In this document: positions 1-15,282 of the stretch, piece after piece | Layout of the letters: every line of letters begins with the position of its first letter | Position numbering within the stretch: position 1 is the first letter of the stretch | Source of the DNA: a virus | Taxonomy: Duplodnaviria; Heunggongvirae; Uroviricota; Caudoviricetes | Reading direction: 5' to 3' (one strand) | IMG/VR virus record: IMGVR_UViG_2740892031_000004 | Length of the DNA: 15,282 bases | Translations under genes and position numbers: made by a program | The notes under the pieces: model-generated | What the model saw: the letters and a program-made list of their open reading frames with translations, nothing else | Databases searched by the model: none | Told to the model about the DNA's origin: nothing

Positions 1-65
1 ATACAACGCCTTCTTCCATCATTCCTCGTCAGCCATGACAAAAATATAACCGCTGGCTCTTTCAT
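1..65 (-). CDS. partial hypothetical ORF; start codon in window, runs off the left edge
   Basis: ATG at 63-65 (minus) with AGGAG about 5 nt upstream; frame stays open to position 1 (MKEPAVIFLSWLTRNDGRRRC...). Only 21 codons visible. Confidence 0.3.
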   Translation of the reverse strand, partial: MKEPAVIFLSWLTRNDGRRRC

Positions 66-102
66 TTTTCTCCTGCGTCCAGCCCCTCTCTACCTGGAAG
101 CA

Positions 103-429
103 TCAAAGACGTGACGGCGTAAAGATAAATTGTCTCTTCACTCCCTGACAGGGGCGATTCTTTTCAAATCGCCATTTCGCCATGGCCTTCACCACTTCAT
201 CACGAAACAAATTATGAGGCTCTGAGCGGAGAAAAACGATCCGTGTCACAGTCCCATCAGCACCAATATCGAACTTAACCTCAACCAGCCCCTTGATATA
301 ATTTGCTGCAGCATATTCCGGATATCGTGGATACACCGTCACTAATTGCCGGGGCTCATCAGCTTTTTGCTGCGAGCATCCCACTGCCAGGACAGATAAC
401 AGAAAAAGTAGTAAAAGGCGTCTTTTCAT
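103..429 (-). CDS. lipoprotein with TonB C-terminal domain (108 aa)
   Basis: ATG at 427-429 with AGGA 8 nt upstream. N-terminus MKRRLLLLFLLSVLAVGC is a signal peptide with lipobox LAVGC. The remainder matches the TonB_C pattern (VYPRYPEYA...IKGLVEVKFDIGADGTV...FLRSEPHNLFRDEVVKAMAKWRFE). The ORF track extends to a GTG at 483, but the internal ATG with RBS and signal peptide is the better start. Confidence 0.7.
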   Translation of the reverse strand: MKRRLLLLFLLSVLAVGCSQQKADEPRQLVTVYPRYPEYAAANYIKGLVEVKFDIGADGTVTRIVFLRSEPHNLFRDEVVKAMAKWRFEKNRPCQGVKRQFIFTPSRL

Positions 430-739
430 TTTTATTCCTACGGGTCTTATTCTGACAATATATCCTGTGTTCCAGACTGCCACATCACCACATCCTGTGC
501 CATTATCTGACTCACATTACATACATCGCATCGGGATACAGTAGTAGCACTTTCTGTAATACAGCTTCCTGTTTCTTCCACCATCGCACCGGGATAAACC
601 CGCGAATCATTAACGCGGTAAAAACCCGGTGTGCATCGTTTTTAATTATCCCCGCACACTCGCGCAGAGGAGTCTCCCTGTCGGGCTGCGGTCTCTGTTA
701 ATGAGGGAATATAGCGACGATACGGCGCATCAACAAAAC

Positions 740-1213
740 TTATTTCAGGCACTGAGTGCGGATATAGTCCTGTGCCCCTTCCAGTTGCTTGTGCATCGTC
801 ATCAGCCGCTCTCTGAGGGTGAAATAATCCCGTGTAACGGTGTCTGCCAGTTGGGGGCCGGTTGCATTATCCACGCCGGAGGTGGTGGGGGCTTCACGCA
901 CGGAGCCTGGACAGGTGGCGTTGATCCGCAGGCGCTTACGACCAGCGGCAACGTCAGCGCGAAGAGTTTCATTTTCAGCTCTCGCATCGGCTAATTCCCT
1001 CGAGTATTTTGCATCGAGCGCAGCAACATCGCGCTGGCGCACCTGCATATCAGTAATGGTTGCGTTCGCCAGCTTCAGTTCACTGGCTTTGTTATCGCGC
1101 TGCGCTTTGTAGGTAATCGCGTTATCACGGTAATGGTCTGTTGCCATCCACAGCGCACCACAGGCCACCAGCAGAATAACGATAAACGCGGAAAGCATTC
1201 GGTTTATGTTCAC
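740..1213 (-). CDS. Rz: i-spanin Rz (lysis cassette)
   Basis: Translation closely matches recalled lambda Rz ([74 protein letters not shown]). Start ambiguous: GTG at 1211-1213 overlaps the upstream stop, or ATG at 1196-1198. Confidence 0.9.
802..987 (-). CDS. Rz1: o-spanin Rz1, embedded in Rz in the +1 frame
   Basis: [22 protein letters not shown] is a lipoprotein signal with lipobox; the proline-rich [26 protein letters not shown] matches recalled lambda Rz1. Lies entirely inside Rz. Confidence 0.85.
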
Positions 1214-1341
1214 CCCAGCAACCCCGACGAAGACAACATCATCCAGGCCATGGAAAGAAAAAGAGCAACCAGCATTAGTGAAAATGAAATGCCGACAATT
1301 ACACAGAGGATCTTCGCCAGCGTTATGAGTTTGTCTGACAT
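1210..1341 (-). CDS. small hydrophobic protein (43 aa), unknown function
   Basis: ATG at 1339-1341 with GGGAGG just upstream; [43 protein letters not shown] is essentially one transmembrane helix. Stop TGA overlaps the Rz GTG. Sits between endolysin and Rz. Confidence 0.4.
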
Positions 1342-1355
1342 GCTTAATCCTCCCT

Positions 1356-1538
1356 TCACGATTTCAACGCAATGACCAGTTTTGCCAGCCCATACAGCAT
1401 CGGGGACACAGCAACACCGACCGCCACCCACTTAATGGCAAAAGCCAGTGCTCTGCTGATGTCATCAGTTACAGGCGCTTTCAGTTCAAGGCCATTTTTC
1501 ATAGTCAACCTCAACAGAATTCGTTTACACTTCGCCAT
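1356..1538 (-). CDS. small protein (60 aa) with C-terminal hydrophobic segment, unknown function
   Basis: ATG at 1536-1538 with AAGGGAG 4 nt upstream; [60 protein letters not shown]. The ORF-track version extends to a GTG at 1571. Confidence 0.4.
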
Positions 1539-1694
1539 GTTCTCCCTTGCCTTACTCAAGGTCAGAAACACAAAACCTCGCTTGGTGCCAACAAACGGGG
1601 TTTTTACTTTTATTCACTTACGTTTCGCCAGTTCGCAGGATTTCGTGTTATCCGCCCGCGTGGCCATTCCTCATTTTTCAGCAAAATATTCTGC

Positions 1695-2228
1695 TTATCT
1701 GTCGATACCCCAGCACGCCAGCGCGCTCTCCTGGTCACGACGGGATACCTGACCGTAACAGTTGTTTGAACGAATACGGCAGTCTCTGCCACCGTCCTTA
1801 ATCCACCAGCGAATCGCTTCGCAGGCACCTTTTCGATCACCAGCATTAATTCGTCTGTAAAACGTCGACGGGAAACACTTACCGGGACCAATGTTGTACG
1901 GACAGAATGACGCGATCCCCGCTTTCTGGGGTTCGGTCAGCGGCACTCTGATGTTTTTCTCCACCCACGCCAGCGCTTTATCACGCTCAATGGCGTTAAC
2001 CTGGTCGCATTTTTCCTTCGACAACTTCATGCCCGGAACGACAGGTTTGCCATCCACCATGATGGCACCACGGCAGATGGTCCAGATACCTGCACCATCA
2101 CGGTATGCTGTGGTGTGGTTGCCTTCCTTTTCATCCAGAAACTGGTCGAGAATGTCAGGCGCAGGCGCACCAGCGGCAATCAGCGCCAGAACGGCAGCCG
2201 ACAGGCCGTATTTGATTTTGGTGTTCAT
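1695..2228 (-). CDS. R: phage lysozyme (T4-lysozyme / GH24 family) with N-terminal SAR-type hydrophobic segment
   Basis: 177 aa. N-terminal GLSAAVLALIAAGAPA hydrophobic stretch, then a Glu-8aa-Asp-5aa-Thr catalytic signature (DEKEGNHTTAYRDGAGIWTICRG) as in P1 Lyz / R21-type SAR endolysins. ATG at 2226-2228; no obvious SD in the AT-rich 36-nt spacer upstream. Confidence 0.9.
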   Translation of the reverse strand: MNTKIKYGLSAAVLALIAAGAPAPDILDQFLDEKEGNHTTAYRDGAGIWTICRGAIMVDGKPVVPGMKLSKEKCDQVNAIERDKALAWVEKNIRVPLTEPQKAGIASFCPYNIGPGKCFPSTFYRRINAGDRKGACEAIRWWIKDGGRDCRIRSNNCYGQVSRRDQESALACWGIDR

Positions 2229-2264
2229 GGATATATTAAATATTCAGCCGCTGTCCCTGGCCCA

Positions 2265-3155
2265 CTAAATACGCACTTTAAGATAAGTCAGCCCCGGATG
2301 AAGCCAGTAAGCCGGCACTTTTTTAAAGGGTGGAGTATTAAAATCACGAAGAAGAGCCTCCCGCACAATTGCATCCTTATCAGCACCACTGGCCAGCGCT
2401 TCAATCTCAGCGGCTACCTGAAGATATCCCATGCAACGGCCAACGCGCTTCATCAGCCCCTGCTTTTTATTGTTCTTCAGGTAATCAATGGCAAATTCAA
2501 TGAGCTCCTCACTGTGCTGGTGCGATGGAGGTGTTACTTTCCCATTTTCTGAGATGGTTATTTTCCCAGCATCACCGGATACAACAAAGGATGGCCGGTT
2601 ACACTCCCATTCCAGCTCACTGAAATTATCATTATGAATACTGAAACACTCTGCGAGATTTCTGCTCATCACTTTCCGACAATAATCGTCAAACGCAGCA
2701 AACTGCTTTTCATCACCAGAAGGCACCAATATCGACCATTTCTTATTCAGCTCAACGACGTAGCTCTCCAGTTTTTCAATACGTGATTCAACATCATCTT
2801 TTTCTGACCGCAGTGTTGACGGCGGCATCTTCAGAGAACAAGTAATTCTTCCCGGTAGCTTTCCTTTGTAGGTTATCAACACATCCTGCGCCTCTAAAAT
2901 TACGGGGCGCTTTTCCGGCAACGGTTCGTTCCATTCACATAACCCGGCAGCAACATCCATGAAAAACTGCTTCGCCTGCTTTTTCGCCTCAGCTTCGTAA
3001 AACTCCAGCGTGGCACCTTCAGTACGGTCAAGACTAATCGCCACATCTGGCAACAACAGCGACGCTTGCCCGTCACCTTCCGGCTTCACAGTAACAGTAA
3101 CCTTATCCCCGTAATTATTTATCCCCTTAACAACCAGTTCATATTTTTTATTCAT
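2265..3155 (-). CDS. hypothetical protein (296 aa) inserted between holin and endolysin; no recognised domain
   Basis: Long clean ORF. ATG at 3153-3155 lies 4 nt after the holin TAA stop (3160-3162), with a GGGGAGAG SD inside the holin 3' end. No signal peptide or transmembrane segment seen. I do not recognise the sequence. Confidence 0.7.
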   Translation of the reverse strand: MNKKYELVVKGINNYGDKVTVTVKPEGDGQASLLLPDVAISLDRTEGATLEFYEAEAKKQAKQFFMDVAAGLCEWNEPLPEKRPVILEAQDVLITYKGKLPGRITCSLKMPPSTLRSEKDDVESRIEKLESYVVELNKKWSILVPSGDEKQFAAFDDYCRKVMSRNLAECFSIHNDNFSELEWECNRPSFVVSGDAGKITISENGKVTPPSHQHSEELIEFAIDYLKNNKKQGLMKRVGRCMGYLQVAAEIEALASGADKDAIVREALLRDFNTPPFKKVPAYWLHPGLTYLKVRI

Positions 3156-3159
3156 CACT

Positions 3160-3375
3160 TTACTCTCCCCGCGCCGCCTTACGCCGGTCCTCTTTGATTT
3201 TGAAATACAGGTTAGTCAGGTACGTCAGCAGCCCAAACAGCAGACTCCCCAGCACGCCTATTGCCGCCCACTGAGACGGGGAAACCCTGTCCAGCAACTG
3301 CAGGAACCAGTAGCCCGTTCCCACCGCTGACGTGGTGTATGACACACCTGTTGTGATTTTTTCCATCTGGTACAT
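3160..3375 (-). CDS. S: class II holin, phage-21 S21 pinholin type, with dual-start motif
   Basis: [71 protein letters not shown] is near-identical in pattern to recalled S21 / EssD. Two in-frame ATGs (3373-3375 and 3364-3366) fit the holin/antiholin dual-start arrangement; GGGAGA SD upstream. Confidence 0.85.
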
Positions 3376-3451
3376 ACCCCGTCTCCCGTTATCCGGAAGC
3401 TCACAACAATATAAAGACCACCGGCACACACCGATGGTCCCTTGCGCAGGC

Positions 3452-3697
3452 TTACATCATCATGTCGCTGTCAGGTGTGGGTTCACCGCCATCTGAAGCA
3501 CTCCCGTCACCCGCGATACCTTCCGGCTCCGGAACCGCTGGTACGCCCAGCAGCTCATCCAGAATGGCATCCACTTCTGCATCAAGACGCGCCTCAAGGT
3601 TCTGGCGGAGTTTCTGTTTCAGTGCGCTCAGGACTTCTTCAGAGCGCAGGACTTCCTTCACTGCCTCAGCAGTGACCAGGGATGTGATTTCTGACAT
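3452..3697 (-). CDS. small acidic hypothetical protein (81 aa)
   Basis: ATG at 3695-3697; [51 protein letters not shown]... with an acidic, Pro/Gly-rich tail ending MMM. Resembles the small conserved ORFs found just upstream of S in Stx-type prophages (family not confirmed). Confidence 0.5.
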
Positions 3698-3734
3698 GGG
3701 ATTTTCTCGTTGAAAGGTGTTGTCAAGAAAGTGA

Positions 3735-3917
3735 CTACGGAATGAGCGGATCTTCGGGTTTGCTTCCGGCTGACTGACTGGCGCTGATTCTCTCAGCGGC
3801 CCTTTTATCAATCTGCCTGCGCCAGAAATCGCGCACTGCCCTGTACCCACCCGAAAGAAGATACATAACACAGACTGCCATACAGAAGTACAGCATTACC
3901 TGATGAATAAATGTCAT
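3735..3917 (-). CDS. small putative membrane protein (60 aa)
   Basis: ATG at 3915-3917 with weak SD; N-terminal hydrophobic helix (VMLYFCMAVCVMYLLSGG) followed by a basic tail. Confidence 0.35.
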   Translation of the reverse strand: MTFIHQVMLYFCMAVCVMYLLSGGYRAVRDFWRRQIDKRAAERISASQSAGSKPEDPLIP

Positions 3918-3935
3918 AATTTCTTACCGTTATGG

Positions 3936-3941
3936 TTGACA
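3936..3941 (+). promoter_or_regulatory. candidate -35 hexamer (TTGACA) for a short + strand transcript
   Basis: Exact TTGACA consensus at 3936-3941, but only weak -10 candidates 16-18 bp downstream (TTAGAA / TAGAAA). Confidence 0.2.
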
Positions 3942-4015
3942 ATGAGAACTGTTTTCATTTAGAAATGATTGATGTCGAAAGCATCTTTTCTTTACATTCT
4001 CCATTGGGATTACCT

Positions 4016-4052
4016 CCGCCAGCTTCCATTCCTGCCGCTGGCGGCTTTTTTT
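4016..4052 (+). terminator. intrinsic terminator on + strand, convergent with nanS-p 3' end
   Basis: 8-bp stem CCGCCAGC (4016-4023) / GCTGGCGG (4037-4044), then a T7 run (4046-4052). On the minus strand the run is A7 upstream of the hairpin, so this acts only for + strand transcription. Confidence 0.45.
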
Positions 4053-4053
4053 A

Positions 4054-6015
4054 TCATGCCGCGATGTCCGCGTTGTTCACTTCCACCTTCACACTGTCAA
4101 TCAGCAGCGTATATGTCGCCGCCTTTGATATGCCTGTCAGTTGCAGTTTGTCCGCCGCCCCTGATGCCGGAGATTTCACCAGTGTGAACGGCGTCCCCCG
4201 TTTCTCATCCAGTACCGGCGTCACCTGAATGCTGTTGTTTCCGGCAAACTCAAAAGCCAGTGTGTGCCATCCGTTATCAAAGACCCCGAACGTATCCAGC
4301 TTCGCATTCGGCTTCTTGTGGTGCATCGCGTTCAGGTTCGTCGCATCCGTCTGCAGGAAGAAGGACATCAGCATGTCGTTGCCTTCCTCTGCCAGCGTCA
4401 CTCCCTCCGGCAGGGACGACAACTGCCAGTAAATGCCCAGGGCAAACTGATTCGGCACCAGTGAACCCGGCAACTTAAACCGTACGCTCACACGTCCCCC
4501 CTTCTTCAGTAACTCCACTCCCTGTCCGGCTGCATCATGCTCCAGAAACCAGATGTGGTTTTCCGGTTTATTCAGTTGCAGGGCCTTACCTCCCGTAGCC
4601 CCCGCATCACTGACCACCGCTTCAGCAATGTTTTTGTTAACATTGTCTCCGCTCGCCGGTTTGTGATAATAGCGCCAGCCCTGTGATGCCAGGTCTTCGC
4701 CGGACGCCAGCAGACTCATCAGGGTTCGGTTACTGACCGGGGCTTCCGGCTCTCTCTCCGTACCTTCACCGGAAGGTCCGGTGGGCTTCACCGTATCAGG
4801 CTGTTTTCCGGTAATGAATTCAGCGTTTCTCCCGGCATGCACAAGAATCGCCGTTGCCAGACGGTCGGAAATAATCCCACGACGTGCCCATGATCCAAAA
4901 TGCGTTTTACGGTCGGCCGTCGTCCAGGTTTTGGCGTCCGTTCGACCACCGGCTCCGTAATACCCAATATCCGCAACATCCGGATCTTCTGACGGCTCGT
5001 TGGTACCCACATTTCGCCCGTTTTCATCCGTCATAAACGGCACAAAGAAGATTTTTTTTGCGGATTTCGTCTTGTATGCACCATACACCGCATCGTATTG
5101 CGAAGAATAAGTCTGCTTCCAGTAGTAGGTCGTGTCGCCACAAATCCAGGGAACCGATGACGGAGAGCCCCCGAGACACTGACCTCCGAATTCCGACAGG
5201 TCAGAACGATATTTTTCCACCATGGAATCAAACAGCCCCGGCTGAGTGGCGTATGCACCCTGTTTCAAATCAAACTCGCCCTGCATCCAGACCACTGCAA
5301 GCAGAATATTTTTAGGGTTGGCCTTCAGTGCGGCCTGAGTACGGGTAAGCAGGTCCTTGTACAGTGGCTTATCAACACCCCAGCGTGCCGAGGTCTCGCT
5401 TGCGCTGGTGGATTCGCTGAAGGTACCTTCATCGCCCGCCAAAAATGCAGAACCACCACGGCAGCACGGAACCAGAAGAATACCGGCATTCGCCGGAATA
5501 AACGGCAACAATTTCTTCGCGATATGTAATCCCTGCCCCACGCATCCATACTGAGCTGCGCTGGCTTTCGGGTGTGAAAACTTACTCAAATCCTGAACAT
5601 CATGCAGGCAGTGGTCCGCAGGAATAATGTCATTGTAGTTACAGGACGCACCACCCGGCGTGACAGTGCTGCGACGCGCCAGCTGTTTAATACGCGGGTC
5701 CGGACGGTCATATGTCTCCGGCAGCGGAAGCCCTTCACCATACGCCATACCGTTTGACCGCCCGGCTAGGGCAACAACAAAGTAATACTCCGGGTTGCTG
5801 GTGGTGCTGATAACTGCGCCTTCTCCATCCGACGGCTTCACCACCACAGGTGTGGTGACATCACCTTCCGCCGCAATGGCCTGCATCAGGGTATAAGGCG
5901 TGATGGCCACCGGACTGCCAAATGGCTGCCACCCCTCCTTCAGTTTTTGTGTCAGTCGTTTCGCAAGGTCTGACGGCGATGCCGCCCTGACAACATCATA
6001 GTGTTTAAATGCCAT
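4054..6015 (-). CDS. nanS-p: prophage NanS-p-type sialate O-acetylesterase (DUF1737 N-terminus plus SASA esterase region)
   Basis: 653 aa from ATG at 6013-6015 (ORF track gives 658 aa from 6030, which lacks an SD). N-terminus MAFKHYDVV...EGWQPFGSPV matches the DUF1737 pattern seen in the large yjhS/nanS-like proteins downstream of stx in EHEC prophages. Same position relative to Q and S as in Stx phages. Confidence 0.75.
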   Translation of the reverse strand: MAFKHYDVVRAASPSDLAKRLTQKLKEGWQPFGSPVAITPYTLMQAIAAEGDVTTPVVVKPSDGEGAVISTTSNPEYYFVVALAGRSNGMAYGEGLPLPETYDRPDPRIKQLARRSTVTPGGASCNYNDIIPADHCLHDVQDLSKFSHPKASAAQYGCVGQGLHIAKKLLPFIPANAGILLVPCCRGGSAFLAGDEGTFSESTSASETSARWGVDKPLYKDLLTRTQAALKANPKNILLAVVWMQGEFDLKQGAYATQPGLFDSMVEKYRSDLSEFGGQCLGGSPSSVPWICGDTTYYWKQTYSSQYDAVYGAYKTKSAKKIFFVPFMTDENGRNVGTNEPSEDPDVADIGYYGAGGRTDAKTWTTADRKTHFGSWARRGIISDRLATAILVHAGRNAEFITGKQPDTVKPTGPSGEGTEREPEAPVSNRTLMSLLASGEDLASQGWRYYHKPASGDNVNKNIAEAVVSDAGATGGKALQLNKPENHIWFLEHDAAGQGVELLKKGGRVSVRFKLPGSLVPNQFALGIYWQLSSLPEGVTLAEEGNDMLMSFFLQTDATNLNAMHHKKPNAKLDTFGVFDNGWHTLAFEFAGNNSIQVTPVLDEKRGTPFTLVKSPASGAADKLQLTGISKAATYTLLIDSVKVEVNNADIAA

Positions 6016-6208
6016 GGTTCTTTCCACCATCTGAAAAATAATTCTTTAAAATACCTGACATGTAATACAGAAAAAACACAAAACCATACCTTAAATAAAA
6101 ACCTCATCATCAAGCAGATATGCATGGATAAACTACAAGACGAGATATAAACCACCCTGCATTTAAATAAACAATAAACAACATCAGAAAAATAATTCTG
6201 CTCTATGG

Positions 6209-6235
6209 TTTACATTCAAAAATATCATTTATACT
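6209..6235 (+). promoter_or_regulatory. candidate sigma70 promoter for the AT-rich + strand ORF
   Basis: -35 TTTACA (6209-6214), 15-bp spacer, -10 TATACT (6230-6235), about 40 nt upstream of the ATG at 6276. Confidence 0.3.
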
Positions 6236-6275
6236 TTTCAGAACATCACCAGCAAGACATAAACAAGGAAACTAA

Positions 6276-6611
6276 ATGAAGTGGATTGTGATTGATACAG
6301 TTATCCAGCCATCATGCGGAATATCTTTTTCAGTCATATGGAGTAAAATAAAATTAATAATCTGGTATCAATCGGATGCTTTCTTACCTCCTGAAAGTAT
6401 ATTTACACTGACTCACACAGGTATCATGCTCAATAACAAAGTGCTACCTGTAACCATTTACAACGTAGCACCATTCAATAAAACATTCTGGAATTTAATC
6501 AAAAACAGCCAGGAATGTCCTACAAATACAGATAACGTATTGAATGAATGCTTTAATAACCGTTGCACTCTGCAAATATGTCCTTATGGACTAAAACAAC
6601 AAAGTCCATAA
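6276..6611 (+). CDS. hypothetical protein (111 aa) in an AT-rich islet; only convincing + strand gene outside IS2
   Basis: ATG at 6276 with AAGGA SD 6 nt upstream. The AT-rich coding sequence contrasts with flanking phage genes. C-terminal cysteine cluster (C81, C92, C97, C102). Stop codon lies inside a perfect 12-bp hairpin. No homolog recognised. Confidence 0.45.
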
Positions 6612-6614
6612 GGA
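6581..6614 (+). other. perfect 12-bp inverted repeat (hairpin) overlapping the stop of the + strand ORF
   Basis: TCCTTATGGACT (6581-6592), 10-nt loop, AGTCCATAAGGA (6603-6614). No strong U-tract on either side, so possibly a weak terminator or a protein-binding palindrome. Confidence 0.35.
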
Positions 6615-6625
6615 GTTTACTCACA

Positions 6626-6667
6626 TCTGACAAAATCAATATAAACAGCCCCTCCGGAGAGGGGCTG
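6626..6667 (-). terminator. candidate intrinsic terminator (minus strand)
   Basis: GC-rich 9-bp stem CAGCCCCTC / GAGGGGCTG (6646-6667) with 4-nt loop, followed on the minus strand by UUUAUAUUGAUUUUG. Confidence 0.4.
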
Positions 6668-6981
6668 GAGAGTGGCGCTATGTGCCATTGCATGATGCCG
6701 GGTGCCTCCCGGTGAGTTCAGTATCAGCACCTGAACCCGCACAGAAAGGATAAGGGTCGGTGACAAAACACCAGTTGCTGATTGCCCCTCCGCACAGGGG
6801 GATTCACCATGCCAGTTTCTTTTAACAAACTCCCCGCAAACCAGACAACAGTCAACCGCCTGAATTGTGAGGTATTTAAAAATTTCTCCAGATAACTGAT
6901 ACCCGGCTAACAGTCTGGCGTTTTCTTTTTCAGCAACGGGAAAGCAACAACCACCACACCCACCAGCCGCCCATTTACCAC

Positions 6982-7008
6982 AAATAAAAAAGCCTTCAGG
7001 ACTGAAGG
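6982..7008 (-). terminator. candidate intrinsic terminator (minus strand) at the end of the small ORF
   Basis: Stem CCTTCA / TGAAGG (6993-7008) followed on the minus strand by CTTTTTTATTTG (complement of 6982-6992). Confidence 0.45.
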
Positions 7009-7193
7009 TGTCTGTAACAACCAAACTGATAGTCTGCCAGACCCGCCATAACAAGCTGGGTCAGTATTAACTGGCAGCGTTCGCGTGAAAGGTAAGTATT
7101 CTGTGCAATCTCCCCGACTGTCGCCGGTTCGGTGACGCTTAACTCATTAAACACCACTCTGGCGGTTTCGGTCATATCCTGCTGTTTTAGCAT
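6996..7193 (-). CDS. small protein (65 aa) with helix-turn-helix-like segment
   Basis: ATG at 7191-7193 with AAGGGAAAAAG upstream; MLKQQDMTETARVVFNELSVTEPATVGEIAQNTYLSRERCQLILTQLVMAGLADYQ... The ORF track extends to an ATG at 7314-7316 that abuts the terminator T-run and has no SD. Confidence 0.4.
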   Translation of the reverse strand: MLKQQDMTETARVVFNELSVTEPATVGEIAQNTYLSRERCQLILTQLVMAGLADYQFGCYRHLQS

Positions 7194-7316
7194 GTCTTTT
7201 TCCCTTTTCTGGTTAACGTAACATACCAATAACTCTTGTCGGAAAAGCCAGCAAGCTGAAAGACCGGTATTCGCAACCACCAGCGCGTTTAATGTTCTGT
7301 GCCGTTTTTCAGGCAT

Positions 7317-7340
7317 AAAAAAACCCGCAAAAAGCGGGCT
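7317..7340 (-). terminator. intrinsic terminator about 80 nt downstream of Q (tR'-like)
   Basis: Stem CCCGC / GCGGG (7324-7338) with AAAAA loop; on the minus strand the hairpin is followed by a T7 run (complement of A7 at 7317-7323). Position matches the lambdoid pR'-qut-tR' layout. Confidence 0.55.
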
Positions 7341-7417
7341 CTTTCAAATGTCCATGTCTGCTATTCGCCTCGTGGTACAGCTTTGCGAAGCGTACCGGAA
7401 TTGAAGCAGTTTTTACG

Positions 7418-7972
7418 TCAAAAAGCAATAACTTTTTCCTCTATACCAAAAGCCATAACCATTGGTTTGTACAAAATAAATTCTGCCACCTTTAGCCAAT
7501 GCTCAATGCGTCTTTCACAGGTTCTTAAACTCCATTCCGGGTGTGCATCATTCAGCAGTTCAGCCATTTTGCGCTTAGTCATCCCCCGCCCCACATAACG
7601 CTGACTCAGGACATTGAGCAGCCCGGGATAGCCTGCCAGGACTTCACCAATAACCCTGTCGATTATTAACGCCTCTGAATCGGTACAATGTGCCAGCCAG
7701 CTTTTTTGATTGCCGTTGATCATATCCCGCAAAAAAGCCTCAAGTTCAGGTTTGTCCAGACCAGCTTTTTTCATCCTCCGGAGCGCCTCGTTAATTGCCG
7801 TTTTTGTCAGCTTTTTAGAGGTCAGTAATTGGTTGAACATATTTCCCGTCTTACCGCCGCCAATATACGACCACCGCCCCCACATCCGTAATTTCCCCTG
7901 GATCCAGACTGCTTCCAGCGTTTTTAGACGTAAATGCTCGCCGCTTTTGCCTGTAATTTCCGGATATATCAT
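7418..7972 (-). CDS. Q: late-gene antiterminator Q (Phage_antitermQ-like)
   Basis: 184 aa from ATG at 7970-7972 (ORF track starts at GTG 7984, overlapping the rusA stop). Sits directly upstream of a terminator and the lysis genes, and downstream of rusA. Family call is from recalled Q sequences. Confidence 0.75.
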   Translation of the reverse strand: MIYPEITGKSGEHLRLKTLEAVWIQGKLRMWGRWSYIGGGKTGNMFNQLLTSKKLTKTAINEALRRMKKAGLDKPELEAFLRDMINGNQKSWLAHCTDSEALIIDRVIGEVLAGYPGLLNVLSQRYVGRGMTKRKMAELLNDAHPEWSLRTCERRIEHWLKVAEFILYKPMVMAFGIEEKVIAF

Positions 7973-7980
7973 ATTTACGC

Positions 7981-8340
7981 TCACTCACTCTCAATTTTGT
8001 AAATCTTCACACCCAGCCGTCCACCAGATACTGGCTGACCACGTACAATATTGATTTCATCAAACTGCTCATCGTCCATTAACACTCCCGCATGCGTCAG
8101 CGCATCCAGCGGTGCTTTCAGGATATTGTCCAGGTCGCGACGACGCTTATCCGGTGGCTCTGCAATCACCTTTATCGCCAGCCTTCCGGACAGGCTTAAT
8201 TTCAGCCGCTGCTGGCGAACAATAAGCGCCACAGCCCGGCGATAACGCTTTCCCTCCTCCGAGATAAAATATGTGCTGCCACGGCGTCGCCAGTAAGTGT
8301 TCACCGTCGGCGGGTAAGGTAAAACCAAATCTATGAGCAT
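7981..8340 (-). CDS. rusA: Holliday-junction resolvase RusA
   Basis: 119 aa; core motifs match recalled E. coli RusA (PDKRRRDLDNILKAPLDALTHAGVLMDDEQ vs [30 protein letters not shown]; GGRL near the C-terminus). Confidence 0.9.
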   Translation of the reverse strand: MLIDLVLPYPPTVNTYWRRRGSTYFISEEGKRYRRAVALIVRQQRLKLSLSGRLAIKVIAEPPDKRRRDLDNILKAPLDALTHAGVLMDDEQFDEINIVRGQPVSGGRLGVKIYKIESE

Positions 8341-8352
8341 CAGTCACCTCTT

Positions 8353-9402
8353 TTACCCAAGCACGCCAGTTGCAAAGGCGTGATCAAGAAAACGAAAAAT
8401 TAAATCAACCTGAGAACCATGCTTTTCTTCGAACGCCAGAGGATCCGCATGAAGCTCGTTGTGATGCTCCCGACACAGCGGTAGCGTGAAAATATCGTGA
8501 GATTTTGTCCCCATTCCGCCCTGACCATGACCAATCAGGTGATGGGGATCGTCGGCTGGCTTACCACAACACGCACACGGCTGTGTCTTCACCCAGCGTT
8601 TGTATTTCTCGTTAACCCAGCGGCGACGTTTAGGTCGTTTCATGAAAGATTCCGGAGACTCAGGATCAACGGCAATGCTGACCACCGTCTTTTCCTGTGG
8701 TGGGTTCTGTTGCTGGTGGGCGTGAGGCAGCGGCGCAATATTTTTTGTGCGCTGTTTCAGTATGCTGGTGGCGGTCTGCTCTCCCGGTACGATGTCGCTT
8801 TCACGGTACATTGAGCGGATTTTTTCCGCACGCAACCCCAGCGAACGACGTAATACCACTTCCGGTAGCGCGTCCGCCACCTGATTGCGGACCGCCCACC
8901 AGGATAATTCAGCCAGAGATAATTCACGCTCCTGCGTACCGCTTATTGCGTGACCGATGACGTCAATCATCCATGCTGACAGGTTTTGATGAGCAAGTTG
9001 CTCGAGTGATTCGGATGTCTGGTCACGCAGCTGGTTATCGCAGTGCCAGCACAACACCATTGCGCCGGTACCATAACGGTGAATGACGGTTTCGCTGTGA
9101 TGATAATCGCCGTGTGGCCACTGGCAGGATTTAATATGGCGCAACAGCCAGTCAGACAATGCACCAGCACCACCAGCAGCACGAATCACCCGTGCGTTAC
9201 TGAAAAACGGCAGCAATGTTTTGTCTTCCACCAGCGGCTGGCGAGCGGCAGGAACGACCCCGGACGGCAGATTACGCATGCTTTTCGGTTCCGGCTCCAC
9301 CAGTAACCGGGTATTGTGGAATACCGGCATGGATTCACGGCCCGGCTTAACGATCACCAGCCCGAGTTCCGGTACCAGAACAGATCGAAGTAATACCCGC
9401 AC
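8353..9402 (-). CDS. DUF968-family phage protein (YdfU-like) with C-terminal HNH/zinc-finger-like motif
   Basis: 349 aa (GTG start at 9402; alternative ATG at 9328-9330). C-terminal CACCGK...DPHHLIGHG...CREHHNELH is an HNH-like Cys/His cluster. Size and position (between rem-like and Q) match Qin-prophage ydfU. Confidence 0.75.
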   Translation of the reverse strand: MRVLLRSVLVPELGLVIVKPGRESMPVFHNTRLLVEPEPKSMRNLPSGVVPAARQPLVEDKTLLPFFSNARVIRAAGGAGALSDWLLRHIKSCQWPHGDYHHSETVIHRYGTGAMVLCWHCDNQLRDQTSESLEQLAHQNLSAWMIDVIGHAISGTQERELSLAELSWWAVRNQVADALPEVVLRRSLGLRAEKIRSMYRESDIVPGEQTATSILKQRTKNIAPLPHAHQQQNPPQEKTVVSIAVDPESPESFMKRPKRRRWVNEKYKRWVKTQPCACCGKPADDPHHLIGHGQGGMGTKSHDIFTLPLCREHHNELHADPLAFEEKHGSQVDLIFRFLDHAFATGVLG

Positions 9403-9403
9403 G

Positions 9404-9682
9404 TTACCTCCAGATGCGTTGCTGGAATGTGCGGGACGGACGCGGTGGGCGTTCGGAGTAAGGAAGCCTGACGGAGATTATCCAGTGACGATAATCGAGG
9501 CTGAGGGCTTTCTTAATCTCGTATCCGTGTCTGCGGTAGCACTGAATTAGCCACTCGGCCTGTTCTTCAGTGCATGGGGGATGCTGGAACCAGTCAGATT
9601 TGAAAGTGCGGGAACACCGCCCGTGCCTGCTGGCAAAGACGGCAGAATCATCAGAATTGTGTAATTTGGTATCGTGCGCCAT
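9404..9682 (-). CDS. small hypothetical protein (92 aa), positionally rem-like
   Basis: ATG at 9680-9682; the ORF-track N-terminal extension (GTG 9811) would run through the hok terminator, so the internal ATG is preferred. Lies between hok and the DUF968 gene as rem does in Qin; sequence identity not confirmed. Confidence 0.45.
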   Translation of the reverse strand: MAHDTKLHNSDDSAVFASRHGRCSRTFKSDWFQHPPCTEEQAEWLIQCYRRHGYEIKKALSLDYRHWIISVRLPYSERPPRPSRTFQQRIWR

Positions 9683-9750
9683 CGGTTGTCTCTGCTGGCG
9701 CAGCAGGTGCCAGTTGTTCAGGCTGGCGTGCGAATTGTAAACCAGAATGC

Positions 9751-9781
9751 CAGGAAAAAACAAAACCCGCCGAAGCGGGTT
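9751..9781 (-). terminator. intrinsic terminator ending the hok transcript
   Basis: Stem AACCCGC / GCGGGTT (9764-9781) with CGAA loop; on the minus strand followed by TTGTTTTTTCC. About 70 nt downstream of the hok stop. Confidence 0.6.
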
Positions 9782-9848
9782 AAGTGCGGGTGCGTTGAGG
9801 ATGCCTGACACATCAGAGGTGGCGAGGGATTCTCCCCCGCCTGGTCTC

Positions 9849-10004
9849 TTACTCCTCAGGTTCGTAAGCTGTGAAGACAGTGACCTCCGTCTGGCCGGTT
9901 CGGATTCGTACCTCGCAGAGGTCTTTCCTCGTTACCAGTGCCGTCATTATGACGGTTAAACAGATGACGATCAGGGCGATTAACATCGCCTTTTGCTGCT
10001 TCAT
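9849..10004 (-). CDS. hokD: Hok/Gef-family type I toxin (51 aa)
   Basis: Minus-strand translation MKQQKAMLIALIVICLTVIMTALVTRKDLCEVRIRTGQTEVTVFTAYEPEE matches the Hok family and is nearly identical to my recollection of HokD/RelF. AAGGAG SD 9 nt upstream of the ATG at 10002-10004. Below the 60-aa cutoff, so absent from the ORF track. Confidence 0.85.
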   Translation of the reverse strand: MKQQKAMLIALIVICLTVIMTALVTRKDLCEVRIRTGQTEVTVFTAYEPEE

Positions 10005-10260
10005 AGCCTGCTTCTCCTTGACCTTTCGGTCCGTAAGAGGCTAATCTCTATGTGTCGCATAGATATGGCCTCAGATTAATGTTAAGCGTCTTGCAGGACC
10101 GCGTAATGTTAACTGGGGCTTTTCTCTATCTGCCTTTTGGTGTTCATGCCTGAGACAGATAGCCTCAAGCACCCGCAGTCATTCTACTTAACTAAGATTT
10201 CCCCGCAAACCGTTTTTGTCCGGCACAGTAAATATCCAACTAAACCAATGGCGTTCGCTG
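10005..10260 (-). promoter_or_regulatory. hok mRNA leader region (expected site of mok overlap and sok-type antisense control)
   Basis: Non-coding stretch upstream of hok. Hok loci normally carry a long structured leader with an antisense RNA; the individual elements were not resolved here. Confidence 0.3.
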
Positions 10261-10263
10261 TAT

Positions 10264-10443
10264 TTACCGCCAGTATTCAATGCACATGACCGCCATGAAC
10301 ACCCCTAAAAAAAGGGCATTTATATGTCCAAACATTAATATCAAAACATCAACTTTTTCCATATACCTTGCTGTGAAGATGATGGGCATACATGATGCGA
10401 ACAACCAGAACGCAACAAACAAAAACTGCAATGCGTTTTTCAT
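10264..10443 (-). CDS. small membrane peptide (59 aa, two hydrophobic helices) in an AT-rich islet
   Basis: ATG at 10441-10443 with GGGGGA upstream; MKNALQFLFVAFWLFASCMPIIFTARYMEKVDVLILMFGHINALFLGVFMAVMCIEYWR. Flanked by AT-rich non-coding sequence (10444-10613). Confidence 0.4.
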   Translation of the reverse strand: MKNALQFLFVAFWLFASCMPIIFTARYMEKVDVLILMFGHINALFLGVFMAVMCIEYWR

Positions 10444-10613
10444 TATTCCCCCTACAATCAATGTGCAATAACATTTAAACACACCTCAATTTGGCCGGAC
10501 ATATAAATATCTAAACCAGAAAAAATCACTTACATAGCGTTACAAACTCTTTAGTCTAAATATTCATCGCAAAATATTCCCCATACTTATCAGCCCGTTC
10601 TGCGCCAGGTAGC

Positions 10614-10928
10614 TCATTGCCTTATCTGGGAATCTGTAATCAGGTTTCCGGATGCTGGTGGATTTTCGCGTTTTAGTTGTTCATAAAAGTGCACAGCTTT
10701 AACCAGTTCTTCTGATGTCACCGGAACTGGCGGGGCAGCGAATAAGGCCTGAATTTCATAGTTCGGCCTGTCGTTGCAATCCTCTTTTGTCGGTACATAT
10801 TTCCAGTCACCAACCCACAGATTCTCCTGAAAGTCCGTAACGCCTTTTTTCACGTAGCGATATCGCCATGCAACTGGTTTTGCCTGCCCTGCCGTTTCAT
10901 GCCCTTCCTGATAATTAATCTCGCTCAT
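10614..10928 (-). CDS. hypothetical phage protein (104 aa) with MSEINYQ N-terminus
   Basis: ATG at 10926-10928 overlaps the upstream gene stop (ATGA). Shares its first 7 codons with the Ea22-like gene at 13657. Confidence 0.6.
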   Translation of the reverse strand: MSEINYQEGHETAGQAKPVAWRYRYVKKGVTDFQENLWVGDWKYVPTKEDCNDRPNYEIQALFAAPPVPVTSEELVKAVHFYEQLKRENPPASGNLITDSQIRQ

Positions 10929-11095
10929 TCATCGCCCCACTCATCACAATATGCTTCGACCGGAGTTTTTCCTGCTTCATAATCATCACGCCATGCTTCA
11001 GCAGCACTGCCACCACGTAACTCTGCATAGTCCATTAACAGTTCATGCCATGCTTCAAAACTGACGTTGTATTTAGTTGAACCAAAATCAGCCAT
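10925..11095 (-). CDS. small hypothetical protein (56 aa)
   Basis: Translated by hand (below the track cutoff): MADFGSTKYNVSFEAWHELLMDYAELRGGSAAEAWRDDYEAGKTPVEAYCDEWGDE. ATG at 11093-11095; stop overlaps the next start. Confidence 0.45.
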   Translation of the reverse strand: MADFGSTKYNVSFEAWHELLMDYAELRGGSAAEAWRDDYEAGKTPVEAYCDEWGDE

Positions 11096-11270
11096 TTTGC
11101 TCTTCCTCTTCGTCTTTTATTTCGTGATATGAGTAATTGCAGTAGTTAAAGAAAATATCTTTTGCTTCGTCATGTATTTCATCAGGCGTCGCATCATCAT
11201 CCACTTCGAATTCATCCTCGAAATCTCCACCGGCTATTCCCGTTTCAATAATTATTTTAAACTTTCGCAT
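11088..11270 (-). CDS. small acidic hypothetical protein (60 aa)
   Basis: ATG at 11268-11270, preceded by GAAAGGG within a GNRA-loop hairpin; Asp/Glu-rich sequence. Confidence 0.5.
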   Translation of the reverse strand: MRKFKIIIETGIAGGDFEDEFEVDDDATPDEIHDEAKDIFFNYCNYSYHEIKDEEEEQNG

Positions 11271-11363
11271 TTAACTACCGCCCTTTCGGGCGGCCTCCTG
11301 ATGTTCTGAGGGTGCAGAAATCCCTCCGGTTAAGGATTAAATTTTTAACAGAGCTAAATTTAA

Positions 11364-11658
11364 TTATTCAGTTCTGGATTTTGTCGCCCTGCGTATCCGC
11401 GCTTTCGCGTTACGCTCAATCTGAATTAGCTTTTCTATATTTTTTCGCCTTTCCCGCTCCTCCTGACGCAAGAGCCTTACATCATCTGCCAGTCTGGTTT
11501 CTCTTTTCGCCACAGAGAGCATCCAGTCAAATGGTTCCACAACTGCACCGCAGATTTTACAGCGGACCTGACGCTCTTTTTCGTCAACCCGGACAGAGGC
11601 GTGATGACAATATGGTCTTTCCGATGGCTCATAAAGAAAATTAACCTGATTACGAGGG
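11364..11658 (-). pseudogene. C-terminal part of a small gene split by IS2
   Basis: The frame continues across the IS2 junction. Joining 13056..12990 to 11658..11364 and removing one GAGGG copy gives an intact 117-aa ORF (MEIKPEDELSNIVLFPVKEDDPRNQVNFLYEPSERPYCHHASVRVDEKERQVRCKICGAVVEPFDW...) with a CxHH...CxxC motif. Confidence 0.7.
11654..11658. repeat. IS2 target-site duplication, left copy (GAGGG)
   Basis: GAGGG immediately left of the IS2 end; identical GAGGG at 12990-12994. Confidence 0.8.
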
Positions 11659-11749
11659 TAGACTGGCCCCCTGAATCTCCAGACAACCAATATCACTTAT
11701 TTAAGTGATAGTCTTAATACTAGTTTTTAGACTAGTCATTGGAGAACAG

Positions 11750-12115
11750 ATGATTGATGTCTTAGGGCCGGAGAAACGCAGACGGCGTACCACACAGGAA
11801 AAGATCGCAATTGTTCAGCAGAGCTTTGAACCGGGGATGACGGTCTCCCTCGTTGCCCGGCAACATGGTGTAGCAGCCAGCCAGTTATTTCTCTGGCGTA
11901 AGCAATACCAGGAAGGAAGTCTTACTGCTGTCGCCGCCGGAGAACAGGTTGTTCCTGCCTCTGAACTTGCTGCCGCCATGAAGCAGATTAAAGAACTCCA
12001 GCGCCTGCTCGGCAAGAAAACGATGGAAAATGAACTCCTCAAAGAAGCCGTTGAATATGGACGGGCAAAAAAGTGGATAGCGCACGCGCCCTTATTGCCC
12101 GGGGATGGGGAGTAA
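11750..12115 (+). CDS. insC: IS2 OrfA (InsC)
   Basis: 121 aa, [40 protein letters not shown]... matches recalled InsC. ORF track starts at an upstream GTG (11705). Confidence 0.9.
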
Positions 12116-12978
12116 GCTTAGTCAGCCGTTGTCTCCGGGTGTCGCGTGCGCAGTTGCACGTCATTCTCAGACGAACCGATGACTGGATGGATGGCCGCCG
12201 CAGTCGTCACACTGATGATACGGATGTGCTTCTCCGTATACACCATGTTATCGGAGAGCTGCCCACGTATGGTTATCGTCGGGTATGGGCGCTGCTTCGC
12301 AGACAGGCAGAACTTGATGGTATGCCTGCGATCAATGCCAAACGTGTTTACCGGATCATGCGCCAGAATGCGCTGTTGCTTGAGCGAAAACCTGCTGTAC
12401 CGCCATCGAAACGGGCACATACAGGCAGAGTGGCCGTGAAAGAAAGCAATCAGCGATGGTGCTCTGACGGGTTCGAGTTCTGCTGTGATAACGGAGAGAG
12501 ACTGCGTGTCACGTTCGCGCTGGACTGCTGTGATCGTGAGGCACTGCACTGGGCGGTCACTACCGGCGGCTTCAACAGTGAAACAGTACAGGACGTCATG
12601 CTGGGAGCGGTGGAACGCCGCTTCGGCAACGATCTTCCGTCGTCTCCAGTGGAGTGGCTGACGGATAATGGTTCATGCTACCGGGCTAATGAAACACGCC
12701 AGTTCGCCCGGATGTTGGGACTTGAACCGAAGAACACGGCGGTGCGGAGTCCGGAGAGTAACGGAATAGCAGAGAGCTTCGTGAAAACGATAAAGCGTGA
12801 CTACATCAGTATCATGCCCAAACCAGACGGGTTAACGGCAGCAAAGAACCTTGCAGAGGCGTTCGAGCATTATAACGAATGGCATCCGCATAGTGCGCTG
12901 GGTTATCGCTCGCCACGGGAATATCTGCGGCAGCGGGCTTGTAATGGGTTAAGTGATAACAGATGTCTGGAAATATAG
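12073..12978 (+). CDS. insD: IS2 OrfB transposase (InsD), DDE-type
   Basis: 301 aa, [34 protein letters not shown]... matches recalled InsD; overlaps insC as expected for the frameshift-fused IS3-family transposase. Confidence 0.9.
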
Positions 12979-12989
12979 GGGCAAATCCA

Positions 12990-12994
12990 GAGGG
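12990..12994. repeat. IS2 target-site duplication, right copy (GAGGG)
   Basis: Identical to 11654-11658. Confidence 0.8.
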
Positions 12995-13056
12995 TCATCC
13001 TCTTTTACCGGAAATAAAACGATATTGCTTAACTCATCCTCTGGTTTTATTTCCAT
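12990..13056 (-). pseudogene. N-terminal part (22 codons) of the IS2-split gene
   Basis: ATG at 13054-13056 with GGAGAGGAG upstream; MEIKPEDELSNIVLFPVKEDDP then the IS2 end. Overlaps the last 23 nt of the Ea22-like gene. Confidence 0.6.
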
Positions 13057-13657
13057 GCTCCTCTCCTTTGATGCGAATGCCAGCGACGCGTAATGCGTGT
13101 TCCAGGTCAATCAGGTAAAGCCAACTGCCATTTTCTTTAGGTATCATGACATGTCGCTCATCTGCATTTATCGGGTGTCCATATCGAAGGTCGTAGCGAG
13201 TCGGTAATTGAACTTCCCGCGCTTCCAGTTCAGCAATACGCTTGCACCCATCAGAGATAACTCCCTCGTAATACTCGCGCTGCTCGTTGAGTTTTGATTT
13301 TGCTGCTTCAAGCTCAACGAGCAGCTTCCCAACCGTAAGCGCAATATCCTCGTTCTCCTGGTCGCGGCGTTTGATGTATTGCTGGTTTCTTTCCTGTTCA
13401 TCCAGCAGTGCCAGCACGGTAGCCGGGTTAGCCTCTGCTATGAACTCAGCGTTTGCATAAGCCTGAGCATCTGTTTCAATCAGGCAGTTAACATGACGTT
13501 CCGCAATCACGCCACCGGGTTCTCCTTTCCATTTTTGACAAACAAAAACTCCTGTTAAATTGCCGTGTTGGTTAACAGATGTATGCCCTACGATGTAGCT
13601 TCCTTTAGTTGCTTTCTCTGCCTTTTCACGCAGTACCTGATAGTTAATCTCGCTCAT
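13034..13657 (-). CDS. Ea22-like family phage protein (207 aa)
   Basis: Start taken as the ATG at 13655-13657 (MSEINYQ...); ORF track extends to a TTG at 13681. Contains the NAEFIAEANPATVLALLDEQE segment I associate with Ea22-like proteins. Confidence 0.7.
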   Translation of the reverse strand: MSEINYQVLREKAEKATKGSYIVGHTSVNQHGNLTGVFVCQKWKGEPGGVIAERHVNCLIETDAQAYANAEFIAEANPATVLALLDEQERNQQYIKRRDQENEDIALTVGKLLVELEAAKSKLNEQREYYEGVISDGCKRIAELEAREVQLPTRYDLRYGHPINADERHVMIPKENGSWLYLIDLEHALRVAGIRIKGEEHGNKTRG

Positions 13658-13832
13658 TTTTCTCTTCATTCCGGTATACAAGAATTACAACGTCACCTCT
13701 GCTAATTACGCGAGCTGGATCCCCTGGTTCCATGCTGTCAATCCCGAAGGCTTCGAAAAATGCATCCATTGCCTTCTGGCGTTGCTCCTGCTTACGGCGT
13801 TTATTCCATTTTTGAACAACAGTGACAGCCAT
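13644..13832 (-). CDS. small basic hypothetical protein (62 aa)
   Basis: ATG at 13830-13832; charged, helical-looking sequence (KWNKRRKQEQRQKAMDAFFEAFGID). Overlaps the Ea22-like start by 14 nt. Competes with an overlapping 72-aa ORF in another frame. Confidence 0.4.
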   Translation of the reverse strand: MAVTVVQKWNKRRKQEQRQKAMDAFFEAFGIDSMEPGDPARVISRGDVVILVYRNEEKNERD

Positions 13833-13913
13833 CGTCCGCTGCAGAACATGATGTAGAAATAACCAAGAAGTGCCAAGCCGGTGTTCAGGGCCATATCAAT
13901 CGTTATCGCCGGG

Positions 13914-14216
13914 TCAATATTCACTGCCCACCTCCTGAAAAATCACCGCATGGCCCAGTTTCTCCGCCAGTGCCAGCTCAGCCCTTGCACCTGCCGACTG
14001 CTGCCAGCCTTTCAGCATGTAAACCGCATCCACGCAACGGAGCATTGCCATGCAAATATCCATGTAGTGTGGTTGAGTCAGCCCGTCCGGAAGTACTGCC
14101 GGGTTTAAAACGGTATGCCCTTCCCGTTTCAGCGCATCTTCCGCCCTGTGAAACGCCTCGCGGTTGAAATTTTCATATCCCGTCATCGGACCGGCGATAT
14201 AAATCCTCACCCTCAC
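13914..14216 (-). CDS. DUF4406-like protein (nucleoside 2-deoxyribosyltransferase-like fold), 100 aa
   Basis: GTG start at 14214-14216 overlaps the upstream stop (GTGA), with a strong AGGAGGG SD. N-terminal RIYIAGPMTG motif and overall pattern match my recollection of DUF4406. Family call not verified. Confidence 0.6.
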   Translation of the reverse strand: MRVRIYIAGPMTGYENFNREAFHRAEDALKREGHTVLNPAVLPDGLTQPHYMDICMAMLRCVDAVYMLKGWQQSAGARAELALAEKLGHAVIFQEVGSEY

Positions 14217-14467
14217 TCCTGAACCCTCCTGTCGAAATAAACGTAGTTATTCACTGCGCCCAACTTCATCCCAAACTTTTCGGCAATTTCCCGTCGGGGT
14301 ACGCCACGCTGATGCAGTTGCCGCGCCAGCTCAATATCACGCTGTGAATATTTTGCCGACGGGTGAAAATCACCCCGTAAAATCATGCTGATACCCAGTT
14401 CCCGCGCTTTCGTCCTGACGGCTGACTCACTACGACCAATCAGATAACCGATGCTTTCGACTCTCAT
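14213..14467 (-). CDS. small helix-turn-helix protein (84 aa)
   Basis: ATG at 14465-14467. Two HTH-like segments (SIGYLIGRSESAVRTKARELGI and VPRREIAEKFGMKLGAVNNYV). The ORF-track N-terminal extension overlaps the upstream gene. Confidence 0.55.
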   Translation of the reverse strand: MRVESIGYLIGRSESAVRTKARELGISMILRGDFHPSAKYSQRDIELARQLHQRGVPRREIAEKFGMKLGAVNNYVYFDRRVQE

Positions 14468-14526
14468 CGTTCCCGCACACTGCCGGAGTATCAGGATTTC
14501 AGCCCAGCGCCACTTCTTCCAGCCAC

Positions 14527-15243
14527 TCACCGCTGCTGCTCTCTGGTGGCGGTAATATCCCGGAGAATATCCCTGTGTTTGTTCAGTTCCCGCAGCGCAG
14601 CACAGACTCGCTCCCACTTCTGGACATCACTTTTCGCCCGGCGCAGCTCGCGGTTAGCCACATGCAGCGATGGTAGAATCAGGTCATCTGCTTTCATTTC
14701 GGTGATCGATGGCTGTAACCTCACAATGTCTTCCACGATTTCTGTTTTCATTTCTTCCTGTGCCATCATTTCCTGTACTGGTAACGCAACACCTGCTGGC
14801 TGAGGAAAGGCTTTACCATCGGTTTCCGCTACGGATGCAGCTTCCGGCTCTGCCGGTAAATCAGCGCCCGGTATGCAGTAACGAAATTTACCGCCCTGAT
14901 TCACGCGAATCAGACGCCCTTTGCTGATTGCCATGGCCAGCGATGAATTCGCCCGGCGCGAGGTAATCCCGAACATCAGTGCCAGCTCATCCGCCGTTTG
15001 TGGGCCATGTTGTTCAATCGCCTCAGTCAGCATTTGCGCTGTCACTTTCGGTACCGGTGACACCGGTTCACTTTCACCAGCCTGAATCAGCCACCACATC
15101 GAACCCTTGTTATCCGCTTCACCGCGGCGCTTCAGTTTCCACAGTTCGTTGACCGCATCTTCACGGCTGATTCCAAGGCGGGCCGCCACTACCTGTGAAG
15201 AGGCTCTTTTCAGTGCTTTCAGTGCGTCAGATACGGTTTCCAT
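14527..15243 (-). CDS. hypothetical phage protein (238 aa) with two winged-helix-like segments
   Basis: ATG at 15241-15243 with GGAGG SD. Segments [21 protein letters not shown] and [26 protein letters not shown] look like DNA-binding wHTH motifs; family not recognised. Confidence 0.65.
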
Positions 15244-15282
15244 TAAAATTTCCTCCGGACAAAATTACTTCACAACCCTCAT

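Follow-up and report, generated by a model that had tools for sequence, protein, structure and literature searches.

The C-terminal domain of Escherichia coli TonB is known from structures 1U07 and 1XX3 and from its complexes with BtuB (2GSK) and FhuA (2GRX). Periplasmic fragments that carry this domain without the energy-coupling part of TonB have been made in the laboratory; they are dominant negative and inhibit FhuA- and FecA-dependent transport (Howard et al. 2001, as cited in PMC9841981), and TonB-box peptides lower both killing by colicins and infection by phi80 (Tuckman 1992, as cited in PMC9841981). Among phage products, Llp of T5 and Cor of phi80 and N15 are described as small lipoproteins of the outer membrane that act from within the periplasm on a receptor dependent on TonB (bioRxiv 10.64898/2026.03.26.714494; PMC11436027), each blocking the one receptor, FhuA, that is used by its own phage. 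Another small outer membrane lipoprotein, Bor/Iss, is encoded by a moron gene at the end of the lysis region and is expressed in lysogens.

Here, a 15,282-nucleotide stretch of DNA from a tailed phage (Caudoviricetes; IMG/VR record IMGVR_UViG_2740892031_000004), referred to below as the window, was analyzed with respect to a gene at the end of its lysis region that encodes a lipoprotein with a TonB C-terminal domain (TonB_C). The gene is located on the minus strand, which corrects the earlier reading. Its product shares the fold, the boundaries, the YP motif, and the aromatic core of the E. coli TonB domain, but it has a lipid anchor, predicted to lie at the outer membrane, instead of an inner membrane anchor, and no proline-rich rod. 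Like the laboratory-made fragments, it is a TonB C-terminal domain in the periplasm devoid of the energy-coupling part; unlike them, it is natural, phage-borne, diverged, and by prediction lipid-anchored at the outer membrane. With Llp and Cor it has in common that it is a small phage-encoded lipoprotein of the outer membrane, its own localization being predicted, whereas it would act on the TonB step shared by many receptors and not on FhuA alone. Bor/Iss is a neighbor of similar size and placement, but has an unrelated fold, is encoded on the opposite strand, and is often present together with the TonB_C gene.

The existence of the gene and its likeness to TonB are already recorded in public annotation (prophage CP-933N, phage 21, and RefSeq). 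No functional study of the lipoprotein was found in the literature, and reviews that cover superinfection exclusion or how TonB and TolA evolved are silent on it. New here are the expression in lysogeny, the selection acting on the gene, the slot that it occupies across phages, its linkage to bacteriocin modules, and the TolA counterpart.

Signal peptide, lipobox, and tether

The open reading frame starts with an ATG at 429-427 and ends with a stop codon at 105-103. The deduced protein differs from the common allele WP_000830178.1 solely in its last residue (L108 in place of P108), and the gene is 99.7% identical in nucleotide sequence to that of strain Nissle 1917. The N terminus, comprising signal peptide and lipobox, is MKRRLLLLFLLSVLAVGC. 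Written as MKRR-LLLLFLLSVLAV-GC, it fits the PROSITE-style lipoprotein pattern with a charged n-region, a 12-residue hydrophobic core, and the lipobox Cys18, that is, with the positive n-region, hydrophobic h-region, and lipobox cysteine by which bacterial lipoproteins are recognized. The signal peptide is the single strongly hydrophobic stretch (Kyte-Doolittle value of 3.2 versus at most 0.46 in the C-terminal part). On these features the protein is predicted to be lipidated and, as the +2 residue after the lipobox cysteine is Ser and not Asp, to be sorted by the Lol "+2 rule" to the outer membrane's inner leaflet. The lipobox cysteine with G or A before it was kept in homologues of 35 to 85% identity from E. 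coli, Klebsiella, Serratia, and Rahnella.

The lipidated cysteine is joined to the domain by a tether of seven residues, along which the block-mean pLDDT of the structural model rises from 57 (residues 11 to 20) to 85 (residues 21 to 30). The first-pass annotation had described a signal peptide with a lipobox cysteine, followed almost directly by a TonB_C-like domain that lacks the transmembrane and proline-rich regions of TonB. This architecture was borne out by the pattern match, hydropathy, profile searches, and the short tether, the signal peptide being the sole hydrophobic segment. Coordinates of all features are given in Table 1.

Table 1. Features of the TonB_C lipoprotein locus and the adjoining lysis genes in the window
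Feature	Position	Strand	Basis or remark
TonB_C lipoprotein CDS	103..429	minus	108 aa; ORF and translation; RefSeq "TonB family protein"
TonB C-terminal domain, residues 26-103 (TonB 153-230)	121..354	minus	Profiles, alignment, and model
Short tether, residues 19-25 (SQQKADE), lipidated Cys to domain	355..375	minus	TonB alignment from residue 23; pLDDT rise
Signal peptide and lipobox (predicted), codons 1-18	376..429	minus	MKRR / LLLLFLLSVLAV / G-C18; pattern match and hydropathy
Upstream DNA of the TonB_C module	430..566	minus	Absent from lambdoid phages without the gene
Shine-Dalgarno sequence AGGA	436..439	minus	6 nt before ATG; annotated as ribosome-binding site in phage 21
Candidate extended -10 promoter element TGTCAGAAT	449..457	minus	Relaxed scan
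Conserved noncoding backbone element downstream of Rz	567..730	minus	About 95% conserved
Rz i-spanin	740..1213	minus	Pfam Phage_lysis, E = 2e-47
Rz1 o-spanin, embedded in Rz	802..987	minus	Pfam Rz1, E = 4e-20
Endolysin	1695..2228	minus	Pfam Phage_lysozyme, E = 2e-24
Class II holin, phage 21 S type	3160..3375	minus	Pfam Phage_holin_2_1, E = 7e-33

TonB C-terminal domain

The window protein is a member of the TonB_C family. The Pfam profile PF03544 (TonB_C), which had been named earlier as the check on the domain assignment, matched residues 33 to 99 with 49.2 bits versus a cut-off of 24.6 (E = 7.3e-13), and TIGR01352 (tonB_Cterm) scored 47.4 bits versus a cut-off of 27.1. The phmmer search against PDB sequences returned E. 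coli TonB (1u07, 1xx3, 2gsk, and 2grx) with E of about 1e-14. Residues 23 to 103 align to TonB 150 to 230 without a gap, 33 of the 81 positions (40.7%) being identical, and the motif from which the domain was originally recognized, YP...A...I.G.V.V.FDI..DG.V...S.P...F...V..A...WRF, is present and lies far beyond chance. The core residues P161, Y163, P164, G174, F180, D181, G186, F202, W213, and F230 of TonB are retained. The YP motif (Y36-P37) and the aromatic core F53, F75, W86, and F103, equivalent to F180, F202, W213, and F230 in E. coli, are invariant or nearly so in family alignments. Four side chains are altered relative to E. coli TonB, namely R158 to T, Q160 to Y, Q162 to R, and R166 to Y, all of them at positions that we take to be implicated in receptor contact.

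An AlphaFold2 model of the lipoprotein, built on 25 homologues, reached a block-mean pLDDT of about 97 to 98 for residues 31 to 100, with 80 of the 108 residues at a pLDDT of at least 90. The elements of the modelled domain follow each other as short strand, helix, strand, strand, helix, and strand, with no fourth long strand; five residues remain after the last strand, and no further strand follows this long final one, which in TonB forms the edge that pairs with the Ton box (2GSK and 2GRX). In a Foldseek search against the PDB, the model matched the E. coli TonB C-terminal domain with TM of 0.90 to 0.94 and rmsd of 0.8 to 1.4 Å, including the BtuB- and FhuA-bound chains (TM 0.94 and rmsd 1.0 Å on 2gsk_B; rmsd 0.8 Å on 2grx_C). 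The domain as a whole is the equivalent of TonB 145 to 235 and covers all of the 81-residue TonB chain seen in the BtuB:TonB complex, with the last four TonB residues, 236 to 239, having no counterpart. The viral structure library BFVD gave no significant match to the lipoprotein.

A functional TonB can be rejected as the identity of the protein. Only the last third of the TonB equivalog profiles of NCBIfam (NF008081 to NF008084, with cut-offs from 265 to 448) was matched, the best score being 69 bits versus a cut-off of 315. The alignment to TonB starts at TonB residue 150, with no uncleaved N-terminal anchor for ExbB/ExbD, and the seven residues between Cys18 and the domain leave no proline-rich spacer across the periplasm. 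Having neither the anchor for coupling to ExbB/ExbD nor a periplasm-spanning rod, the lipoprotein cannot transduce energy. No relationship to Cor or Llp in sequence or fold was detected, as Pfam, NCBIfam, PHROGs, and the PDB fold search gave TonB-type matches only.

Position in the lysis region and neighboring genes

The lysis genes of the window are arranged in the order phage-21-type holin, DUF1327 gene, endolysin, and Rz/Rz1, followed by the TonB_C lipoprotein gene. In 84 compared loci, mostly IMG/VR contigs, the order of Rz, bor/iss on the opposite strand, the TonB_C gene, a 60-aa ORF, and the terminase genes was constant, with bor/iss present in about 46 loci and absent in about 33. In phage 21 and the Nissle 1917 prophage, which also carry an ompC-like porin gene and sitABCD, bor/iss is located between Rz and the TonB_C gene. 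The window has lost bor by a deletion, which removed about 500 bp in comparison with Nissle 1917. It had been suggested from the first reading that the gene closes the lysis cassette in the place where lambda carries bor. The position at the end of the cassette holds, whereas the presence of bor/iss alongside it in many loci makes the TonB_C gene a neighbor of bor and not its replacement. The protein itself is not a member of the Bor/Iss family, as no Bor hit was obtained (TonB_C was the sole Pfam match) and a separate iss/bor gene adjoins it in Nissle and phage 21. The gene for the other lipoprotein considered at the outset, cor, is normally found near tail-fibre genes.

A lambdoid prophage adjoining potB in E. 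coli strain B2.3 matches the window at 99.8% identity. Strict linkage of the TonB_C gene to sitABCD was rejected, since the window's own prophage is devoid of sit. The gene svsR, which has been published as the exclusion determinant of this prophage family, is located at cI and not at the TonB_C gene.

In Stx2_95, an Stx2 phage without the TonB_C gene, homology to the window stops near position 567, which marks the upstream boundary of the TonB_C module. Positions 430 to 566 are 100% identical to Nissle. An ORF of 45 aa at 447-584, annotated in phage 21, is doubtful, having no Pfam hit and lying in a region that is not conserved in the variant allele. The element at 567-730 is common to phages without the TonB_C gene; Rfam contained no match to it, and its folding energy was no better than that of shuffled sequences (z = 0.18), with no sign of a structured RNA.

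The lipoprotein matched phrog_1267, labelled "Rz-like spanin," over its full length (E = 2.1e-42), and the gene always follows directly after the spanin genes on the strand of the late operon, both of which would suit a spanin or another accessory of lysis. Such a role is hardly credible. Rz and Rz1 are both intact in the window, immediately upstream, so the PHROG label is wrong for this protein; the TonB_C fold is globular and no hydrophobic membrane segment is present at the C terminus. None of the known spanin architectures is matched, whether that of an i-spanin (N-terminal membrane segment and coiled coil), of its small, proline-rich o-spanin partner, or of a u-spanin (lipobox and C-terminal membrane segment). 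Moreover, lysogenic cells of strain NC101 transcribe the syntenic gene, with terminase and head genes undetected among the genes listed (see below), and homologues are found in colicin operons, plasmids, and chromosomes.

Transcription in the lysogen

Transcript data were available for E. coli NC101, for which RNA-seq of the wild type was compared with that of a mutant without its phage-21-like prophage at icd, after 10 minutes of infection of the cells by an unrelated phage (PMC12803456). In the supplementary table of that study, the gene for a "TonB family protein" located between iss and a hypothetical gene, which we equate with the window gene by synteny, had a logFC of -9.9 in the deletion mutant versus the wild type. 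By this value, which is only a proxy for the expression level, it was fifth among the prophage genes listed, level with a regulator of the immunity region and above integrase, ompC, iss, and sitABCD. Terminase, head, and most tail genes were absent from the genes listed, and only one gene of the lysis interval was detected. The rank at the level of the immunity region, together with the undetected late genes, indicates that the TonB_C gene is transcribed in lysogeny and not only within the late operon. Changes of exbB, fhuE, and fhuA among the genes listed were small and nonsignificant, with sitABCD as a confounder.

Expression in the lysogen requires a promoter. The consensus scan detected no sigma-70 promoter on the strand of the TonB_C gene and no terminator after it. 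The candidate extended -10 element TGTCAGAAT came from a relaxed scan; the allele of 72% identity carries TGTTAGAAT at its place, and the motif ATTGT[CT]AGAATAAGAC is conserved within otherwise diverged upstream DNA. Control by Fur was rejected, as the window contains no Fur box and the best upstream match, with 8 mismatches in 19 positions, equals that of shuffled sequence. In the variant allele, a 13/19 Fur-box match overlapping a palindrome was not beyond chance.

Distribution in E. coli and purifying selection

Of 5426 complete E. coli genomes, 1225 (about 23%) carry the TonB_C lipoprotein gene, which is annotated there as "TonB family protein" and was at least 99% identical in 1203 of the carriers. 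Among phages it is carried by the classical phage 21 ("TonB C-terminal domain protein"), ev017, Perceval, and several ECOR-derived phages, and Stx1a phages and JLK-2012 have the 72%-identity allele. A comparison of two E. coli alleles gave a dN/dS of 0.135 overall and 0.107 in the domain, at a dS of about 1.4. The gene is under purifying selection.

These results bear on the idea that a phage once acquired a piece of host tonB and that the gene is its nonfunctional relic, which is suggested by the annotation in phage ev017 and O157 prophage CP-933N ("partial tonB-like membrane protein") and by the existence of truncated copies (P0035). This idea is very improbable and already contradicted by the selection and expression data: dN/dS is 0.13, the gene is expressed and conserved at 99% or more in the 1203 genomes, and a lipoprotein signal missing from TonB has been acquired and kept across genera.

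Homologues on other mobile elements

An exhaustive profile search returned 2787 proteins at E ≤ 0.001, most of them true TonBs or multidomain proteins. Within these, a subset of proteins with 100 to 135 residues aligns from residue 1 and has a lipobox or an ordinary signal peptide. Homologues of 35 to 47% identity, which retain the lipoprotein signal across genera, occupy the same slot in prophages of Klebsiella (phage ST13-OXA48phi12.4), Serratia (S. montpellierensis), Rahnella, and Salmonella (a plasmid-borne prophage). This slot, after the spanin and before the terminase genes, is retained in five phage backbones with different endolysins and terminases. In an Arsenophonus phage-plasmid, a TonB_C homologue is located near the J tail-fibre gene. 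Some distant homologues are found in ordinary chromosomal contexts in Erwinia and other bacteria, beside unrelated genes.

Two further groups are linked to bacteriocin genes. In Serratia, a version with a signal peptide directly precedes a colicin E1-type immunity gene on the same strand; the immunity gene is convergent with a pore-forming colicin gene, and the TonB_C gene is thus on the immunity strand and not on the colicin/lysis strand. Different genes precede the trio in each of its three backgrounds (chromosome, conjugative plasmid, and plasmid-like contig), which shows that it moves as a unit. Five further Serratia plasmids, scored for presence of the gene, have a close TonB_C homologue. 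The Serratia colicin combines a ColA_N domain with a TonB-box-like DSMTV motif, which makes its import route ambiguous. In Klebsiella IncF plasmids, the TonB_C lipoprotein gene is followed by a gene for an Exc2-family lipoprotein and faces a cloacin-immunity gene and an IS-truncated gene for a cloacin-type ribonuclease.

A parallel family carries the C-terminal domain of TolA, the other periplasm-spanning transducer. An IncFIB plasmid with the TonB_C gene encodes, 5 kb away, a 144-aa lipoprotein with the TolA C-terminal domain (PF06519, E = 5e-24); relatives were found on 739 plasmids, mostly from Klebsiella, and at least four of these have the TolA-domain gene at a distance of 3 to 5 kb to the TonB_C gene. 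In the lambdoid phage mEp460_ev081, a lipobox-TolA_C gene annotated as "TolA" lies between Q and the holin gene. These proteins resemble the TonB_C lipoprotein in combining a lipobox with a transducer C-terminal domain on mobile elements, and differ in the domain, in a linker of about 40 residues, and in their presumed target, the Tol pathway.

Proposed mechanism of action

The best-supported mechanism, which we put forward tentatively, is that the lipoprotein acts as a decoy blocking TonB-dependent import, as the first-pass annotation had also proposed. The gene would be a lysogenic-conversion ("moron") gene, and the 7-residue tether of its product would keep the stand-alone domain beside the periplasmic face of TonB-dependent transporters. 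There, the domain would compete with host TonB for TonB-box strands by beta-strand addition, engaging the TonB boxes found on transporters and/or on group B colicins and toxins of that kind as they enter. Bacteriocins, microcins, and TonB-dependent phages (T1 and phi80, for instance) would then enter less readily by the TonB-dependent route. Both TonB-box binding and a protective phenotype are expected on this proposal.

Several lines of evidence favor the decoy. Nothing that is resolved of TonB in the transporter complexes is missing from the domain, its core is conserved, and in the model no strand follows the one whose counterpart in TonB is the edge that pairs with the TonB box. The inhibitory periplasmic TonB fragments and TonB-box peptides provide a precedent. 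Expression in the lysogen, purifying selection, homologues in colicin/immunity modules, and the parallel TolA family lend support, and the placement beside immunity genes and on their strand in the colicin modules fits a protective role. Against the decoy speak the change of four receptor-contact side chains of E. coli TonB, the great excess of transporters over TonB, so that saturation of TonB boxes would need much protein, the distant homologues in ordinary chromosomal contexts, the ambiguous import route of the Serratia colicin, and a search with PADLOC, which gave no match to known defence systems.

A strong block would, in addition, be costly for siderophore-dependent B2 carriers that express the gene, such as Nissle 1917 and NC101. 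This cost, together with the lack of a clear shift of the Fur regulon in the NC101 data, argues for a weak or selective effect. Weak or selective action, for example, on colicins whose TonB boxes come through to the inner side of the outer membrane as they enter, seems more likely than a general shut-down of TonB-dependent import.

The same phenotype could also arise through a scarcer partner, if the lipoprotein formed heterodimers with the C-terminal domain of host TonB and held TonB at the outer membrane. TonB C-terminal fragments crystallize as dimers (1ihr and 1u07) and homodimerize in vivo, and these dimer structures are among the PDB matches of the lipoprotein. TonB is, moreover, described as limiting relative to transporters (PMC9841981), and less protein would accordingly be needed than for saturating TonB boxes. 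Trapping of TonB is nevertheless quite improbable, as identity to E. coli TonB is only 40.7%, TonB residues 236 to 239 have no counterpart, and titration of TonB would be most costly for the siderophore-dependent hosts that express the gene.

Another role in the envelope or host, in which the lipoprotein would bind peptidoglycan or another outer membrane protein and alter envelope stability, serum resistance, or colonization in the manner of Bor/Iss, is unlikely, but carries some weight. The gene lies beside iss/bor, sitABCD and a porin gene resembling ompC accompany it in phage 21 and the Nissle prophage, it is transcribed in lysogeny, chromosomal homologues stand beside unrelated genes in Erwinia and other bacteria, and the TonB C-terminal domain has been reported to bind peptidoglycan. 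The protein has, however, no similarity to Bor, TonB_C is its only Pfam match, and the ungapped likeness to the receptor-binding domain of enterobacterial TonB together with the bacteriocin linkage points to the Ton pathway.

Self-exclusion of the cor type is also unlikely, since the receptor of phage 21 is LamB, which is not a TonB-dependent receptor. Phage 21 is cited in the context of LamB, the lambda receptor, in PMC12803456.

Implications for the biology of mobile elements

If the decoy holds, a single prophage protein of 108 aa would shift the sensitivity of its host to a whole class of TonB-dependent agents, including colicins B, D, Ia/Ib, and M, several microcins, T1/phi80-type phages, and siderophore-linked antibiotics. 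The carriers include Nissle 1917 and many extraintestinal pathogenic lineages, and the decoy would bear on bacteriocin competition in the gut, the host range in phage therapy, and "Trojan horse" siderophore drugs. The dominant-negative trick of laboratory constructs would then be in use in nature.

It is possible, though doubtful, that mobile elements of Enterobacterales repeatedly deploy stand-alone C-terminal domains of both periplasmic force transducers, TonB and TolA, secreted or lipid-anchored, as a general "import-decoy" immunity layer, which would intercept the TonB-box and TolA-binding segments that bacteriocins and some phages have to expose in the periplasm. The TonB decoy may have its counterpart in the TolA-domain lipoproteins, which are very common on Klebsiella plasmids. 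With the function as proposed, the TonB_C lipoprotein would be a mobile-element envelope lipoprotein for exclusion or immunity that acts at the energy-coupling step and not on a single receptor, and import decoys, if they exist as such a layer, would constitute a class of defence at the energy-coupling step instead of at the receptor or the target.

TonB_C genes linked to bacteriocins and TolA domain lipoproteins

Genes encoding TonB C-terminal domain (TonB_C) proteins were found next to bacteriocin genes in Serratia and on a Klebsiella IncF plasmid, and the locations of these and other features are listed in the table below. The Serratia module, which is mobile, consists of a gene for a secreted TonB_C protein followed by a colicin E1-type immunity gene, with the gene for the pore-forming colicin in convergent orientation. 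Residues 18-22 of the colicin form a TonB-box-like motif, DSMTV, and residues 65-106 a ColA_N domain. On the Klebsiella plasmid, the gene for a TonB_C lipoprotein precedes one for an Exc2-family lipoprotein and lies opposite a cloacin-immunity gene and the IS-truncated remnant of a cloacin-type ribonuclease, with an HlyD/ABC exporter pair close by; the same TonB_C/Exc2/cloacin arrangement was present at a second locus, L111.

Two lipoproteins with a TolA C-terminal domain, from a Pantoea dispersa plasmid and phage mEp460_ev081, are annotated simply as "TolA." Related proteins are encoded on 739 plasmids, the majority from Klebsiella, in some cases with the gene 3-5 kb from a TonB_C gene. In the lambdoid phage mEp460_ev081, the gene is flanked by Q and the holin gene.

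Locations of features in the window and comparison loci
Feature	Location	Strand	Context
45-aa ORF	window 447-584	minus	directly upstream of TonB_C gene; CDS in phage 21 annotation
Conserved non-coding stretch, ~165 nt	window 567-730	minus	downstream of Rz
297-aa ORF, N-terminal DUF1327 domain	window 2265-3158	minus	between holin and endolysin
IS2 (IS3-family) element	window ~11750-12978		prophage early region; RefSeq annotation of matching genome
Perfect palindrome AGAATAAGACTTATTCT	L077 ~5960-5985		just upstream of 72%-identity allele
sitABCD	L098 21967-25416		phage 21
sitABCD	L099 14461-17910		Nissle 1917 prophage at icd
TonB_C/immunity/colicin module	L089/L090 5001-7510; L091 5001-7447; L103 5001-7498		Serratia
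TonB_C lipoprotein/Exc2/cloacin region	L101 5956-7717		Klebsiella IncF plasmid NZ_CP073792.1
TolA C-terminal domain lipoprotein, 144 aa, lipobox	L108 5348-5782		Pantoea dispersa plasmid NZ_CP045217.1
TolA C-terminal domain lipoprotein, 142 aa, lipobox	L109 4989-5417		phage mEp460_ev081

Companion genes and upstream region of the prophage TonB_C gene

Phage 21 and the prophages of Nissle and NC101 each combine the TonB_C gene, sitABCD, an ompC-like porin gene, and iss in one genome. The sitABCD system takes up iron and manganese and does not need TonB. The prophage of the window carries lom and lacks sitABCD, and the linkage between TonB_C and sitABCD is therefore not obligatory. In Nissle 1917, phage 21, and approximately 46 of the 84 loci compared, Rz and the TonB_C gene are separated by bor/iss, a gene also missing from the window (430-740, compared with 8195-9000 in locus L001), a size difference of about 500 bp.

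The 45-aa ORF is probably not a gene; a family search with it gave no matches, and conservation of its region is absent upstream of the variant allele. The non-coding stretch downstream of Rz is approximately 95% conserved across the window, Nissle 1917, the loci with the 72%-identity allele, and one Stx2 phage without the TonB_C gene, far above the adjoining coding sequence. An Rfam search with this stretch gave no matches, and its folding energy was not unusual. The palindrome upstream of the variant allele, which the window allele lacks, overlaps a candidate -10 element and matches 13 of the 19 positions of the Fur-box consensus, within chance expectation.

Annotation of the window and the TonB_C family

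At the site of the 297-aa ORF, the RefSeq annotation of E. coli strain B2.3 holds only a partial "YdfR family" pseudogene. RefSeq annotates pseudogenes on both sides of the IS2 insertion in the matching genome, and the prophage is probably defective. The TonB_C protein of the window (103-429) belongs to phrog_1267, labeled "Rz-like spanin" in PHROGs, which looks like a positional misannotation and could propagate to annotations of phage genomes.

Follow-up and report, generated by a model that had tools for sequence, protein, structure and literature searches.

Accounts of lysis in lambdoid and Shiga toxin (Stx) phages usually name four genes: S, R, Rz, and Rz1. Morons, a concept of Hendrix and co-workers, are extra genes inserted among conserved late genes; examples are lambda bor and lom and HK97 gene 15. 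A promoter of its own precedes the classical moron, and a terminator follows it. In phage P2, LysA, a protein with several membrane helices, is encoded between the endolysin gene K and the spanin genes lysB and lysC. There are other small inner-membrane proteins of phages that prevent DNA injection or modify the envelope, and the symE/symR layout is that of a type I toxin-antitoxin locus.

The Hok toxin of one prophage type I locus, hokW-sokW of Sp5, has been shown to help phage release (PMC8621323). In phage Mu, the small membrane-anchored releasin gp25 controls release of the SAR endolysin; it is a 99-aa DUF2730 protein with an N-out/C-in topology and a 73-aa cytoplasmic domain (PMC9239132). 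XECs191 of E. coli O157:H7 Sakai is a translated, unannotated intergenic ORF, one of 465 candidates, which was classed as “real” and, by prediction, sits in the inner membrane with one helix; the report neither assigned it a function nor linked it to Rz or lysis (Hücker et al. 2017, PMC5597208).

Here, we describe two small genes, ORF-A and ORF-B, located between the endolysin and Rz genes of a 15,282-nucleotide stretch of viral DNA (IMG/VR record IMGVR_UViG_2740892031_000004; “the window”), which is an E. coli lambdoid prophage. Like morons, the two genes are absent at the lambda junction, lie between conserved genes, and differ from them in GC content, and the same gene can be found at different sites in different phages. 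They are extra genes between genes that adjoin in relatives, as shown by the lambda R/Rz overlap and by the variable content of the gap, and moron-type accessory genes of late operons is the category that fits them best. The pairing of an own promoter with a downstream terminator was not found for ORF-A. Unlike a classical moron, the ORF-A cassette has a hairpin upstream and no detectable promoter, and the next late gene usually begins 2 to 14 nt past the ORF-A stop.

Like P2 LysA and Mu gp25, ORF-A and ORF-B are non-essential-looking membrane proteins encoded beside endolysin and spanin genes, but neither has a family match of that kind, and some ORF-A copies are remote from any endolysin gene. 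A comparison with releasin gave no DUF2730 or other Pfam match for either protein, and both differ from gp25 in size and topology (PMC9239132). XECs191 is a direct homolog of ORF-B, in the form that follows an antirepressor gene. Both genes are thus already in databases as hypothetical proteins, and one homolog has a published translation signal. We found no prior description of the link between ORF-B and Rz, of the multisite distribution of ORF-A, or of its covarying 5′ hairpin, and a literature search by sequence string and accession returned nothing in main texts.

The endolysin-Rz gap and its two small genes

From 1150 to 1750, the window matches E. coli strain 7/2 and others at 100% identity. 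The original prediction placed two small ORFs, each with a Shine-Dalgarno (SD) site, in a gap of about 480 bp between endolysin and Rz. Their coordinates and SD sites hold (Table 1); the gap measures 481 nt, with both ORFs on the minus strand. The premise that R and Rz are canonically adjacent was also sound: in lambda they overlap by 4 nt, and both ORF-A and ORF-B are absent. GC content is 46 to 49% in the two small genes versus 54 to 55% in S, R, and Rz. The endolysin N terminus is weakly hydrophobic and SAR-like by computed hydropathy. In the passages searched of a survey of Stx phage lysis cassettes, Stx phage endolysins in families with an R21-like N-terminal domain are predicted SAR endolysins, and ORF-A and ORF-B are not mentioned (PMC8136144).

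Table 1. Features of the window, in order of position
Feature	Position	Strand	Evidence and remarks
Lipoprotein with TonB C-terminal domain	103-429	minus	PF03544; lipobox LAVGC; downstream of Rz
Rz i-spanin	740-1213	minus	PF03245, E 2e-47; start GTG 1213 or ATG 1198
Rz1 o-spanin	802-987	minus	PF06085, E 4e-20; embedded in Rz
ORF-B, 43 aa	ATG 1341, stop 1210	minus	SD AAGGGAGG at 1355-1349
ORF-A, 60 aa	ATG 1538, stop 1356	minus	SD AGGGAG at 1547-1542
Intrinsic-terminator-like hairpin	1564-1605	minus	Terminator scan and fold; 34 nt upstream of ORF-A ATG
Endolysin	1695-2228	minus	PF00959 (E 2e-24), phrog_7; upstream neighbor of the gap
297-aa ORF, DUF1327 protein	2265-3158	minus	Between pinholin and endolysin
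S21-type pinholin	3160-3375	minus	PF04971, E 7e-33
658-aa ORF	4054-6030	minus	Upstream of pinholin
sRNA STnc100	6637-6841	minus	Rfam match above gathering score, 133 bits
sok antitoxin RNA	10002-10174	minus	Rfam match above gathering score, 106 bits

Several neighboring features deserve mention in their own right. The 297-aa ORF is a second insertion within the lysis cassette; its residues 1 to 100 are DUF1327/YdfR-like, it matches phrog_1085 over its full length (E 1.5e-189), and in strain 7/2, which is otherwise identical, its counterpart carries the annotation of a truncated pseudogene. The TonB-domain lipoprotein gene sits roughly at the position of lambda bor, and the “Rz-like spanin” label of its family, PHROG 1267, looks like a mis-annotation. 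At the position of the 658-aa ORF, Stx phages carry a SASA-family sialate esterase (nanS-p/yjhS-like). The early region of the related E. coli 7/2 prophage has an annotated hokD gene, and in a Salmonella locus (L160) STnc100 lies upstream of the holin.

ORFs of this size are common by chance, with 50 ORFs of at least 25 aa within 4 kb. The mere presence of ORF-A and ORF-B therefore proves nothing, and conservation is the test. In the RefSeq annotation of an identical prophage, both are hypothetical proteins (ORF-A, WP_001446668.1, 183 nt; ORF-B, WP_001280932.1, 132 nt), and both match phage protein family profiles over their full length (ORF-A, PHROG 1115, E 3.7e-42, residues 1 to 60; ORF-B, PHROG 4906, E 2.1e-23, residues 1 to 43). 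A search for the two ORFs in related prophages found both conserved.

In ORF-A, dN/dS is 0.1 to 0.2 over codons 13 to 60, with dS up to about 2, and 0.05 to 0.3 over the polar N-terminal residues 3 to 28 in comparisons between genera. Many databases call the protein in a 48-aa form, and a second in-frame ATG (1502-1500, M13) has its own GAGG upstream. The purifying selection on the N terminus implies that the 12 residues before Met13 are translated and that the 60-aa form is real. Longer, GTG-initiated versions of the ORFs (71 and 73 aa) were rejected: they lack an SD, their extensions are not conserved, and the extended ORF-A would start inside the terminator tail. Judged by its PHROG family, its dN/dS, and its conservation across genera, ORF-A is a genuine gene.

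In ORF-B, dN/dS is 0.02 to 0.3; loci L086 and L072, for example, differ at 13 nt, with a dN of 0.011 and a dS of 0.464. The selection on the last codons may partly reflect the ribosome-binding site of Rz (GGGGTGA). Length variants of ORF-B differ through in-frame deletions only. The gene is confined to E. coli/Shigella prophages (29 clusters among 1.84 billion representative proteins) and is present in 276 phage records, mainly of Stx-converting phages, where it is often unannotated. Its Sakai homolog XECs191 has a RIBOseq signal (in LB, RNA RPKM 30.0, ribosome RPKM 12.6, coverage 0.55) obtained from uninduced cultures (PMC5597208), which could reflect lysogenic rather than late expression or spontaneous induction. 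ORF-B is a genuine gene on the strength of its PHROG family, its dN/dS, and the RIBOseq signal of this homolog.

These data bear directly on the simplest alternative, that ORF-A and ORF-B are chance open frames in a noncoding spacer. The frequency of small ORFs in the window is what such an explanation would predict, but purifying selection, membership in PHROG families, cross-genus conservation, in-frame indels only, and the ribosome footprint on an ORF-B homolog speak against it. Conservation already refutes this reading, which we consider extremely improbable. The original prediction had tied its own rejection to an absence of translation signal together with poor conservation of both frames; both frames are conserved, and a translation signal exists for one of the two families.

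Both products have the expected features of small hydrophobic membrane proteins, as judged by hydropathy and AlphaFold helices, with one predicted helix each. In ORF-A, the N-terminal ~30 aa are basic and polar (8 Lys/Arg) and are followed by a moderately hydrophobic C-terminal helix of 30 residues (best 19-aa Kyte-Doolittle window, 1.9), after which the protein ends within 2 to 4 residues. AlphaFold gives simple helices at 2 to 14 and 25 to 59, with low confidence (pLDDT 63). This composition indicates a tail-anchored, N-in protein of the inner membrane. ORF-B is very hydrophobic (best window, 2.9), carries charges near its N terminus only, without a charged tail, and is modeled as a single helix over residues 2 to 38 (pLDDT 87) followed by 7 to 14 residues; a lipobox is absent.

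Neither protein has an informative match in Pfam, NCBIfam, or PADLOC, or a characterized homolog, and Pfam and PHROG scans gave no holin match for either. Holins and antiholins have at least one membrane helix and a charged cytoplasmic tail at the C terminus; the charges of ORF-A are instead N-terminal, and ORF-B has no such tail. The suggestion that the two genes arose by duplication, prompted by a weak resemblance between two of their segments, did not survive: the resemblance is no more than chance, hhalign gives a probability of 4.9% and aligns a different segment, and the families are unrelated.

ORF-A and its hairpin in late operons

Homologs of ORF-A were found in E. coli, E. marmotae, and Salmonella and, by profile search, in Klebsiella, Serratia, and another enterobacterium; a plasmid collection gave 16 hits, none informatively annotated. 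Scanning species-representative genomes with the ORF-A alignment confirmed no locus, as all 26 pattern hits fell short of the tblastn cutoff for a query of this small size. In Salmonella lysis cassettes, a family member lies directly before Rz, with ORF-B absent, and another copy lies between a KilA-N gene and Rz. At a tail site, members follow tail-fiber/tail-fiber-assembly genes or a SASA esterase gene and precede a DUF1353 gene, sometimes as tandem paralogs. Others are located within the baseplate clusters of Klebsiella and Serratia prophages, and one lies in a P2-like prophage, flanked by the genes for the tail tube and the tail chaperone. When a lysis-site copy is compared with one from a tail site, DNA similarity is confined to the ORF itself. 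A terminator downstream of ORF-A was seen at one tail-fiber site (L164) only, among the copies inspected.

Some of these loci have peculiarities of their own. In two of them (L169, 3856-4168; L170, 165-528), two tandem ORF-A-family paralogs, one nucleotide apart and unlike in their membrane helices, lie at the end of Salmonella prophages, before a DUF1353 gene. An esterase gene similar to that of the Stx phages adjoins the tail-site copies in Salmonella. Salmonella and phage GER2 have a mini-ORF of 8 codons (ATG TGT/GGT AGG GAG GTx ... CTG TGA) downstream of the hairpin and upstream of the ORF-A homolog (L163, ~1895-1935; L172, ~2465-2500). Its stop overlaps the GTG start (GTGA), and it could encode a leader peptide or serve in coupling.

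The intrinsic-terminator-like hairpin upstream of ORF-A consists of an A-tract, a stem (1604-1592 with 1584-1572), a loop (1591-1585), and a U-rich tail to 1564; in the window, a single G>A change weakens the stem. In 15/15 diverse copies of the ORF-A family, a homologous GC-rich hairpin with an A-tract on one side and a T-tract on the other lies 25 to 90 nt upstream. In an alignment of 14 of the 15, pairing is kept in 94% of cells, and 5 of the 13 pairs show compensatory double changes (AAAACCCCG/CGGGGTTTT, AAAGCCCCG/CGGGGCTTT, AAACGCCCG/CGGGCGTTT). The covariation score is 0.328 versus 0.10 in shuffles (0/500), and slid controls reach at most 0.056. Because the A-tract on the sense side is conserved, the hairpin is terminator-like in both directions. 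Rfam gave no match at the hairpin or leader in the window and six related loci; L160 has a subthreshold rimP-leader match on the opposite strand.

Comparison of the copies suggests that the mobile unit is the hairpin, a short leader with an SD, and an ORF of 50 to 68 aa. Its recurrence at several unrelated late-operon sites in four genera points to a moron-type gene rather than a dedicated lysis component, and on these comparisons ORF-A is a mobile late-operon cassette that is not strictly part of the lysis cassette. Neither a promoter scan nor comparison of the copies found a conserved sense promoter between the hairpin and ORF-A. A candidate over the hairpin loop (TTGCA-like) was rejected, as its hexamers are too poor and not conserved.

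The absence of a promoter, together with an intrinsic terminator directly upstream of every ORF-A copy examined, argues against expression in the lysogen. It thereby argues against the hypothesis that one or both peptides are made by the prophage for lysogenic conversion or superinfection exclusion, blocking DNA injection or altering the envelope. Such a role would suit the moron-like distribution of ORF-A, whose sites include classic cargo positions like the end of the tail-fiber region, the GC content below that of neighboring genes, and the detection of XECs191 ribosome footprints without induction. On the other side are also the coupling of ORF-B to the late gene Rz and the lack of a match to the PADLOC defense models. 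On balance, we find an exclusion role unlikely.

Another hypothesis places ORF-A in a type I toxin-antitoxin-like module, as a toxin that a cis-antisense RNA keeps silent until strong late transcription sets in. In this model, a promoter on the opposite strand within codons 3 to 13 drives an RNA of ~70 to 130 nt that covers the start codon and SD and ends at the hairpin. Like prophage type I loci (hok/sok, hokW-sokW of Sp5), ORF-A encodes a small hydrophobic peptide in a prophage, with a possible antisense RNA over its translation start that would end at an intrinsic terminator; at 60 and 43 aa, both ORF-A and ORF-B fit the size and hydrophobicity of type I toxins (small, hydrophobic, ~60 aa or fewer). 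An antisense −10-like TATACT/TATAAT and a −35-like hexamer (3 to 5 of 6 matches), spaced by 16 or 18 nt, lie at the same position in 14/14 copies. The conserved A-tract would let the hairpin serve as a bidirectional terminator, and the hypothetical 74-nt RNA folds as a 5′ stem-loop plus terminator (z −2.0). Precedents exist in lambdoid prophages, including hokW-sokW, which aids Sp5 release (PMC8621323), and the hokD/sok genes associated with the window.

Against the type I model, synonymous recoding yields an equally good promoter 5 to 57% of the time, so that the antisense hexamers are not distinguishable from a by-product of the conserved K-Y-K and L-T-M codons. ORF-A shows no sequence similarity to hok/sok loci; a dedicated toxin promoter was not found, the antisense promoter is putative, and Rfam gave no match. 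Strong conservation of the polar N-terminal domain would also be unusual for a type I toxin. We regard the type I explanation of ORF-A as rather unlikely.

A moron-like cassette is our preferred reading of ORF-A. With no promoter of its own and a terminator upstream, ORF-A is presumably expressed by read-through of the late operon.

ORF-B and the Rz gene

We surveyed about 150 loci for the forms taken by the gap. The commonest, at about 484 nt, holds ORF-A followed by ORF-B. Others hold ORF-A and a 28-aa peptide, “C” (435 nt); ORF-B flanked by a truncated second ORF-A copy and C (700 nt); or, in Stx phages, an antirepressor gene (ant) and ORF-B (about 1,000 nt). Peptide C is a truncated copy from a second subtype of the ORF-A family, whose full-length form immediately precedes the spanin gene of phages GER2 and phiSTEC1575. 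The 601-nt region is at least 80% present in 989 of 5,426 complete E. coli genomes.

Two of these arrangements have features worth recording. In the 700-nt form (L053, L060, and L155), the order is ORF-A, ORF-B, a 5′-truncated second ORF-A, and the truncated paralog C; the second ORF-A copy is fused in a different frame to the end of ORF-B, and gene callers report the fusions P0079, P0094, and P0097. In phiSTEC1575-Stx2k (L171), a 60-aa lipoprotein gene (2655-2837; lipobox LLVGC) lies directly after the ORF-A paralog, at the expected position of Rz, and the stretch examined has no annotated Rz gene; the lipoprotein gene may be an unusual outer-membrane-disruption gene.

Rz starts no more than 120 nt after ORF-B in 49 of 51 distinct places, and the two exceptions are probably the B-A′-C-Rz rearrangement. 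ORF-B precedes Rz in three settings: behind ORF-A, behind the antirepressor gene, and in company with an M15-peptidase endolysin and different holins. All ORF-B variants end in GGGGTGA. The contact between the ORF-B stop and the Rz start, part of the original prediction, is as described: the TGA at 1212-1210 overlaps the GTG at 1213-1211. PGAP places the Rz start at the ATG at 1198, 11 nt after the GTG/stop overlap region. In a relative (L096), that ATG is replaced by ATT, which favors the GTG, and the GTG within GGGGTGA is the likely Rz start in Rz genes of the window type. In Stx-type Rz, the start is an ATG 8 nt past the ORF-B stop.

Of the two genes, ORF-B alone is tightly tied to Rz; ORF-A, with its copies at unrelated late-operon sites, is not a strict component of the lysis cassette. 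As far as sequence comparison goes, ORF-B is most likely an evolutionary part of the spanin module. By its features it is not itself a spanin: it has no lipobox, the tail after its helix is short, and its similarity to the Rz anchor is marginal.

Another reading is that the ORF-B peptide itself has no function. It might be a leftover 5′ fragment of Rz, or merely an upstream ORF that delivers ribosomes to Rz after foreign DNA parted R from Rz. The GTGA stop/start overlap, or the 8- to 11-nt spacing to Rz, would serve such a device, much as lambda Rz is coupled to R, and ORF-B marginally resembles the N-terminal membrane anchors of Rz from lambda and from Salmonella, significantly so only under the lenient null of whole-segment shuffles (P of 0.004 and 0.0008, respectively). 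Under a membrane-segment-only null, however, that similarity is marginal, with P ranging from 0.006 to 0.7 across Rz types. Both the amino acid sequence of ORF-B and its length of 43 aa have been maintained, with dN/dS as low as 0.02. In Stx phages, moreover, the ORF-B ATG has become ATA, and an in-frame start upstream, overlapping the stop of ant, has taken over. A functionless peptide is, in our judgment, quite improbable.

Possible roles in lysis and in toxin release

We propose that ORF-A and ORF-B encode independent, late-expressed accessory peptides of the inner membrane, ORF-A as a moron-like cassette and ORF-B as part of the spanin module, an explanation to which we give about an even chance. 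Each would be a single-pass peptide with a cytoplasmic N terminus. The ORF-A cassette would have entered the late operons of temperate Enterobacteriaceae phages at many different intergenic sites, and the wide range of these sites argues against a lysis-specific partner. Both genes would be expressed late; ORF-A is probably made only on antiterminated late read-through, together with lysis and virion genes. In lambdoid phages, such read-through is supplied by the Q-modified polymerase. A strong terminator before essential tail genes in the P2-like prophage is hard to square with pure read-through expression of ORF-A, and a P2-like phage is not known to use antitermination.

Tight silencing combined with a tail-anchored hydrophobic product suggests that ORF-A is membrane active, potentially toxic, and late acting. 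We speculate that in a cassette with a pinholin and a SAR endolysin, perturbation of the membrane by ORF-A could advance or sharpen lysis, in a manner comparable to the help that HokW gives to Sp5 release (PMC8621323). ORF-B is kept directly in front of Rz and is translationally coupled to it, whatever the upstream gene or the type of holin and endolysin, and its predicted membrane orientation is that of the Rz anchor. Its most likely role would be to pair with Rz, or to modulate Rz or the timing of lysis, as a small transmembrane peptide acting through helix-helix contacts.

A more far-reaching version would make ORF-A a hitherto unrecognized, self-contained kind of “terminator-first” mobile membrane toxin, silenced by a cis-antisense RNA that ends at the 5′ hairpin and hopping between the late operons of unrelated temperate phages to tune killing or lysis, with ORF-B as a small dedicated regulator of the Rz-Rz1 spanin. 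We consider this version improbable.

About one in five complete E. coli genomes has both membrane-peptide genes inside a lysis cassette, and most Stx phages carry ORF-B, usually unannotated. The ORF-A cassette offers a clean case of the spread of a small gene between late operons, and the 5′ terminator hairpin that travels with it is outside the textbook moron layout. If either peptide alters lysis timing or spanin action, phage burst and the release of Shiga toxin would be affected.

What the first reader, a model, noticed from the sequence alone, without database searches (positions are those of the whole stretch)
2265..3158. Unrecognised 296-aa gene wedged between pinholin and SAR endolysin
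In the lambdoid and phage-21 lysis cassettes I know, the holin and endolysin genes abut or overlap. Here a 296-codon ORF separates them. Its ATG (3153-3155) starts 4 nt after the holin TAA, with its SD inside the holin coding sequence, which implies co-translation with the lysis genes. The endolysin behind it follows a 36-nt AT-rich spacer with no clear SD. The protein has no signal peptide, no transmembrane segment, and no motif I can place. Possibilities are a lysis-timing regulator, a late-expressed exclusion or anti-defence factor, or a defence cargo gene in the lysis hotspot.
Basis: partly seen in the sequence, partly recalled or inferred. Interest (0 to 1): 0.75.

Follow-up and report, generated by a model that had tools for sequence, protein, structure and literature searches.

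The report
YdfR-family gene in prophage lysis cassette
The gene between the holin and the endolysin is real and intact, but it is a long form of the catalogued, functionally unsolved YdfR/DUF1327 prophage family that fills this same slot in E. coli K-12 and many Shiga-toxin phages, so it is common and not new.

Summary
It starts 4 nt after the pinholin TAA and has the strongest SD in the cassette. It is soluble and under purifying selection.

It is not unrecognised. Residues 1-100 are Pfam DUF1327 (E 2.7e-40), the whole protein is phrog_1085, and RefSeq names it "YdfR family protein".

The holin-YdfR-endolysin order is common. It occurs in the K-12 Qin prophage (essQ-ydfR-rrrQ), in H-19B, BP-4795, Stx2 phage 86 and mEp460, and in about half of complete E. 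coli genomes. Where the gene is absent, the endolysin ATG sits at the same coupled position.

The protein is a mosaic of four modules: N, linker, coiled coil and C. These occur in many combinations. The N-plus-C architecture is also kept in Salmonella prophages at about 30% identity, there upstream of the holin. The C domain has no Pfam family and no fold match, and RefSeq often leaves it unannotated.

The only functional lead is published. K-12 YdfR binds the RNase E catalytic domain through its first 72 residues.

My best guess, at low confidence, is a dispensable late-expressed cytoplasmic accessory factor that acts on host RNase E, not a lysis effector.

The parts
2265..3155 (-). YdfR-family (DUF1327) gene, long four-module form, 296 aa plus TAG stop
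   Evidence: - ORF found.
- PF07041, E 2.7e-40; phrog_1085 matched 1-296 of 296.
- RefSeq name 'YdfR family protein'.
- dN/dS below 1.
2931..3155 (-). N domain (aa 1-75): three beta strands plus a long helix; the DUF1327 core
   Evidence: - 46% identical to K-12 YdfR over 74 aa.
- AF2 pLDDT about 70-88.
- hhalign against the Salmonella N domains gives probability 87%, E 4e-6.
- In K-12 YdfR the first 72 aa suffice to bind RNase E/G (PMC13232886).
2802..2930 (-). Linker module L (aa 76-118), PEKRPVILEAQDVLITYKGKLPGRIT...
   Evidence: - AF2 pLDDT below 50.
- Present or absent independently of the other modules among homologues.
2640..2801 (-). Helical, coiled-coil-like module CC (aa 119-172)
   Evidence: - Two long helices, 122-143 and 149-170, at pLDDT about 55.
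- Site of variable insertions in homologues.
- dN/dS 0.4-0.9 for the middle region, aa 76-184.
2268..2603 (-). C domain (aa 185-296): beta meander plus helices, basic (pI 9.2), motif KRxGRCMGxLQVAAEIE ... DFxxPPFK..P..W..PG..YLK.R
   Evidence: - AF2 pLDDT 80-95 in the core.
- No Pfam family and no fold match.
- dN/dS 0.18-0.37.
- Conserved in Salmonella homologues.
- Its DNA is present in 777 of 5426 E. coli genomes.
3165..3170 (-). Shine-Dalgarno GGGGAG for the YdfR-family gene, inside the holin coding sequence
   Evidence: - Anti-SD duplex of -8.5 kcal/mol.
- The junction GGGGAGAGTAA-N4-ATG is invariant in six cassettes, including one where the next gene is R.
3160..3375 (-). S21-type class II holin (pinholin), 71 aa with Met1/Met4 dual start
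   Evidence: PF04971, E 7e-33; phrog_9876 and phrog_20, both holin.
2229..2264 (-). 36-nt spacer between the YdfR-family stop and the endolysin start; no SD
   Evidence: - Anti-SD duplex of only -1.7 kcal/mol.
- ATATCCATG is conserved upstream of R in the YdfR-bearing cassettes aligned; K-12 has ATATCTATG.
1695..2228 (-). R21-type lysozyme with an N-terminal SAR-like segment, 177 aa
   Evidence: PF00959, E 2.4e-24; phrog_7, endolysin.
740..1213 (-). Rz i-spanin, with embedded Rz1 at 802-987
   Evidence: PF03245, E 2e-47; ORFs listed.

Best explanation
**Identity (near certain).** This is an intact, translated late-operon gene of a non-Stx lambdoid prophage. It encodes the long N-L-CC-C form of the YdfR/DUF1327 family.

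**Expression (inferred from anatomy).**
- The gene is transcribed only with the Q-dependent late transcript.
- It is translated from the strong SD buried in the holin's 3' end. In cassettes that lack the gene, the endolysin uses that same start site. The protein should therefore appear in the cytoplasm together with the holin.

**Mechanism (inferred, low confidence).**
- It is a dispensable accessory factor and not part of the lysis machinery.
- Its N domain docks on the catalytic half of host RNase E (and RNase G), as shown experimentally for K-12 YdfR.
- The basic C domain, whose fold matches nothing known, supplies a second binding activity for RNA or another partner.
- The result would be to alter decay of host RNA or of the long late phage transcript during the last phase of infection.
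- The two domains can also act separately, because phages carry N-only and C-only versions in the same slot.
For: **Identity**
- PF07041 at 137 bits and phrog_1085 matched full length.
- 46% identity to K-12 YdfR across the region that binds RNase E.
- Same essQ-ydfR-rrrQ layout in K-12 and in BP-4795, phage 86, Stx2_95, PhiR5_1, mEp460, 689R5 and Evi.

**Real coding gene**
- dN/dS is 0.18-0.64 in both domains.
- The N...C architecture is conserved at about 30% identity in Salmonella prophages.

**Late expression coupled to the holin**
- Invariant GGGGAGAGTAA-N4-ATG junction and an SD of -8.5 kcal/mol.
- No sigma-70-like promoter on the coding strand in 1400-4200.
- Salmonella homologues lie between Q and the holin.

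**Not a lysis effector**
- No transmembrane segment.
- About 70% of phage records with this holin lack the gene and have R directly at the coupled start.
- Overproducing K-12 YdfR causes no growth defect (PMC13232886).

**RNase E link (PMC13232886)**
- Two-hybrid signal with Rne1-597 and with Rng.
- Co-purification of Rne1-598 with Strep-YdfR.
- Residues 1-72 are sufficient.
- DNase-resistant nucleic acid co-purifies.
- The same paper cites T4 Srd as a phage protein that binds the N-terminal half of RNase E.
Against: **Weaknesses of the RNase E evidence**
- It comes from one study on a 46%-identical, 103-aa homologue.
- The full-length fusion gave a two-hybrid signal only with Rne1-597.
- Overproduction changed few transcripts.
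- The authors could not exclude that a contaminant carried the RNA.

**Nothing here tests binding by this protein.**

**Points against an adaptor that needs both domains**
- N-only, C-only and alternative-C versions occupy the same slot.
- The middle of the protein evolves almost neutrally.
- These facts are also compatible with a decaying or selfish mosaic.

**The C domain gave no functional clue**.
Confidence: 0.35

Rival explanations
1. It is a cytoplasmic regulator of lysis timing. The protein would bind the cytoplasmic tail of the pinholin, or the pre-export SAR endolysin, and tune when or how sharply lysis fires. T4 RIII and the mycobacteriophage Ms6 Gp1 chaperone are analogies recalled from memory.
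For: - Family members sit next to a holin in every locus examined: directly after it in Escherichia, and upstream of it, at most two small ORFs away, in Salmonella and in a viral contig.
- The 4-nt coupling to the holin suggests matched synthesis.
- Inserting the gene leaves R without an SD, which by itself should change the R:S ratio.
- A K-12 ydfR mutant was reported in an envelope-integrity screen. This is second-hand, from PMC13232886; it is not in the main text of PMC3879167.
Against: - No transmembrane or periplasmic part.
- No similarity to any PHROG in the lysis category or to any Pfam lysis family.
- Relatives accompany at least three unrelated holin families (PF04971, PF16080, PF05106) and different endolysins. 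That argues against a specific protein contact.
- Most phages with the same holin and endolysin do without it.
- Either domain can be missing.
Confidence: 0.2
2. It is a cargo (moron) gene in a recombination hotspot that acts in phage-phage or phage-host conflict, as a late-expressed exclusion or anti-defence factor. The swappable C-terminal modules would reflect an arms race.
For: - Extreme mosaicism: the N, L, CC and C modules occur in more than ten combinations, and one lineage has an alternative C module (P0058).
- Recombination breakpoints lie inside the gene: against L013, dS is 1.33 in the N domain and 0 in the C domain.
- The Q-to-lysis region also carries other cargo such as nanS-p, and stx in related phages.
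- The family is narrow and restricted to Enterobacterales.
Against: - No PADLOC match.
- No promoter of its own, so probably no expression in the lysogen.
- Both domains are under purifying, not diversifying, selection.
- No anti-defence library was available to search.
Confidence: 0.15
3. It has no function of its own. The ORF would be a tolerated mosaic remnant, kept open because it must be translated through to deliver ribosomes toward the SD-less endolysin start.
For: - R lacks an SD in every YdfR-bearing cassette aligned, and in K-12 the two genes overlap as ATGA.
- Lengths and truncations vary widely (72 to 333 aa).
- PGAP often treats it as a pseudogene.
Against: - dN/dS is 0.18-0.37 in the C domain and 0.30-0.64 in the N domain, which shows selection on the amino-acid sequence.
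- The two-domain architecture is conserved between Escherichia and Salmonella at about 30% identity, in a different position relative to the holin.
- AF2 predicts two confident folded domains.
- A 36-nt gap is poor for reinitiation.
Confidence: 0.1

Closest known systems
E. coli K-12 YdfR (b1555, P76160; Qin prophage), Pfam DUF1327
   Same: - Homologous N domain: 46% identity over 74 aa.
- Same slot between the S21-type holin essQ and the lysozyme rrrQ.
- Same start position 4 nt after the holin stop.
   Different: - K-12 YdfR has 103 aa and lacks the L, CC and C modules.
- Its stop overlaps the rrrQ start as ATGA.
- Other prophages fuse a K-12-type N domain to the same C domain as here (P0022). 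K-12 YdfR may therefore be a truncated form.
YdfR-family genes of sequenced phages: BP-4795 ORF47 (114 aa), an unannotated copy in H-19B, Stx2 phage 86 gp05 (268 aa), Stx2_95 BCI50300 (329 aa), mEp460 gp55 (104 aa)
   Same: - Same family, same slot and same coupling to the holin.
- Phage 86 and Stx2_95 carry both the N and the C domain: 71% and 78% identity over the full length.
   Different: - Module content differs. Phage 86 lacks CC, Stx2_95 has a 33-aa insert in CC, and most Stx1 phages have only N-L.
- None has an assigned function.
Salmonella enterica prophage hypothetical proteins (P0150, P0155, P0196, P0219)
   Same: Same N...C two-domain architecture, with the conserved C-domain motif and an N domain related by profile comparison.
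   Different: - Only 28-44% identity, and not recognised by the Pfam DUF1327 model.
- Encoded between the antiterminator Q and the holin, not between the holin and the endolysin.
- Many have a CxxC in the C domain that the E. coli proteins lack.
Phage T4 Srd (binds RNase E and stimulates decay of host mRNA)
   Same: It is a phage-encoded small cytoplasmic protein reported to bind the N-terminal half of RNase E (cited in PMC13232886). This is a functional analogy for the leading hypothesis.
   Different: - No similarity to any characterised family was detected.
- Srd is an early gene of a virulent phage, whereas this gene is late in a temperate phage.
- Any effect of YdfR proteins on RNase E activity is unproven.
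Cytoplasmic lysis regulators: T4 RIII antiholin co-factor and mycobacteriophage Ms6 Gp1 endolysin chaperone (recalled from memory)
   Same: Both are soluble proteins encoded within or beside a lysis cassette.
   Different: - No match to any lysis-category PHROG or Pfam family.
- No evidence of contact with a holin or an endolysin.

Membership tests
YdfR / DUF1327 (Pfam PF07041) | Match to the family HMM above the curated gathering score | tested here: met
   136.9 bits against a cutoff of 25, E 2.7e-40; residues 1-100 cover profile positions 1-88 of 93.
YdfR / DUF1327 (Pfam PF07041) | Homology to the name-giving protein, K-12 YdfR | tested here: met
   BLASTP gives 46% identity over residues 1-74, E 7e-21.
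YdfR / DUF1327 (Pfam PF07041) | Genomic position directly downstream of an S21-type holin in a lambdoid lysis cassette | tested here: met
   K-12 Qin, seven phage genomes and L013-L015 all show holin, 4 nt, then the YdfR-family ATG.
YdfR / DUF1327 (Pfam PF07041) | Binding of the RNase E catalytic half through the first 72 residues (the only experimental property reported for the family) | not testable with these tools
   Shown for K-12 YdfR only (PMC13232886). Here there is only sequence conservation of that region.
PHROG 1085 (long form, unknown function) | End-to-end match to the 296-position profile | tested here: met
   E 1.5e-189, residues 1-296 against profile 1-296.
Antiholins and lysis-timing regulators (S21-71 or S107 type, T4 RI/RIII, P1 LydB) | A transmembrane or periplasmic segment, or sequence membership in a lysis-category family | tested here: not met
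   The highest 19-residue hydropathy mean is 0.75. All PHROG hits are 'unknown function', and the only Pfam hit is DUF1327.
Antiholins and lysis-timing regulators | Changes lysis time when deleted or overproduced | not testable with these tools
   This needs prophage induction experiments.
Known anti-phage defence systems (PADLOC-DB v2) | Significant match to a defence-protein model | tested here: not met
   The best hit is PbeC at E 0.049 and 9.9 bits.
Characterised RNase E regulators (RraA, RraB, RapZ, T4 Srd) | Sequence or fold similarity to one of them | tested here: not met
   - No such family in the Pfam or NCBIfam scans.
- No significant PDB sequence hit.
- No significant structural hit.

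The most novel reading that the evidence does not exclude
The long YdfR form would be a two-part, phage-encoded adaptor for host RNase E, built into the lysis cassette. The DUF1327 domain would dock on the RNase E catalytic domain. The previously undescribed basic C domain would bind RNA or a second partner. Together they would protect or redirect decay of the 20-kb-plus late transcript (including stx in related phages) in the minutes before lysis. This would be the first RNase E modulator described in lambdoid or Shiga-toxin phages, and it would define a new protein fold.
Probability: 0.15. Interest if true: 0.7.

Novelty: new member of a known kind. Interest (0 to 1): 0.33.

Why it matters
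- **Scale:** the family sits in the lysis cassette of a large share of E. coli prophages. The ORF matches about half of complete genomes, including K-12 and Stx1, Stx2c and some Stx2a phages. No function has yet been assigned.
- **If it modulates RNase E or lysis:** it could affect toxin release and phage yield from pathogenic E. coli.
- **Practical gains from this work:**
  - The gene should be read as a modular N-L-CC-C protein.
  - The N-plus-C form is conserved between Escherichia and Salmonella.
  - RefSeq often truncates it to a 112-codon "pseudogene" and leaves the conserved C domain unannotated.
  - Its presence moves the endolysin off the strong ribosome-binding site it otherwise uses.
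- **As a discovery:** it is modest.

Tried and rejected
**Searches for a known family or fold: nothing found**
- NCBIfam and PADLOC scans of the protein gave nothing significant.
- Pfam scans of 12 C-domain homologues and of 8 divergent relatives found no family beyond DUF1327.
- PHROG hits for this protein and its relatives are all "unknown function".
- An HMM profile of 32 relatives against PDB sequences gave a best E-value of 0.13.

**Structure**
- The AF2 full-length model is mediocre (pLDDT 62, linker regions below 50).
- The C-fragment model is usable (pLDDT 77.7, pTM 0.66).
- Fold searches found nothing:
  - Foldseek against PDB with the full model: no hit at E ≤ 0.001.
  - Foldseek against BFVD: no hit.
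- afdb50 was not available.

**Wider homologues**
- The exhaustive search of 1.84 billion representatives found only 74 clusters.
- Profile searches with the C and N domains reached only Escherichia, Shigella, E. albertii, Salmonella and one Yersinia ruckeri protein. All are unnamed.
- The GTDB genome scan returned only three Escherichia/Shigella loci. The first attempt failed because the alignment had no stretch conserved enough.

**Literature**
- No paper links ydfR to a holin, and none uses the name "YdfR family".
- DUF1327 appears once, in passing.
- The envelope-screen paper does not mention ydfR in its main text.

**Ideas rejected**
- An antiholin with a membrane segment: there is none.
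- A frameshifted relic: the ORF is intact here and in 99.6-99.9% identical records that PGAP labels pseudo.
- The GTG at 3158 as the start: it is not conserved.

Full report
**1.

- The minus strand carries an uninterrupted ORF from 3158 (GTG) or 3155 (ATG) to the TAG at 2267-2265.
- The ATG is the start. All homologues begin at that codon, and the three bases before it are not conserved.
- Upstream lies a 71-aa S21-type class II holin (3160-3375; PF04971, E 7e-33). Downstream lies a 177-aa lysozyme with an N-terminal SAR-like segment (1695-2228; PF00959). Rz/Rz1 follow further on (740-1213; PF03245).
- The holin TAA (3162-3160) is 4 nt from the ATG, and GGGGAG (3170-3165) lies inside the holin gene.
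- Predicted anti-SD pairing is -8.5 kcal/mol for this gene. That is the strongest value in the cassette, against -7.4 for the holin and -1.7 for the endolysin.
- The 36-nt spacer before the endolysin has no SD. It is 47% GC, and only its 3' half is AT-rich.
- The protein is 33.4 kDa with pI 5.95 and has no hydrophobic segment. The highest 19-residue hydropathy mean is 0.75.
- No sigma-70-like promoter is found on the coding strand between 1400 and 4200.

**2. It is a coding gene, not a chance ORF or a relic**

- Against three diverged homologues, dN/dS is 0.30-0.64 in residues 1-75 and 0.18-0.37 in residues 185-296. The middle of the protein is less constrained, at 0.4-0.9.
- A stand-alone version of the C-terminal half, in phage Stx2_12E129, gives dN/dS 0.21 for the C domain at dS 0.39.
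- The nearest database cluster (97% identity, 296 aa) holds 962 sequences.
- 496 complete E. coli genomes hold at least 80% of the ORF.

**3. It is not unrecognised**

- Residues 1-100 match Pfam DUF1327 (PF07041) at 136.9 bits against a cutoff of 25.
- The whole protein matches phrog_1085 over 296 of 296 positions. That family has no known function.
- RefSeq calls such proteins "YdfR family protein".
- The name comes from E. coli K-12. The Qin prophage reads essQ (holin) - ydfR (103 aa) - rrrQ (lysozyme) - rzpQ/rzoQ, which is the same layout.
- The window protein is 46% identical to K-12 YdfR over residues 1-74.

**4. The slot is recurrent, and its content is modular**

*How often the gene is present*

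- 343 phage records carry this holin.
- 106 of them encode a YdfR-family protein. These include H-19B, BP-4795 (114 aa), Stx2 phage 86 (268 aa), Stx2_95 (329 aa), PhiR5_1 (211 aa), mEp460 (104 aa), vB_EcoS-689R5 and Evi (72 aa). In each one inspected, the gene begins 3-4 nt after the holin stop.
- In complete E. coli genomes the ORF matches 6175 places in 2703 of 5426 genomes. The holin matches 8848 places in 2452 genomes.

*What happens where the gene is absent*

- In Shigella phage POCJ13 the endolysin ATG sits at exactly the same position, after the same GGGGAGAGTAA-N4 junction.
- The YdfR-family gene has therefore taken over the endolysin's coupled, SD-served start.
- The endolysin alleles aligned behind it share an SD-less ATATCC-ATG context. 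K-12 has the one-base variant ATATCT-ATG, and there the two genes overlap as ATGA.

*Module content*

| Module | Residues |
|---|---|
| N | 1-75 |
| L | 76-118 |
| CC | 119-172 |
| C | 185-296 |

- Searching about 250 family members with these four modules gave many architectures: N, N-L, N-L-CC, N-L-CC-C (this gene), N-CC-C, N-L-C, CC-C, C alone and others.
- One lineage, P0058, has a different C-terminal module.
- Recombination breakpoints lie inside the gene. Against locus L013, the N domain has dS 1.33 while the C domain is identical.
- L013 joins a K-12-type N domain to the same C domain as here.

**5. The two-domain form is old**

- An exhaustive search of 1.84 billion representative proteins found only 74 clusters.
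- Profile searches reached only Escherichia, Shigella, E. albertii, Salmonella and one Yersinia ruckeri protein. None has a functional name.
- Salmonella proteins at 28-44% identity keep the C-domain motif KRxGRCMGxLQVAAEIE ... DFDNPPFK..P..W..PG..YLK.R.
- Their N domain is related to DUF1327 by profile-profile comparison, with probability 87% and E 4e-6.
- These genes lie between the Q antiterminator and the holin, upstream of it, next to holins of families PF04971 or PF16080.
- A viral contig has an N-domain relative two genes upstream of a PF05106 holin.
- What is conserved, therefore, is the promoter-proximal late-operon position beside the lysis genes. No particular holin or endolysin partner is conserved.

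**6. Structure**

- AlphaFold2 with 32 relatives gave a mediocre full-length model (pLDDT 62). It has two better-defined parts:
  - an N domain of three strands and a long helix (pLDDT about 70-88);
  - a C domain (pLDDT 75-92).
- The C-terminal fragment modelled alone reached pLDDT 77.7 and pTM 0.66. It shows a three-stranded meander followed by four helices.
- None of the following gave a meaningful match:
  - Foldseek against PDB;
  - Foldseek against BFVD;
  - a sequence profile against PDB;
  - Pfam scans of the C-domain relatives.
- The C domain is basic (pI 9.2), while the N domain is acidic (pI 4.8).

**7. Function**

*Published evidence*

The only experimental lead is PMC13232886 (RNA Biol 2026).

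- K-12 YdfR was recovered three times in a two-hybrid screen with RNase G as bait.
- It interacts with Rne1-597, and Rne1-598 co-purifies with Strep-YdfR.
- Residues 1-72 suffice for the interaction.
- DNase-resistant nucleic acid co-purifies with it.
- Overproduction is not toxic and changes few transcripts.
- The authors group it with proteins that might regulate the RNase E catalytic domain like T4 Srd, or present RNAs to it like RapZ.

*Inference*

Taken with the late, holin-coupled expression and the lack of any membrane segment, I judge the most likely role to be a dispensable cytoplasmic accessory factor acting on host RNase E. The C domain would provide a second binding activity. This is an inference at roughly one-in-three confidence. 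Nothing here tests binding by this protein.

*Rivals*

- **Cytoplasmic lysis-timing regulator.**
  - For: its adjacency to holins.
  - Against: it accompanies several holin families, it is absent from most phages with the same holin, and either domain can be missing.
- **Conflict or cargo gene.**
  - For: its mosaicism.
  - Against: no PADLOC hit, no promoter of its own, and purifying selection.
- **Functionless spacer ORF.**
  - Against: selection on the amino-acid sequence and conservation across genera.

**8. Verdict**

- The sequence observation is confirmed.
- The entity is a further member, the long form, of a catalogued family of unknown function. I file it as a new member of a known kind, of modest interest.
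- The open question is what YdfR proteins do, and especially what the undescribed C domain does. It remains unanswered and can be tested with the experiments listed.

Noticed in passing
L002 9004-9894 (NZ_CP031256) and L003 3004-3894 (NZ_CP060953); window 2265-2603: In 99.6-99.9% identical RefSeq records, PGAP annotates only the first 112 codons as a 'YdfR family protein' pseudogene ('missing C-terminus'), although the 296-codon ORF is intact. The C-domain DNA is present in 777 of 5426 complete E. coli genomes, and most sampled matches have no annotated feature under them.
   Followed up: yes
window 2229-2264 and 2226-2228; L016 2017-2023: The endolysin has essentially no SD (-1.7 kcal/mol) in this cassette, and the YdfR-bearing cassettes aligned share ATATCC-ATG before it (ATATCT-ATG in K-12). 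In a phage without the YdfR gene, the endolysin uses the strong SD inside the holin's 3' end. How R is translated here is unexplained.
   Followed up: partly
window 1356-1538 (-) and 1210-1341 (-): Two small ORFs (60 aa, phrog_1115; 43 aa, phrog_4906; both of unknown function) lie between the endolysin and Rz, where related phages carry the ant anti-repressor. Both have hydrophobic, transmembrane-like stretches, and the 60-aa ORF has a good SD (-8.4 kcal/mol).
   Followed up: partly
window 103-429 (-): A lipoprotein-like protein with a TonB C-terminal domain (PF03544, E 7e-13) follows Rz, near the position where Stx2 phage 86 carries bor.
   Followed up: no
window 6637-6841 (-) and 10002-10174 (-): There are two Rfam matches above gathering score. 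One is sRNA STnc100 (133 bits), upstream of nanS-p on the late-operon strand. The other is the sok antitoxin RNA (106 bits) of a hok/sok module.
   Followed up: no
window 6276-6611 (+): A 111-aa ORF on the opposite strand, between the antiterminator region and nanS-p, matches phrog_4407. The near-identical RefSeq record annotates it as anti-adapter protein IraM.
   Followed up: no
window 3413-3442 (-): A 13-bp-stem hairpin followed by a weak T-tract lies between the DUF826 gene and the holin start. It could be a Q-overridden terminator or a processing or stability element.
   Followed up: no
window 4054-6030 (-); L002 6143-8105: The NanS-p-type sialate O-acetylesterase gene is intact here (658 aa) but is annotated as frameshifted in the otherwise near-identical prophage of strain M16807. 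No stx genes are present in the window.
   Followed up: no
proteins P0150, P0149, P0167, P0188 (Salmonella and metagenome relatives); alignment A1 columns 395-405: Distant C-domain relatives carry a CxxC or CxxxC pair, and some have CxxCxxC, beside the conserved GRCMG cysteine and an invariant histidine. The E. coli proteins have SGADKD there instead, so a possible metal site was lost or was never essential.
   Followed up: no
protein P0047 (207 aa); protein P0058 (305 aa, seen on 275 contigs): P0047 contains an internal tandem duplication of the N-L modules. P0058 replaces the C domain with an unrelated module of about 95 aa that has no Pfam match.
   Followed up: no
L009 2585-2899 (-), L011 2352-2612 (-), L020 2445-2759 (-), L019 2044-2340 (-): Several cassettes with shorter YdfR-family genes carry an extra ORF on the opposite strand (annotated in one record as containing DUF1823) between the YdfR-family gene and the endolysin. 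The window has no counterpart.
   Followed up: no

What the first reader, a model, noticed from the sequence alone, without database searches (positions are those of the whole stretch)
3931..4056. Convergent + strand terminator with an upstream consensus -35 at the 3' end of nanS-p
A strong hairpin followed by T7 (4016-4052) ends 1 nt before the nanS-p stop codon but is oriented for + strand transcription. An exact TTGACA lies at 3936-3941, although the -10 is weak. This could define a short antisense RNA of about 90 nt covering the junction between nanS-p and the small ORF at 3735-3917, or simply block antisense read-through.
Basis: seen in the sequence. Interest (0 to 1): 0.35.

Follow-up and report, generated by a model that had tools for sequence, protein, structure and literature searches.

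The report
Unannotated Esr41-like prophage small RNA gene
The promoter-like hexamer and the strong terminator bracket a compact, unannotated gene for an ~82-nt regulatory small RNA that is a prophage-borne relative of Esr41, an E. coli O157 sRNA known to shut down iron-uptake genes; it is a new member of a known kind, not a new kind of element.

Summary
TTGACA is at 3936-3941. An 8-bp GC-rich hairpin plus U7 lies at 4016-4052 and ends 1 nt before the nanS-p stop codon. No terminator this strong occurs elsewhere in the window or in 300 shuffles.

Together these features form a promoter-to-terminator cassette: -35 TTGACA, 18-nt spacer, -10 TAGAAA, predicted start G3971, end ~U4052, 82 nt. The cassette is homologous to the Esr41 sRNA gene of E. 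coli O157:H7 Sakai (78% identity). It shares the promoter geometry, the 5' hairpin, the single-stranded UCUCCAU seed and the CCGCCAGC/GCUGGCGG terminator. Homology stops at the cassette edges.

A covariance model built only from phage copies finds Esr41 (E 6e-4). Rfam's Esr41 model hits the window far below its gathering score, so the gene goes unannotated.

The slot, between the prophage sialate esterase and the lysis genes and convergent with them, is where the validated Hfq-dependent sRNAs PasC, PasA and EcOnc52 lie.

The seed is complementary to the ribosome-binding sites of two validated Esr41 targets, chuA and cirA. The most likely function is therefore an Hfq-dependent, trans-acting translational repressor.

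Expression was not tested, and no covariation supports the fold. Copies occur in 975 of 5426 complete E. coli genomes and in 306 phage records.

The parts
3936..3941 (+). -35 hexamer TTGACA
   Evidence: Read directly. It is TTGACA in 58 of 65 unique modules at this slot, TTGACT in 6 and TTAACT in 1 (the module set was selected for TT[GA]AC, for unselected counts). It aligns with the -35 of the Esr41 gene.
3960..3965 (+). -10 hexamer TAGAAA, 18 nt after the -35 (4 of 6 matches, final T missing)
   Evidence: TA(A/G)AAA with a 17-18 nt spacer is found in 48 of 65 unique modules. Esr41 has TATATA at the same spacing. PasA and PasC, which are expressed (northern blot and RNA-seq, PMC8550237), have TCAGAA/CAGAAA here.
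3971..4052 (+). Predicted sRNA, 82 nt: GAUGUCGAAAGCAUCUUUUCUUUACAUUCUCCAUUGGGAUUACCUCCGCCAGCUUCCAUUCCUGCCGCUGGCGGCUUUUUUU
   Evidence: The start is inferred from register with Esr41, whose Rfam model starts at GAUGC five nt after its -10, and from the PasA 5' end six nt after its -10. Model R1 matches 3971-4052 end to end; this is a self-match, because the window is in the seed alignment. The fold is -20.7 kcal/mol, z = -2.7.
3971..3985 (+). 5' hairpin GAUGU-CGAAA-GCAUC
   Evidence: Present in both the MFE and the centroid fold. Esr41 has GAUGC-UCUAG-GCAUC at the same place. It is not conserved in the VT2-Sakai subtype: 74% of cells are paired and there is no compensatory change.
3986..4015 (+). 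Single-stranded U-rich linker carrying the seed; seed core AUUCUCCAU at 3996-4004
   Evidence: Unpaired in the centroid fold. T30, C32, A33 and T34 of the RNA are the only invariant columns outside the terminator and the CGAAAG block across 21 diverse variants. The region is complementary to the chuA and cirA ribosome-binding sites.
4016..4044 (+). Terminator hairpin CCGCCAGC / 13-nt loop / GCUGGCGG
   Evidence: Seven of the 8 pairs never vary in 21 variants, and 98.8% of cells are paired.
4046..4052 (+). U7 tail (intrinsic termination; the 3' oligo-U expected to bind the Hfq proximal face)
   Evidence: A T-run abuts the esterase stop codon in 193 of 199 loci. The role of the poly-U tail in Hfq binding is taken from PMC4104026.
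4054..6030 (-). Context: nanS-p-type sialate O-acetylesterase (SASA, DUF1737, DUF6645), convergent with the sRNA gene
3735..3917 (-). Context: DUF1378 ORF, first gene after the sRNA slot on the late strand; followed by DUF826 and P21-type holin S

Best explanation
Window 3936-4052 (+) is a self-contained gene for an Esr41-family small RNA, carried in the late region of a lambdoid prophage and convergent with nanS-p.

Inferred steps:
- A sigma-70-type promoter (TTGACA, 18 nt, TAGAAA) starts transcription at about G3971.
- The intrinsic terminator at 4016-4052 releases an ~82-nt RNA with a 5' hairpin, a U-rich single-stranded region carrying the seed AUUCUCCAU, and a GC-rich terminator hairpin with a U7 tail. 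This is the typical build of an Hfq-dependent sRNA.
- Because it has its own promoter on the strand opposite the Q-dependent late operon, it can be made in the lysogen while the late genes are silent.
- By analogy with Esr41, the seed (an anti-Shine-Dalgarno sequence) pairs, with Hfq, to the ribosome-binding sites of chromosomal mRNAs such as chuA (haem receptor) and cirA (catecholate siderophore and colicin Ia/Ib receptor) and represses their translation.

Shown here: the sequence features, their conservation, the homology to Esr41, the synteny with PasC/EcOnc52, and the in-silico seed-target complementarity.

Not shown: promoter activity, the exact 5' end, Hfq binding, and regulation of any target.
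For: 1. Homology to Esr41. The pairwise alignment of the cassette (TTGACA to U-run) gives 82 identical of 105 aligned positions. The score of 40 compares with 8.5 +/- 2.6 for 1000 dinucleotide shuffles, none of which reach it. The alignment covers the -35, an identical 18-nt spacer length, the -10, 5 nt to GAUG, the 5' hairpin, the seed, the terminator arms, the U7 and even the following ATCA.

2. Model searches in both directions. Rfam RF02676 (Esr41) is the best Rfam hit for the region, covering all model positions 1-74 at 3978-4052 (+), 20.7 bits, E 0.048-0.17. Covariance model R1, built from 21 phage variants without Esr41, finds Esr41 in Sakai SpLE1 as the best non-self hit: 23.9 bits, E 5.8e-4 in 60 kb searched with filters off.

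3. Homology is confined to the cassette. The flanks are 17/60 and 16/60 identical, and the best local score in 300-nt flanks is 12 against 40 for the cassette.

4. The same slot holds validated sRNAs.
- PasC ends 2 nt from the esterase stop codon in E2348/69.
- EcOnc52, an Hfq CRAC peak in Sakai Sp4, spans the esterase stop codon.
- PasA and PasC are Hfq-dependent and were confirmed by northern blot (PMC8550237 Table S6; PMC4104026 Table S2).

5. The terminator is unique in the window and absent from 300 shuffles.

6. Conservation pattern. The -35, the -10 and their spacing, the seed block and the terminator stem are the conserved parts, while the 5' hairpin and the loops vary.

7. Seed-target complementarity.
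- Window seed against the chuA ribosome-binding site: -17.6 kcal/mol, top 0.5% of 16,656 background windows.
- Window seed against the cirA ribosome-binding site: -18.0 kcal/mol, top 0.4%.
- Esr41 gives -20.2 and -25.2 kcal/mol at the same CAUGGAGA sites.
- Esr41 repression of chuA, cirA and bfr at the ribosome-binding site was confirmed by compensatory mutations (PMC5286369; PMC8065619).

8. Retention. There are 2194 copies in 975 of 5426 complete E. coli genomes at 72-100% identity, and 306 phage records, mostly Stx1 and Stx2 phages.
Against: - No expression data for this variant were available. The -10 lacks the highly conserved final T, and the tool's promoter scan did not call the site.
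- No base pair shows compensatory change. The terminator pairs are invariant, and the 5' hairpin is paired in only 74% of cells, so the fold rests on thermodynamics and sequence conservation alone.
- The Rfam score (20.7 bits) is far below the Esr41 gathering score (102), with E only 0.05-0.17.
- Tree et al. 2014 list no Hfq peak at the homologous sites of Sakai Sp5 (about 1270630-1270812) or Sp15 (2922031-2922167). However, their filter required peaks more than 100 nt from features and is known to have dropped a real sRNA for that reason (PMC7547250).
- Complementarity to the bfr translation start is not above background (-9.3 kcal/mol, 35th percentile).
- The background for the duplex test was one 50-kb chromosomal stretch, and the energies ignore accessibility.
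- The shuffle z-scores are inflated because both sequences were cut to start at TTGACA and end in a T-run.
Confidence: 0.72

Rival explanations
1. A decaying, silent relic of an Esr41-like gene. The weak -10 no longer supports transcription, and only the terminator matters, as an insulator that stops stray + strand (antisense) transcription from entering nanS-p.
For: The -10 TAGAAA has only 4 of 6 matches and lacks the final T, and the promoter scan did not call it. There is no expression evidence for this subtype. No EcOnc peak is reported at the Sp5 or Sp15 homologues.
Against: - TTGACA, the 17-18 nt spacer and TA(A/G)AAA are kept across subtypes whose RNA bodies have diverged strongly. A relic promoter should decay first.
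- PasA and PasC have an equally poor -10 (TCAGAA/CAGAAA) and are abundant RNAs (baseMean 1294-3879; PMC8550237 Table S2).
- The seed block is invariant in 21 variants, which an insulator role does not require.
- No + strand gene or called promoter lies upstream that would need insulating.
Confidence: 0.12
2. The RNA acts mainly in cis, as an antisense RNA. It would pair with the complementary intergenic segment of the Q-antiterminated late transcript between nanS-p and the DUF1378/DUF826/holin genes. Alternatively, convergent transcription would interfere with late transcription. Either way it would modulate processing or the timing of lysis-gene expression after induction.
For: The RNA is perfectly complementary to 3971-4052 of the late transcript. 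It always sits at the esterase/lysis junction. PasA RIL-seq chimeras include the 3' ends of the esterase mRNAs E2348C_0688 and E2348C_1246.
Against: - It overlaps no coding sequence or ribosome-binding site on the late strand. The DUF1378 start is 54 nt from the predicted RNA 5' end.
- Esr41 has the same cassette, works from SpLE1 where no late transcript exists, and acts on chromosomal targets (PMC5286369).
- The seed rather than the whole body is the conserved part.
- This role is not exclusive of the trans role.
Confidence: 0.1
3. The hairpin serves the - strand. As an RNA stem-loop just after the nanS-p stop codon, it would stabilise or mark a processing site at the 3' end of nanS-p mRNA. 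The + strand T-run and the TTGACA would then be incidental.
For: The same stem folds on the - strand (-30.6 kcal/mol for the 126-nt stretch, z = -2.1). It begins 9 nt after the stop codon.
Against: - On the - strand the stem is preceded by A7 and not followed by a U-tract, so it is not a terminator there.
- The T-run on the + strand is kept in 193 of 199 loci.
- The Esr41 cassette keeps the stem, the U7 and the promoter without any esterase gene next to it.
Confidence: 0.04
4. Chance co-occurrence of a hexamer and a hairpin, with no biological unit.
For: TTGACA alone is not enriched (5 observed, 9.8 expected).
Against: A terminator of this strength appears in 0 of 300 shuffles. The cassette is homologous to a characterised sRNA gene. 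It is conserved at the same slot in about 96% of sampled loci.
Confidence: 0.02

Closest known systems
Esr41 (EcOnc14; Rfam RF02676), Hfq-dependent sRNA of E. coli O157:H7 Sakai, encoded on SpLE1/OI-43
   Same: - Promoter geometry: TTGACA, 18 nt, -10, then 5 nt to GAUG.
- A 5' GAUG...CAUC hairpin.
- A single-stranded (U)UCUCCAU(G/U)GG seed.
- CCGCC(A/G)GC / GCUGGCG terminator arms, a U7 tail, and ATCA after it.
- 78% identity over the cassette.
- Reciprocal covariance-model hits.
- Complementarity to the chuA and cirA ribosome-binding sites.
   Different: - The window RNA is 82 nt against 74 nt. It has 8 extra nt (UUUUCUUU) after the 5' hairpin and a 13-nt loop instead of about 10 nt.
- The seed has U where Esr41 has G (CCAUUGGG against CCAUGGGG) and two fewer U upstream. 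This weakens the predicted chuA and cirA pairing by 3-7 kcal/mol and loses the bfr pairing.
- The -10 is TAGAAA rather than TATATA.
- The location is the prophage late region next to nanS-p, not SpLE1.
- It scores far below the Rfam gathering score, and blastn does not link it to Esr41.
PasC (EPEC E2348/69) and EcOnc52 (Sakai Sp4): sRNAs abutting the 3' end of the prophage sialate esterase gene
   Same: - Identical slot and convergent orientation.
- The terminator U-run ends 1-2 nt from the esterase stop codon.
- A TTGACA -35 about 105-120 nt upstream, and an RNA of about 79-85 nt.
- A GCCAGC...GCUGGC terminator core.
- Hfq association has been shown for both.
   Different: The body and seed sequences are unrelated. 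Model R1 gives only 11.5-12.6 bits (E 0.5-1.1) at these loci. The pairwise alignment is gappy (z 4-6.6, inflated by the shared ends). These RNAs have no UCUCCAU seed.
PasA / EcOnc51 (Pas family; Pearl Mizrahi 2021; Zhu, Shabalina and Storz 2026 preprint)
   Same: It lies between the sialate esterase and the holin in lambdoid prophages, convergent with them. It is Hfq-dependent, about 85 nt, with an intrinsic terminator. It has a related promoter (TTGACA ... CAGAAAAU).
   Different: PasA lies one module further from the esterase, with an EcOnc52-like module in between. Its seed, GCCAGCACCU, overlaps its terminator arm. Its targets carry CUGAUGCUGG motifs. Sequence similarity to the window is weak.
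AgvB / AsxR (prophage anti-sRNAs; Tree 2014)
   Same: They are short Hfq-binding RNAs encoded convergently in the moron region downstream of pR' in lambdoid prophages. They form a family with a conserved 3' part and variable 5' or seed parts. This is comparable to the fixed promoter/terminator chassis with varied bodies seen here.
   Different: They sit upstream of nanS-p, between stx and nanS-p. They are 51-60 nt and act as sponges for core sRNAs (GcvB, FnrS). There is no Rfam hit to RF02702 or RF02703 in the window.

Membership tests
Esr41 (Rfam RF02676) | Match to the Rfam covariance model at its gathering score (102 bits) | tested here: not met
   The hit at 3978-4052 (+) covers model positions 1-74 of 74 but scores 20.7 bits, E 0.048 (171-nt search) to 0.17 (601-nt search). 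There is no hit at the gathering threshold. Every blastn match to Esr41 itself is at least 95% identical, so known copies vary little; that this explains the high cut-off is my inference.
Esr41 (Rfam RF02676) | Statistically supported sequence homology to Esr41 over the whole RNA | tested here: met
   Model R1, built from 21 phage variants without Esr41, hits L265 2039-2121 at 23.9 bits, E 5.8e-4. The pairwise alignment has 82/105 identical positions, and 0 of 1000 shuffles reach its score. Flanks are not similar.
Esr41 (Rfam RF02676) | Architecture: 5' stem-loop, single-stranded seed, Rho-independent terminator with a long poly-U | tested here: met
   Folds of the window RNA and of Esr41 give the same three-part layout. 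The window has a U7 tail. The 5' stem is not conserved in all phage subtypes.
Esr41 (Rfam RF02676) | Seed able to pair with the ribosome-binding sites of validated targets (chuA, cirA, bfr) | tested here: inconclusive
   In silico, chuA gives -17.6 and cirA -18.0 kcal/mol (top 0.5% and 0.4% of background), at the same CAUGGAGA sites that Esr41 uses. bfr is not above background. No experiment was possible.
Esr41 (Rfam RF02676) | Expressed as a ~70-80 nt RNA that binds Hfq and depends on it | not testable with these tools
   No transcriptome or CRAC data could be queried. The published EcOnc list has no entry at the Sp5 or Sp15 homologues, but that list was filtered to exclude peaks within 100 nt of features.
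Pas sRNAs PasA/PasC (and EcOnc51/52) | Location between the prophage sialate esterase gene and the holin/lysis genes, transcribed convergently (> < >) | tested here: met
   Window gene order on the - strand is esterase, [sRNA on +], DUF1378, DUF826, holin S. PasC and EcOnc52 abut the esterase stop codon in the same way.
Pas sRNAs PasA/PasC (and EcOnc51/52) | Detectable sequence similarity to PasA or PasC (the published family was defined by blastn, word size 28, more than 75% coverage) | tested here: inconclusive
   R1 scores the PasC, EcOnc52-like and PasA-adjacent modules at 11.5-12.6 bits, E 0.5-1.1. Pairwise z is 6.6 (PasC) and 4.0 (PasA, EcOnc52), inflated by shared ends. MAFFT aligns only the terminator core and the -35. 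The window would not pass the published blastn criteria.
Pas sRNAs PasA/PasC (and EcOnc51/52) | PasA seed GCCAGCACCU overlapping the 5' arm of the terminator | tested here: not met
   The window has CCGCCAGCUUCC at that place. Only GCCAGC is shared.
Intrinsic (Rho-independent) terminator | GC-rich stem directly followed by a U-tract on the transcribed strand | tested here: met
   The stem has 8 bp with 7 G-C pairs, followed by C and U7 on the + strand. The 13-nt loop is longer than the usual 3-8 nt. The site is unique in the window and absent from 300 shuffles. There is no U-tract on the - strand.
cis-antisense RNA to a coding gene (for example lambda OOP, P22 sas) | The transcript overlaps a coding sequence or ribosome-binding site on the opposite strand | tested here: not met
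   The predicted RNA at 3971-4052 lies wholly within the 3918-4053 intergenic gap, 1 nt from the nanS-p stop codon and 54 nt from the DUF1378 start codon.

The most novel reading that the evidence does not exclude
The junction between nanS-p and the lysis genes of lambdoid prophages may be a dedicated sRNA expression slot. It would have a fixed chassis (TTGACA, 17-18 nt, TA(A/G)AAA promoter; CCGCCAG/CUGGCGG or GCCAGC/GCUGGC terminator abutting the esterase stop codon) and exchangeable seed-bearing bodies: Esr41-like, PasC-like, EcOnc52-like, and the L031, L255, L064 and L070 types.

On this reading, Esr41, so far treated as an EHEC/SpLE1-specific sRNA, is an escaped copy of this phage cassette. 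Functional Esr41 paralogues would be carried by Stx1 and Stx2 phages and by prophages in about 18% of complete E. coli genomes, including non-STEC strains.

Haem and siderophore uptake (chuA, cirA), colicin Ia/Ib sensitivity, and possibly LEE and motility would then be under multi-copy, prophage-delivered control.
Probability: 0.35. Interest if true: 0.6.

Novelty: new member of a known kind. Interest (0 to 1): 0.42.

Why it matters
Esr41 is described in the papers and reviews I read as an O157/SpLE1-specific regulator of iron uptake, colicin sensitivity, LEE and motility. If the phage-borne relatives are active, three things follow.

- Stx phages and many other lambdoid prophages deliver an Esr41-type regulator together with nanS-p and the toxin genes.
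- Strains carry several paralogues with slightly different seeds.
- Phenotypes of esr41 deletions may have been buffered by these copies.

The copies are invisible to current annotation. No feature is annotated at any sampled copy in RefSeq genomes, they score below the Rfam cut-off, and blastn from Esr41 does not reach them. RNA-seq, CLASH and RIL-seq reads may therefore have been discarded or mis-assigned.

The case also illustrates how a promoter-to-terminator sRNA cassette moves as a unit between a phage and a genomic island.

Tried and rejected
1. Rfam at gathering thresholds found nothing in 3900-4060, only STnc100 and sok elsewhere in the window. The Esr41 link appeared only in the permissive E-value search.

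2. I first pursued PasA/PasC as the identity because of the synteny. Alignment and model R1 show these are positional analogues, or at most remote relatives, not the family of the window RNA.

3. Covariation gave nothing. RNAalifold keeps only 6 invariant pairs, and counting my 13-pair structure gives 0 compensatory pairs, so no structural proof was obtained.

4. A short + strand peptide (ORF 3932..4228, or the internal ATG at 3966) was rejected. It reads through the terminator into antisense nanS-p, and the ATG and frame are absent in close variants such as the TTTAAAAAACCGATAT subtype.

5. The GTDB species-representative scan with the esterase gave only 18 loci, mostly chromosomal nanS-like genes. 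Only the E. albertii and Escherichia sp. MOD1-EC7003 loci aligned over the full-length esterase (query residues 1-652 and 6-652). The E. albertii-type loci lack the cassette.

6. Tree 2014 Table S2 was searched for an Hfq peak at the Sp5 and Sp15 homologues, and none is listed.

7. The original Esr41 papers (Sudo 2014, 2018) are not held, so the experimental Esr41 5' end is taken from the Rfam model.

8. blastn from Esr41 against complete E. coli genomes returns only copies at least 95% identical.

9. A REP or mobile-repeat explanation was rejected. Across the 199 sampled esterase loci the element keeps the same position. The one relative found outside an esterase context is Esr41 in SpLE1.

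10. The first literature search combining Esr41 with generic terms was uninformative.
Full report
**1. The observation**

- TTGACA occupies 3936-3941 on the + strand.
- CCGCCAGC (4016-4023) pairs with GCTGGCGG (4037-4044) across a 13-nt loop.
- C4045 and T7 (4046-4052) follow, then A4053 and the nanS-p stop codon at 4054-4056.

The ORFs on the - strand are as follows.

- A 658-aa SASA esterase with DUF1737 and DUF6645 domains (4054..6030).
- A DUF1378 protein (3735..3917).
- A DUF826 protein.
- A P21-type holin S.
- A DUF1327 protein.

Upstream of nanS-p on the - strand lies an STnc100-type pR'-tR' RNA at 6637-6841. The window is therefore the late region of a lambdoid prophage, with the late genes on the - strand.

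A hairpin of this strength (8 perfect pairs, at least 6 G-C, at least 6 T within 9 nt) is unique in the window on both strands. It appears in none of 300 dinucleotide shuffles.

TTGACA alone is not remarkable: 5 observed against 9.8 expected. The generic promoter scan missed the site because the -10 lacks the final T.

On the - strand the stem is preceded by A7 and has no U-tract after it. It is a + strand terminator only.

**2. The slot is a known home of small RNAs**

The 136-nt intergenic stretch has 2194 copies in 975 of 5426 complete E. coli genomes at 72-100% identity. None of the sampled copies carries an annotated feature. The surrounding 501 nt match 306 phage records, mostly Stx1- and Stx2-converting phages.

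The literature places several validated Hfq-dependent sRNAs at this exact position.

- In EPEC E2348/69, PasA (85 nt) and PasC (79 nt) lie between the sialate esterase gene and the holin gene, in the orientation '> < >'. PasC ends 2 nt from the esterase stop codon.
- In Sakai, the Hfq-CRAC peak EcOnc52 (Sp4) spans the stop codon of the esterase ECs_1088.
- EcOnc51 (Sp12) is the PasA-type copy.

All of these start about 30 nt after a TTGACA and end in a GCCAGC...GCTGGC hairpin plus a U-run. The sources are PMC8550237 Table S6, PMC4104026 Table S2, and bioRxiv 10.64898/2026.05.13.724894.

**3. The window RNA is not PasA or PasC but an Esr41 relative**

A permissive Rfam search gave Esr41 (RF02676) as the best hit. 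It covers the whole model at 3978-4052 (+), at 20.7 bits and E 0.05-0.17. This is far below the gathering score of 102.

Reading the Esr41 locus of Sakai SpLE1 and aligning it shows homology along the whole cassette.

- TTGACA, then an 18-nt spacer in both.
- TATATA in Esr41 against TAGAAA in the window.
- Five nt, then GAUG.
- A 5' hairpin: GAUGC-UCUAG-GCAUC against GAUGU-CGAAA-GCAUC.
- The seed: ACAUUUUCUCCAUGGGGUAUUCCCU against ACAUUCUCCAUUGGGAUUACCU.
- The terminator arms: CCGCCGGC/GCUGGCG against CCGCCAGC/GCUGGCGG.
- U7, and then ATCA, which in the window contains the esterase stop codon.

Identity is 82 of 105 aligned positions, and no shuffle out of 1000 reaches the alignment score.

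A covariance model built from 21 diverse phage copies, with Esr41 left out, finds Esr41 as its best non-self hit (23.9 bits, E 5.8e-4). The PasC, EcOnc52 and PasA modules score 11.5-12.6 bits (E 0.5-1.1).

Outside the cassette the two loci are unrelated: 17/60 and 16/60 identities. The unit that was transferred and kept is therefore promoter to terminator.

By register with Esr41 and with the mapped PasA 5' end, the RNA should start at G3971 and end in the U-run. That gives 82 nt.

**4. Anatomy and conservation**

The 82-nt RNA folds into three parts at -20.7 kcal/mol, z = -2.7. Esr41 gives the same layout.

- A 5' hairpin (3971-3985).
- An unpaired U-rich stretch with the seed (3986-4015).
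- The terminator (4016-4044) with a U7 tail.

I collected 199 loci with a full-length phage esterase from IMG/VR, phage records and E. coli genomes.

- 193 have the T-run abutting the stop codon.
- 191 have TTGAC[AT] 60-150 nt upstream of it.
- 117 have the T[CT]TCCAT seed.

Many of these loci are near-identical, so the counts describe prevalence, not independent events.

In 65 unique modules the -35 is TTGACA in 58. The -10 is TA(A/G)AAA in 48, with a 17-18 nt spacer.

In 21 diverse Esr41-like variants, the invariant columns fall in three places: the terminator stem, the UCCAU block of the seed, and part of a CGAAAG motif. The 5' hairpin and the loops vary.

No pair shows a compensatory change. 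Seven of the 8 terminator pairs never vary, and the 5' hairpin is paired in only 74% of cells. The structure is thus supported by energy and conservation, not by covariation.

Other loci keep the same promoter and terminator but carry different bodies: the L031, L255, L064 and L070 types.

**5. Likely mechanism**

Esr41 is an Hfq-binding sRNA. It represses chuA, cirA and bfr by pairing at their ribosome-binding sites, as confirmed by compensatory mutations. It also affects LEE and motility (PMC5286369, PMC8065619, PMC7873438).

The chuA and cirA ribosome-binding sites both contain CCUCAUGGAGA, the complement of the Esr41 seed.

| RNA | chuA (kcal/mol) | cirA (kcal/mol) |
|---|---|---|
| Window seed | -17.6 (top 0.5% of background) | -18.0 (top 0.4% of background) |
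| Esr41 | -20.2 | -25.2 |

The window seed keeps nine contiguous pairs (AUUCUCCAU) plus GGG after one mismatch. The background was 16,656 windows of one 50-kb chromosomal stretch. bfr is not supported for the window RNA.

I therefore propose the following sequence of events.

- A lysogen-expressed RNA is made from its own promoter on the strand opposite the late operon.
- It is released by the intrinsic terminator and bound by Hfq through the U7 tail and the U-rich body.
- It represses translation by occluding Shine-Dalgarno regions of chromosomal mRNAs.

Only the sequence-level steps are shown here. Transcription, Hfq binding and regulation are inferred.

**6. Rivals**

- *Silent relic with only an insulating terminator.* This is disfavoured because the promoter elements and the seed are conserved across diverged subtypes. 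PasA and PasC are also abundant despite an equally poor -10.
- *Mainly cis-antisense role on the late transcript.* This cannot be excluded and is not exclusive of the trans role. However, the RNA overlaps no coding sequence or ribosome-binding site, and Esr41 works where no late transcript exists.
- *- strand stabiliser role for the stem.* This does not explain the conserved T-run or the promoter.
- *Chance.* This is excluded.

The absence of an EcOnc entry at the Sp5 and Sp15 homologues is weak evidence against expression. That list required peaks more than 100 nt from features. The same group reports that a true sRNA (StxS in Sp5) was dropped for that reason.

**7. Novelty and verdict**

The kind is known: a prophage-encoded, Hfq-type sRNA in the moron/late region. 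So are the closest family (Esr41) and the slot (PasA, PasC, EcOnc52).

What I did not find described is that Esr41 has widespread, unannotated relatives at the nanS-p/lysis junction of Stx phages and other lambdoid prophages.

- The reviews and papers I read treat Esr41 as EHEC/SpLE1-specific.
- The 2026 Pas preprint only notes that Esr41 Rfam hits are frequent near PasD.
- blastn from Esr41 finds only copies at least 95% identical: 714 places in 695 genomes. The phage-type copies are more numerous: 2194 places in 975 genomes.

I file the finding as a new member of a known kind, with moderate interest. It is real, readily testable and relevant to EHEC and ExPEC iron regulation, but it is not a new mechanism.

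Noticed in passing
window 6637-6841 (-): A full-length match to Rfam STnc100 (133.5 bits). This is the short pR'-to-tR' RNA of the prophage late promoter, the PasD/StxS type. It lies about 600 nt upstream of nanS-p on the late strand.
   Followed up: partly
window 10002-10174 (-): A full-length match to the Rfam sok antitoxin RNA (106.4 bits), which indicates a hok/sok-type toxin-antitoxin module inside the prophage.
   Followed up: no
window ~6000-6600, ORF 6276-6611 (+): An AT-rich island (GC 0.30-0.35, against about 0.55 around it) lies between tR' and nanS-p, the slot where stx genes sit in Stx phages. It holds a 111-aa + strand ORF with no Pfam match. No stx genes are present in this window.
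   Followed up: partly
L002 2755-3045 (E2348/69 PP2) and L085 1415-1690 (Sakai Sp12): Two promoter-to-terminator sRNA modules lie in tandem between the esterase and the holin: PasA/EcOnc51, then an EcOnc52/PasC-like module. The published 'minor' 236-nt PasA 3' end (743264) coincides with the second module's terminator, next to the esterase stop codon (743265). That species is therefore probably read-through of the PasA terminator.
   Followed up: partly
L031, L066, L251 (long-loop type); L255, L261, L263; L064; L070 (regions next to the esterase stop codon): These loci have the same TTGAC(A/T)-17/18-TA(A/G)AAA promoter and the same CCGCCAG/CUGGCGG-type terminator abutting the esterase stop codon. 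The RNA bodies differ and lack the UCUCCAU seed; one type has a 34-37-nt terminator loop. It looks like seed swapping on a fixed chassis.
   Followed up: partly
L002 3134-3163, L003 2545-2574, L085 1288-1317: A late-strand-oriented terminator (GGCCGTCAGTGGGTGACACTGGCGGC followed by a T-run) lies just upstream of the holin in the PasA/PasC-type prophages. It shares the GCCGCCAG motif with the sRNA terminators (R1 partial hits of 12.5 bits).
   Followed up: no
L265 2013-2119 (Sakai SpLE1) and RefSeq E. coli genomes: Esr41 itself carries no annotated feature in any sampled RefSeq genome (714 places in 695 genomes, all at least 95% identical). Its homology to the phage cassette ends exactly at the -35 and at ATCA after the U-run.
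   Followed up: yes
L087, L088, L162, L171 (E. albertii-type esterase ending ...APASS*): These esterase loci lack the convergent terminator and promoter next to the stop codon. They are the only sampled class without an sRNA cassette at the slot (6 of 199 loci).
   Followed up: no

Follow-up and report, generated by a model that had tools for sequence, protein, structure and literature searches.

The closest described relative of the locus analyzed here is iraL of uropathogenic Escherichia coli CFT073 (c1429), a gene of 336 bp in the potB prophage. An identity of at least 95% across the whole coding region was adopted as the definition of iraL (Hryckowian et al. 2014, mBio, PMC4045071). [quoted passage not shown] Deletion of iraL lowers the levels of RpoS, the log-phase half-life of which is about 5 min in the presence of the gene and about 2.5 min in the deletion mutant (PMC4045071). 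The gene is expressed in uninduced log-phase cells from a sigma-70-type promoter, the start of which was mapped by 5'-RACE in CFT073, and a copy of iraL that retains no more than 100 bp of the native upstream sequence complements the deletion (PMC4045071). The iraL mRNA goes up at 37 C, and IraL is raised in a fur mutant of CFT073, an effect that was treated as indirect in the paper. The functional data cover the iraL alleles of CFT073 and S. sonnei, and iraL has been reported to be rarer in EHEC/STEC.

The second described system is IraM (YcgW) of E. coli K-12, a PhoP-dependent anti-adaptor of magnesium starvation whose gene is described as induced on Mg2+ starvation (PMC10844676). The structure of the IraM-RssB complex (8TWD) was solved with a construct of IraM residues 1-78; the C-terminal tail that had been removed was called less conserved, unstable and flexible (PMC10844676). 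The same paper defined the three clusters of RssB contacts (I-III) that are used below. IraM is reported to bind both domains of RssB and to be induced by stress, whereas IraL is reported to bind the N-terminal domain only and to act in log phase.

Here we analyzed a stretch of 15,282 nucleotides (IMG/VR virus record IMGVR_UViG_2740892031_000004), the whole of which is referred to as the window. With high confidence, an AT-rich islet within it can be described as a lambdoid prophage's self-contained cargo module. It carries iraL, whose product would block RssB and stabilize RpoS, and which would be silenced upon induction. Nothing in the data contradicts this explanation. The cargo gene as such is not new: a publication of 2014 already described it together with its promoter, target and phenotype, and it is annotated in RefSeq. 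The analysis clarifies the anatomy of the cargo zone that extends from the antiterminator gene Q to nanS-p, and the conserved four-cysteine tail of the protein constitutes a testable question for the anti-adaptor field.

The cargo zone between Q and nanS-p

The window spans the transition from the early to the late region of a lambdoid prophage, shown as the reverse strand. The features that are relevant to its layout are the following.

7981-8340, minus strand: RusA.
7418-7984, minus strand: Q-type antiterminator (Pfam: DUF1133 / Phage_antitermQ), which sets the direction of the late operon.
6996-7193, minus strand: 65-aa ORF, in RefSeq a 'TrmB-family transcriptional regulator', located between Q and STnc100, where the stx slot proper would be.
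6637-6841, minus strand: STnc100 sRNA element (Rfam RF02076, 133.5 bits; gathering score 47) with a terminator hairpin at 6647-6664.
About 6018-6646 (629 bp), no strand: AT-rich islet with a GC content of about 0.32, delimited by the break in homology with the phages 933W and phi296.
4054-6015, minus strand: nanS-p-type esterase (DUF1737 + SASA + DUF6645; identified by Pfam, RefSeq and homology to 933W), divergent, the first late gene after the islet.

Genes for a holin, a lysozyme and the terminase follow beyond nanS-p. The nanS-p gene most likely starts at 6015 and not at 6030, the start of the longest ORF, because both the RefSeq annotation and the homology to 933W point to the former position; the five extra codons of the longest ORF fall inside the islet.

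The islet was originally singled out, from the letters alone, as an AT-rich region with an A-rich non-coding run, and the composition fully bears this out. The GC content over 6034-6646 (0.316) is the minimum among all 613-bp windows of the stretch (mean 0.499, sd 0.047), 300-bp windows over 6001-6600 range from 0.30 to 0.34 with flanks of about 0.5, and 48% of the spacer at 6031-6275 is A. The proposed comparison with the flanking genes gave the same picture, both in overall GC content (0.32 versus 0.50) and at third codon positions (GC3 of 0.32 for iraL versus 0.59 for nanS-p). Moreover, the homology of 933W and phi296 to the window ends directly after the terminator hairpin of STnc100 and restarts at the nanS-p start ('CATGG'), and the alignment shows that some 200 bp in these phages are replaced here by the islet. 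It is missing in 933W, phi296 and most of the matching phage records, whereas the flanks are conserved. The islet thus displays two of the properties expected of a moron, a composition that sets it apart from the neighbouring phage genes and presence/absence variation between homologous phages. A search of its ends for terminal repeats yielded one 21-nt direct repeat and otherwise short matches of chance size, and nothing at its borders resembles those of a transposon or an integron. The repeat (CAyCATCwGAAAAATAATTCT) is found at 6025-6045 and 6179-6199 with 19/21 identical positions, one copy in the start region of nanS-p and the other 44-64 bp upstream of the position where iraL transcription starts. 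The repeat does not qualify as a Fur box; it could be a site for a shared regulator of the two divergent genes or a chance occurrence in AT-rich DNA.

The sequence-only reading had located the islet at the position that is equivalent to that of stxAB in Stx phages. This holds in so far as both lie between Q and nanS-p, but the islet is found downstream of STnc100 and stxAB upstream of it. In 933W an STnc100-like element begins just past the stop codon of stxB, and an independent paper placed STnc100 75 nt downstream of the stx2 operon. A prophage of the Stx2c type in E. coli O157:H7 shows the complete order: Q, three tRNAs, stx2A, stx2B, STnc100 (158 bits), an IraM-family gene on the opposite strand, and nanS-p. 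Alignment with these two stx-carrying prophages thus revealed an adjacent slot, one module downstream, and not an equivalent one; the islet is not an occupant of the stx slot proper, which lies after pR' and the tRNAs and before STnc100. The idea that the islet takes the place of stxAB itself, with toxin and anti-adaptor as mutually exclusive cargo, could draw on the shared location between Q and nanS-p and on the reported scarcity of iraL in EHEC/STEC. It is nevertheless refuted by the co-occurrence in the O157:H7 prophage, and the 41 phage records that carry the Stx2-phage gene (see below) argue in the same direction, so that we give it next to no probability. Since stxAB and an IraM-family gene are found in one prophage, the toxin and the anti-adaptor are neighbours rather than alternatives. 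Judged from these alignments, the cargo zone has the order Q, (tRNAs), stx or other cargo, STnc100, IraM-family slot and nanS-p, in which the IraM-family islet is optional and lies on the opposite strand.

Several other elements of the region deserve mention. Strong intrinsic terminators bracket the 65-aa ORF, at about 7315-7345 (just after Q), at 6993-7008 and at 6888-6906; the ORF itself has no Pfam match, and no tRNA genes were found between Q and STnc100 in the window. Matches to Trp_leader and isrK at 7315-7391 were below the Rfam thresholds, at chance level, and were discarded. The corresponding prophage of strain AB_24_S34 is 99.6% identical to the window up to 7323 and again from 8013 onwards, with an unrelated Q segment in between; this comparison indicates that the two prophages, nearly identical elsewhere, have had their antiterminator modules exchanged in mosaic fashion at 7324-8012. 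Further upstream, a toxin-antitoxin module of the hok/sok type is located on the minus strand at 9849-10174, consisting of a sok RNA (10002-10174; Rfam, 106 bits) and a hokD-like ORF of 51 codons (9849-10004, also on the minus strand).

The iraL gene and its control signals

Within the islet the following features were identified.

6164-6180, minus strand: candidate PhoP-box-like direct repeat TGTTTAttgttTATTTA (TGTTTA-N5-TATTTA), the only match in the window at no more than one mismatch.
6209-6243, plus strand: iraL promoter, with -35 TTTACA (6209-6214), a 15-nt spacer, -10 TATACT (6230-6235) and start at A6243.
6265-6270, plus strand: Shine-Dalgarno sequence AAGGAA, read directly, 5 nt before the ATG.
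6276-6611, plus strand: iraL coding sequence, 111 aa, an IraM-family RssB anti-adaptor by identity to CFT073 iraL, NCBIfam and PDB.
6516-6581, plus strand: codons of the four-cysteine tail (C81, C92, C97 and C102).
6581-6614, plus strand: perfect 12-bp stem with a 10-nt loop over the last codons and the stop codon (arms 6581-6592 and 6603-6614).

The proposed plus-strand ORF of 111 codons was recovered as such, as was its orientation opposite to that of the late operon (Q, nanS-p and the lysis genes). It is identical to CFT073 iraL in 110 of 111 residues and in 333 of 336 nucleotides (99.1%), without gaps, and therefore falls within the published definition of iraL. The sole residue change is found at position 65 (A in the window, V in CFT073), adjoining the strand of contact cluster III. 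The similarity extends beyond the gene: 701 aligned bp, including the promoter, the hairpin and the neighbouring terminator, show 98% identity to CFT073, and the same percentage applies to the 260-bp region upstream of iraL, the hairpin and the adjoining terminator. With this mean over 701 bases and with the mapped start present, the promoter and upstream region lie above the 96% identity to CFT073 that was taken as the lower limit for an iraL control region.

An identical protein is present in RefSeq as 'anti-adapter protein IraM' (WP_001336019.1). The NCBIfam model for IraM (NF007393) covers residues 1-110 with 162.4 bits against a cut-off of 121, and the PDB entry 8TWD is matched by sequence over residues 1-78 (phmmer, E 2e-32). 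A Pfam scan of the protein returned no family at E <= 0.01. Homologues carry a precomputed Pfam label PF11183 (PmrD), which represents a sub-threshold relationship since the Pfam scan is empty, and which the fold search confirms at the level of the fold only. The PDB sequence search also listed Kti11/Dph3 zinc proteins, but these matches (E 0.26-0.9, residues 9-47, outside the cysteine tail) were not significant and were rejected. The proposal that the islet is a moron is thus supported, because the ORF is iraL, a gene characterized in the existing literature with published autonomous expression; the protein, which had gone unrecognized, is a named member of the IraM family in RefSeq and NCBIfam.

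The gene is widespread. A collection of 5,426 complete E. coli genomes contains about 1,440 records with a match to the ORF of at least 90% identity; in a further 3,330 records the match is at 60-80%, which corresponds to iraM and the Stx2-phage type. iraL is also present in deposited phage genome records, and the main cluster of 111-aa proteins has 1,045 member sequences. In 40 of 40 rows sampled across the ranking the matched feature was an annotated CDS; a reading frame broken in near-identical prophages, which had been named as evidence against the moron proposal, was thus not encountered, as the CDS was intact in each of these rows. The ratio dN/dS equals 0.18 in comparison with iraM and 0.10 in comparison with the Stx2-phage allele, so that the coding sequence is under purifying selection. 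These data bear on the view that a defective prophage carries the ORF along as a hitch-hiker that is decaying or has no function. The small size, the AT-richness and the low GC3 as compared to nanS-p, by which the islet is probably H-NS-silenced DNA, and the existence of a few truncated family variants (P0003, P0018 and P0019) would be in line with that view. However, the frame is of full length in the window and is annotated as an intact CDS in the sampled rows, the ratios are well below 1, and the gene is active by experiment in CFT073 and S. sonnei. The hitch-hiker view is close to refuted.

The transcription start follows from the published 5'-RACE sequence ACATCACCAGCAAGGCATAAACAAGGAAACCA, which matches the window at 6243-6274 in 30 of 32 positions and yields a 5' UTR of 33 nt. 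Both promoter hexamers are the same as in CFT073, and the 33-nt leader contains 2 changes. A generic scan for consensus promoters did not pick up this -35/-10 pair and returned fewer sites than shuffled sequences (2 versus 3.3); in DNA as AT-rich as this, promoter-likeness by itself is no better than chance. The support for the promoter comes instead from the published RACE start and the complementation from the native promoter, both in sequence that is 98% identical. On that basis the plausible -35/-10 pair that had been pointed out upstream of the ORF is probably a functional promoter, although the consensus scan misses it. The good Shine-Dalgarno sequence that had been remarked on is equally present, and it is kept in the allele of the Stx2c prophage and in phage vB_EcoS-640R1. 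In this phage (L007 5100-6400) the -35 hexamer of iraL reads TTTATA in place of TTTACA; the C-to-T change is probably the '-35 point mutation' that was noted for JJ1886 in the 2014 paper. The same phage has two tandem copies of STnc100, at 5735-5923 and 6199-6392 of L007.

The candidate PhoP box lies 63-79 bp upstream of the start site and 96-112 bp upstream of the ATG. The allele of the Stx2c prophage has a PhoP box with 1 mismatch at the homologous position (L006 4389-4405) and at the same distance. The site is equalled in 65 of 2000 local shuffles (about 3%), and no such site was found in 11 kb scanned around K-12 iraM; for these two reasons it is kept as a lead only. A Fur box, to be considered because IraL is raised in the fur mutant of CFT073, was rejected, as the best match (11/19) was reached by 1905 of 2000 shuffles.

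The ORF had been said to end inside a perfect 12-bp hairpin, and indeed the stop codon is located within the right arm. The left arm is made up of the 'PYGL' codons, and their reverse complement gives the codons for 'SP-stop'. On the plus strand the hairpin has a dG of -17.5 kcal/mol (z -4.3), with equal stability in 0 of 200 shuffles. The tail that follows it, GUUUACUC, contains 4 U in 8 positions and the scan called no terminator on the plus strand; the hairpin is not a canonical intrinsic terminator. The gene is convergent with STnc100 and its stop codon is 35 bp away from the terminator of the latter, the T-tract of which comes from the islet. An iraL transcript that passes the U-poor hairpin would therefore be antisense to STnc100. 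The hairpin is absent from K-12 iraM and from the allele of the Stx2c prophage; as the latter also lacks the QQSP tail, hairpin and tail are peculiar to the iraL clade.

This arrangement leaves some room for the explanation that the phage profits from the module more than the host does, in that the convergent iraL promoter and the hairpin would insulate nanS-p and the lysis genes from leakage of pR'/STnc100 transcription during lysogeny, the protein being of secondary importance. The convergence with the late operon, the short distance between the 3' end of iraL and the STnc100 terminator, the T-tract that the islet supplies and the equal stability of the hairpin on the minus strand (-19.2 kcal/mol, z -4.1) speak in its favour. 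Yet purifying selection on the coding sequence is strong, an effect of the protein on the host has been demonstrated, the Stx2-phage allele keeps the gene without any hairpin, and many phages have no islet at this position at all. We consider this explanation improbable; insulation would be at most an additional effect of a cargo module that carries iraL.

The IraL protein and its cysteine tail

The AlphaFold2 model that was generated from 39 diverse sequences has a pLDDT of 84, with values of 88-96 for the core. In a Foldseek comparison the best match by far was IraM from the IraM-RssB complex (8twd_A; TM 0.89, rmsd 1.3 A), followed by PmrD. The predicted model and the phmmer match both identify the core as a PmrD-like beta-barrel, as in 8TWD. 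Cluster I, which comprises the IraM contacts to the N-terminal (receiver) domain of RssB, is fully identical (I4, I6, W22, K26 and I42; 5/5), whereas cluster II is identical at 3/5 positions (T13S, L75I) and cluster III at 2/4 (H63N, I64V); the last two contact the C-terminal domain and the linker. [quoted passage not shown]

The fold could also be taken to mean that the protein is a PmrD-like connector acting on a regulator other than RssB, for instance by protecting phospho-PmrA. The model matches the PmrD structures 4HN7, 2JSO and 2RQX with TM 0.72-0.78, and the precomputed PF11183 labels of the homologues point the same way. However, the sequence identity to PmrD is only 14-21%, the Pfam scan is empty, and both the superior match to RssB-bound IraM and the complete conservation of cluster I argue for RssB as the partner. 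Moreover, IraL co-purifies with RssB and works through the stability of RpoS. A different target is therefore very unlikely, and the reading as an RssB anti-adaptor is retained. Given the single-residue difference with CFT073 IraL, the product of the window should bind RssB and raise the level and half-life of RpoS in log phase.

The way in which the module would function can be outlined as follows. In a lysogen that is not induced, the RNA polymerase of the host, carrying sigma-70, would start at A6243 and transcribe iraL antisense to the silent late operon; this was shown in the literature for the near-identical allele and is carried over to the window by identity. The 33-nt leader with its strong Shine-Dalgarno sequence would then direct the synthesis of a cytoplasmic protein of 111 aa. 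Residues 1-78 are predicted to fold into the PmrD-like beta-barrel and to dock on the receiver domain of RssB, with contacts as deduced from the IraM-RssB crystal structure. RssB would then no longer pass RpoS to ClpXP, as was shown for CFT073 IraL, and the half-life of RpoS in log phase would about double, so that the lysogen would carry a primed general stress response. Upon induction, Q-modified polymerase is expected to read through the STnc100 terminator and to cross iraL in antisense direction on its way to nanS-p and the lysis genes. This late transcription should shut down iraL by transcriptional collision.

The C-terminal four-cysteine cluster that had been spotted in the ORF (C81, C92, C97 and C102) is better conserved than anything else in the family, although the only crystal structure was obtained with this tail removed. 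In IraL the pattern reads C81-x10-C92-x4-C97-x4-C102-P, and family-wide it can be written as C-x(8-11)-C-x(3-5)-C-x4-C-P. An exhaustive profile search gave 94 matches, about 50 of them full-length proteins that carry the name IraM in Salmonella salamae, Citrobacter, Enterobacter, Kosakonia and other taxa. For 39 family representatives, which go down to 20% identity and come from genera including Escherichia, Salmonella, Citrobacter, Enterobacter and Kosakonia, the only invariant columns are M1, P12, C81, C97 and C102, while C92, W72 and P103 are kept in 38 of the 39. The four cysteines are thus among the seven most conserved columns of the family. The residues between them vary freely, and apart from the cysteines variability is higher in the tail than in the core. 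An additional cysteine, at position 11, is present in about half of the family. The pLDDT of the tail amounts to 53-72 in the model from 39 sequences, in which it is no longer treated as disordered, as compared to below 50 in a model from 16 close homologues, which was uninformative overall (pLDDT 56). Neither metal binding nor a role for these cysteines is mentioned in the literature searched. The conservation pattern tentatively suggests that the tail might not be a disposable flexible extension but might bind metal or sense redox conditions and in this way determine how stable or active IraL/IraM is, although we regard this as distinctly less probable than not. If true, phage-borne anti-adaptors would couple the stability of RpoS to the metal or redox state.

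Relation to CFT073 iraL, iraM, the Stx2-phage gene and PmrD

The locus of CFT073 is found at the same place of a lambdoid prophage, likewise next to the STnc100 terminator, and it shares the promoter hexamers and the 12-bp hairpin with the window. Its context in the potB prophage consists of an antiterminator, tRNAs, iraL on the opposite strand, a remnant of nanS-p, and a holin. The two differ in that the CFT073 prophage contains an IS200 element, three tRNAs and a truncated nanS-p, whereas in the window nanS-p is intact and the tRNAs are lacking.

IraM of K-12 is a paralogue with 63% amino acid identity to IraL of the window. [quoted passage not shown] In contrast, the homology between the genes is limited to the coding region and the upstream DNA is unrelated. 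That the homology of iraL and iraM stops at the ends of the coding sequence fits the different regulation of the two genes. In addition, K-12 iraM lacks the 12-bp hairpin and the QQSP extension, and it is located beside e14 and not in a late operon.

The IraM-family gene of the Stx2c and Stx2a phages (for example phages 2851 and 1717; WP_001303568.1) occupies the same slot as iraL between STnc100 and nanS-p in the same antisense orientation, its product is 76% identical to IraL and 65% to IraM and shares the four cysteines, and its AT-rich upstream region is about 62% identical to that of iraL. It differs from iraL in its length (107 aa), in the absence of the hairpin and the QQSP tail, in its -10 hexamer (TATAAT) and in its location directly downstream of stx2AB and STnc100. 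The copy in the Stx2c prophage is found at L006 4501-4824 (O157:H7 strain 7.1_Anguil). A total of 41 phage records contain the gene at 95% identity or more, and almost all of these are Stx2-, Stx2a- or Stx2c-converting by name or are known Stx2 phages. Its nucleotide identity of 77.6% is too low for iraL or iraM as defined in the literature, since both definitions demand at least 95%, and no paper studying it was found in the literature searched. It forms a third, separate clade of the IraM family, and it could account for the as yet unexplained high levels of RpoS during log phase in EHEC strains without iraL.

PmrD, which protects phospho-PmrA, has in common with IraL the unusual beta-barrel fold and the principle of a small protein that acts on the receiver domain of a response regulator, but it has another target, has no four-cysteine tail and constitutes a separate sequence family according to the Pfam scan. 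As for the nomenclature, RefSeq designates both the CFT073 and the window gene product as 'IraM' and not as IraL. Since iraL is differently regulated and its product binds RssB in a different manner, surveys that are based on annotation conflate the two anti-adaptors.

Follow-up and report, generated by a model that had tools for sequence, protein, structure and literature searches.

A probable STnc100-family small RNA gene in the moron slot of a prophage, with a proposed anatomy and mechanism

Introduction

The STnc100 small RNAs (sRNAs) are carried by prophages of Salmonella, E. coli and Shigella. In O157:H7 Sakai, Tree et al. (2014, PMC4104026) described a prophage slot that holds sRNA pairs in at least eight prophages. 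One of these sRNAs, EcOnc05 from prophage Sp4, was crosslinked to Hfq and runs at ~222 nt on Northern blots, where the sizes for EcOnc05 and EcOnc27 span 222–247 nt and EcOnc06 measures ~177 nt. According to the supplement to that study, EcOnc05 and EcOnc06 were probed within the core and EcOnc27 within a tail class, and loss of Hfq destabilizes the 247-nt EcOnc27 species. The copy STnc100_4 was confirmed by Northern blot in EDL933 (PMC5331693). Overexpression of EcOnc27/sRNA103 reportedly raises the fimZ and espA transcripts; the reported connections to fimZ/espA and stxB are either indirect or made in silico, and no STnc100-type copy has a validated target.

A second group, PasD1 and PasD2, comes from EPEC E2348/69 (Pearl Mizrahi et al. 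2021; Zhu, Shabalina and Storz 2026 preprint). Hfq-dependent stability on Northern blots and RIL-seq targets are reported for the Pas sRNAs, and PasD1 and PasD2 are 172–173 nt long (PMC8550237). A common origin of STnc100 and PasD was proposed in the Zhu, Shabalina and Storz preprint.

Here we analyse a 15,282-nt stretch of a Caudoviricetes virus record (IMGVR_UViG_2740892031_000004), referred to below as the window. A preliminary description had singled out positions 6626–7008 as a non-coding segment bounded by two minus-strand terminators, and had named a structured RNA, a Q-antiterminated leader and decayed sequence as possible readings. We conclude with good confidence that the segment holds a prophage-borne STnc100-family sRNA gene in the 'moron' slot, for which we propose an anatomy and a mechanism.

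Results

A full-length STnc100 match between antiterminator and lysis genes

The Rfam covariance model RF02076 (STnc100) matches positions 6841..6637 of the minus strand at 133.5 bits (E = 9e-30; gathering score 47 bits), and does so over its full length (model positions 1–206 of 206). The Sakai copies used as controls score 207.7 bits (EcOnc27) and 138 bits (EcOnc05). The closing helix, the internal hairpins and the 3′ terminator hairpin are all able to pair in the model alignment and fold, and the gene lies where STnc100 genes are found: in a lambdoid prophage, in the antiterminator-to-lysis interval and on the strand of the late genes. Judged by its sequence, 6841..6637 is an ordinary STnc100 copy whose content is already known, and the first ~29 model positions probably correspond to promoter DNA in the window. 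The suggested structured non-coding RNA is therefore borne out as a full-length STnc100-family sRNA gene of ~175–205 nt, both by the Rfam match and by helices compensated across the family.

Such copies are common. Matching places number 6797, spread over 2704 of the 5426 complete E. coli genomes (about half), and the sequenced phage PhiR5_1 carries a copy 96% identical to the sRNA of the window. With the 16-mer GCATGGTGAATCCYCC as query, viral contigs proved productive, and genome contigs gave only chance matches from unrelated phyla.

The minus strand reads, in order, DUF968, RusA, the DUF1133/Q-like gene, a 65-aa ORF, a DUF3927 remnant, the sRNA, a SASA-type esterase, holin and lysozyme (Table 1). 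Convergent to these, iraM ends 27 nt from the sRNA 3′ end. A recombination junction to the iraM module lies directly after the sRNA terminator stem, and the same STnc100–iraM junction recurs in many contigs. The anti-sRNAs AgvB and AsxR (RF02702, RF02703) have no match in the window, where iraM occupies their usual convergent place; as a control, AsxR was detected in Sakai Sp5 at 88.1 bits.

Table 1 Features of the sRNA locus and its surroundings in the window, in minus-strand order. Positions are those of the window.
Feature	Position	Strand	Evidence or remark
Q-like DUF1133/Phage_antitermQ gene	7984..7418	-	Pfam
Hairpin 7008-6993 with U-run	6983..7008	-	Terminator scan; 6-bp stem, 3 G-C pairs, tail CTTTTTTATT
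DUF3927 mini-gene remnant, 24 codons	6907..6981	-	Pfam DUF3927 positions 32-53 of 53, 32 bits
Weak hairpin 6906-6888 with AGAAATTTTT	6879..6906	-	Terminator scan; directly after stop codon of DUF3927 remnant
Conserved leader block CTCACAATTCAG	6860..6871	-	Alignment of 17 diverse upstream regions
Candidate -35, TTGTCT	6843..6848	-	18 nt upstream of -10; TTG (near-)invariant in 17 upstream regions
Candidate extended -10, TGtTAAAAG	6819..6827	-	Conserved block TTTGTTAAAA
Predicted primary sRNA transcript, ~175 nt	6638..6812	-	PasD 5′-end homology and promoter spacing
P1, 5′ strand GCAUGGUG	6805..6812	-	Pairs with 6697-6690; 99.5% paired; 5 of 8 pairs changed on both sides
P2 hairpin, CCCC-UGUGCGGA-GGGG	6785..6800	-	Rfam alignment; invariant in 25 sequences
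X, candidate pseudoknot 5′ strand, AUCAGCA	6776..6782	-	Cognate versus swapped loop test
P3, variable hairpin insert, UGGUG-UUUUGU-CACCG	6758..6773	-	Fold; length and sequence vary among copies
CU-rich stretch ACCCUUAUCCUUUCUGUGC	6739..6757	-	Candidate internal seed
P4 hairpin, GGGUUCAG / CUGAACUC	6714..6738	-	8 of 8 pairs changed on both sides
X′, candidate pseudoknot 3′ strand in P4 loop, UGCUGAU	6729-6723	-	Partner test
P5 hairpin, CCGGG-AGGCA-CCCGG	6698..6712	-	Rfam alignment; 100% paired, nearly invariant; abuts P1 3′ strand
P1, 3′ strand CAUCAUGC	6690..6697	-	One G-U pair here, G-C in most copies
Linker AAUGGCACAUAGCGCCACUCUC, 22 nt	6668..6689	-	Mostly unpaired; internal 4-bp hairpin in minimum-energy fold
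sRNA intrinsic terminator UUUAUAUUGA	6636..6667	-	Stem 6667-6646, 9 bp, 7 G-C, tail TTTATATTGA
iraM	6276-6611	+	NCBIfam, 162 bits
SASA-type esterase	6030..4054	-	Holin and lysozyme further downstream

The upstream half belongs to other units

Both hairpins with U-tracts in the preliminary description are present in the terminator scan, at 7008–6993 and 6667–6646, and they do bracket the segment. They do not bracket one transcript: the upstream site ends an ORF and the downstream site ends the sRNA. By itself the 7008–6993 hairpin is weak (−6.8 kcal/mol, z = −0.18); we call it a terminator because the stop codon of the 65-aa ORF lies inside its stem and a U-run follows. It is likely the intrinsic terminator of this HTH-like ORF (7193..6996) and lies outside the sRNA. 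Terminator-like sites are not enriched in the region overall, with four found against 1.9 ± 1.3 in shuffles.

Downstream of this hairpin, the segment is mosaic. The block 7328–6956 shares 90–94% identity with Stx2 phages and phiP27, and a joint at ~6956–6965 cuts the DUF3927 remnant (BLAST boundaries at query 173–545 versus 536–1201). Since the 24-aa ORF matches only the C-terminal half of DUF3927, we read it as a 5′-truncated remnant and reject it as an intact gene. Complete 52-aa DUF3927 genes lie ~40 nt upstream of PasD1 and PasD2, and the searchable literature on the STnc100/PasD family holds no description of a frequent DUF3927–sRNA linkage. The sRNA module has its left edge at the weak hairpin that follows the remnant; the Sakai Sp4 copy is likewise preceded by a hairpin and T-run, then AAAT.

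The segment was correctly seen to lack a spanning protein gene, and the only internal ATG of the long ORF 7054..6617 does lie 23 codons before its stop. The 145-aa ORF has no Pfam match and was rejected as a protein gene. An AUG frame inside the sRNA was discarded as well, its length ranging without conservation from 11 to 73 codons across variants. The label 'non-coding' needs one correction, as PGAP annotates a 24-aa 'DUF3927 family protein' in ATCC 25922 at the equivalent of 6981..6907. It is also to these positions, the truncated remnant at the mosaic joint, that the suggestion of decayed sequence applies, and to these only.

The absence of a tRNA, judged by eye in the preliminary description, was upheld by ARAGORN (0 genes in the window) and by Rfam (no tRNA or tmRNA at E ≤ 1 in 6300–7500), which rule out a tRNA or tRNA-like reading; both kinds of tRNA were detected in the Sakai control locus. 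Its remark that Stx phages carry tRNA genes at this position is true of Sakai Sp4, in which ileZ-argN-argO immediately precede the STnc100 copy.

A Q-antiterminated leader is right as to the setting, inside the late unit downstream of the Q-like gene, but the leader-like unit itself lies further upstream. There, a candidate promoter seen by eye just after the Q-like stop is followed by a strong terminator at ~7340–7315, and some 410 nt separate the Q-like stop codon (7418) from the start of the interval of interest. The isrK model scores a sub-threshold 18 bits against 50 at the leader-like unit and has no score in the interval.

A conserved core and a candidate pseudoknot

The sRNA core spans 123 nt and comprises the closing helix P1 and the hairpins P2, P3, P4 and P5. 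The pairing of the P1 5′ strand with 6697–6690 buries the RNA 5′ end in a helix. Across 25 diverse copies, pairing holds in 98.9% of cells, and changes on both sides are seen at 13 pairs; none of 500 shuffles reaches these values, and sliding the partners lowers pairing to ~45%. The minimum-energy fold also offers the CU-rich stretch at 6739..6757 a partner in the 3′ half of P2.

A single MAFFT alignment is unable to keep the pseudoknot in register, as copies differ by 1–3 nt in the linker after P2, and the pseudoknot was assessed by cognate versus swapped-partner energies instead of alignment pair counts. Swapping the P4 loop among 11 sequence classes gave −52 ± 9.6 kcal/mol against −105 observed, a value reached in none of 200,000 permutations, although the 11 classes reduce to ~4–5 truly unrelated solutions and the permutation figure therefore overstates independence. 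The best-register 7-mer count is a poor control, since members of related classes also pair with one another (non-cognate mean 5.3 of 7). These energies suggest a pseudoknot in the conserved core, formed by 6782–6776 with 6729–6723 and backed by several unrelated complementary pairs. The searchable literature on the STnc100/PasD family makes no mention of a pseudoknot, which is possibly one new point in an otherwise known family.

Promoter and 5′ end

Upstream of the core, a −35 and an extended −10 element are candidates for a promoter of the sRNA. We describe the block TTTGTTAAAA as conserved because, in the 17 upstream regions, alignment positions T56, A60 and A63 never vary and G57 hardly does. 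A simple scan called no sigma-70 promoter here on the minus strand, and the T that normally closes a −10 is missing from the proposed one; given the empty scan, we base the promoter call on conservation and on where the PasD 5′ end has been mapped. The position of the −10 puts +1 at G6812, which corresponds to the 5′ end that RNA-seq gave for PasD2 (PMC8550237 table S6). The PasD 5′ end GCAUGGUGAAUCC is preceded by TTG..(T)TAAAA promoter blocks that are also shared with STnc100, in agreement with the proposed common origin. The predicted transcript 6812–6638 folds at −73.8 kcal/mol (z = −3.08).

Data from Sakai place 5′ ends 40–70 nt upstream of GCAUGG, as seen in the probe position of EcOnc13, in the 222–247-nt bands and in the Hfq-CRAC peak of EcOnc27, which begins ~40 nt upstream. 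Such upstream starts mean that the RNA could be processed from a longer transcript. The 5′ end is accordingly uncertain by comparison with these relatives, and longer forms beginning 50–70 nt upstream are possible. The conserved block CTCACAATTCAG may belong to the promoter DNA upstream of the RNA or to the 5′ portion of longer isoforms. A possible leader hairpin around TTGAC..GTTGYCTG pairs well in Sp5 and poorly in the window.

The 3′ linker and terminator

Between the core and the terminator, the 22-nt linker is identical to the EcOnc05 tail, and the PasD seed lies at the equivalent position; by analogy, the linker is most likely the seed region. The PasD seed UGUGAG itself is absent just upstream of the window terminator, where GCGCCACUCUCCAG stands instead. 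The stem 6667–6646 is the terminator of the Rfam STnc100 model. The U-tract after it is interrupted (UUUAUAUU), so termination and Hfq binding could be weakened.

Discussion

From its characterized relatives, we propose that in the lysogen the sRNA would be transcribed from its own sigma-70 promoter as a ~175-nt RNA stopping at its own terminator. By the same comparison, this RNA would bind Hfq and base-pair with mRNAs in trans, possibly through the 3′ linker (GCGCCACUCUCC, anti-Shine-Dalgarno-like), through the internal CU-rich stretch, or through both, with the structured core mainly serving to protect and present it. After induction, Q-modified RNA polymerase arriving from upstream would read through both terminators.

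The same RNA might instead be released from the 3′ end of a longer late or moron transcript, one that reads through from the upstream ORF or from the Q-dependent promoter, by an RNase E cut in the U/A-rich region at ~6885–6875. The lengths of EcOnc05 and EcOnc27, together with the CRAC peak, would put 5′ ends near the UUUUUAAAU block, and the upstream terminators are weak, as would suit a processed RNA for which the scan called no promoter. Against this, conservation in the upstream region is highest at the −35 TTG, the TG and the −11 A, from which exactly the PasD 5′ end is predicted, the lengths of EcOnc06 and PasD fit a GCAUGG start, and RpoD binding has been reported at the LT2 copies (PMC10794520). 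We consider processing unlikely, and it could coexist with transcription from the sRNA's own promoter. Still less probable is a main role in cis, as an antisense or convergent partner of iraM or as an insulator of the downstream late genes in the lysogen. The 27-nt spacing to iraM would suit such a role, as would the convergent sRNA pair that normally fills this slot in EHEC and the recurrence of the junction with iraM. The terminator scan found no plus-strand terminator-like site between 5900 and 8100, so iraM transcripts may run antisense through the sRNA. The same sRNA, however, is found with other downstream partners, either AsxR/AgvB-type sRNAs or the esterase directly, and selection on the core, its covariation included, is therefore independent of iraM; nor does a plain terminator need a conserved 123-nt pseudoknotted domain.

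That the locus is a decayed phage relic or a pseudo-tRNA appears very improbable. The truncated DUF3927 gene next to it, the G-U pair in P1 and the poor U-tract hint at decay, and tRNA genes sit at the neighbouring position in Sakai Sp4. Yet the covariance model matches over its full length with all helices intact, compensatory changes run across the family, a close copy is present in the sequenced phage PhiR5_1, matching places number in the thousands, and neither ARAGORN nor Rfam finds a tRNA-like match, even at E ≤ 1. We retain a probable trans-acting STnc100-family sRNA as our reading of the segment.

More tentatively, and with somewhat less than even confidence, we suggest that the conserved 5′ two-thirds of the STnc100/PasD RNAs form a discrete domain in which a four-way junction of P1, P2, P4 and P5 is locked by the pseudoknot, giving a scaffold selected for its shape beneath exchanged 3′ seed and terminator cassettes. 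If this is true, the core would be a portable scaffold, possibly with a protein partner of its own or a nuclease-blocking function. The family combines one conserved structured core with many interchangeable 3′ tails, and for this reason offers a good system in which to study cassette exchange as a means by which phages reshape post-transcriptional control in their hosts. For the core of these RNAs, the pseudoknot, with covariation behind it, provides a concrete and testable structural hypothesis. The assignment also closes an annotation gap, as PGAP names the 24-aa gene fragment and omits the sRNA. The prophage in the window is of the B2/ExPEC type (relatives in ATCC 25922 and ST131), not an Stx phage, and its sRNA family is among the most abundant prophage ones in E. 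coli.

Comparison with known systems

Among the closest relatives is EcOnc05, which is 81% identical overall. Its 5′ 37 nt and upstream promoter block are identical to those of the window, and only three substitutions separate the two from P4 to the end of the terminator stem, with complete identity over the last ~54 nt (tail and stem); the P3 region differs. Their neighbours differ as well. Upstream, Sp4 has tRNAs where the window has the DUF3927 remnant, and downstream it has a convergent AgvB/AsxR-type anti-sRNA (by the coordinates of Tree et al.; our Rfam scan did not call it) where the window has iraM. EcOnc27/sRNA103, found in Sakai Sp5 and EDL933 immediately 3′ of stx2B, is 66% identical and shares P1, P2, P4, P5 and the pseudoknot principle, as well as a slot downstream of a moron gene. 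It has its own pseudoknot pair (CUGGUG/UACCAG), a different tail and terminator, and AsxR as its partner.

PasD1 and PasD2 occupy the same genomic slot with DUF3927 directly upstream, and have in common with the window the 5′ end, the promoter layout, P1, P2, P4 and a length of ~172 nt. They fall below the RF02076 gathering score, with 56% global identity to the window sRNA and likeness confined to the first 29 nt at the 5′ end and to isolated positions in the core. PasD lacks P5, reads CCUC-CUUG-GAGG at the position of P2, pairs AAUGAUC with GAUCAUU in its pseudoknot, and has a seed and terminator unlike those of the window. The late leaders lambda 6S RNA, StxS and IsrK resemble the sRNA as short, terminated late-region RNAs that Q-modified polymerase would read through. 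Transcription of these leaders begins at the late promoter that immediately follows the Q gene, whereas the corresponding unit in the window is ~7393–7315, outside the interval.

Set against the STnc100 family as a whole, the window copy shows no essential difference. What is particular to it is its P3 insert and CU-rich stretch, the G-U pair in P1, and the replacement of its own U-tract at the junction with the iraM module.

An unannotated STnc100 sRNA in the prophage late region

The interval at 6626-7008 (-) holds a gene fragment and one more copy, so far unannotated, of a prophage sRNA family that is already known and very common. An Rfam scan, which the preliminary description had suggested as a check, finds RF02076 (STnc100) matched over its full length at 6841..6637 (-), with 133.5 bits (E = 9e-30) against a gathering score of 47 bits. 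On two experimentally studied copies in E. coli O157 Sakai, the same model scores 138 bits (prophage Sp4) and 207.7 bits (Sp5, where the copy lies 3′ of stx2B). Within 6300-7500, Rfam gives just two other matches at E ≤ 1, both further upstream: a Trp-leader match due to chance and a sub-threshold isrK. As a member of the family, the window copy carries its intact covarying structure, a promoter-like conserved block and a terminator, in the late region. PGAP annotation carries no RNA at this position in near-identical prophages, and the one part of our analysis that may be new is the reading of the core as a pseudoknotted scaffold.

On the minus strand, ~330 nt between the upstream U-run and the downstream hairpin contain no convincing gene. 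The preliminary description placed this stretch between two hairpin and U-tract structures, and a terminator scan recovers both; terminator-like sites are not enriched over the region (4 found versus 1.9 ± 1.3 expected). The long ORF (7054..6617), described as running through a terminator stem, is present and has no Pfam match. No tRNA T-arm signature had been seen by eye, in agreement with ARAGORN (0 tRNA in the whole window) and with the Rfam matches at E ≤ 1 in 6300-7500, none of which is a tRNA. A structured non-coding RNA and decayed sequence had both been considered. The full-length STnc100 match and the covarying helices establish the former, while decay holds for the truncated DUF3927 relic at 6981..6907 but not for the STnc100 part, whose structure is intact.

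Of the 53 positions in the Pfam DUF3927 model, this relic ORF covers 32-53 only. BLAST match boundaries place a mosaic joint at ~6956-6965, where block 7328-6956 goes with Stx2 phages and phiP27 and block 6965-6300 goes with other phages. The partial match and the joint lead us to read the ORF as a truncated DUF3927 relic of which only the C-terminal 21 codons survive. Intact 52-aa hydrophobic DUF3927 genes lie ~40 nt upstream of the EPEC E2348/69 sRNAs PasD1 and PasD2 (loci L003 1959-2117 and L004 1562-1720), and a DUF3927-like ORF is found on the same strand, ≤450 nt upstream, in 69 of 139 collected STnc100/PasD copies. The 2026 Pas preprint (Zhu, Shabalina and Storz) says nothing of this linkage.

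Features of the sRNA locus and its neighbourhood
Feature	Position	Strand	Sequence or description
DUF968, RusA		-	first in minus-strand gene order
Q-slot protein, DUF1133	7984..7418	-	Q-like gene
65-aa ORF	7193..6996	-	weakly TrmB/HTH-like; follows Q-like gene, precedes DUF3927 remnant and sRNA
Upstream hairpin	7008-6993	-	short stem, then U-run CUUUUUUAUUU
24-aa "DUF3927 family protein"	6981..6907	-	PGAP, equivalent position in ATCC 25922
TTG	6848-6846	-	among most conserved upstream positions
TG	6827-6826	-	among most conserved upstream positions
T and A opening TAAAAG	6824-6819	-	among most conserved upstream positions
P1		-	GCAUGGUG / CACCAUGC; closes 100-130-nt domain
P2		-	CCCC/GGGG
P3		-	variable insert
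P4		-	GGGUUCAG / CUGAACUC
P5		-	CCGGG / CCCGG; adjoins P1 3′ strand
Proposed pseudoknot strands, window	6782-6776 with 6729-6723	-	AUCAGCA with UGCUGAU; complementary
Proposed pseudoknot pairs, other copies			AUCAGU/ACUGAU; CUGGUG/CACCGG; CUGGUGU/ACACCGG; AAUGAC/GUCAUU; CUGGCU/AGCCAG; CUGGCA/UGCCAG; ACUGAUU/AAUCAGU
Proposed pseudoknot pair, PasD			AAUGAUC/GAUCAUU
Tail and terminator		-	3′ of P5 / P1 3′ strand; tail variable
Downstream hairpin	6667-6646	-	strong, G+C-rich, then UUUAUAUUGA
iraM homologue (anti-adaptor of RssB)	6276-6611	+	NCBIfam 162 bits; convergent with sRNA
658-aa DUF1737/SASA/DUF6645 esterase (NanS-p-like)	6030..4054	-	3′ of sRNA; then holin, lysozyme

Predicted ends of the RNA

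The upstream hairpin, likely the terminator of the 65-aa ORF rather than part of the sRNA, has little folding energy of its own (-6.8 kcal/mol, z = -0.18) and is credible because of its position over the stop codon of that ORF. For PasD2, RNA-seq places the 5′ end at the G of GCAUGGUGAAUCC (PMC8550237), equivalent to window position 6812. The block found to be conserved when 17 diverse upstream regions are aligned reads as a putative -35 and an extended -10 separated by 18 nt, with a candidate +1 at 6812, 7 nt downstream. The -10 lacks its final T, and this candidate was not called in a simple promoter scan. Such a promoter would give an sRNA of ~175 nt, a size that agrees with EcOnc06 and PasD, and the first ~29 positions of the RF02076 model probably take in some promoter DNA. 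Longer isoforms, from an upstream start or processed read-through transcripts, are likely in at least some copies, since the EcOnc27 Hfq peak in Sakai starts ~40 nt upstream of GCAUGG (Tree et al. 2014), the EcOnc13 Northern probe lies at -40 to -6 (Tree et al. 2014, PMC4104026), and the Sakai bands, at 222-247 nt, point to 5′ ends close to the UUUUUAAAU/CUCACAAUUCAG block.

A covarying core with a proposed pseudoknot

The structure of the core (helices P1-P5) was derived from 119 copies with 45 distinct cores, from 120 IMG/VR loci, plus four more diverged copies. Across 25 diverse sequences, 98.9% of helix cells are paired and 13 of 25 pairs have changed on both sides, supplying the covariation that the preliminary description had proposed to look for. 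None of 500 shuffles matches the observed pairing and compensation values, and sliding the partners lowers pairing to ~45%. The covariation sits in P1 and P4; P2 and P5 are uninformative either way because they are nearly invariant. As P1 begins at the predicted +1, the 5′ end would be buried. RNase E senses RNA 5′ ends, and a buried end should stabilise the sRNA.

The P4 loop (X′) is complementary to the 6-7 nt directly 3′ of P2 (X), and we propose that these strands form a pseudoknot within the core. Their complementarity is retained across copies despite different sequences. Among 11 class representatives, comprising ~4-5 truly unrelated solutions and several single-pair compensations since related classes cross-pair, and with the register picked separately for each class, the summed X:X′ duplex energy is -105 kcal/mol versus -52 ± 9.6 kcal/mol with loops swapped. 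This value was reached in 0 of 200,000 loop permutations. The linkers (1 or 2 nt from the first P4 strand to X′ and 1 nt from X′ to the second) are compatible with a 6-7-bp loop helix in kissing-loop or H-type pseudoknot geometry. In two small classes a nested hairpin takes the place of the pseudoknot. The 2026 preprint on PasD and STnc100 mentions no pseudoknot, DUF3927 or promoter.

A CU-rich stretch, UAUCCUUUCUGUGCGGG (6757-6739), resembles the 5′ half of P2, AAUCCCCCUGUGCGGAGGGG (6803-6785), on the minus strand and looks like a partial repeat. In the minimum-energy fold of the window copy it pairs with GCGGAGGGG, competing with the 5′ half of P2. The resemblance may stem from a partial duplication long ago, or the stretch may form an alternative conformer.

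Prophage neighbourhood

The Q-slot protein also exceeds the Pfam Phage_antitermQ threshold (32.6 bits versus 26), suggesting that the DUF1133 family comprises divergent Q-type antiterminators. In the 7428-7315 (-) region, a possible promoter read by eye (TTGCTT, 17 nt, TTCAAT) directly follows the Q-like stop codon (7420-7418), with a strong terminator, AGCCCGCUUUUUGCGGGUUUUUUU, after it at ~7340-7315 (-); the RNA would be ~78 nt. This unit, which contains the full-length but sub-threshold isrK match (7391-7318 (-), 18 bits versus 50), looks like a counterpart of the lambda 6S/StxS/IsrK late-leader RNA.

On the other side of the sRNA, iraM ends 27 nt from the sRNA 3′ end. Downstream of iraM the scan found no terminator-like site on the plus strand, and iraM transcription may therefore continue antisense across the sRNA. 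In EHEC prophages such as those of Sakai, the place held here by iraM is occupied by the anti-sRNA AgvB or AsxR, neither of which has an Rfam match in the window. The esterase ORF is intact in the window, and the annotation of the 99.7% identical ATCC 25922 prophage lists it as a frameshifted pseudogene. In the early region, the sok antitoxin RNA (RF01794) has a full-length match at 10002-10174 (-) (106.4 bits versus 59), hokD is annotated beside it in the near-identical ATCC 25922 prophage, and the locus is a predicted hok/sok type I toxin-antitoxin module.

Distribution and exchangeable 3′ cassettes

Segment 6875-6636 (240 nt) has 6797 matching places, spread over 2704 of 5426 complete E. 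coli genomes, and also matches 284 phage records, mainly Stx2 phages. Prophages of ATCC 25922 and ST131 strains share the whole 1.2-kb neighbourhood of the sRNA at 99.7% identity. The 3′ tails of the 119 copies form many unrelated classes, of which that of the window (CAAUGGCACAUAGCGCCACUCUCCAG plus CCCCUCUCCGGAGGGG stem) is the commonest (~50 copies). Sequence 3′ of the terminator stem varies with the neighbour: the iraM junction (GCUGUUUAUAUUG) follows in 26 copies, as it does in the window, and CUUUCUUAUGG, then the terminator of the partner sRNA, in others. The family thus combines a conserved core with seed and terminator cassettes that can be exchanged. Two or more tandem STnc100 copies, spaced ~230-270 or ~468 nt, occur on single contigs (L128, L131, L140, L141, L149, L162, L189, L194, L204), with at least four copies of different cores and tails in L128, suggesting local duplication or cassette arrays.

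Comparison with known prophage sRNAs

In at least eight Sakai prophages, the "moron" site that lies downstream of the Q-dependent late promoter carries Hfq-crosslinked sRNAs, mostly in convergent pairs (Tree et al. 2014). Northern blots size EcOnc05 (Sp4) at ~222 nt, EcOnc06 (Sp17) at ~177 nt and EcOnc27 (Sp5) at 235/247 nt, the 247-nt form being destabilised without Hfq (Tree et al. 2014, PMC4104026). The EcOnc05 and EcOnc06 probes map within the STnc100 core, and the EcOnc27 probe corresponds to a 3′ tail that occurs in the family. EcOnc27 is sRNA103 of EDL933, whose overexpression was reported to raise transcript levels of fimZ and espA, by a mechanism that is unclear. EDL933 has 11 STnc100 matches, most of them transcribed and one Northern-confirmed (PMC5331693). 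The EPEC sRNAs PasD1 (173 nt) and PasD2 (172 nt) are Northern-validated and have many RIL-seq partners, and Northern blots indicate Hfq-dependent stability for Pas sRNAs (PMC8550237). The proposed stxB interaction of an STnc100-type sRNA is in silico only, and STnc100-type copies have no validated target. By analogy with these relatives, the window sRNA would be transcribed in the lysogen, bind Hfq and base-pair in trans. Its seed could be the 22-nt linker 6689-6668, as the PasD seed position suggests, or the CU-rich stretch; both resemble anti-Shine-Dalgarno sequences.

PasD and STnc100 share a common ancestor according to the 2026 preprint. RF02076 at its gathering score misses PasD and matches the window copy, which is therefore STnc100 proper; we rejected an assignment to PasD, given also only 56% identity to PasD2. 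Against the window sRNA, EcOnc27 shows 66% identity and the copy carried by the sequenced phage PhiR5_1 shows 96%. EcOnc05 is 81% identical overall: it has the same upstream block, 5′-terminal 37 nt and final ~54 nt (tail and stem), carries three substitutions in all from P4 through the terminator stem, and differs in the variable P3 region.

Follow-up and report, generated by a model that had tools for sequence, protein, structure and literature searches.

The late operon of phage lambda opens with the pR'-qut-tR' arrangement. Past the Q gene lies a late promoter that is constitutively active, with a −10-like element close to it; the short RNA made from this promoter ends at a terminator that is antiterminated by Q. 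The StxS short RNA of Stx phages follows the same late-leader logic (PMC7547250). The isrK-orf45-anrP locus of Gifsy-1 also has an antiterminator gene, a promoter and a short terminated RNA, and these are followed by read-through ORFs whose RBS and AUG are sequestered by upstream RNA (PMC4825925). A further related system is M.EcoGII, a 349 amino acid methylase close to the enzyme of phage 1720a-02, which is not expressed in the lysogen and is harmful when it is expressed (PMC5778455). In this paper we looked at a 15,282-nt window (the whole stretch of DNA that was analyzed) of the virus record IMGVR_UViG_2740892031_000004; all coordinates refer to this window and all the features described lie on its minus strand. 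Judged from its sequence, the locus resembles the lambda arrangement in that a Q-like gene is followed by a candidate late promoter and, a short distance further on, by a terminator that Q-modified polymerase would pass; some related loci, which make up one class, repeat the promoter and pause element of lambda nearly letter for letter. Two differences stand out. The terminated RNA would be ~75 nt at this locus, much shorter than the 194 nt of lambda and the 258 nt of Stx1/Stx2a phages, and a regulator-like gene and a second terminator lie between tR' and any lysis gene, whereas in lambda the next accepted gene is S.

The Q-like antiterminator gene (7418..7972) encodes a 184 amino acid protein of the DUF1133 type (RefSeq WP_000640021.1). 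The protein matches Pfam DUF1133 with 352 bits and Phage_antitermQ (PF06530) with 32.6 bits (cutoff 26), and corresponds to phrog_753, 'anti-termination protein Q-like' (2e-80). When the phage collection was searched by tblastn with this protein, no Gifsy phage was among the matches. Conservation together with a lambda-like geometry points to a candidate late promoter, the putative equivalent of pR', at 7389..7428. Its −35 hexamer TTGCTT (7428-7423) overlaps the Q stop codon and is separated by a 17-nt spacer from the −10 hexamer TTCAAT (7405-7400), which ends 5 nt before a −10-like TACGCT (7394-7389) that may serve as a sigma-dependent pause element. This is the geometry of lambda pR' (TAAATT, 6 nt, AACGAT). 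The candidate agrees with the consensus at 7 of 12 positions and was not flagged by the promoter scan. The pattern TTGCnn-17-TTCAAT-5-TAnGCT, followed by a terminator, is common to six DUF1133-type Q cassettes, and in phages 683R6 and KpF5 it is kept without the winged-helix ORF described below, tRNAs following instead. A published analysis of the 184-aa Q type reported neither PR' nor qut (PMC9729726); the comparison supplies a candidate late promoter and pause element for these DUF1133-type proteins.

Other Q types are found in front of the same ORF. Three loci (L016, L053 and L012) read TTGATT-16-TAAATT-TGCyCT-AACGATGGG and align with lambda pR' and its pause element. In total, at least five unrelated Q/late-promoter cassettes stand upstream of the ORF module, and one of them is a true lambda-type pR' with AACGATGGG. 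A terminator is present between promoter and module in every Q/promoter class, lying ~50 nt past the pause element in the lambda-type loci. In the window this is T1 (7317..7346), a strong intrinsic terminator whose stem GCCCGC/GCGGG (7339-7324) is followed by a T7 tract (7323-7317); counting its flanking A/U pairs, it folds at −18.2 kcal/mol (z = −5.6), and none of 200 shuffles was as stable. The stem sequence differs from one Q class to another (at least seven stems were seen), while from the T-tract onward the module is constant. Since each Q cassette ends in its own T1, we conclude from the comparison that T1 is the equivalent of tR', belonging to the Q cassette. The first-pass annotation had placed the ORF as the first gene after a Q-proximal, tR'-like terminator, and this holds across the loci compared. 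The RNA between Q and T1 was also considered as a possible IsrK (RF01394) and this was rejected; the match at 7391-7318 scores 18 bits versus 50 (E = 0.61) and comparable matches occur at unrelated places in related loci, so that we keep to an analogy of layout.

Another possibility is that T1 merely ends the early (Q) operon, that the true late promoter lies near STnc100, and that the ORF is an orphan between two operons. The STnc100 sRNA homologue (6637..6841; Rfam RF02076, 133.5 bits versus a gathering score of 47 bits) has 206 nt, roughly as many as lambda 6S RNA, and a third strong terminator forms its end (6667-6646; hairpin of −20.3 kcal/mol). A TTGACT hexamer is found just upstream of it, and the published negative result on PR' and qut in the 184-aa Q type (PMC9729726) would fit as well. 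Yet, no −10 element stands at the right distance from TTGACT, and the lambda-type loci have an unmistakable pR' with AACGATGGG directly upstream of T1. Furthermore, Stx phages such as phiP27 carry their stx genes after the ORF and before the lysis genes, and elsewhere among the loci STnc100 comes after the cargo. As stx is known from published work to be transcribed from pR' (PMC7547250), this promoter has to precede the cargo. We therefore consider the orphan reading very unlikely, and STnc100 as a 6S-like pR'-tR' RNA is ruled out by the pR' directly upstream of T1 and by the position of the cargo.

Downstream of T1 lies the 123-nt leader of the ORF (7194..7316), which is 84-100% identical across loci; its proximal ~75 nt are nearly invariant and are conserved as well as the ORF itself. 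The leader contains a Chi site (7284-7277) and an SD sequence, AGGG, at about 7205-7202. No sigma-70 promoter was detected in it, either by a scan of the window or in a variant carrying TTGACA, so the simplest reading is that the ORF is expressed by read-through from the late promoter. The gene itself (6996..7193; ATG at 7193, TGA at 6998-6996; RefSeq WP_000917765.1) has 65 codons, a length shared by all 84 of the 84 loci compared. A 106-codon version starting from the ATG at 7316 was rejected, as its extension carries stops or indels in other loci. The pN/pS ratio is 0.09, codon position 3 holds 28 of the 41 variable sites, and the frame is intact at 45-62% protein identity despite the divergence of the DNA. 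These sequence comparisons indicate that the 65-codon ORF is a real, strongly conserved gene under strong purifying selection.

This conservation also bears on the idea that the conserved element is RNA or DNA (the terminators, the leader structure and the Chi sites) and that the ORF is incidental. Chi sites do flank the ORF, and the window holds 11 of them versus 0.57 expected; the hairpins, a predicted long-range structure and the high conservation of the last 75 nt of the leader would also suit an RNA or DNA element. However, the low pN/pS, the third-position variation, the frame kept where the DNA has diverged and the confident fold prediction described below all argue for the protein, and we regard an incidental ORF as extremely unlikely. 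The long-range structure in question is a predicted pairing of the leader with codons 1-17 that would hide the AUG, in a helix where UUGGUAUGU pairs with GACAUGCUAA (98.8% of cells paired). A covariation test saw one-sided, wobble-type changes only and the shuffles were unsupportive; we treat this leader–ORF structure as a hypothesis that comes from modeling.

The predicted protein belongs to phrog_331 (E = 5.5e-37, 126.8 bits, residues 1-64), a family without an assigned function, and databases name it either 'TrmB family transcriptional regulator' or hypothetical. The AF2 model has a pLDDT of 92.4 and displays a canonical winged helix with the topology a1-b1-a2-a3-b2-b3 (helices at residues 9-15, 26-33 and 37-49, a bridge at 24 and strands at 53-56 and 59-62). 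The helix-turn-helix-like segment that was noticed in the first-pass annotation is therefore borne out by the model, while in an HMM check all the Pfam matches (TrmB, MarR_2, HTH_24 and DprA_WH) stayed sub-threshold. TrmB (PF01978), from which the RefSeq name comes, reaches 18.0 bits (E = 0.0027) and misses its gathering threshold of 25.6, and no NCBIfam model matches. TrmB proteins typically add a coiled-coil dimerization region and a C-terminal effector domain; these are absent here, as the 65 amino acid protein is a single winged-helix domain in the AF2 model. Foldseek gives TM-scores of 0.7-0.8 to the winged-helix domains of OhrR, MarR and IclR, so that the topology and the weak Pfam matches make the protein similar to the MarR, TrmB and IclR proteins; it differs from them in its small size, in the absence of a dimerization or ligand domain (including the dimerization helices of MarR and TrmB proteins), in falling below every Pfam cutoff and in being mildly acidic. 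Equally good structural matches are winged helices that do not bind DNA, namely O-methyltransferase dimerization domains, SelB and the MotA N-terminal domain. In PDB and BFVD, Foldseek found generic winged helices only, all with E > 1e-3, and no specific fold relative. An exhaustive HMMER search yielded a narrow family of 61 representatives with no tie to a characterized family, and PADLOC gave nothing meaningful for this ORF. With a pI of 5.1 and 5 basic residues, the composition is unusual for a strong DNA binder.

The gene ends in a second hairpin. T2 (6986..7008), a terminator-like hairpin flagged by the scan tool, has the stem CCTTCA/TGAAGG at 7008-6993, followed by a C and a T6 tract (6991-6986). 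The UGA stop codon makes up the first three bases of its 3' arm, and so lies inside the stem as originally described. The T2 of the window is a weak one (−6.8 kcal/mol, z = −2.3; 5 of 200 shuffles fold equally well), a G-to-A change (Arg62His) having cost it the outer G-C pair; the commonest variant, which 60 of 84 loci share, forms 7 pairs and reaches −10.5 kcal/mol. T2 is present in all loci of the E. coli clade, where the stem is kept while the loop and the C-terminal residues vary. At the T2 position of the homologues with 48% and 62% identity there is no U-tract. Conservation of the ORF and both hairpins in related prophages, the check that the first-pass annotation had called for, was thus seen for the ORF, for the position of T1 and for T2 within the E. 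coli clade, but not for T2 in these two homologues. Because the distant homologues that lack T2 still precede a methylase, T2 is inessential to the gene pair.

The main new point of our comparison concerns this methylase. In 63 of 80 informative loci a PF01555 methylase of the M.EcoGI/GII type starts 150-152 nt past the ORF stop; the enzyme that follows the ORF in most loci is, like M.EcoGI and M.EcoGII, a beta-class methylase, of 349-352 amino acids. The same order (Q, ORF, 349-aa methylase) is found in E. coli O104:H4, and in phage 1720a-02 the ORF adjoins the methylase. Among four distant homologues, three have a methylase after the ORF at a spacing of ~150 nt, with identities of 48%, 62% and 45%. 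Seen from the other side, the methylase 5' region is covered to at least 80% in 21 phage records, and every one of them has the ORF too. These linkages show that the ORF is normally the upstream partner of an M.EcoGI/GII-type methylase. The silence of M.EcoGII in the lysogen and its toxicity, both published (PMC5778455), fit a placement behind two terminators; the text of that paper speaks neither of a gene upstream nor of terminators.

In the window the methylase gene is missing, as it is in 17 of the 80 loci (the window included), in which the ORF is nevertheless intact. The conserved post-T2 segment and the methylase-less junction were located by locus comparison at 6907..6985. The first 40 nt are conserved in all loci, and divergence begins inside GGCTGGTGGGTG. 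In the methylase-bearing loci GGCTGGTGGGTG forms the left arm of a 12-bp inverted repeat, and the window has this repeat in truncated form. This repeat was considered as a protein operator and is disfavored, since its changes are wobble-compatible or compensatory and point to an RNA hairpin. The junction lies in a Chi-containing repeat, with the second of the two Chi sites that flank the ORF at 6967-6960. The distal part corresponds to the end of a longer DUF3927 gene, which in L023 is preceded by GCTGGTGGCGGGTG, and the 24-aa 'DUF3927' CDS at 6981-6907 is a 3' remnant of it. By comparison, then, the window is a methylase-less derivative of the cassette in which the winged-helix gene and T2 remain. 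The methylase partnership was decisive context that the first-pass annotation missed; the enzyme is lacking in the DNA that it described.

Such a partnership recalls the controller (C) proteins of restriction–modification systems, in that a small protein with a DNA-binding fold is encoded just upstream of a methylase that is harmful if untimely. C proteins are Xre-type helix-turn-helix dimers whose binding sites, the C-boxes, lie in front of the gene that encodes them, and they are co-transcribed with no intervening terminator. Here, in contrast, the product is a winged helix, and a terminator and a 150-nt structured spacer come before the methylase; no C-box-like inverted repeat was seen in the leader upstream of the ORF.

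The first-pass annotation had instead suggested an unusual late regulator, that is, a Q-dependent DNA-binding protein that would switch other phage or host promoters independently of any methylase. The winged-helix fold, the position as first late cistron behind many Q types, the very wide distribution and the strong purifying selection are in line with such a role. But the linkage is to a methylase at a fixed ~150 nt, down to 45% identity, and not to a lysis or structural module. The protein is acidic and without a dimerization element, its fold matches are generic and no functional annotation is attached to it. No operator was identified, the repeats in the window being Chi-containing only, and in lambda and other well-studied lambdoid phages this position holds no factor of the kind. 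The suggested role is not supported by the analysis; we judge a general late-gene regulator to be less likely than an action on the methylase module, and unlikely as such.

The explanation that best fits our data, to which we give a probability of about one half, is that the locus is the head of a late operon with T1 as tR', carrying a winged-helix/methylase cassette that works by leak and antitermination. Three parts of this explanation come from the locus comparison, which shows a Q-like gene, its candidate late promoter, an initial transcribed region and T1 in the tR' role; a 65-codon gene, predicted to encode a stand-alone winged-helix protein, as the first cistron after tR'; and a two-gene cassette that is portable, having recombined behind at least five different Q/pR' types, and that consists of the leader, the winged-helix gene, T2, a structured spacer of ~150 nt and the gene for a non-specific adenine methyltransferase of the M.EcoGI/GII type. 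In a lysogen, the constitutive late promoter would yield the ~75-nt RNA that T1 terminates, and those few polymerases which get past T1 would transcribe the small gene and halt at T2. As leak transcripts would stop at T2, the toxic methylase, the downstream cargo and the lysis genes are proposed to stay silent. The read-through of the IsrK terminator in Gifsy-1 is a precedent for leak followed by a second terminator (PMC4825925). Upon induction, Q-modified polymerase would pass T1, T2 and the STnc100 terminator, and the winged-helix protein would be made together with the late genes. Terminators at a stop codon that are weakened by translation are established. Since the stop codon lies inside the T2 stem, a closely trailing ribosome would cover the 5' arm and weaken T2, so that T2 is expected to be most effective on leak transcripts without ribosomes. 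The protein would then act with or on the methylase module, either controlling it as a small protein that binds nucleic acid or directly partnering or inhibiting it. This is the most likely role for it and the weakest step of the explanation. As 17 of 80 loci keep the ORF without the methylase, the protein may also have a methylase-independent role.

These methylase-less loci lead to another hypothesis, that the ORF is a moron expressed in the lysogen at a low level through leakage at tR', with T2 bounding a monocistronic mRNA, and that its product acts on prophage or host genes, for example in the control of induction, much as orf45-anrP does past the IsrK terminator of Gifsy-1. The layout parallels Gifsy-1 isrK, where the read-through ORFs stay translationally silent by RNA structure (PMC4825925); the predicted leader–ORF pairing would likewise bury the AUG, and T2 would end the transcript exactly at the stop codon. 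Yet, T1 is strong (−18.2 kcal/mol), covariation does not back the leader structure, distant homologues lack T2, and the weak Rfam isrK match is equaled by others elsewhere in related loci. The downstream gene is also not an antirepressor; orf45 and an antirepressor in Gifsy-1 correspond to the winged-helix protein and a methylase downstream at related loci here. We find a lysogenic moron rather unlikely. A more specific version of the leak and antitermination mechanism is that the 65 amino acid protein is a dedicated controller or neutralizer of the M.EcoGI/GII methylase and T2 a translation-sensitive gate, the methylase being transcribed only when Q-modified, ribosome-coupled complexes actively translate the small gene. 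We put this forward as a speculation with rather long odds.

The distribution of the module puts the ORF at the start of the late operon in very many lambdoid prophages of E. coli. The ORF, the proximal leader and T2 were counted at 3705 sites spread over 2141 of the 5426 complete E. coli genomes (~39%), often in several prophages of one genome; in 80 IMG/VR loci they are 94-100% identical, which goes far beyond chance, and the protein forms 334 protein clusters in Enterobacterales. The module is located between the late promoter and the toxin genes in phiP27 (Stx2e) and in records named Stx2a-, Stx2d- and Stx2k-converting phages. At this locus the importance is modest, as the element of the window is a methylase-less derivative. 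In the wider family, a second terminator and a structured leader would affect both basal and induced expression downstream, including that of Shiga toxin and lysis genes. Methylases of the M.EcoGI/GII type are widely used as research tools, and the deep linkage to the methylase offers a testable lead on how a toxic enzyme is silenced and released in its natural setting. If the controller and gate do exist, they would sit between pR' and stx in many Stx2 phages and would give temperate phages a novel means of deploying a toxic, genome-wide DNA modification enzyme safely.

The 65-codon reading frame on the minus strand (ATG at 7193, TGA at 6998-6996) is a genuine gene by several independent lines of evidence. 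Protein clusters related to its product number 334 in a word-indexed search, at 78-100% identity, and come from Escherichia, Shigella, Salmonella, Klebsiella, Citrobacter and Buttiauxella, and at least 584 loci in IMG/VR carry the ORF. The 271-nt segment of the window that contains it occurs in 3705 places, in 2141 of the 5426 complete E. coli genomes and in up to six copies per genome. Variation was computed over 84 loci, representing 41 distinct ORF sequences: the length is exactly 65 codons in all 84, 28 of the 41 variable sites are third positions of codons, and the pN/pS ratio is 0.09. A 106-codon reading frame proposed by the ORF lister was rejected, as stops or indels break it in other loci. 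[quoted passage not shown]

The window is a lambdoid prophage of B2-type E. coli, with 99.8-99.9% identity to ATCC 25922 and related strains. Gene order was taken from the RefSeq annotation of the matching region (the coordinate in that locus, L003, is the window coordinate plus 501), in which the minus strand carries almost all genes. In transcription order, the genes listed on this strand are those for DUF968 and RusA, the DUF1133 "Q-like" gene (7972-7418), the 65-aa hypothetical protein WP_000917765.1 (7193-6996), a 24-aa "DUF3927" CDS (6981-6907) and a 658-aa NanS-p-like esterase with DUF1737, SASA and DUF6645 domains in Pfam (6030-4054), followed by the holin, lysozyme and spanin genes. 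The esterase gene is intact here, whereas it is annotated as frameshifted in ATCC 25922. On the opposite (plus) strand, a gene for a 111-aa IraM-like anti-adapter (6276-6611), for which a Pfam search gave no match, sits within the late region with the small RNA STnc100 on one side and the esterase gene on the other. Upstream, in the early-right region, lies a hokD-type toxin gene (9849-10004, minus strand), and related loci show Rfam sok matches. Chi (GCTGGTGG) is found 11 times in the 15.3-kb window against 0.57 expected from shuffles; two coding-strand copies (7284-7277 and 6967-6960, minus strand) flank the ORF within an 11-nt direct repeat, GCTGGTGG(T/G)TG.

The first-pass annotation described the ORF as a gene with a helix-turn-helix-like segment, first after a tR'-like terminator and closed by a second terminator. 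Every one of these features is present and the arrangement is strongly non-random. The first terminator, T1 (minus strand; stem 7339-7324, GCCCGC-UUUUU-GCGGG, T7 tract 7323-7317), folds at -18.2 kcal/mol including flanking A/U pairs (z = -5.6). In 80 related loci the conserved stretch runs from the T-tract of T1 to 40 nt beyond the second terminator, with identities of 94-100% in the ORF and 84-100% in the leader (7316-7194), while the DNA upstream of the module falls into at least five unrelated classes, each going with different Q families. One of these classes (L016, L053, L012 and other loci) reads TTGATT-16-TAAATT-TGCyCT-AACGATGGG and aligns column for column with lambda pR', including the -10 hexamer and the sigma-dependent pause element; T1 follows about 50 nt further on, compared with 194 nt for lambda tR'. 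The T1 stems vary by class (GCCCGC, CCACCG, CCCCGCC, CUGCCG and others), whereas a GC-rich stem with a U-tract is constant. Since the stem is class-specific yet always present, T1 appears to belong to the Q and late-promoter cassette as the functional counterpart of tR', with the conserved module beginning directly after it.

The window belongs to another upstream class, TTGCnn-17-TTCAAT followed after 5 nt by a -10-like TAnGCT and after about 60 nt by the terminator. Six DUF1133-type Q variants share this arrangement, and phages 683R6 and KpF5 have it without the winged-helix gene, with tRNA genes following instead. In the window the candidate -35 TTGCTT (7428-7423) overlaps the Q stop codon, the candidate -10 TTCAAT (7405-7400) lies at 17-nt spacing, and the -10-like TACGCT (7394-7389), a candidate sigma-pause element, follows 5 nt later, all on the minus strand. 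We infer that 7428-7389 is the late promoter, with a weak consensus match of 7 of 12 positions; a published study of a Stx2e prophage with a 184-aa DUF1133-type Q reports no PR' or qut (PMC9729726). In three loci, L001 (phiP27), L088 and L089, insertions (a GIY-YIG nuclease, DUF2971, a HigBA-like pair) separate the Q gene from the late promoter, and the promoter-proximal TGTTAAGAGTGGTTACTTCGCC remains joined to the winged-helix module despite them. A scan of the leader detected no promoter. A long-range pairing of the leader with codons 1-17 is predicted to bury the AUG and is kept in 98.8% of alignment cells; its changes are one-sided wobbles only, shuffles give no support, and the pairing remains hypothetical.

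The second terminator, T2, is a CCUUCA-GUCC-UGAAGG stem (7008-6993, minus strand) followed by a C and a T6 tract (6991-6986), and the UGA stop of the ORF forms the first three bases of its 3' arm. The window allele is weak (-6.8 kcal/mol; 5 of 200 shuffles fold equally well), and an Arg62His change costs it the outer G-C pair; in the allele seen most often the stem has 7 pairs and folds at -10.5 kcal/mol. The expected conservation was found for the ORF and for a terminator at the T1 position, but T2 is missing in the distant homologues examined, which makes it a feature of the E. coli clade and not of the gene pair. Further on, a full-length match to the prophage sRNA STnc100 (6841-6637, minus strand; 133.5 bits) ends in a terminator of -20.3 kcal/mol (6667-6646), the third terminator on the way from the late promoter to the esterase and lysis genes. 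STnc100 as a 6S-like RNA was rejected because variable cargo, including stx in phiP27, separates the ORF from STnc100 or from the lysis genes in other loci.

Comparison of loci adds a context that was beyond the view of the first-pass annotation. Of 80 informative loci, 63 have a PF01555 (N6_N4) DNA methyltransferase gene that starts 150-152 nt past the ORF stop. In the phage collection the ORF is present in all 21 records with coverage of 80% or more of the methylase 5' region; it is also found without the methylase, for example in PhiR5_1 and in the window. Homologues of 48%, 62% and 45% identity on independent contigs lie 147-151 nt upstream of such a methylase, although genes are inserted between Q and the late promoter; a fourth distant homologue is in a decayed prophage without methylase. 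The order in E. coli O104:H4 is antitermination protein, ORF, 349-aa methylase, then tRNAs and esterase. The O104:H4 enzyme, M.EcoGII (349 aa), is reported to be very similar to that of phage 1720a-02, to methylate adenine in any context, to be silent in the lysogen and to do harm if expressed (PMC5778455); homologues are silent in O111 lysogens too (PMC6602927). Phage 1720a-02 ranks with the best matches for the ORF as well as for the 5' region of the methylase gene. This co-occurrence and fixed spacing identify the ORF as the upstream partner in a portable "winged helix + M.EcoGI/II methylase" cassette that opens the late operon. Between T2 and the methylase lies a perfect 12-bp inverted repeat, GGCTGGTGGGTG-N7-CACCCACCAGCC (L011:3226-3256, with counterparts at L088:2480-2520 and L089:4215-4250), which is absent from the window. 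Wobble-compatible and compensatory changes keep it even where protein identity is down to 48%, pointing to a conserved RNA hairpin.

The window element is a methylase-less derivative of this cassette, without the methylase, tRNAs and other cargo found in most related loci. Comparison of window 6907-6985 with L011:3199-3350 and L023:5300-5440 shows that the window matches the consensus for 40 nt past T2, as far as GGCTGGTGGGTG, the left arm of the inverted repeat, and then switches to the 3' end of a DUF3927 gene, which in L023 is preceded by GCTGGTGGCGGGTG. Chi is present in both junction sequences. Most simply, a deletion between Chi-containing repeats would have taken out the methylase, the tRNAs and further cargo, with the annotated 24-aa CDS surviving as a 3' remnant of the longer DUF3927 gene.

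The ORF protein matches phrog_331, a family of unknown function. The helix-turn-helix proposal holds at the level of fold: AlphaFold2 with a 30-sequence alignment gave a canonical winged helix (a1-b1-a2-a3-b2-b3; pLDDT 92.4). Searches for DNA-binding families gave only sub-threshold Pfam matches (TrmB, MarR_2, HTH_24, DprA_WH) and no NCBIfam model. Foldseek returned generic winged helices, every match at E > 1e-3, both DNA-binding (OhrR, MarR, IclR) and non-DNA-binding (O-methyltransferase dimerisation domains, SelB, the MotA N-terminal domain). The family is narrow, as an exhaustive HMMER scan turned up 61 relatives among 1.84 billion representatives, and the strongest conservation is in CQLILTQLVMAGL of helix 3. 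Its fold and position hint at a small controller that binds nucleic acid, or at a protein that partners or inhibits the methylase directly, and this is the weakest link in our reading. Caution is advised by the mild acidity of the protein (pI 5.1, five basic residues) and its lack of a dimerisation element, by the inverted repeat nearby, which varies as an RNA would, and by the persistence of the ORF in methylase-less loci. A putative late-regulator function is less likely than one connected with the methylase.

The leader part follows the same working logic as lambda pR'-tR' and StxS of Stx phages (PMC7547250), but the terminated RNA is much shorter and a protein-coding gene with a second terminator precedes any lysis gene. 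For genes fed by leak through a terminator, the nearest functional precedent is the Gifsy-1 isrK locus, where ORFs are expressed only through read-through of a short-RNA terminator adjoining the antiterminator gene (PMC4825925). The window RNA is not a member of the isrK family; the Rfam match at 7391-7318 has only 18 bits, similar matches occur at unrelated places and it is probably due to chance. Restriction-modification controller proteins are alike in gene-pair logic, but not in fold, operator or operon structure.

The comparison supports the order Q, late promoter, T1, leader, winged-helix gene and T2, with no detectable leader promoter and with linkage to the methylase. In the lysogen, the late promoter would yield an RNA of about 75 nt ending at T1, and polymerases leaking past T1 would transcribe the ORF and halt at T2. 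After induction, Q-modified polymerase would pass T1, T2 and the STnc100 terminator. Ribosomes affect terminators placed at stop codons. With the stop codon inside the T2 stem, a ribosome trailing the polymerase closely would sit on the 5' arm, so that T2 is predicted to be least effective on well-translated transcripts. By halting leaked polymerases, T2 would be a second safety barrier ahead of a toxic methylase, and the STnc100 terminator a third, before the lysis genes.

Follow-up and report, generated by a model that had tools for sequence, protein, structure and literature searches.

The interval 9754..10209 very probably represents a hok/mok/sok cassette, a type I toxin-antitoxin module of the hokD/hokW clade, which is complete and resides in the early (nin-like) region of a lambdoid prophage of Escherichia coli. 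The stretch of DNA analysed here, 15,282 nt long and hereafter called the window, matches a lambdoid prophage in E. coli strain B2.3 over its whole length with 99.8% identity, and positions 9751..10260 enclose the entire module, from a putative -35 hexamer at 10209 to the T-run of a terminator near 9754. The locus is an already known kind of element in its usual form.

The toxin gene is an open reading frame (ORF) on the minus strand that runs from an ATG at 10004 to its end at 9849 and is translated as MKQQKAMLIALIVICLTVIMTALVTRKDLCEVRIRTGQTEVTVFTAYEPEE. This ORF matches the Pfam family HOK_GEF (PF01848) with E=3.5e-22 (78 bits, the cutoff being 22) and PHROG 251, 'MokW-like host killing', at 3.1e-32, and its translation shares 96% amino acid identity with K-12 HokD. 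The predicted product is a small membrane toxin of the Hok/Gef family. An identical protein is found on at least 999 public contigs, where it is labelled HokD. The toxin gene and its immediate surroundings comprise the following features:

9849..10004, minus strand: hok (HokD-type) toxin coding sequence, 51 amino acids, from the ORF and its translation, Pfam and PHROG
10014..10019, minus strand: hok Shine-Dalgarno sequence AAGGAG, 9 nt 5' of the ATG, kept in the K-12, 933W and R1-type loci
9863..9866, minus strand: TACG motif at the Tyr47 codon, the TadA A-to-I editing site reported for hokD
9754..9781, minus strand: intrinsic terminator of the hok mRNA, a 7-bp stem (5 G-C) with a UUCG loop and a T-run
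9404..9682: ORF of 92 amino acids between hok and the DUF968 gene, PHROG 1212 (function unknown)
8353..9402, minus strand: DUF968 (ydfU-like) gene, downstream of hok
10264..10443, minus strand: ORF of 59 amino acids with two hydrophobic segments, inside an AT-rich stretch

The original prediction had described a hok gene with a strong Shine-Dalgarno sequence, a terminator of its own and an AT-rich upstream neighbour with a small membrane ORF, and each of these was recovered. The terminator consists of a hairpin at 9781..9764 and a T-run ending near 9754; it is common to most related loci, although phage 933W has none at that position. The AT-rich stretch 5' of hok has a GC content of 0.35-0.41 over about 10200..10600, compared with about 0.55 downstream, and its 59-residue ORF matches no Pfam or PHROG family. 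The proposed gene order hok-rem-DUF968 held only in part, since the DUF968 gene does lie downstream but K-12 Rem has no hit in the window; the ORF at 9682..9404 corresponds to a stretch of K-12 that lies between ydfU and rem and has no annotation. In the B2.3 annotation, hok is preceded by nin-like genes, IS2 and replication genes, and is followed by a gene for a 92-residue hypothetical protein, DUF968, RusA and a Q-like DUF1133 gene. In the consensus fold, CAG/CUG closes a 9-nt loop that contains the TACG motif, and editing at the aligned Tyr has been reported for hokC, hokD and hokE (PMC5630033).

Upstream of the toxin gene, positions 10174..10002 match Rfam RF01794 ('sok') over the full model (1-157 of 157) with 106.4 bits, well above the gathering score of 59 (E=8.8e-24). 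Since RF01794 models the hok leader and is matched here by the hok-sense strand, this result is evidence for the fold of the leader and not for the antisense RNA itself. With a transcription start predicted at about 10174 and the ATG at 10004, the leader would be about 170 nt long, shorter than the 250 nt first proposed. When the leader was compared with known hok/sok loci, every classical regulatory element could be placed:

10204..10209, minus strand: putative -35 of the hok promoter, TTTGCG, 17 nt upstream of the -10, a weak match
10181..10186, minus strand: putative -10 of the hok promoter, TAGAAT, 6 nt ahead of the first base of the Rfam match
9757..10174, minus strand: predicted full-length hok mRNA, 418 nt, from the putative 5' end (Rfam start) to the terminator
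10163..10174, minus strand: tac (translational activator element), GGGUGCUUGAGG, pairs with fbi
10113..10120, minus strand: ucb (upstream complementary box, or anti-Shine-Dalgarno of mok), AGCCCCAG, pairs with the mok Shine-Dalgarno region
10067..10074, minus strand: mok Shine-Dalgarno region, CUGAGGCC, with GAGG at 10072..10069, 8 nt before the mok ATG
10001..10060, minus strand: mok frame of 19 codons, MRHIEISLLRTERSRRSRL, whose stop TGA overlaps the hok ATG (ATGA)
10033..10044, minus strand: dcb (downstream complementary box), UUAGCCUCUUAC, a block conserved in the R1-type locus
9788..9800, minus strand: fbi (fold-back inhibitory element), CCUCAACGCACCC, pairs with tac and is retained in K-12
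10018..10047, plus strand: putative Sok promoter, -35 TTGACC at 10018..10023, an 18-nt spacer and -10 TAATCT at 10042..10047, at the position homologous to the sokW promoter
About 10054..10124, plus strand: predicted Sok antisense RNA of about 71 nt, mapped from annotated sokW, with both ends inferred

Homology among the phage copies of the module begins at about 10220, some 45 nt 5' of the predicted RNA start, which suggests that the module carries its own promoter. The sequence TAGAA(T) is conserved at the -10 position in at least 83 of 99 related loci, and TTTGC/TTGGC recurs at the -35 position. A sigma-70 consensus scan of 9650..10650 called no promoter on either strand, and the -10 hexamers that we assign to hok and Sok agree with the consensus at only 3-4 of 6 positions each; both assignments are for this reason based on homology and on what is conserved in the 99 loci.

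The predicted structure of the hok RNA agrees with this placement. The minimum free energy (MFE) fold of the 418-nt RNA reaches -163.8 kcal/mol (z = -7.1 relative to shuffled sequences) and pairs tac with fbi, and ucb with the mok Shine-Dalgarno region. We collected 120 hokD-type loci from IMG/VR and aligned their 84 distinct sequences. In the RNAalifold consensus, the tac/fbi pairs are kept in 84 of 84 sequences, a figure to be read with the selection of these loci by a tac pattern, and the ucb/mok Shine-Dalgarno pairs in 82-84 of 84, while seven other pairs show compensatory changes. Within the sampled clade tac and fbi are invariant, partly as a result of that selection, and the covariation of their helix is that seen in the comparison with plasmid R1. 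There, GGCGC/GCGCC of the window is replaced by GGGUGC/GCACCC in an R1-type locus, with both sides changed, and the cognate duplexes (-19.3 kcal/mol for the window and -17.0 for the R1-type locus) are predicted to be more stable than the crosses (-15.6 and -13.3). Such a predicted preference for the cognate partner across the two loci is the covariation that classically defines the family.

The hok/mok/sok locus of R1, represented here by an R1-type IncFII locus obtained through its Hok protein, has the same architecture and order of elements as the window. Both match RF01794, and the conserved blocks include tac, ucb (AGCCCC), dcb (UAGCCUCUUAC), the hok Shine-Dalgarno and start region (CAAGGAGAAG.AGGC.AUGAA) and the context of the Tyr codon (GCUUACGAA), although the nucleotide identity over aligned columns is only about 74%. 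A distant blastn search of plasmids with the module recovered hokD-type copies and not R1 itself. The R1 mok has 70 codons in another frame and overlaps hok, whereas the window mok has 19 codons. Furthermore, the carrier of the R1 locus is a plasmid and not a prophage, and it is for R1 that post-segregational killing has been shown.

The second predicted state of the leader is visible at the level of its local hairpin. The mok Shine-Dalgarno GAGGC and the dcb GCCUC are paired in the Rfam consensus structure, and this hairpin is kept in local folds of all 26 natural variants of the region. However, the MFE fold of the 3'-truncated hok RNA (10174..9801) does not contain the Rfam tac/ucb stem and forms a local 5' hairpin instead. 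The refolding switch from the full-length to the active hok RNA is thus one that we infer, and not one that we claim from single-sequence thermodynamics.

On the opposite strand, the predicted Sok RNA is identical to SokW at 66 of 74 aligned columns and is complementary to the mok Shine-Dalgarno sequence and start. Its fold (-25.5 kcal/mol) has a single-stranded 5' tail and a long terminator-like hairpin followed by UUUU. The putative Sok promoter reads TTGACC-18-TAATCT in the window and TTGCCT-17-TAACCT in sokW; the window type is found in 17 of 99 loci and the sokW type in 82. Antitoxin activity is lost when the -10 region of sokW is mutated (PMC8621323). The original prediction had offered, as one of two options, a cryptic sok-like antisense RNA in the leader; a predicted Sok gene and the fold-back elements are indeed present, but in the canonical arrangement.

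Modelled on the hok/sok system of plasmid R1 (PMC9841398) and on hokW/sokW, the cassette would operate as follows. A weak promoter of its own, with the -10 TAGAAT, would give rise to the 418-nt hok mRNA, and this full-length RNA would be translationally silent, with tac bound to fbi and the ribosome-binding site of mok covered by ucb. Slow trimming from the 3' end would then remove fbi, upon which the leader would refold and expose the mok Shine-Dalgarno sequence in the hairpin with dcb. Ribosomes translating the 19 codons of mok would reach the hok Shine-Dalgarno sequence and ATG through the ATGA overlap and so switch on Hok synthesis. Sok, a constitutive and short-lived RNA transcribed from a promoter inside the mok-hok junction, would pair with the mok Shine-Dalgarno sequence and start, blocking the translation of mok and hence of hok and marking the duplex for RNase III. 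Hok would therefore be made, and the inner membrane damaged, only once the supply of Sok stops, as could happen upon prophage loss or by transcriptional interference during induction.

The absence of relBE had raised the question of whether hok is an unregulated relic, that is, an orphan gene lacking both the relBE driver and antisense control, which would be either silent or freely expressed from its strong Shine-Dalgarno sequence. The relBE genes are indeed absent upstream, K-12 RelB and RelE having no tblastn hit anywhere in the window, and the negative promoter scan would also fit such a relic. However, the locus retains in conserved form its full leader, the mok frame, the predicted Sok gene, the tac/fbi pair and the terminator, the exact Hok protein recurs on the many contigs mentioned above, the module is widespread in E. 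coli, and a freely translated Hok would be lethal. In addition, it is the relBE-linked copy that lacks the regulatory elements. We consider the relic reading highly improbable.

The relBE-linked copy in question is hokD (relF, in the relBEF operon) of the K-12 cryptic prophage Qin, which encodes an orthologous toxin. Its coding sequence, 3' UTR, fbi and terminator share 97.7% nucleotide identity with the window over 9756..10018, and in both loci a DUF968/ydfU gene lies downstream, but rem, which separates hokD from ydfU in K-12, is absent from the window. Homology ends 14 nt before the ATG, at window position 10018, where relE abuts. The K-12 copy consequently has no hok promoter, tac, ucb, mok or sok, whereas fbi and the terminator are kept. 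The loss of its own leader and promoter explains the established dependence of K-12 hokD on the relBE promoter. Searches with K-12 RelB, RelE, Rem, YdfT, YdfV and FlxA gave no hits in the window or in the near-identical B2.3 genome; HokD and YdfU were the only queries from the K-12 neighbourhood to hit either. The B2.3 genome does encode a RelE/ParE-RelB pair about 8.2 kb upstream of hok, outside the window, but this pair is unrelated to K-12 RelBE at E<=1e-3, and an origin of the K-12 junction by a simple deletion between relBE and hok therefore finds no support in these data.

In a set of 5426 complete E. coli genomes, hok with its leader was found in 4025 and the junction of relE with hokD in 1165. 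The leader-bearing form is thus the common state, most likely the ancestral one, and no anomaly. As judged from the alignment, K-12 Qin hokD is a derived copy in which a rearrangement put relBE in place of everything upstream of position -14. The view of the missing relBE as an anomaly of the window is in this way inverted, since it is K-12 that has the rearranged, leaderless copy, and the K-12 relBE-hokD arrangement should not serve as the reference state.

The closest relative of the window module is hokW/mokW/sokW of Shiga-toxin phage 933W and Sakai prophage Sp5 (AF125520), which belongs to the same clade, is likewise carried by a lambdoid prophage and has mokW, hokW and the SokW RNA annotated. 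Window positions 9778..10220, from the promoter to fbi, are 90.8% identical to it in nucleotides, and 45 of 51 Hok residues are the same. The two loci have in common the 170-nt leader, tac, ucb, the Shine-Dalgarno/dcb hairpin, fbi and, as predicted for the window, a Sok of about 71 nt with a near-identical terminator hairpin. They differ in the 5' tail of Sok and its target, and in location, the 933W module lying at the far right end of the phage genome and not in a nin-like early region. Experiments have established the hokW-sokW locus as a working type I system, in which the antitoxin requires the sokW promoter (PMC8621323).

The two loci also differ in the mok frame. In 933W, mokW is an in-frame extension of hokW by 19 codons (57 nt), whereas the window mok starts 56 nt before the hok ATG (at 10060), is out of frame with hok and has its stop on the hok ATG. 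This layout can be derived from that of hokW by deleting 2 nt from the hairpin loop and inserting 1 nt (GGTCAAGG); the insertion also creates the Sok -35 TTGACC with its 18-nt spacer. The 108 hokD-type loci sampled for this purpose are distributed as follows:

87 of 108: mok in frame with hok, 57 nt
12 of 108: window type, 56 nt
6 of 108: R1-like frame, 58 nt
3 of 108: K-12-like, leaderless

Mutagenesis of R1 has shown that mok needs to be translated only as far as the hok start (PMC9841398), and for this reason all three mok-bearing layouts should be functional for hok. Translational coupling between mok and hok at the window locus, where the mok frame differs from that of the validated hokW, is accordingly expected by analogy, and the minority layout is the only, and mild, peculiarity of the module.

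An unlikely alternative, in our estimate, is an intact but physiologically silent locus, which would not kill upon loss or stress and in which Hok may be kept permanently off, for instance by the mok layout of 56 nt or by the Sok -35 (TTGACC), stronger than that of sokW. The mok frame is a minority variant, the Sok -35 is nearer to the consensus than that of sokW, and the retained Tyr47 (TAC) may, by analogy with HokB, need TadA editing to Cys for full toxicity (PMC5630033). Moreover, as summarised in a recent preprint (bioRxiv 10.1101/2025.08.07.668861), chromosomal hok loci were reported to show neither post-segregational killing nor a response to rifampicin, and the same source relays that the intact chromosomal hokA, hokB and hokC were reported not to mediate such killing (Pedersen and Gerdes 1999). 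On the other hand, hokW-sokW, the nearest relative to have been tested, is an active locus that reacts to prophage induction (PMC8621323), overexpressed Hok homologues were toxic in 42 of 45 cases tested, with HokD as a toxic control, and a mok stop at the hok ATG is expected to favour coupling, given that translation up to the hok start suffices in R1. The occurrence of the window-type variant in at least 10 independent IMG/VR contigs also argues against a recent inactivating lesion.

For an active cassette, the biological role could lie in prophage addiction, in phage defence or, as has been suggested for Sp5, in assisting lysis at induction. A role mainly for the phage at induction, as opposed to addiction or defence, is possible but not the likelier outcome: read-through from the early operon would override the convergent Sok promoter, and Hok made late would help lysis and release, as has been proposed for hokW of Sp5. 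Consistent with this, hok is on the same strand as all neighbouring phage genes, and the sole terminator-like site in 9650..10650 lies downstream of hok, so that with no terminator upstream, read-through at induction could extend the hok RNA and interfere with the Sok promoter. Upon mitomycin C treatment of Sp5, sokW is lost and HokW appears in a RecA-dependent manner, and the phage yield is halved without the hokW-sokW locus (PMC8621323); interference by read-through is in line with these data but speculative. However, the 933W/Sp5 module lies elsewhere in its genome, so the read-through geometry is not shared, and the B2.3 prophage, which contains IS2 and several pseudogenes, may not be inducible.

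The hairpin at the mok start is the only hypervariable patch of the module, with the 26 variants noted above, and it is also the target of the Sok 5' tail. The duplex of Sok with its own target is predicted at -38.8 kcal/mol, compared with -18.4 kcal/mol for the cross with the sokW type. It is conceivable, though doubtful, that the cassettes of the hokD/hokW clade found in E. coli prophages have diversified into mutually orthogonal specificity types through this patch, whose variation goes along with small indels that set the mok frame at 56, 57 or 58 nt and also alter the Sok promoter. If so, the window type would be a distinct regulatory variant whose Sok gives no cross-protection against co-resident hok modules, and every prophage would retain an addiction or lysis timer of its own. 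The mok frame variants, together with the variable patch targeted by the Sok tail, lend themselves to the study of antisense specificity between type I modules that reside in the same cell, an incremental question; otherwise the locus has little significance beyond its correct annotation. A prophage gene labelled hokD is normally accompanied by a mok frame and a predicted Sok RNA. In the PGAP and public annotation only the toxin is marked, and these two are left unannotated.

The module of the hokD clade contains a single hypervariable patch, at about window positions 10045..10066 (columns 109-132 of the alignment of hokD-clade loci collected from IMG/VR). This patch makes up the upper stem and the loop of the hairpin at the mok start, and the 5' tail of Sok, the predicted antisense RNA, targets the same stretch. 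Column entropy in the patch reaches 0.58-0.78 bits, while it stays at or below 0.31 in the rest of the leader and the CDS, and the hairpin itself is retained in every one of the 26 patch variants. The first 20 nt of the window Sok have a pairing energy of -38.8 kcal/mol on their own target, compared with -18.4 kcal/mol on the target of phage 933W. The number of places with a hokD-type module in E. coli genomes has a median of 2 and a maximum of 9-11, so the Sok specificities may be orthogonal between modules.

Within the hok coding sequence, the codon for Tyr47 is a TAC that lies inside TACG (window 9863..9866, minus strand), which the predicted fold places in a 9-nt loop. TadA-mediated A-to-I editing, changing Tyr to Cys, has been reported in this TACG context for the mRNAs of hokC, hokD and hokE (PMC5630033).

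At the 3' end, the homology between the window and 933W stops just beyond the fold-back inhibitory element (fbi). The window, K-12 and most IMG/VR loci have a terminator hairpin, CCCGC-UUCG-GCGGG, after fbi, whereas hokW of 933W is devoid of it; the 3' end of the hokW mRNA must arise in another way.

Two small ORFs flank the module; the K-12 MG1655 counterpart of the first is listed with them:

Window 9404..9682, minus strand: 92-aa ORF between hok and the DUF968 gene, PHROG 1212
K-12 MG1655 Qin region (L003) 4310..4585, equal to about 1644309..1644584 of NC_000913: homologue of the 92-aa PHROG 1212 ORF
Window 10264..10443, minus strand: 59-aa ORF in the AT-rich islet, whose product contains two hydrophobic segments

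The K-12 homologue of the 92-aa ORF is intact, 77% identical and free of stops, and is located between ydfU and rem; the NC_000913 record has no annotated feature over it. The AT-rich islet (window 10230..10600, GC 0.35-0.41) lies directly upstream of the hok promoter. Its 59-aa protein has no match in Pfam or PHROG, and the exact protein is present on at least 1000 contigs under the labels 'hypothetical' or 'membrane protein'. Among the IMG/VR loci, 16 of 99 have this ORF alongside hok, as do about 1068 of the 5426 E. coli genomes. The islet with this protein looks like a moron.

The prophage of strain B2.3 also encodes a RelE/ParE-RelB type II pair (L002, the B2.3 prophage region, 1913..2384), which adjoins the immunity region; it lies some 8.2 kb upstream of hok and thus beyond the window. 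It shows no sequence relationship to K-12 RelBE at E<=1e-3. These prophages may commonly have a type II pair close to their immunity region. An IS2 element (window about 11705..12993, orfA/orfB on the plus strand) splits an ead/Ea22-like gene. The annotation of the near-identical genome lists several genes near it as pseudogenes, so the prophage may be defective. Finally, a full-length Rfam match to the STnc100 sRNA family (window 6637..6841, minus strand; 133.5 bits, threshold 47) adjoins iraM on the downstream side of the gene for the Q-like DUF1133 antiterminator; it may represent the promoter-proximal region of the late transcript of the prophage.

Follow-up and report, generated by a model that had tools for sequence, protein, structure and literature searches.

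Small proteins with two membrane spans are known from several settings. T4 Imm, at 83 aa, has two membrane spans and blocks DNA entry. The E. coli membrane toxins GhoT and OrtT are of ~57 aa and also span the membrane twice, as do the class II holins and pinholins, at ~65–75 aa. Hok/Gef peptides (~50 aa) have a single span. Here we analysed a stretch of 15,282 nucleotides, hereafter the window, in which a 59-aa open reading frame (ORF) lies in AT-rich DNA next to a hok gene. Its translation is MKNALQFLFVAFWLFASCMPIIFTARYMEKVDVLILMFGHINALFLGVFMAVMCIEYWR. That it is an uncharacterised, ordinary small hypothetical gene of a familiar class, the small phage membrane proteins, is well supported.

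The islet and its surroundings in a lambdoid prophage

The window comes from a lambdoid prophage of E. coli. Around the AT-rich islet, 551 bases are 100% identical to strain Eco889 and to many other chromosomes, and the minus-strand genes of the window follow the usual lambdoid early-right order. The 59-aa ORF is on the same strand as these early genes and sits between the Ea-type genes and hok/DUF968/RusA/Q. Read along the minus strand, the features are:

Minus strand: Ead/Ea22-like gene, first in the early-right order, followed by an IS2 copy (plus strand)
Minus strand, between the IS2 copy and the islet: zinc-ribbon ORF, then DUF7167, a 56-aa ORF and a 104-aa ORF
10444..10599, minus: presumed 5' leader, AT-rich and untranslated, GC 0.37, lying between the 104-aa gene (stop at 10614) and the 59-aa ORF
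10448..10453, minus: Shine-Dalgarno-like AGGGGG, 4 nt before the ATG, read from the sequence
10264..10443, minus: 59-aa ORF (type A), ATG at 10443, TAA at 10266-10264; predicted two-helix inner-membrane protein
10222..10263, minus: spacer from the ORF stop to the hok promoter block
10175..10221, minus: hok promoter region, with -35 TTTGCG/TTGCGG at ~10204-10209 and -10 TAGAAT at 10181-10186
10002..10174, minus: hok mRNA 5' leader with mok start and sok antisense region (Rfam RF01794)
9849..10004, minus: hokD CDS (51 aa); the identical Eco889 DNA is annotated hokD, WP_000813254.1
9764..9781, minus: terminator-like hairpin with T-run, ~410 nt from the hok mRNA start
Minus strand, beyond the islet: hokD, then DUF968/YdfU, RusA and a Q-type antiterminator

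Windowed GC bore out the sharp change to AT-rich DNA that a first-pass annotation had described at this point, with values of 0.37 in the islet against 0.47–0.51 in its flanks. Over 10264–10613 the GC content is 0.377, among the lowest 4% of 350-nt windows, and over the islet as defined by homology (10222–10599) it is 0.370, varying between 0.35 and 0.38 across it. For comparison, the whole window has a GC content of 0.498, the hok locus 0.513 and the upstream 104-aa gene 0.467. The islet is the second-deepest GC trough of the window. The deepest, at ~5872–6700, reaches values as low as 0.30 and contains a 111-aa plus-strand ORF (6276–6611) that runs opposite to its neighbours, has no Pfam match, and shares its length and orientation with the IraM gene annotated in Eco889; this trough looks like a better moron candidate than the islet of the 59-aa ORF.

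The islet has definable borders. On its upstream side, homology with related prophages stops at ~10593–10599. On the hok side, hok loci without the islet lose homology to the window at 10193 or 10221. The breaks on both sides mark the islet as a discrete unit of ~380 bp. Folding of its flanking RNA gave no significant structure, either in the leader (10444..10599; z = -0.2 versus shuffles) or in the spacer (10222..10263; z = -0.65), which also contains no terminator, and an Rfam scan of 9700–10800 at a permissive threshold found nothing credible inside the islet. Two repeats were seen, each of which may be due to chance in AT-rich DNA: an imperfect 25-nt direct repeat (72% identical) that flanks the ORF, at 10215–10239 and 10490–10514, and a perfect 12-nt inverted repeat between the ORF (10318–10329) and its leader (10497–10508).

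Elsewhere in the window, an IS2-like element at ~11700–13030 (plus strand, with ORFs at 11705–12115 and 12073–12978) splits the minus-strand cluster of Ea-type genes; Eco889, identical around the islet, has no IS annotation at that position. A full-length Rfam match to the STnc100 sRNA (RF02076; 133.5 bits, gathering score 47) lies on the minus strand at 6637–6841, downstream of the Q-type antiterminator gene (7418–7984). Downstream of hok the gene model is uncertain: the C-terminal 66 residues of a 135-aa minus-strand ORF (9404–9811) match phrog_1212 (E = 4e-35), and RefSeq places just a 273-bp CDS and an overlapping 180-bp plus-strand CDS there.

Conservation and predicted structure of the 59-codon frame

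The first-pass annotation had taken the 59-aa frame to be the only ORF of the islet. It is not, as a GTG-extended 72-aa form, a 63-aa plus-strand ORF (10280–10471) and a 41-aa minus-strand ORF are also present; of the islet ORFs, however, it is the only one that is conserved. The 63-aa plus-strand ORF, which is called 'hornerin' in two phage records, was rejected as a gene, having two stops in the paralogue described below. SMP7, a 192-nt sORF of the same length reported in a CFT073 Ribo-seq preprint (10.64898/2026.09.28.754932), was likewise rejected as a match to the islet: its sequence is unrelated and lies in a microcin island.

The extreme hydrophobicity and the Shine-Dalgarno sequence described for the 59-aa ORF both held up, with a GRAVY of 1.19 and AGGGGG 4 nt before the ATG. 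Among random strings with the composition of the islet, 1.1% run for 59 codons without a stop, and 4.4% of the stop-free strings have a GRAVY of at least 1.19 (null GRAVY 0.49, P = 0.044).

Conservation, which the first-pass annotation had suggested searching for, was found at the level of the protein. A tblastn search of plasmid-labelled records returned a 44%-identical match across all 59 residues, in what is chromosomal DNA between ttcA and uspF (L003:3001-3180). This paralogue, which we call type B, has exactly 59 codons. Its DNA aligns with that of the window copy (type A) without gaps at 62% identity, in an alignment whose first position is the ATG itself and which extends to 22 nt past the stop; upstream of the ATG the two are unalignable. 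Those last 22 nt (10242–10263 against L003:3181-3202) are identical at 16 positions, although the upstream DNA cannot be aligned. Each ATG is preceded by a G-run within AT-rich DNA, in type B an AGGGA 6 nt before the ATG.

When six frames were compared, the sense frame alone was open in both types. Between them, pN is 0.32 and pS 0.72. The amino-acid identity is 26/59 against 17.6–19.3 in the nulls, and the BLOSUM62 score is 163 against 46–49 (sd 18–19), some 6 sd above expectation and reached in 0/20000 randomisations; the nulls for both measures came from column shuffles and random-mutation trials (20000). The probability of the frame staying open by chance ranged from 0.0004 (column shuffle, both copies) to 0.03 (random mutation, window ORF). 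Differences by codon position were 24/17/30, a skew that is not significant alone. Within the subfamilies, where divergence stays under 5% and few sites vary, polymorphism gave no purifying signal (7 nonsynonymous and 1 synonymous in type A, 2 and 0 in type B). In the collected set, all copies were intact, 151/151 of type A and 12/12 of type B. With only two lineages, these amount to effectively two independent observations. Still, the equal length, the homology that starts at the ATG, the single shared open frame, the excess of pS over pN and the BLOSUM62 score together are good evidence for selection at the protein level, and we consider it highly likely that the ORF is a genuine membrane-protein gene.

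Runs of seven T and of four G lie within the ORF (codons 44–48, ~10302–10320, minus strand). Rare frameshifted database proteins (P0019, P0020 and P0024) shift at these runs, for which sequencing error is a possible cause; the T-run is absent from the paralogue at the matching position and so is not conserved. Copies disrupted by IS elements also occur in databases, and in other genomes IS-end sequence is fused into the ORF (for example, P0035).

Sequence and structure predictions describe the product as a hairpin in the membrane. Kyte-Doolittle analysis gave two peaks above 2.0, at about residues 4–25 and 31–55, and AF2, run on an eight-sequence alignment, placed helices at 2–26 and 28–58 (pLDDT 73). 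Together with the conservation of the paralogue, these predictions favour the earlier description of the ORF as a probable gene for a small two-helix membrane peptide. The invariant columns are W13, S17, C18, P20, I21, I22, T24, L36, F38, G39, N42, A43, L44, E56, W58 and R59. One face of helix 2 carries a ladder of small residues in the small-xxx-small pattern (G39, A43, G47, A/S51), and a polar cluster is formed at matching depth by S17, C18, P20 and T24 of helix 1 and H/Y40 and N42 of helix 2. We infer that these helices may pack on their own copies or on a partner membrane protein, of which such a ladder and cluster are typical. The N-terminus is charged (K2, or R2 and K3) and the loop at 25–32 is acidic or neutral; from these charges, the topology is probably N-in/C-in with loop 25–32 in the periplasm.

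Both subfamilies sit in lambdoid prophage DNA. Type A is present in ~1550 of 5426 complete E. coli genomes (~29%), in all at 95% identity or more, and type B in 1045 (~19%), in 1020 of which the DNA of the locus is at least 99% identical. The locus that hosts type B is a decayed prophage remnant with an integrase fragment, a DUF1627 fragment and a frameshifted metal-transporter permease, in surroundings of 31–33% GC. Upstream of type B an extended -10 element, TGaTATAAT, was found by eye at L003:2918-2926, ~75 nt before the ATG; this apparent promoter would fit expression in the lysogen better than read-through. The same remnant holds a second very hydrophobic ORF, of 55 aa, on the opposite strand ~390 nt downstream of type B (L003:3569-3736, minus strand).

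Neither type is called in the RefSeq/PGAP annotation, and the ORF is thus very probably, on the comparisons above, a real gene that RefSeq misses; some GenBank submissions label the protein 'hypothetical protein' or 'membrane protein'. An exhaustive HMM search of 1.84 billion protein representatives returned, beyond the two E. coli subfamilies and their fragments, only two long repetitive proteins, which we regard as spurious. No third subfamily was found in the GTDB species set, in IMG/VR or in a metagenome scan, and in the profile search and these three collections the family members came from E. coli/Shigella or gut metagenomes only. The 59-aa protein matched no family in Pfam (at E <= 1), PHROGs or NCBIfam, and neither subfamily matched the PADLOC defence-system profiles at E <= 1. 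A profile search of PDB sequences gave nothing at E <= 10, and a Foldseek search of the AF2 hairpin against BFVD and PDB returned non-specific helical hairpins only (best E ~1.3). A literature search by peptide strings did not find the sequence in any paper.

The neighbouring hok/sok locus

The first-pass annotation had considered that the region might simply be the promoter and leader of hok. The Rfam sok model (RF01794) matched over its full length (1–157) with 106.4 bits against a gathering score of 59, and it matched only 10174–10002, downstream of the islet. The promoter hexamers, which reached 8 of 12 matches in our own scan, lie within 10181–10209, in a promoter region (10175..10221) that is common to hok loci without the islet. 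With the leader bounded at 10174, and with islet-less loci diverging at 10193–10221, the islet lies outside both elements and, by these boundaries, is separate from them.

The ORF and hok are nevertheless close companions. In all 128 type A loci with enough flank, the hok promoter and leader come next after the ORF, at a spacing of 43 nt in 127. Upstream, the 104-aa gene is present in 136 of 147 loci. The hok CDS is present in 99 of 123 type A loci; in the other 24 it is missing or disrupted and the 59-aa ORF is intact. At L081:3443-4828, for example, an IS element lies just past the hok start codon, and both the hok leader and the upstream ORF are intact. Disruption of hok in loci of this kind resembles the inactivation of the chromosomal hok genes of K-12. 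Genomes that match the DNA proximal to the hok promoter exceed the carriers of the islet by ~700, and islet-less hokD loci carry at its position QueH, a 396-bp ORF or, in LF82, an FRG-domain gene. A transcriptome of the LF82 Tritos lysogen (PMC9928086) covers this hokD locus without the islet and is therefore uninformative on the 59-aa ORF. At the type B locus, neither hok nor sok was found within 1–2 kb. That the ORF always lies next to hok is most readily explained by two small cargo modules being physically linked and moving as a pair.

Expression, role and likeness to known systems

Flanking the window copy, we found neither a sigma-70 promoter (at least 9 of 12 matches) nor an intrinsic terminator. 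The gene is in line with the early genes of the prophage, and the label 'moron', which the first-pass annotation had applied, does not suit it in the strict sense. The lack of a promoter and terminator of its own, together with its alignment with the early-right genes, makes read-through of the operon the most likely source of its expression. The window copy would be made after induction, as transcription passed in order through Ea22-like, DUF7167, the 56-aa and 104-aa genes, the 59-aa gene, hok/sok, DUF968, RusA and Q. The 59-residue product would then insert into the inner membrane as a helical hairpin, and its second helix may self-associate or bind a partner. It would serve as an accessory membrane protein of the phage, with either the permeability of the membrane or an envelope protein of the host as its target, during host takeover or superinfection exclusion. 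We consider this explanation as a whole, that is, a hairpin gene read through from the operon, with an accessory membrane role and no part in hok/sok, to be reasonably probable from what the sequences suggest. Any one specific role for the protein is considerably less probable.

An involvement with hok was proposed in the first-pass annotation, as a regulator of the adjacent gene. In such a partnership, the peptide or its transcript would modulate Hok, as a co-toxin, as an immunity factor or by read-through into the hok promoter. The unbroken association of type A with the hok promoter and leader fits this idea, as does the lack of a terminator between the ORF and hok. The paralogue, however, does without hok or sok in its vicinity, hok has its promoter-proximal DNA in ~700 more genomes, with QueH or other genes instead of the islet in the hok loci sampled, and the ORF stays intact in the 24 loci whose hok CDS is lost or interrupted, even where an IS element has destroyed it. 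These three observations disfavour a hok regulator, which we regard as a highly doubtful reading; we favour a phage accessory inner-membrane protein over it. Equally improbable, in our judgement, is that the islet is a non-coding AT-rich junction (a spacer, H-NS-bound DNA or an upstream element of hok) with an ORF that arose by chance from its T-rich strand. T-rich DNA does readily yield hydrophobic ORFs, as the null GRAVY given above illustrates, the ORF is uncalled by RefSeq and without family matches, and the type A polymorphism is mostly nonsynonymous. A chance ORF would not be expected to have a paralogue of equal length, homologous from the ATG onwards, with one shared open frame and a BLOSUM score ~6 sd above the null; moreover, hok loci function with wholly different DNA in place of the islet, and the flanking RNA has neither significant structure nor an Rfam match.

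A stand-alone membrane toxin would depolarise or permeabilise the inner membrane in the manner of GhoT/OrtT or the type I toxins, and would be silenced by low expression or by H-NS on the AT-rich DNA. The protein is small and very hydrophobic, with two predicted helices and a ladder that resembles a glycine zipper, it is the neighbour of another membrane toxin, and some copies carry IS insertions or frameshifts, as chromosomal hok genes do. On the other side, the plus strand across the ORF has no promoter-like site (at least 9/12) and no terminator-like site in a sequence scan, which weak promoters may escape, and no antitoxin-like ORF is adjacent. Pfam gave no match to GhoT/OrtT, Hok or any other toxin family at E <= 1. 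Type B is intact in 12/12 copies; no partner gene can be seen beside it, a good promoter-like element precedes it, and its locus is nearly invariant (at least 99% identical DNA) across 1020 genomes. Persistence in this state would be unexpected for a potent toxin. We regard a toxin as unlikely. A broader proposal, which we also hold to be doubtful, is that the two subfamilies form a new family of two-helix membrane peptides, specific to E. coli/Shigella and oligomerising, with a pore-forming or depolarising effect or an effect on superinfection exclusion, one copy of which would have been domesticated in phylogroup B2, intact and with its own promoter, in the decayed remnant at ttcA.

Returning to the accessory membrane protein that we prefer, its recognition would add one gene to the annotation of ~29% (type A) and ~19% (type B) of complete E. 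coli genomes. It also provides a clean, testable case in which a small membrane protein of a prophage is carried along with a hok/sok module. Should an exclusion or membrane-active phenotype prove true, the protein would be a new family for the catalogues of small proteins and of phage defence.

How does the 59-aa protein compare with known systems? Like phage morons, the islet differs in composition from its neighbours (GC 0.37 versus 0.47–0.51 in the flanks), but the window copy, unlike an autonomous cassette, lacks its own upstream promoter and downstream terminator. With Hok/Gef the peptide shares its small size, its hydrophobicity and its prophage location, and it forms one travelling block with hok. 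It differs from the single-span Hok/Gef peptides in having two predicted helices and no Hok match in Pfam or NCBIfam at E <= 1, and no mok-like overlapping frame, antisense RNA or long folded leader was detected for the ORF. GhoT and OrtT are near-equal to it in size, and resemble it in its two predicted spans and its extreme hydrophobicity; the 59-aa protein, however, has no Pfam match (E <= 1) and no GhoS-like partner, and it is encoded in prophage DNA rather than the core chromosome. The two hydrophobic helices and the small-residue packing motifs are shared with class II holins and pinholins. Its gene, though, is placed between the replication genes and Q in the early region rather than in the lysis cassette, such prophages have their own class II holin elsewhere, and the protein has no holin match in Pfam or PHROGs. 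Finally, although it has no detectable sequence or fold-specific similarity to peptides of the T4 Imm type, and although the window copy lacks its own promoter, the 59-aa protein is, like those superinfection-exclusion or host-takeover peptides, a small, predicted two-helix hairpin encoded in a phage accessory region with a narrow host range.

Follow-up and report, generated by a model that had tools for sequence, protein, structure and literature searches.

At positions 11,364 to 13,056 of the window (the whole stretch of 15,282 nucleotides analysed here, IMG/VR record IMGVR_UViG_2740892031_000004 of a caudoviricete virus), a copy of IS2 lies between two fragments of a small gene, which raises the question of whether the element arrived by simple transposition, what the gene was, and whether the genes on either side are affected. 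We regard it as very nearly certain that a simple IS2 transposition took place at codon 22/23 of a 118-aa gene in a lambdoid prophage integrated next to potC. The locus combines a known element with known behavior, and public records already annotate both the pseudogene and the IS2. It is a textbook young IS2 insertion: the site before insertion, the duplicated target and the exact original gene can all be recovered (Table 1).

The gene order was established from the RefSeq annotation of strains B2.3 and THO-008, complemented by Pfam. The prophage adjoins potC, and its minus strand starts with a cro-like regulator, YdaT, O-like and P-like replication genes, DUF1627, DUF4406 and DUF4752, continues with ead/Ea22, the zinc-ribbon gene that is split here, DUF7167, two small ORFs and hokD/sok, and ends with DUF968, RusA, a DUF1133 protein, and lysis and late genes. 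IS2 is located within the early-right (pR) operon, between replication and the nin-side and Q-like genes, with its transposase genes antisense. Indeed, a previous sequence-only reading had set the element between the early genes upstream and the small genes of the hok/nin side downstream, and the RefSeq annotation of relatives and Pfam agree with this placement. Read along the minus strand, the DUF1133 gene starts 3.7 kb downstream of the element. Its product passes the Pfam Phage_antitermQ model (32.6 bits, cut-off 26) and weakly matches the Q protein of phage 21 (6p18, E = 0.0015), and in a relative the same slot is occupied by an annotated 'antitermination protein'. As it scores above the threshold and lies shortly before the lysis and late region, the gene qualifies as a putative Q-type late antiterminator.

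Table 1. Coordinates of the features at and around the IS2 insertion, numbered along the window.
Feature	Position	Strand	Remarks
Left 5-bp target-site duplication GAGGG	11654..11658	.	Single copy in the THO-008 empty site
Right 5-bp target-site duplication GAGGG	12990..12994	.	
IS2, complete, apparently functional (IS3 family)	11659..12989	+	1331 bp; IRL = 11659 end, IRR = 12989 end
IS2 orfA (InsC), 121 aa	11750..12115	+	Identical to K-12 InsC1
IS2 orfB (InsD), 301 aa, catalytic domain	12073..12978	+	Identical to K-12 InsD1
A AAA AAG programmed -1 frameshift site (A6G), orfA-orfB joint	12067..12073	+	
5' fragment of split gene, codons 1-22 plus 1 nt	12990..13056	-	ATG at 13056
3' fragment of split gene, duplicated CCCTC to codon 118 and stop; zinc ribbon and C-terminal helix	11364..11658	-	
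Truncated product, 35 aa: 22 native residues and 13 from IRR	12949..13056	-	Stop 12949-12951, in IS2
Open frame, 110 aa, GTG in IRL: 14 IS2-encoded residues and native 23-118	11364..11696	-	
ead/Ea22-like gene, upstream	13034..13681	-	Ead_Ea22, E = 1.7e-39; end overlaps split-gene start by 23 nt
DUF7167, first gene downstream of split gene	11088..11270	-	Pfam, E = 7.9e-15
hokD toxin	9849..10004	-	RefSeq annotation
sok RNA region	10002-10174		Rfam sok, 106 bits
DUF1133 / Q-like late antiterminator	7418..7984	-	Pfam DUF1133, E = 5.6e-106

The element, its target duplication and the empty site

The window copy of IS2 deviates from IS2A of E. coli K-12 MG1655 at three bases (IS positions 42, 43 and 606; 99.8% identity). 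It begins with TAGACTGGCCCCCTGAATC and finishes with GGGGCAAATCCA, and its termini, TAGACTGG... and ...CAAATCCA, are the same as those of K-12 IS2A. The inverted repeats of IS2 are imperfect and about 41-42 bp long, with IRR ending in ...CA and the TA terminus of IRL being atypical; here, the terminal inverted repeats produced an imperfect alignment of ~42 bp, with mismatches and one gap per side. A simulated -1 shift at the A6G site generated an OrfAB of 409 aa, equal in length to the 409-residue transposase called at the same IS2 in GCA_000459595.1. Analogously, RefSeq describes the element of strain B2.3 as 'IS3-like element IS2 family transposase', a frameshift-joined CDS of 1229 nt marked 'programmed frameshift'. 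Precomputed Pfam assignments for the identical OrfB product at other loci comprise rve (PF00665), rve_3 and HTH_21, and OrfB supplies the DDE (rve) catalytic domain expected of an IS2. Considering that OrfA and OrfB are identical to the K-12 proteins, that the A6G site is in place and that the element is nearly identical to IS2A, the window IS2 appears to be a complete, canonical copy that looks functional, with the intact coding sequences and ends pointing to transposition competence.

A target duplication of 5 bp is known for IS2, and the copy-out/paste-in route of the IS3 family, the normal pathway of this element, would account for its presence here. The two flanking repeats read GAGGG, and the chance of a given 5-mer being repeated is 1 in 1024. 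In THO-008, two BLAST pieces of the window overlap by the lone GAGGG (L001 12655-12660). In each of the 25 complete E. coli genomes listed, an empty-site reconstruction of 800 bp matched with 100% identity; 579 records were at least 99% identical to it, and 650 genomes covered at least 80% of its length. Extended to 3458 bp, the reconstruction was recovered as one contiguous piece, with 99.7% identity, in the listed relatives, with 84 genomes covering at least 80% and 83 records being at least 99% identical. Because of the 1-in-1024 odds of the repeat, the canonical IS2 and an exact empty site in hundreds of genomes, the combination of element and repeats is not a product of chance, and beyond the insertion of IS2 nothing is rearranged at the locus.

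These results agree with the sequence-only reading, which had placed the IS2 boundaries, the GAGGG repeats and the split ORF correctly. It had also proposed a simple insertion with intact target duplication, to be checked against an uninterrupted allele in related genomes and given up if the flanks were contiguous in no relative; the allele was found with both reconstructions, and its flanks are contiguous. Copies of insertion sequences often mediate rearrangements, and for that reason alone we considered whether flanks not previously adjacent had been brought together here, either by recombination of two IS2 copies or by deletion or inversion mediated by the element. A search for support for such an event at the IS2 returned none. 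The identity of the 5-bp repeats, the contiguity of the flanks around a single GAGGG in hundreds of genomes and the agreement of the rebuilt ORF with an annotated intact protein all speak against it, and we hold this explanation, refuted by the empty-site alignments, to be exceedingly improbable.

The simple insertion was next placed among public genomes. With a 201-bp probe, an unbroken left junction of the occupied allele was recovered from only one of 5426 complete genomes. The carrier, strain B2.3 from human stool, is collinear with the whole window without gaps and displays 30 mismatches in 15.3 kb. Nine of these 30 are clustered in IS2, at positions 403-575, a pattern suggestive of either gene conversion by a further IS2 copy or an artefact of polishing. 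As B2.3 and the window differ at 30 bases, the occupied allele either has some age or underwent gene conversion. Exact-sequence look-up of the 35-aa stub left by the insertion uncovered at least 24 further public contigs. The carriers include the NCBI assemblies GCA_000459595.1 (L010), GCA_900448455.1, GCA_050021895.1 and GCA_029997175.1, as well as a Logan SRA assembly and several human gut metagenomes. Carrier contigs are 98.8-100% identical to the window, the closest stretch found being that of GCA_050021895.1 (100% over 4284 nt).

The same records bear on the idea that an assembler put the IS2 repeat in the wrong place. Such elements are common sites of misassembly, and the nine clustered differences between the B2.3 and window copies might stem from reads of other IS2 copies used in polishing. 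Both junctions, however, recur in independent assemblies, among them a 5.1-Mb contig (GCA_900448455.1), three other NCBI assemblies, the Logan SRA assembly and several gut metagenomes, and misassembly would not be expected to produce a perfect target duplication. On these grounds an assembly artefact was rejected, and we give it hardly any probability.

With a perfect duplication, a canonical element and a rare allele, the insertion is young; since at least 24 other contigs, some from isolates and some from gut metagenomes, carry it too, it is nonetheless an inherited allele of a circulating E. coli lineage and not a private event. Its earlier description as recent is thus appropriate in evolutionary terms, but not in the sense of a private event, as the insertion is common to several non-identical isolates and metagenomes. 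Being rare and at the same time recurrent in isolates and gut metagenomes, the occupied allele represents a possible lineage marker.

The split gene and its product

Removal of IS2 and one GAGGG yields an unbroken minus-strand ORF of 357 nt, from the ATG at 13056 to the stop at 11364-11366, and a Shine-Dalgarno-like GGAGAGGAG can be read upstream of the ATG. The reconstruction is as clean as first reported, with a length of 118 aa in place of the 117 aa then given. THO-008 harbors an intact 357-nt CDS (WP_000403785.1) at the same place, between the ead/Ea22-like and DUF7167 genes. Two induced, isolated phages, vB_EcoS-813R8 and vB_EcoS-640R1, encode the intact protein with 100% identity; for phage ArgO145 and several phages of the Stx2a-converting kind the identity is 99.2%. 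The family as a whole was matched at 7484 places in 3365 genomes.

In the window the gene is knocked out: a 35-aa stub is left, and the zinc ribbon and helix are severed from the start codon. The 3' fragment is labelled by PGAP in B2.3 as 'incomplete; missing N-terminus'. Gene callers predicted the 110-aa frame fused to IRL on five contigs, and a sequence scan upstream of this frame detected no clear ribosome-binding site or promoter. For annotation purposes, the two gene fragments should be corrected to one 118-aa gene.

The rebuilt protein matched phrog_1621, a family listed with function unknown, with E = 1.8e-56, its residues 1-117 aligning to positions 1-120 of the 134 in the profile. The CxHH...CxxC motif noticed earlier is indeed present, as C38-H39-H40 ... 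C54-K-I-C57, but its invariant form is CxH...CxxC: C38, H40, C54 and C57 are invariant in 40 aligned homologues from Escherichia, Salmonella, Klebsiella, Serratia, Erwinia and Yersinia, down to 45% identity. Across the same 40 homologues the C-terminal LRxEExxRRxNIEKLIQIERNAKARIRR is nearly invariant. In an AlphaFold2 model of the 118-aa protein (mean pLDDT 73.7), the N-terminus is poorly ordered, a small beta-hairpin is predicted between the ligand pairs, and residues 63-117 form a single long helix, with pLDDT of about 94-97 over residues 81-110. The four conserved putative metal ligands with their knuckle spacing would, at the level of sequence and model, be congruent with a generic zinc-binding site.

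The closest known resemblance is to the zinc ribbon of TFIIB. The Pfam TFIIB zinc ribbon (PF08271) covered residues 36-73 with E = 1.6e-4 and 21.6 bits, below the cut-off of 29, and the best structural match in Foldseek was the TFIIB N-terminal domain 1pft (probability 0.97, 27 columns). Foldseek against PDB and BFVD returned zinc-ribbon fragments only, with no match of E <0.1. The first ligand pair of TFIIB-type zinc ribbons is C-x-x-C/H, whereas that of the 118-aa protein is C-x-H. Membership of the TFIIB family was rejected given the sub-threshold score, the likeness being a generic fold resemblance only. Searches with the protein against NCBIfam and, by profile, against PDB sequences gave no match, PADLOC gave a chance-level match only (0.033), and no function name was obtained from Pfam, NCBIfam, PADLOC, the PDB profile or Foldseek. 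The 118-aa product is probably a small zinc-ribbon protein, as predicted, with a basic helix that likely forms a coiled coil. The split gene encodes a widespread, conserved and uncharacterised zinc-ribbon protein of lambdoid and Stx phages, on whose function the window is silent.

Effects on neighboring genes and recurrent insertions

A further proposal had been that IS2 might act as an outward promoter toward 11658 and below. In a promoter scan, no promoter-like site with at least 9/12 matches was detected at either IS2 end, and by eye the best match reading outward from IRL toward 11658 reached 8/12. IS2 is able to make fusion promoters, as for ampC (Jaurin and Normark 1983, summarised in PMC9330008), which argues for a mobile promoter that switches on the downstream genes of the hok/nin side. 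However, IS3-family elements, IS2 among them, have their documented outward -35 in IRR (PMC9330008), and here IRR faces the plus strand direction, toward the ead/replication side and antisense to those genes, thus away from 11658 and below. Moreover, the flank beside IRR, GAGGGT..., makes a poor -10. A reporter study that covered the right end of IS2 detected promoter activity from it on neither strand and gave it the lowest probability of acquiring a promoter (Pnew = 0.02; PMC12095673). With no site of at least 9/12 matches reading out of IRL either, the proposal is left without sequence support; we judge a mobile promoter of this kind to be very unlikely, and IS2 does not seem to serve as a promoter toward the hok/nin side.

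Polarity is a separate matter. In the lysogen, pR should be repressed, and the insertion is then probably near-neutral, assuming that the split gene lacks a promoter of its own; near-neutrality would explain the persistence of the allele. Upon induction, pR transcription would enter IS2 at IRR and cross 1.3 kb of antisense, untranslated and C-rich RNA. Barring processive antitermination, Rho would be expected to terminate transcripts there, so that DUF7167, the hokD region, DUF968, rusA and the Q-like antiterminator would be expressed less. The antisense IS2 RNA contains 389 C versus 318 G, and 20 of its 97 stretches of 78 nt reach a C/G of at least 1.5, versus 0 of 168 in the upstream phage genes. 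In the galEP3 reporter, IS2 serves as a set of Rho-dependent terminators (PMC3737525). As the antisense RNA is C-rich and untranslated, and as IS2 is the source of the Rho-dependent terminators of galEP3, we infer that Rho-dependent polarity during induction is plausible.

A terminator scan found no intrinsic terminator inside IS2. On the minus strand, a strong intrinsic-terminator-like hairpin follows hokD at 9764-9781, between IS2 and the Q-like gene. This hairpin implies that the phage antiterminates, which would also suppress IS2 polarity, or that Q has another promoter, and in either case the effect of IS2 on the late genes could be small. If polarity does occur, the window provides one more insertion sequence crippling prophage induction, which is a known theme.

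Other insertions were encountered nearby. In VL40, an independent IS2 resides in the same gene but 34 bp nearer the start codon; its target-site duplication is CTTAA, and it shows six differences from the window copy. In 32A22CPO009, and probably in MSB1_6C, it is the neighboring ead/Ea22 gene that contains an IS2, a divergent isoform with 58 differences and CTCAG as duplication. Protein P0028 reads into the IRR of an IS2 from codon 100, while in proteins P0035 and P0045 the frame continues into the end of an IS1, at a different codon in each. All four IS2 events in the segment have the same orientation. An orientation bias of the IS3 family as the cause is unsupported, as no significant bias was reported for this family in Proteobacteria (PMC3971601).

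One may ask whether the window insertion was selected, the prophage being tamed through blocked pR read-through to the Q-like gene or through loss of the zinc-ribbon protein, with the recurrent hits being convergent. The independent IS2 and IS1 insertions within the same ~0.5-kb segment, the orientation shared by four of four IS2 events and the persistence of the occupied allele across many samples would all fit such a scenario. Yet the gene family is abundant (7484 places) and IS2 is near-ubiquitous (24094 places), so that a few hits are expected by chance; the pattern is further weakened by the prophage being a neutral target; the common orientation has p of about 0.125 in a small sample, in a family for which no such bias was seen in Proteobacteria (PMC3971601); annotation shows the IS2-bearing prophage with its late genes intact, as expected for a young neutral event; and the allele occurs in only 1 of 5426 complete genomes. 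We therefore find selection improbable. The broader notion that the ~0.5-kb ead/zinc-ribbon segment, with at least four IS2 and two IS1 independent events, is a preferred or selected landing site where insertions may tame the prophage strikes us as equally doubtful; were it true, taming would proceed via blocked early-right read-through to the Q-like gene, or via loss of a zinc-ribbon protein whose presence burdens the host. The repeated hits are compatible with chance together with tolerance of insertions.

Comparison with known systems

The window IS2 resembles IS2A of K-12 MG1655 in length, in OrfA and OrfB, in the A6G site and in its imperfect inverted repeats. IS2A splits yaiX, and the window copy likewise splits a gene, but at another target. 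The two also differ by a change of AA to TT at IS positions 42-43, in the center of the palindrome ATCACTTA-NN-TAAGTGAT just inside IRL.

With regard to polarity, the classical polar IS2 insertions (galEP3/gal3) are the nearest parallel, as there, too, IS2 lies within an operon whose downstream genes rely on read-through. For the window, polarity is predicted from sequence, and a literature search for the orientation of the galEP3 reporter's IS2, which may differ from that of the window copy, gave no answer. IS2 insertions in lambda such as r32 are classical polar insertions as well, and the antitermination function lambda N suppresses IS2 polarity.

Finally, the prophage proteins of phrog_1621 (WP_000403785.1 and those of ArgO145 and the Stx2a phages) have the same length of 118 aa and are identical or nearly identical to the rebuilt protein. 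Their genes have the same neighbors, ead/Ea22 on one side and DUF7167 on the other, within the early region of the nin side; in the window the gene is split.

Further IS2 insertions and internal differences of the element

Apart from the IS2 copy that interrupts the split gene (encoding the 118-aa zinc-ribbon protein) in the window, relatives carry IS2 in this neighborhood at other positions (table). In strain VL40, the target within the homologue of the split gene corresponds to window 13028-13032, 34 bp nearer the start codon than the window IS2, and the two copies differ at 6 bases; the VL40 element is an insertion independent of that in the window. There, PGAP calls a chimeric 357-nt CDS with its start inside IRL. 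In strain 32A22CPO009 (NZ_CM151361.1), it is the neighboring ead/Ea22-like gene that is hit, at window-equivalent 13445-13449, by a divergent isoform with 58 differences and a length of 1331 bp. A span of 4800 bp in NZ_LR890714.1 (MSB1_6C) equals that of NZ_CM151361.1, and the former probably holds the same ead/Ea22-like insertion.

Directly inside IRL, at window 11692-11709 (IS2 positions 34-51), lies the palindrome ATCACTTA-NN-TAAGTGAT. Its two central bases read TT in the window copy and also in B2.3, the only complete genome with the same occupied allele, and AA in the reference copy K-12 IS2A, VL40 and 32A22CPO009. This change is equivalent to an inversion of the 18-bp palindrome. B2.3 and the window mismatch at 30 positions, 9 of which are clustered around the frameshift region, at window 12061-12233 (IS2 positions 403-575). 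The window IS2 agrees with K-12 at all nine, which, for B2.3, points to gene conversion by a second copy of IS2 or to an artefact of polishing.

Features in the window and in related loci
Feature	Sequence	Position	Strand	Remarks
IS2 in split-gene homologue	VL40, L003 (NZ_CM177011.1)	3135-4465	as window IS2	TSD CTTAA
IS2 isoform in ead/Ea22-like gene	32A22CPO009, L021 (NZ_CM151361.1)	3055-4385	as window IS2	TSD CTCAG
SASA-family carbohydrate esterase, 658 aa	window	4054-6030	-	DUF1737 + SASA + DUF6645; late-region cargo
IraM anti-adaptor gene	window	6276-6611	+	late-region cargo; strand opposite to esterase
sRNA STnc100	window	6637-6841	-	Rfam, 133.5 bits, above gathering score; near IraM gene
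Strong intrinsic-terminator-like hairpin AACCCGCTTCGGCGGGTT, then T-run	window	9764-9781	-	directly downstream of hokD
sok antitoxin region of hokD	window	10002-10174	-	Rfam, 106.4 bits, above gathering score
G+C-rich hairpin GCCGCCCGAAAGGGCGG	window	11281-11297	-	in 93-bp spacer, split-gene stop to DUF7167 start

The ead/Ea22 junction and altered forms of the zinc-ribbon protein

The first 23 nt of the split gene (window 13034-13056) are shared with the ead/Ea22-like ORF, an arrangement suggesting that the two are translationally coupled. In a few genomes (P0002, P0043), an N-terminal Ead/Ea22 domain is fused in frame to the zinc-ribbon protein, the E. marmotae fusion being 202 aa. RefSeq annotates the window ead/Ea22 copy as a pseudogene with its C-terminus missing and the adjacent DUF4752 gene as frameshifted; both annotations are also present in empty-site relatives.

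The 118-aa protein itself occurs in numerous chimeric or truncated versions (e.g. P0028, P0035, P0045, P0050, P0058 and P0059). In P0028, the reading frame enters IRR of IS2 after codon 100, while those of P0035 and P0045 run into an IS1 end, at a different codon in each, as confirmed by translation. P0050, the form in Shigella sonnei, is found in 36 contigs, and its tail looks like a candidate IS911-type end. P0077 represents a frameshift version.

Downstream hairpins and late-region cargo

The terminator-like hairpin following hokD lies where transcripts initiated at the early-right promoter must pass to reach DUF968, rusA and the Q-like gene, which implies that these three depend on antitermination or on a promoter of their own. 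The hairpin preceding DUF7167, ending 8 nt upstream of the ATG, lacks a T-run and is thus not a typical terminator. In the late region, the SASA-family esterase is presumably similar to the NanS-p esterases that Stx phages carry.
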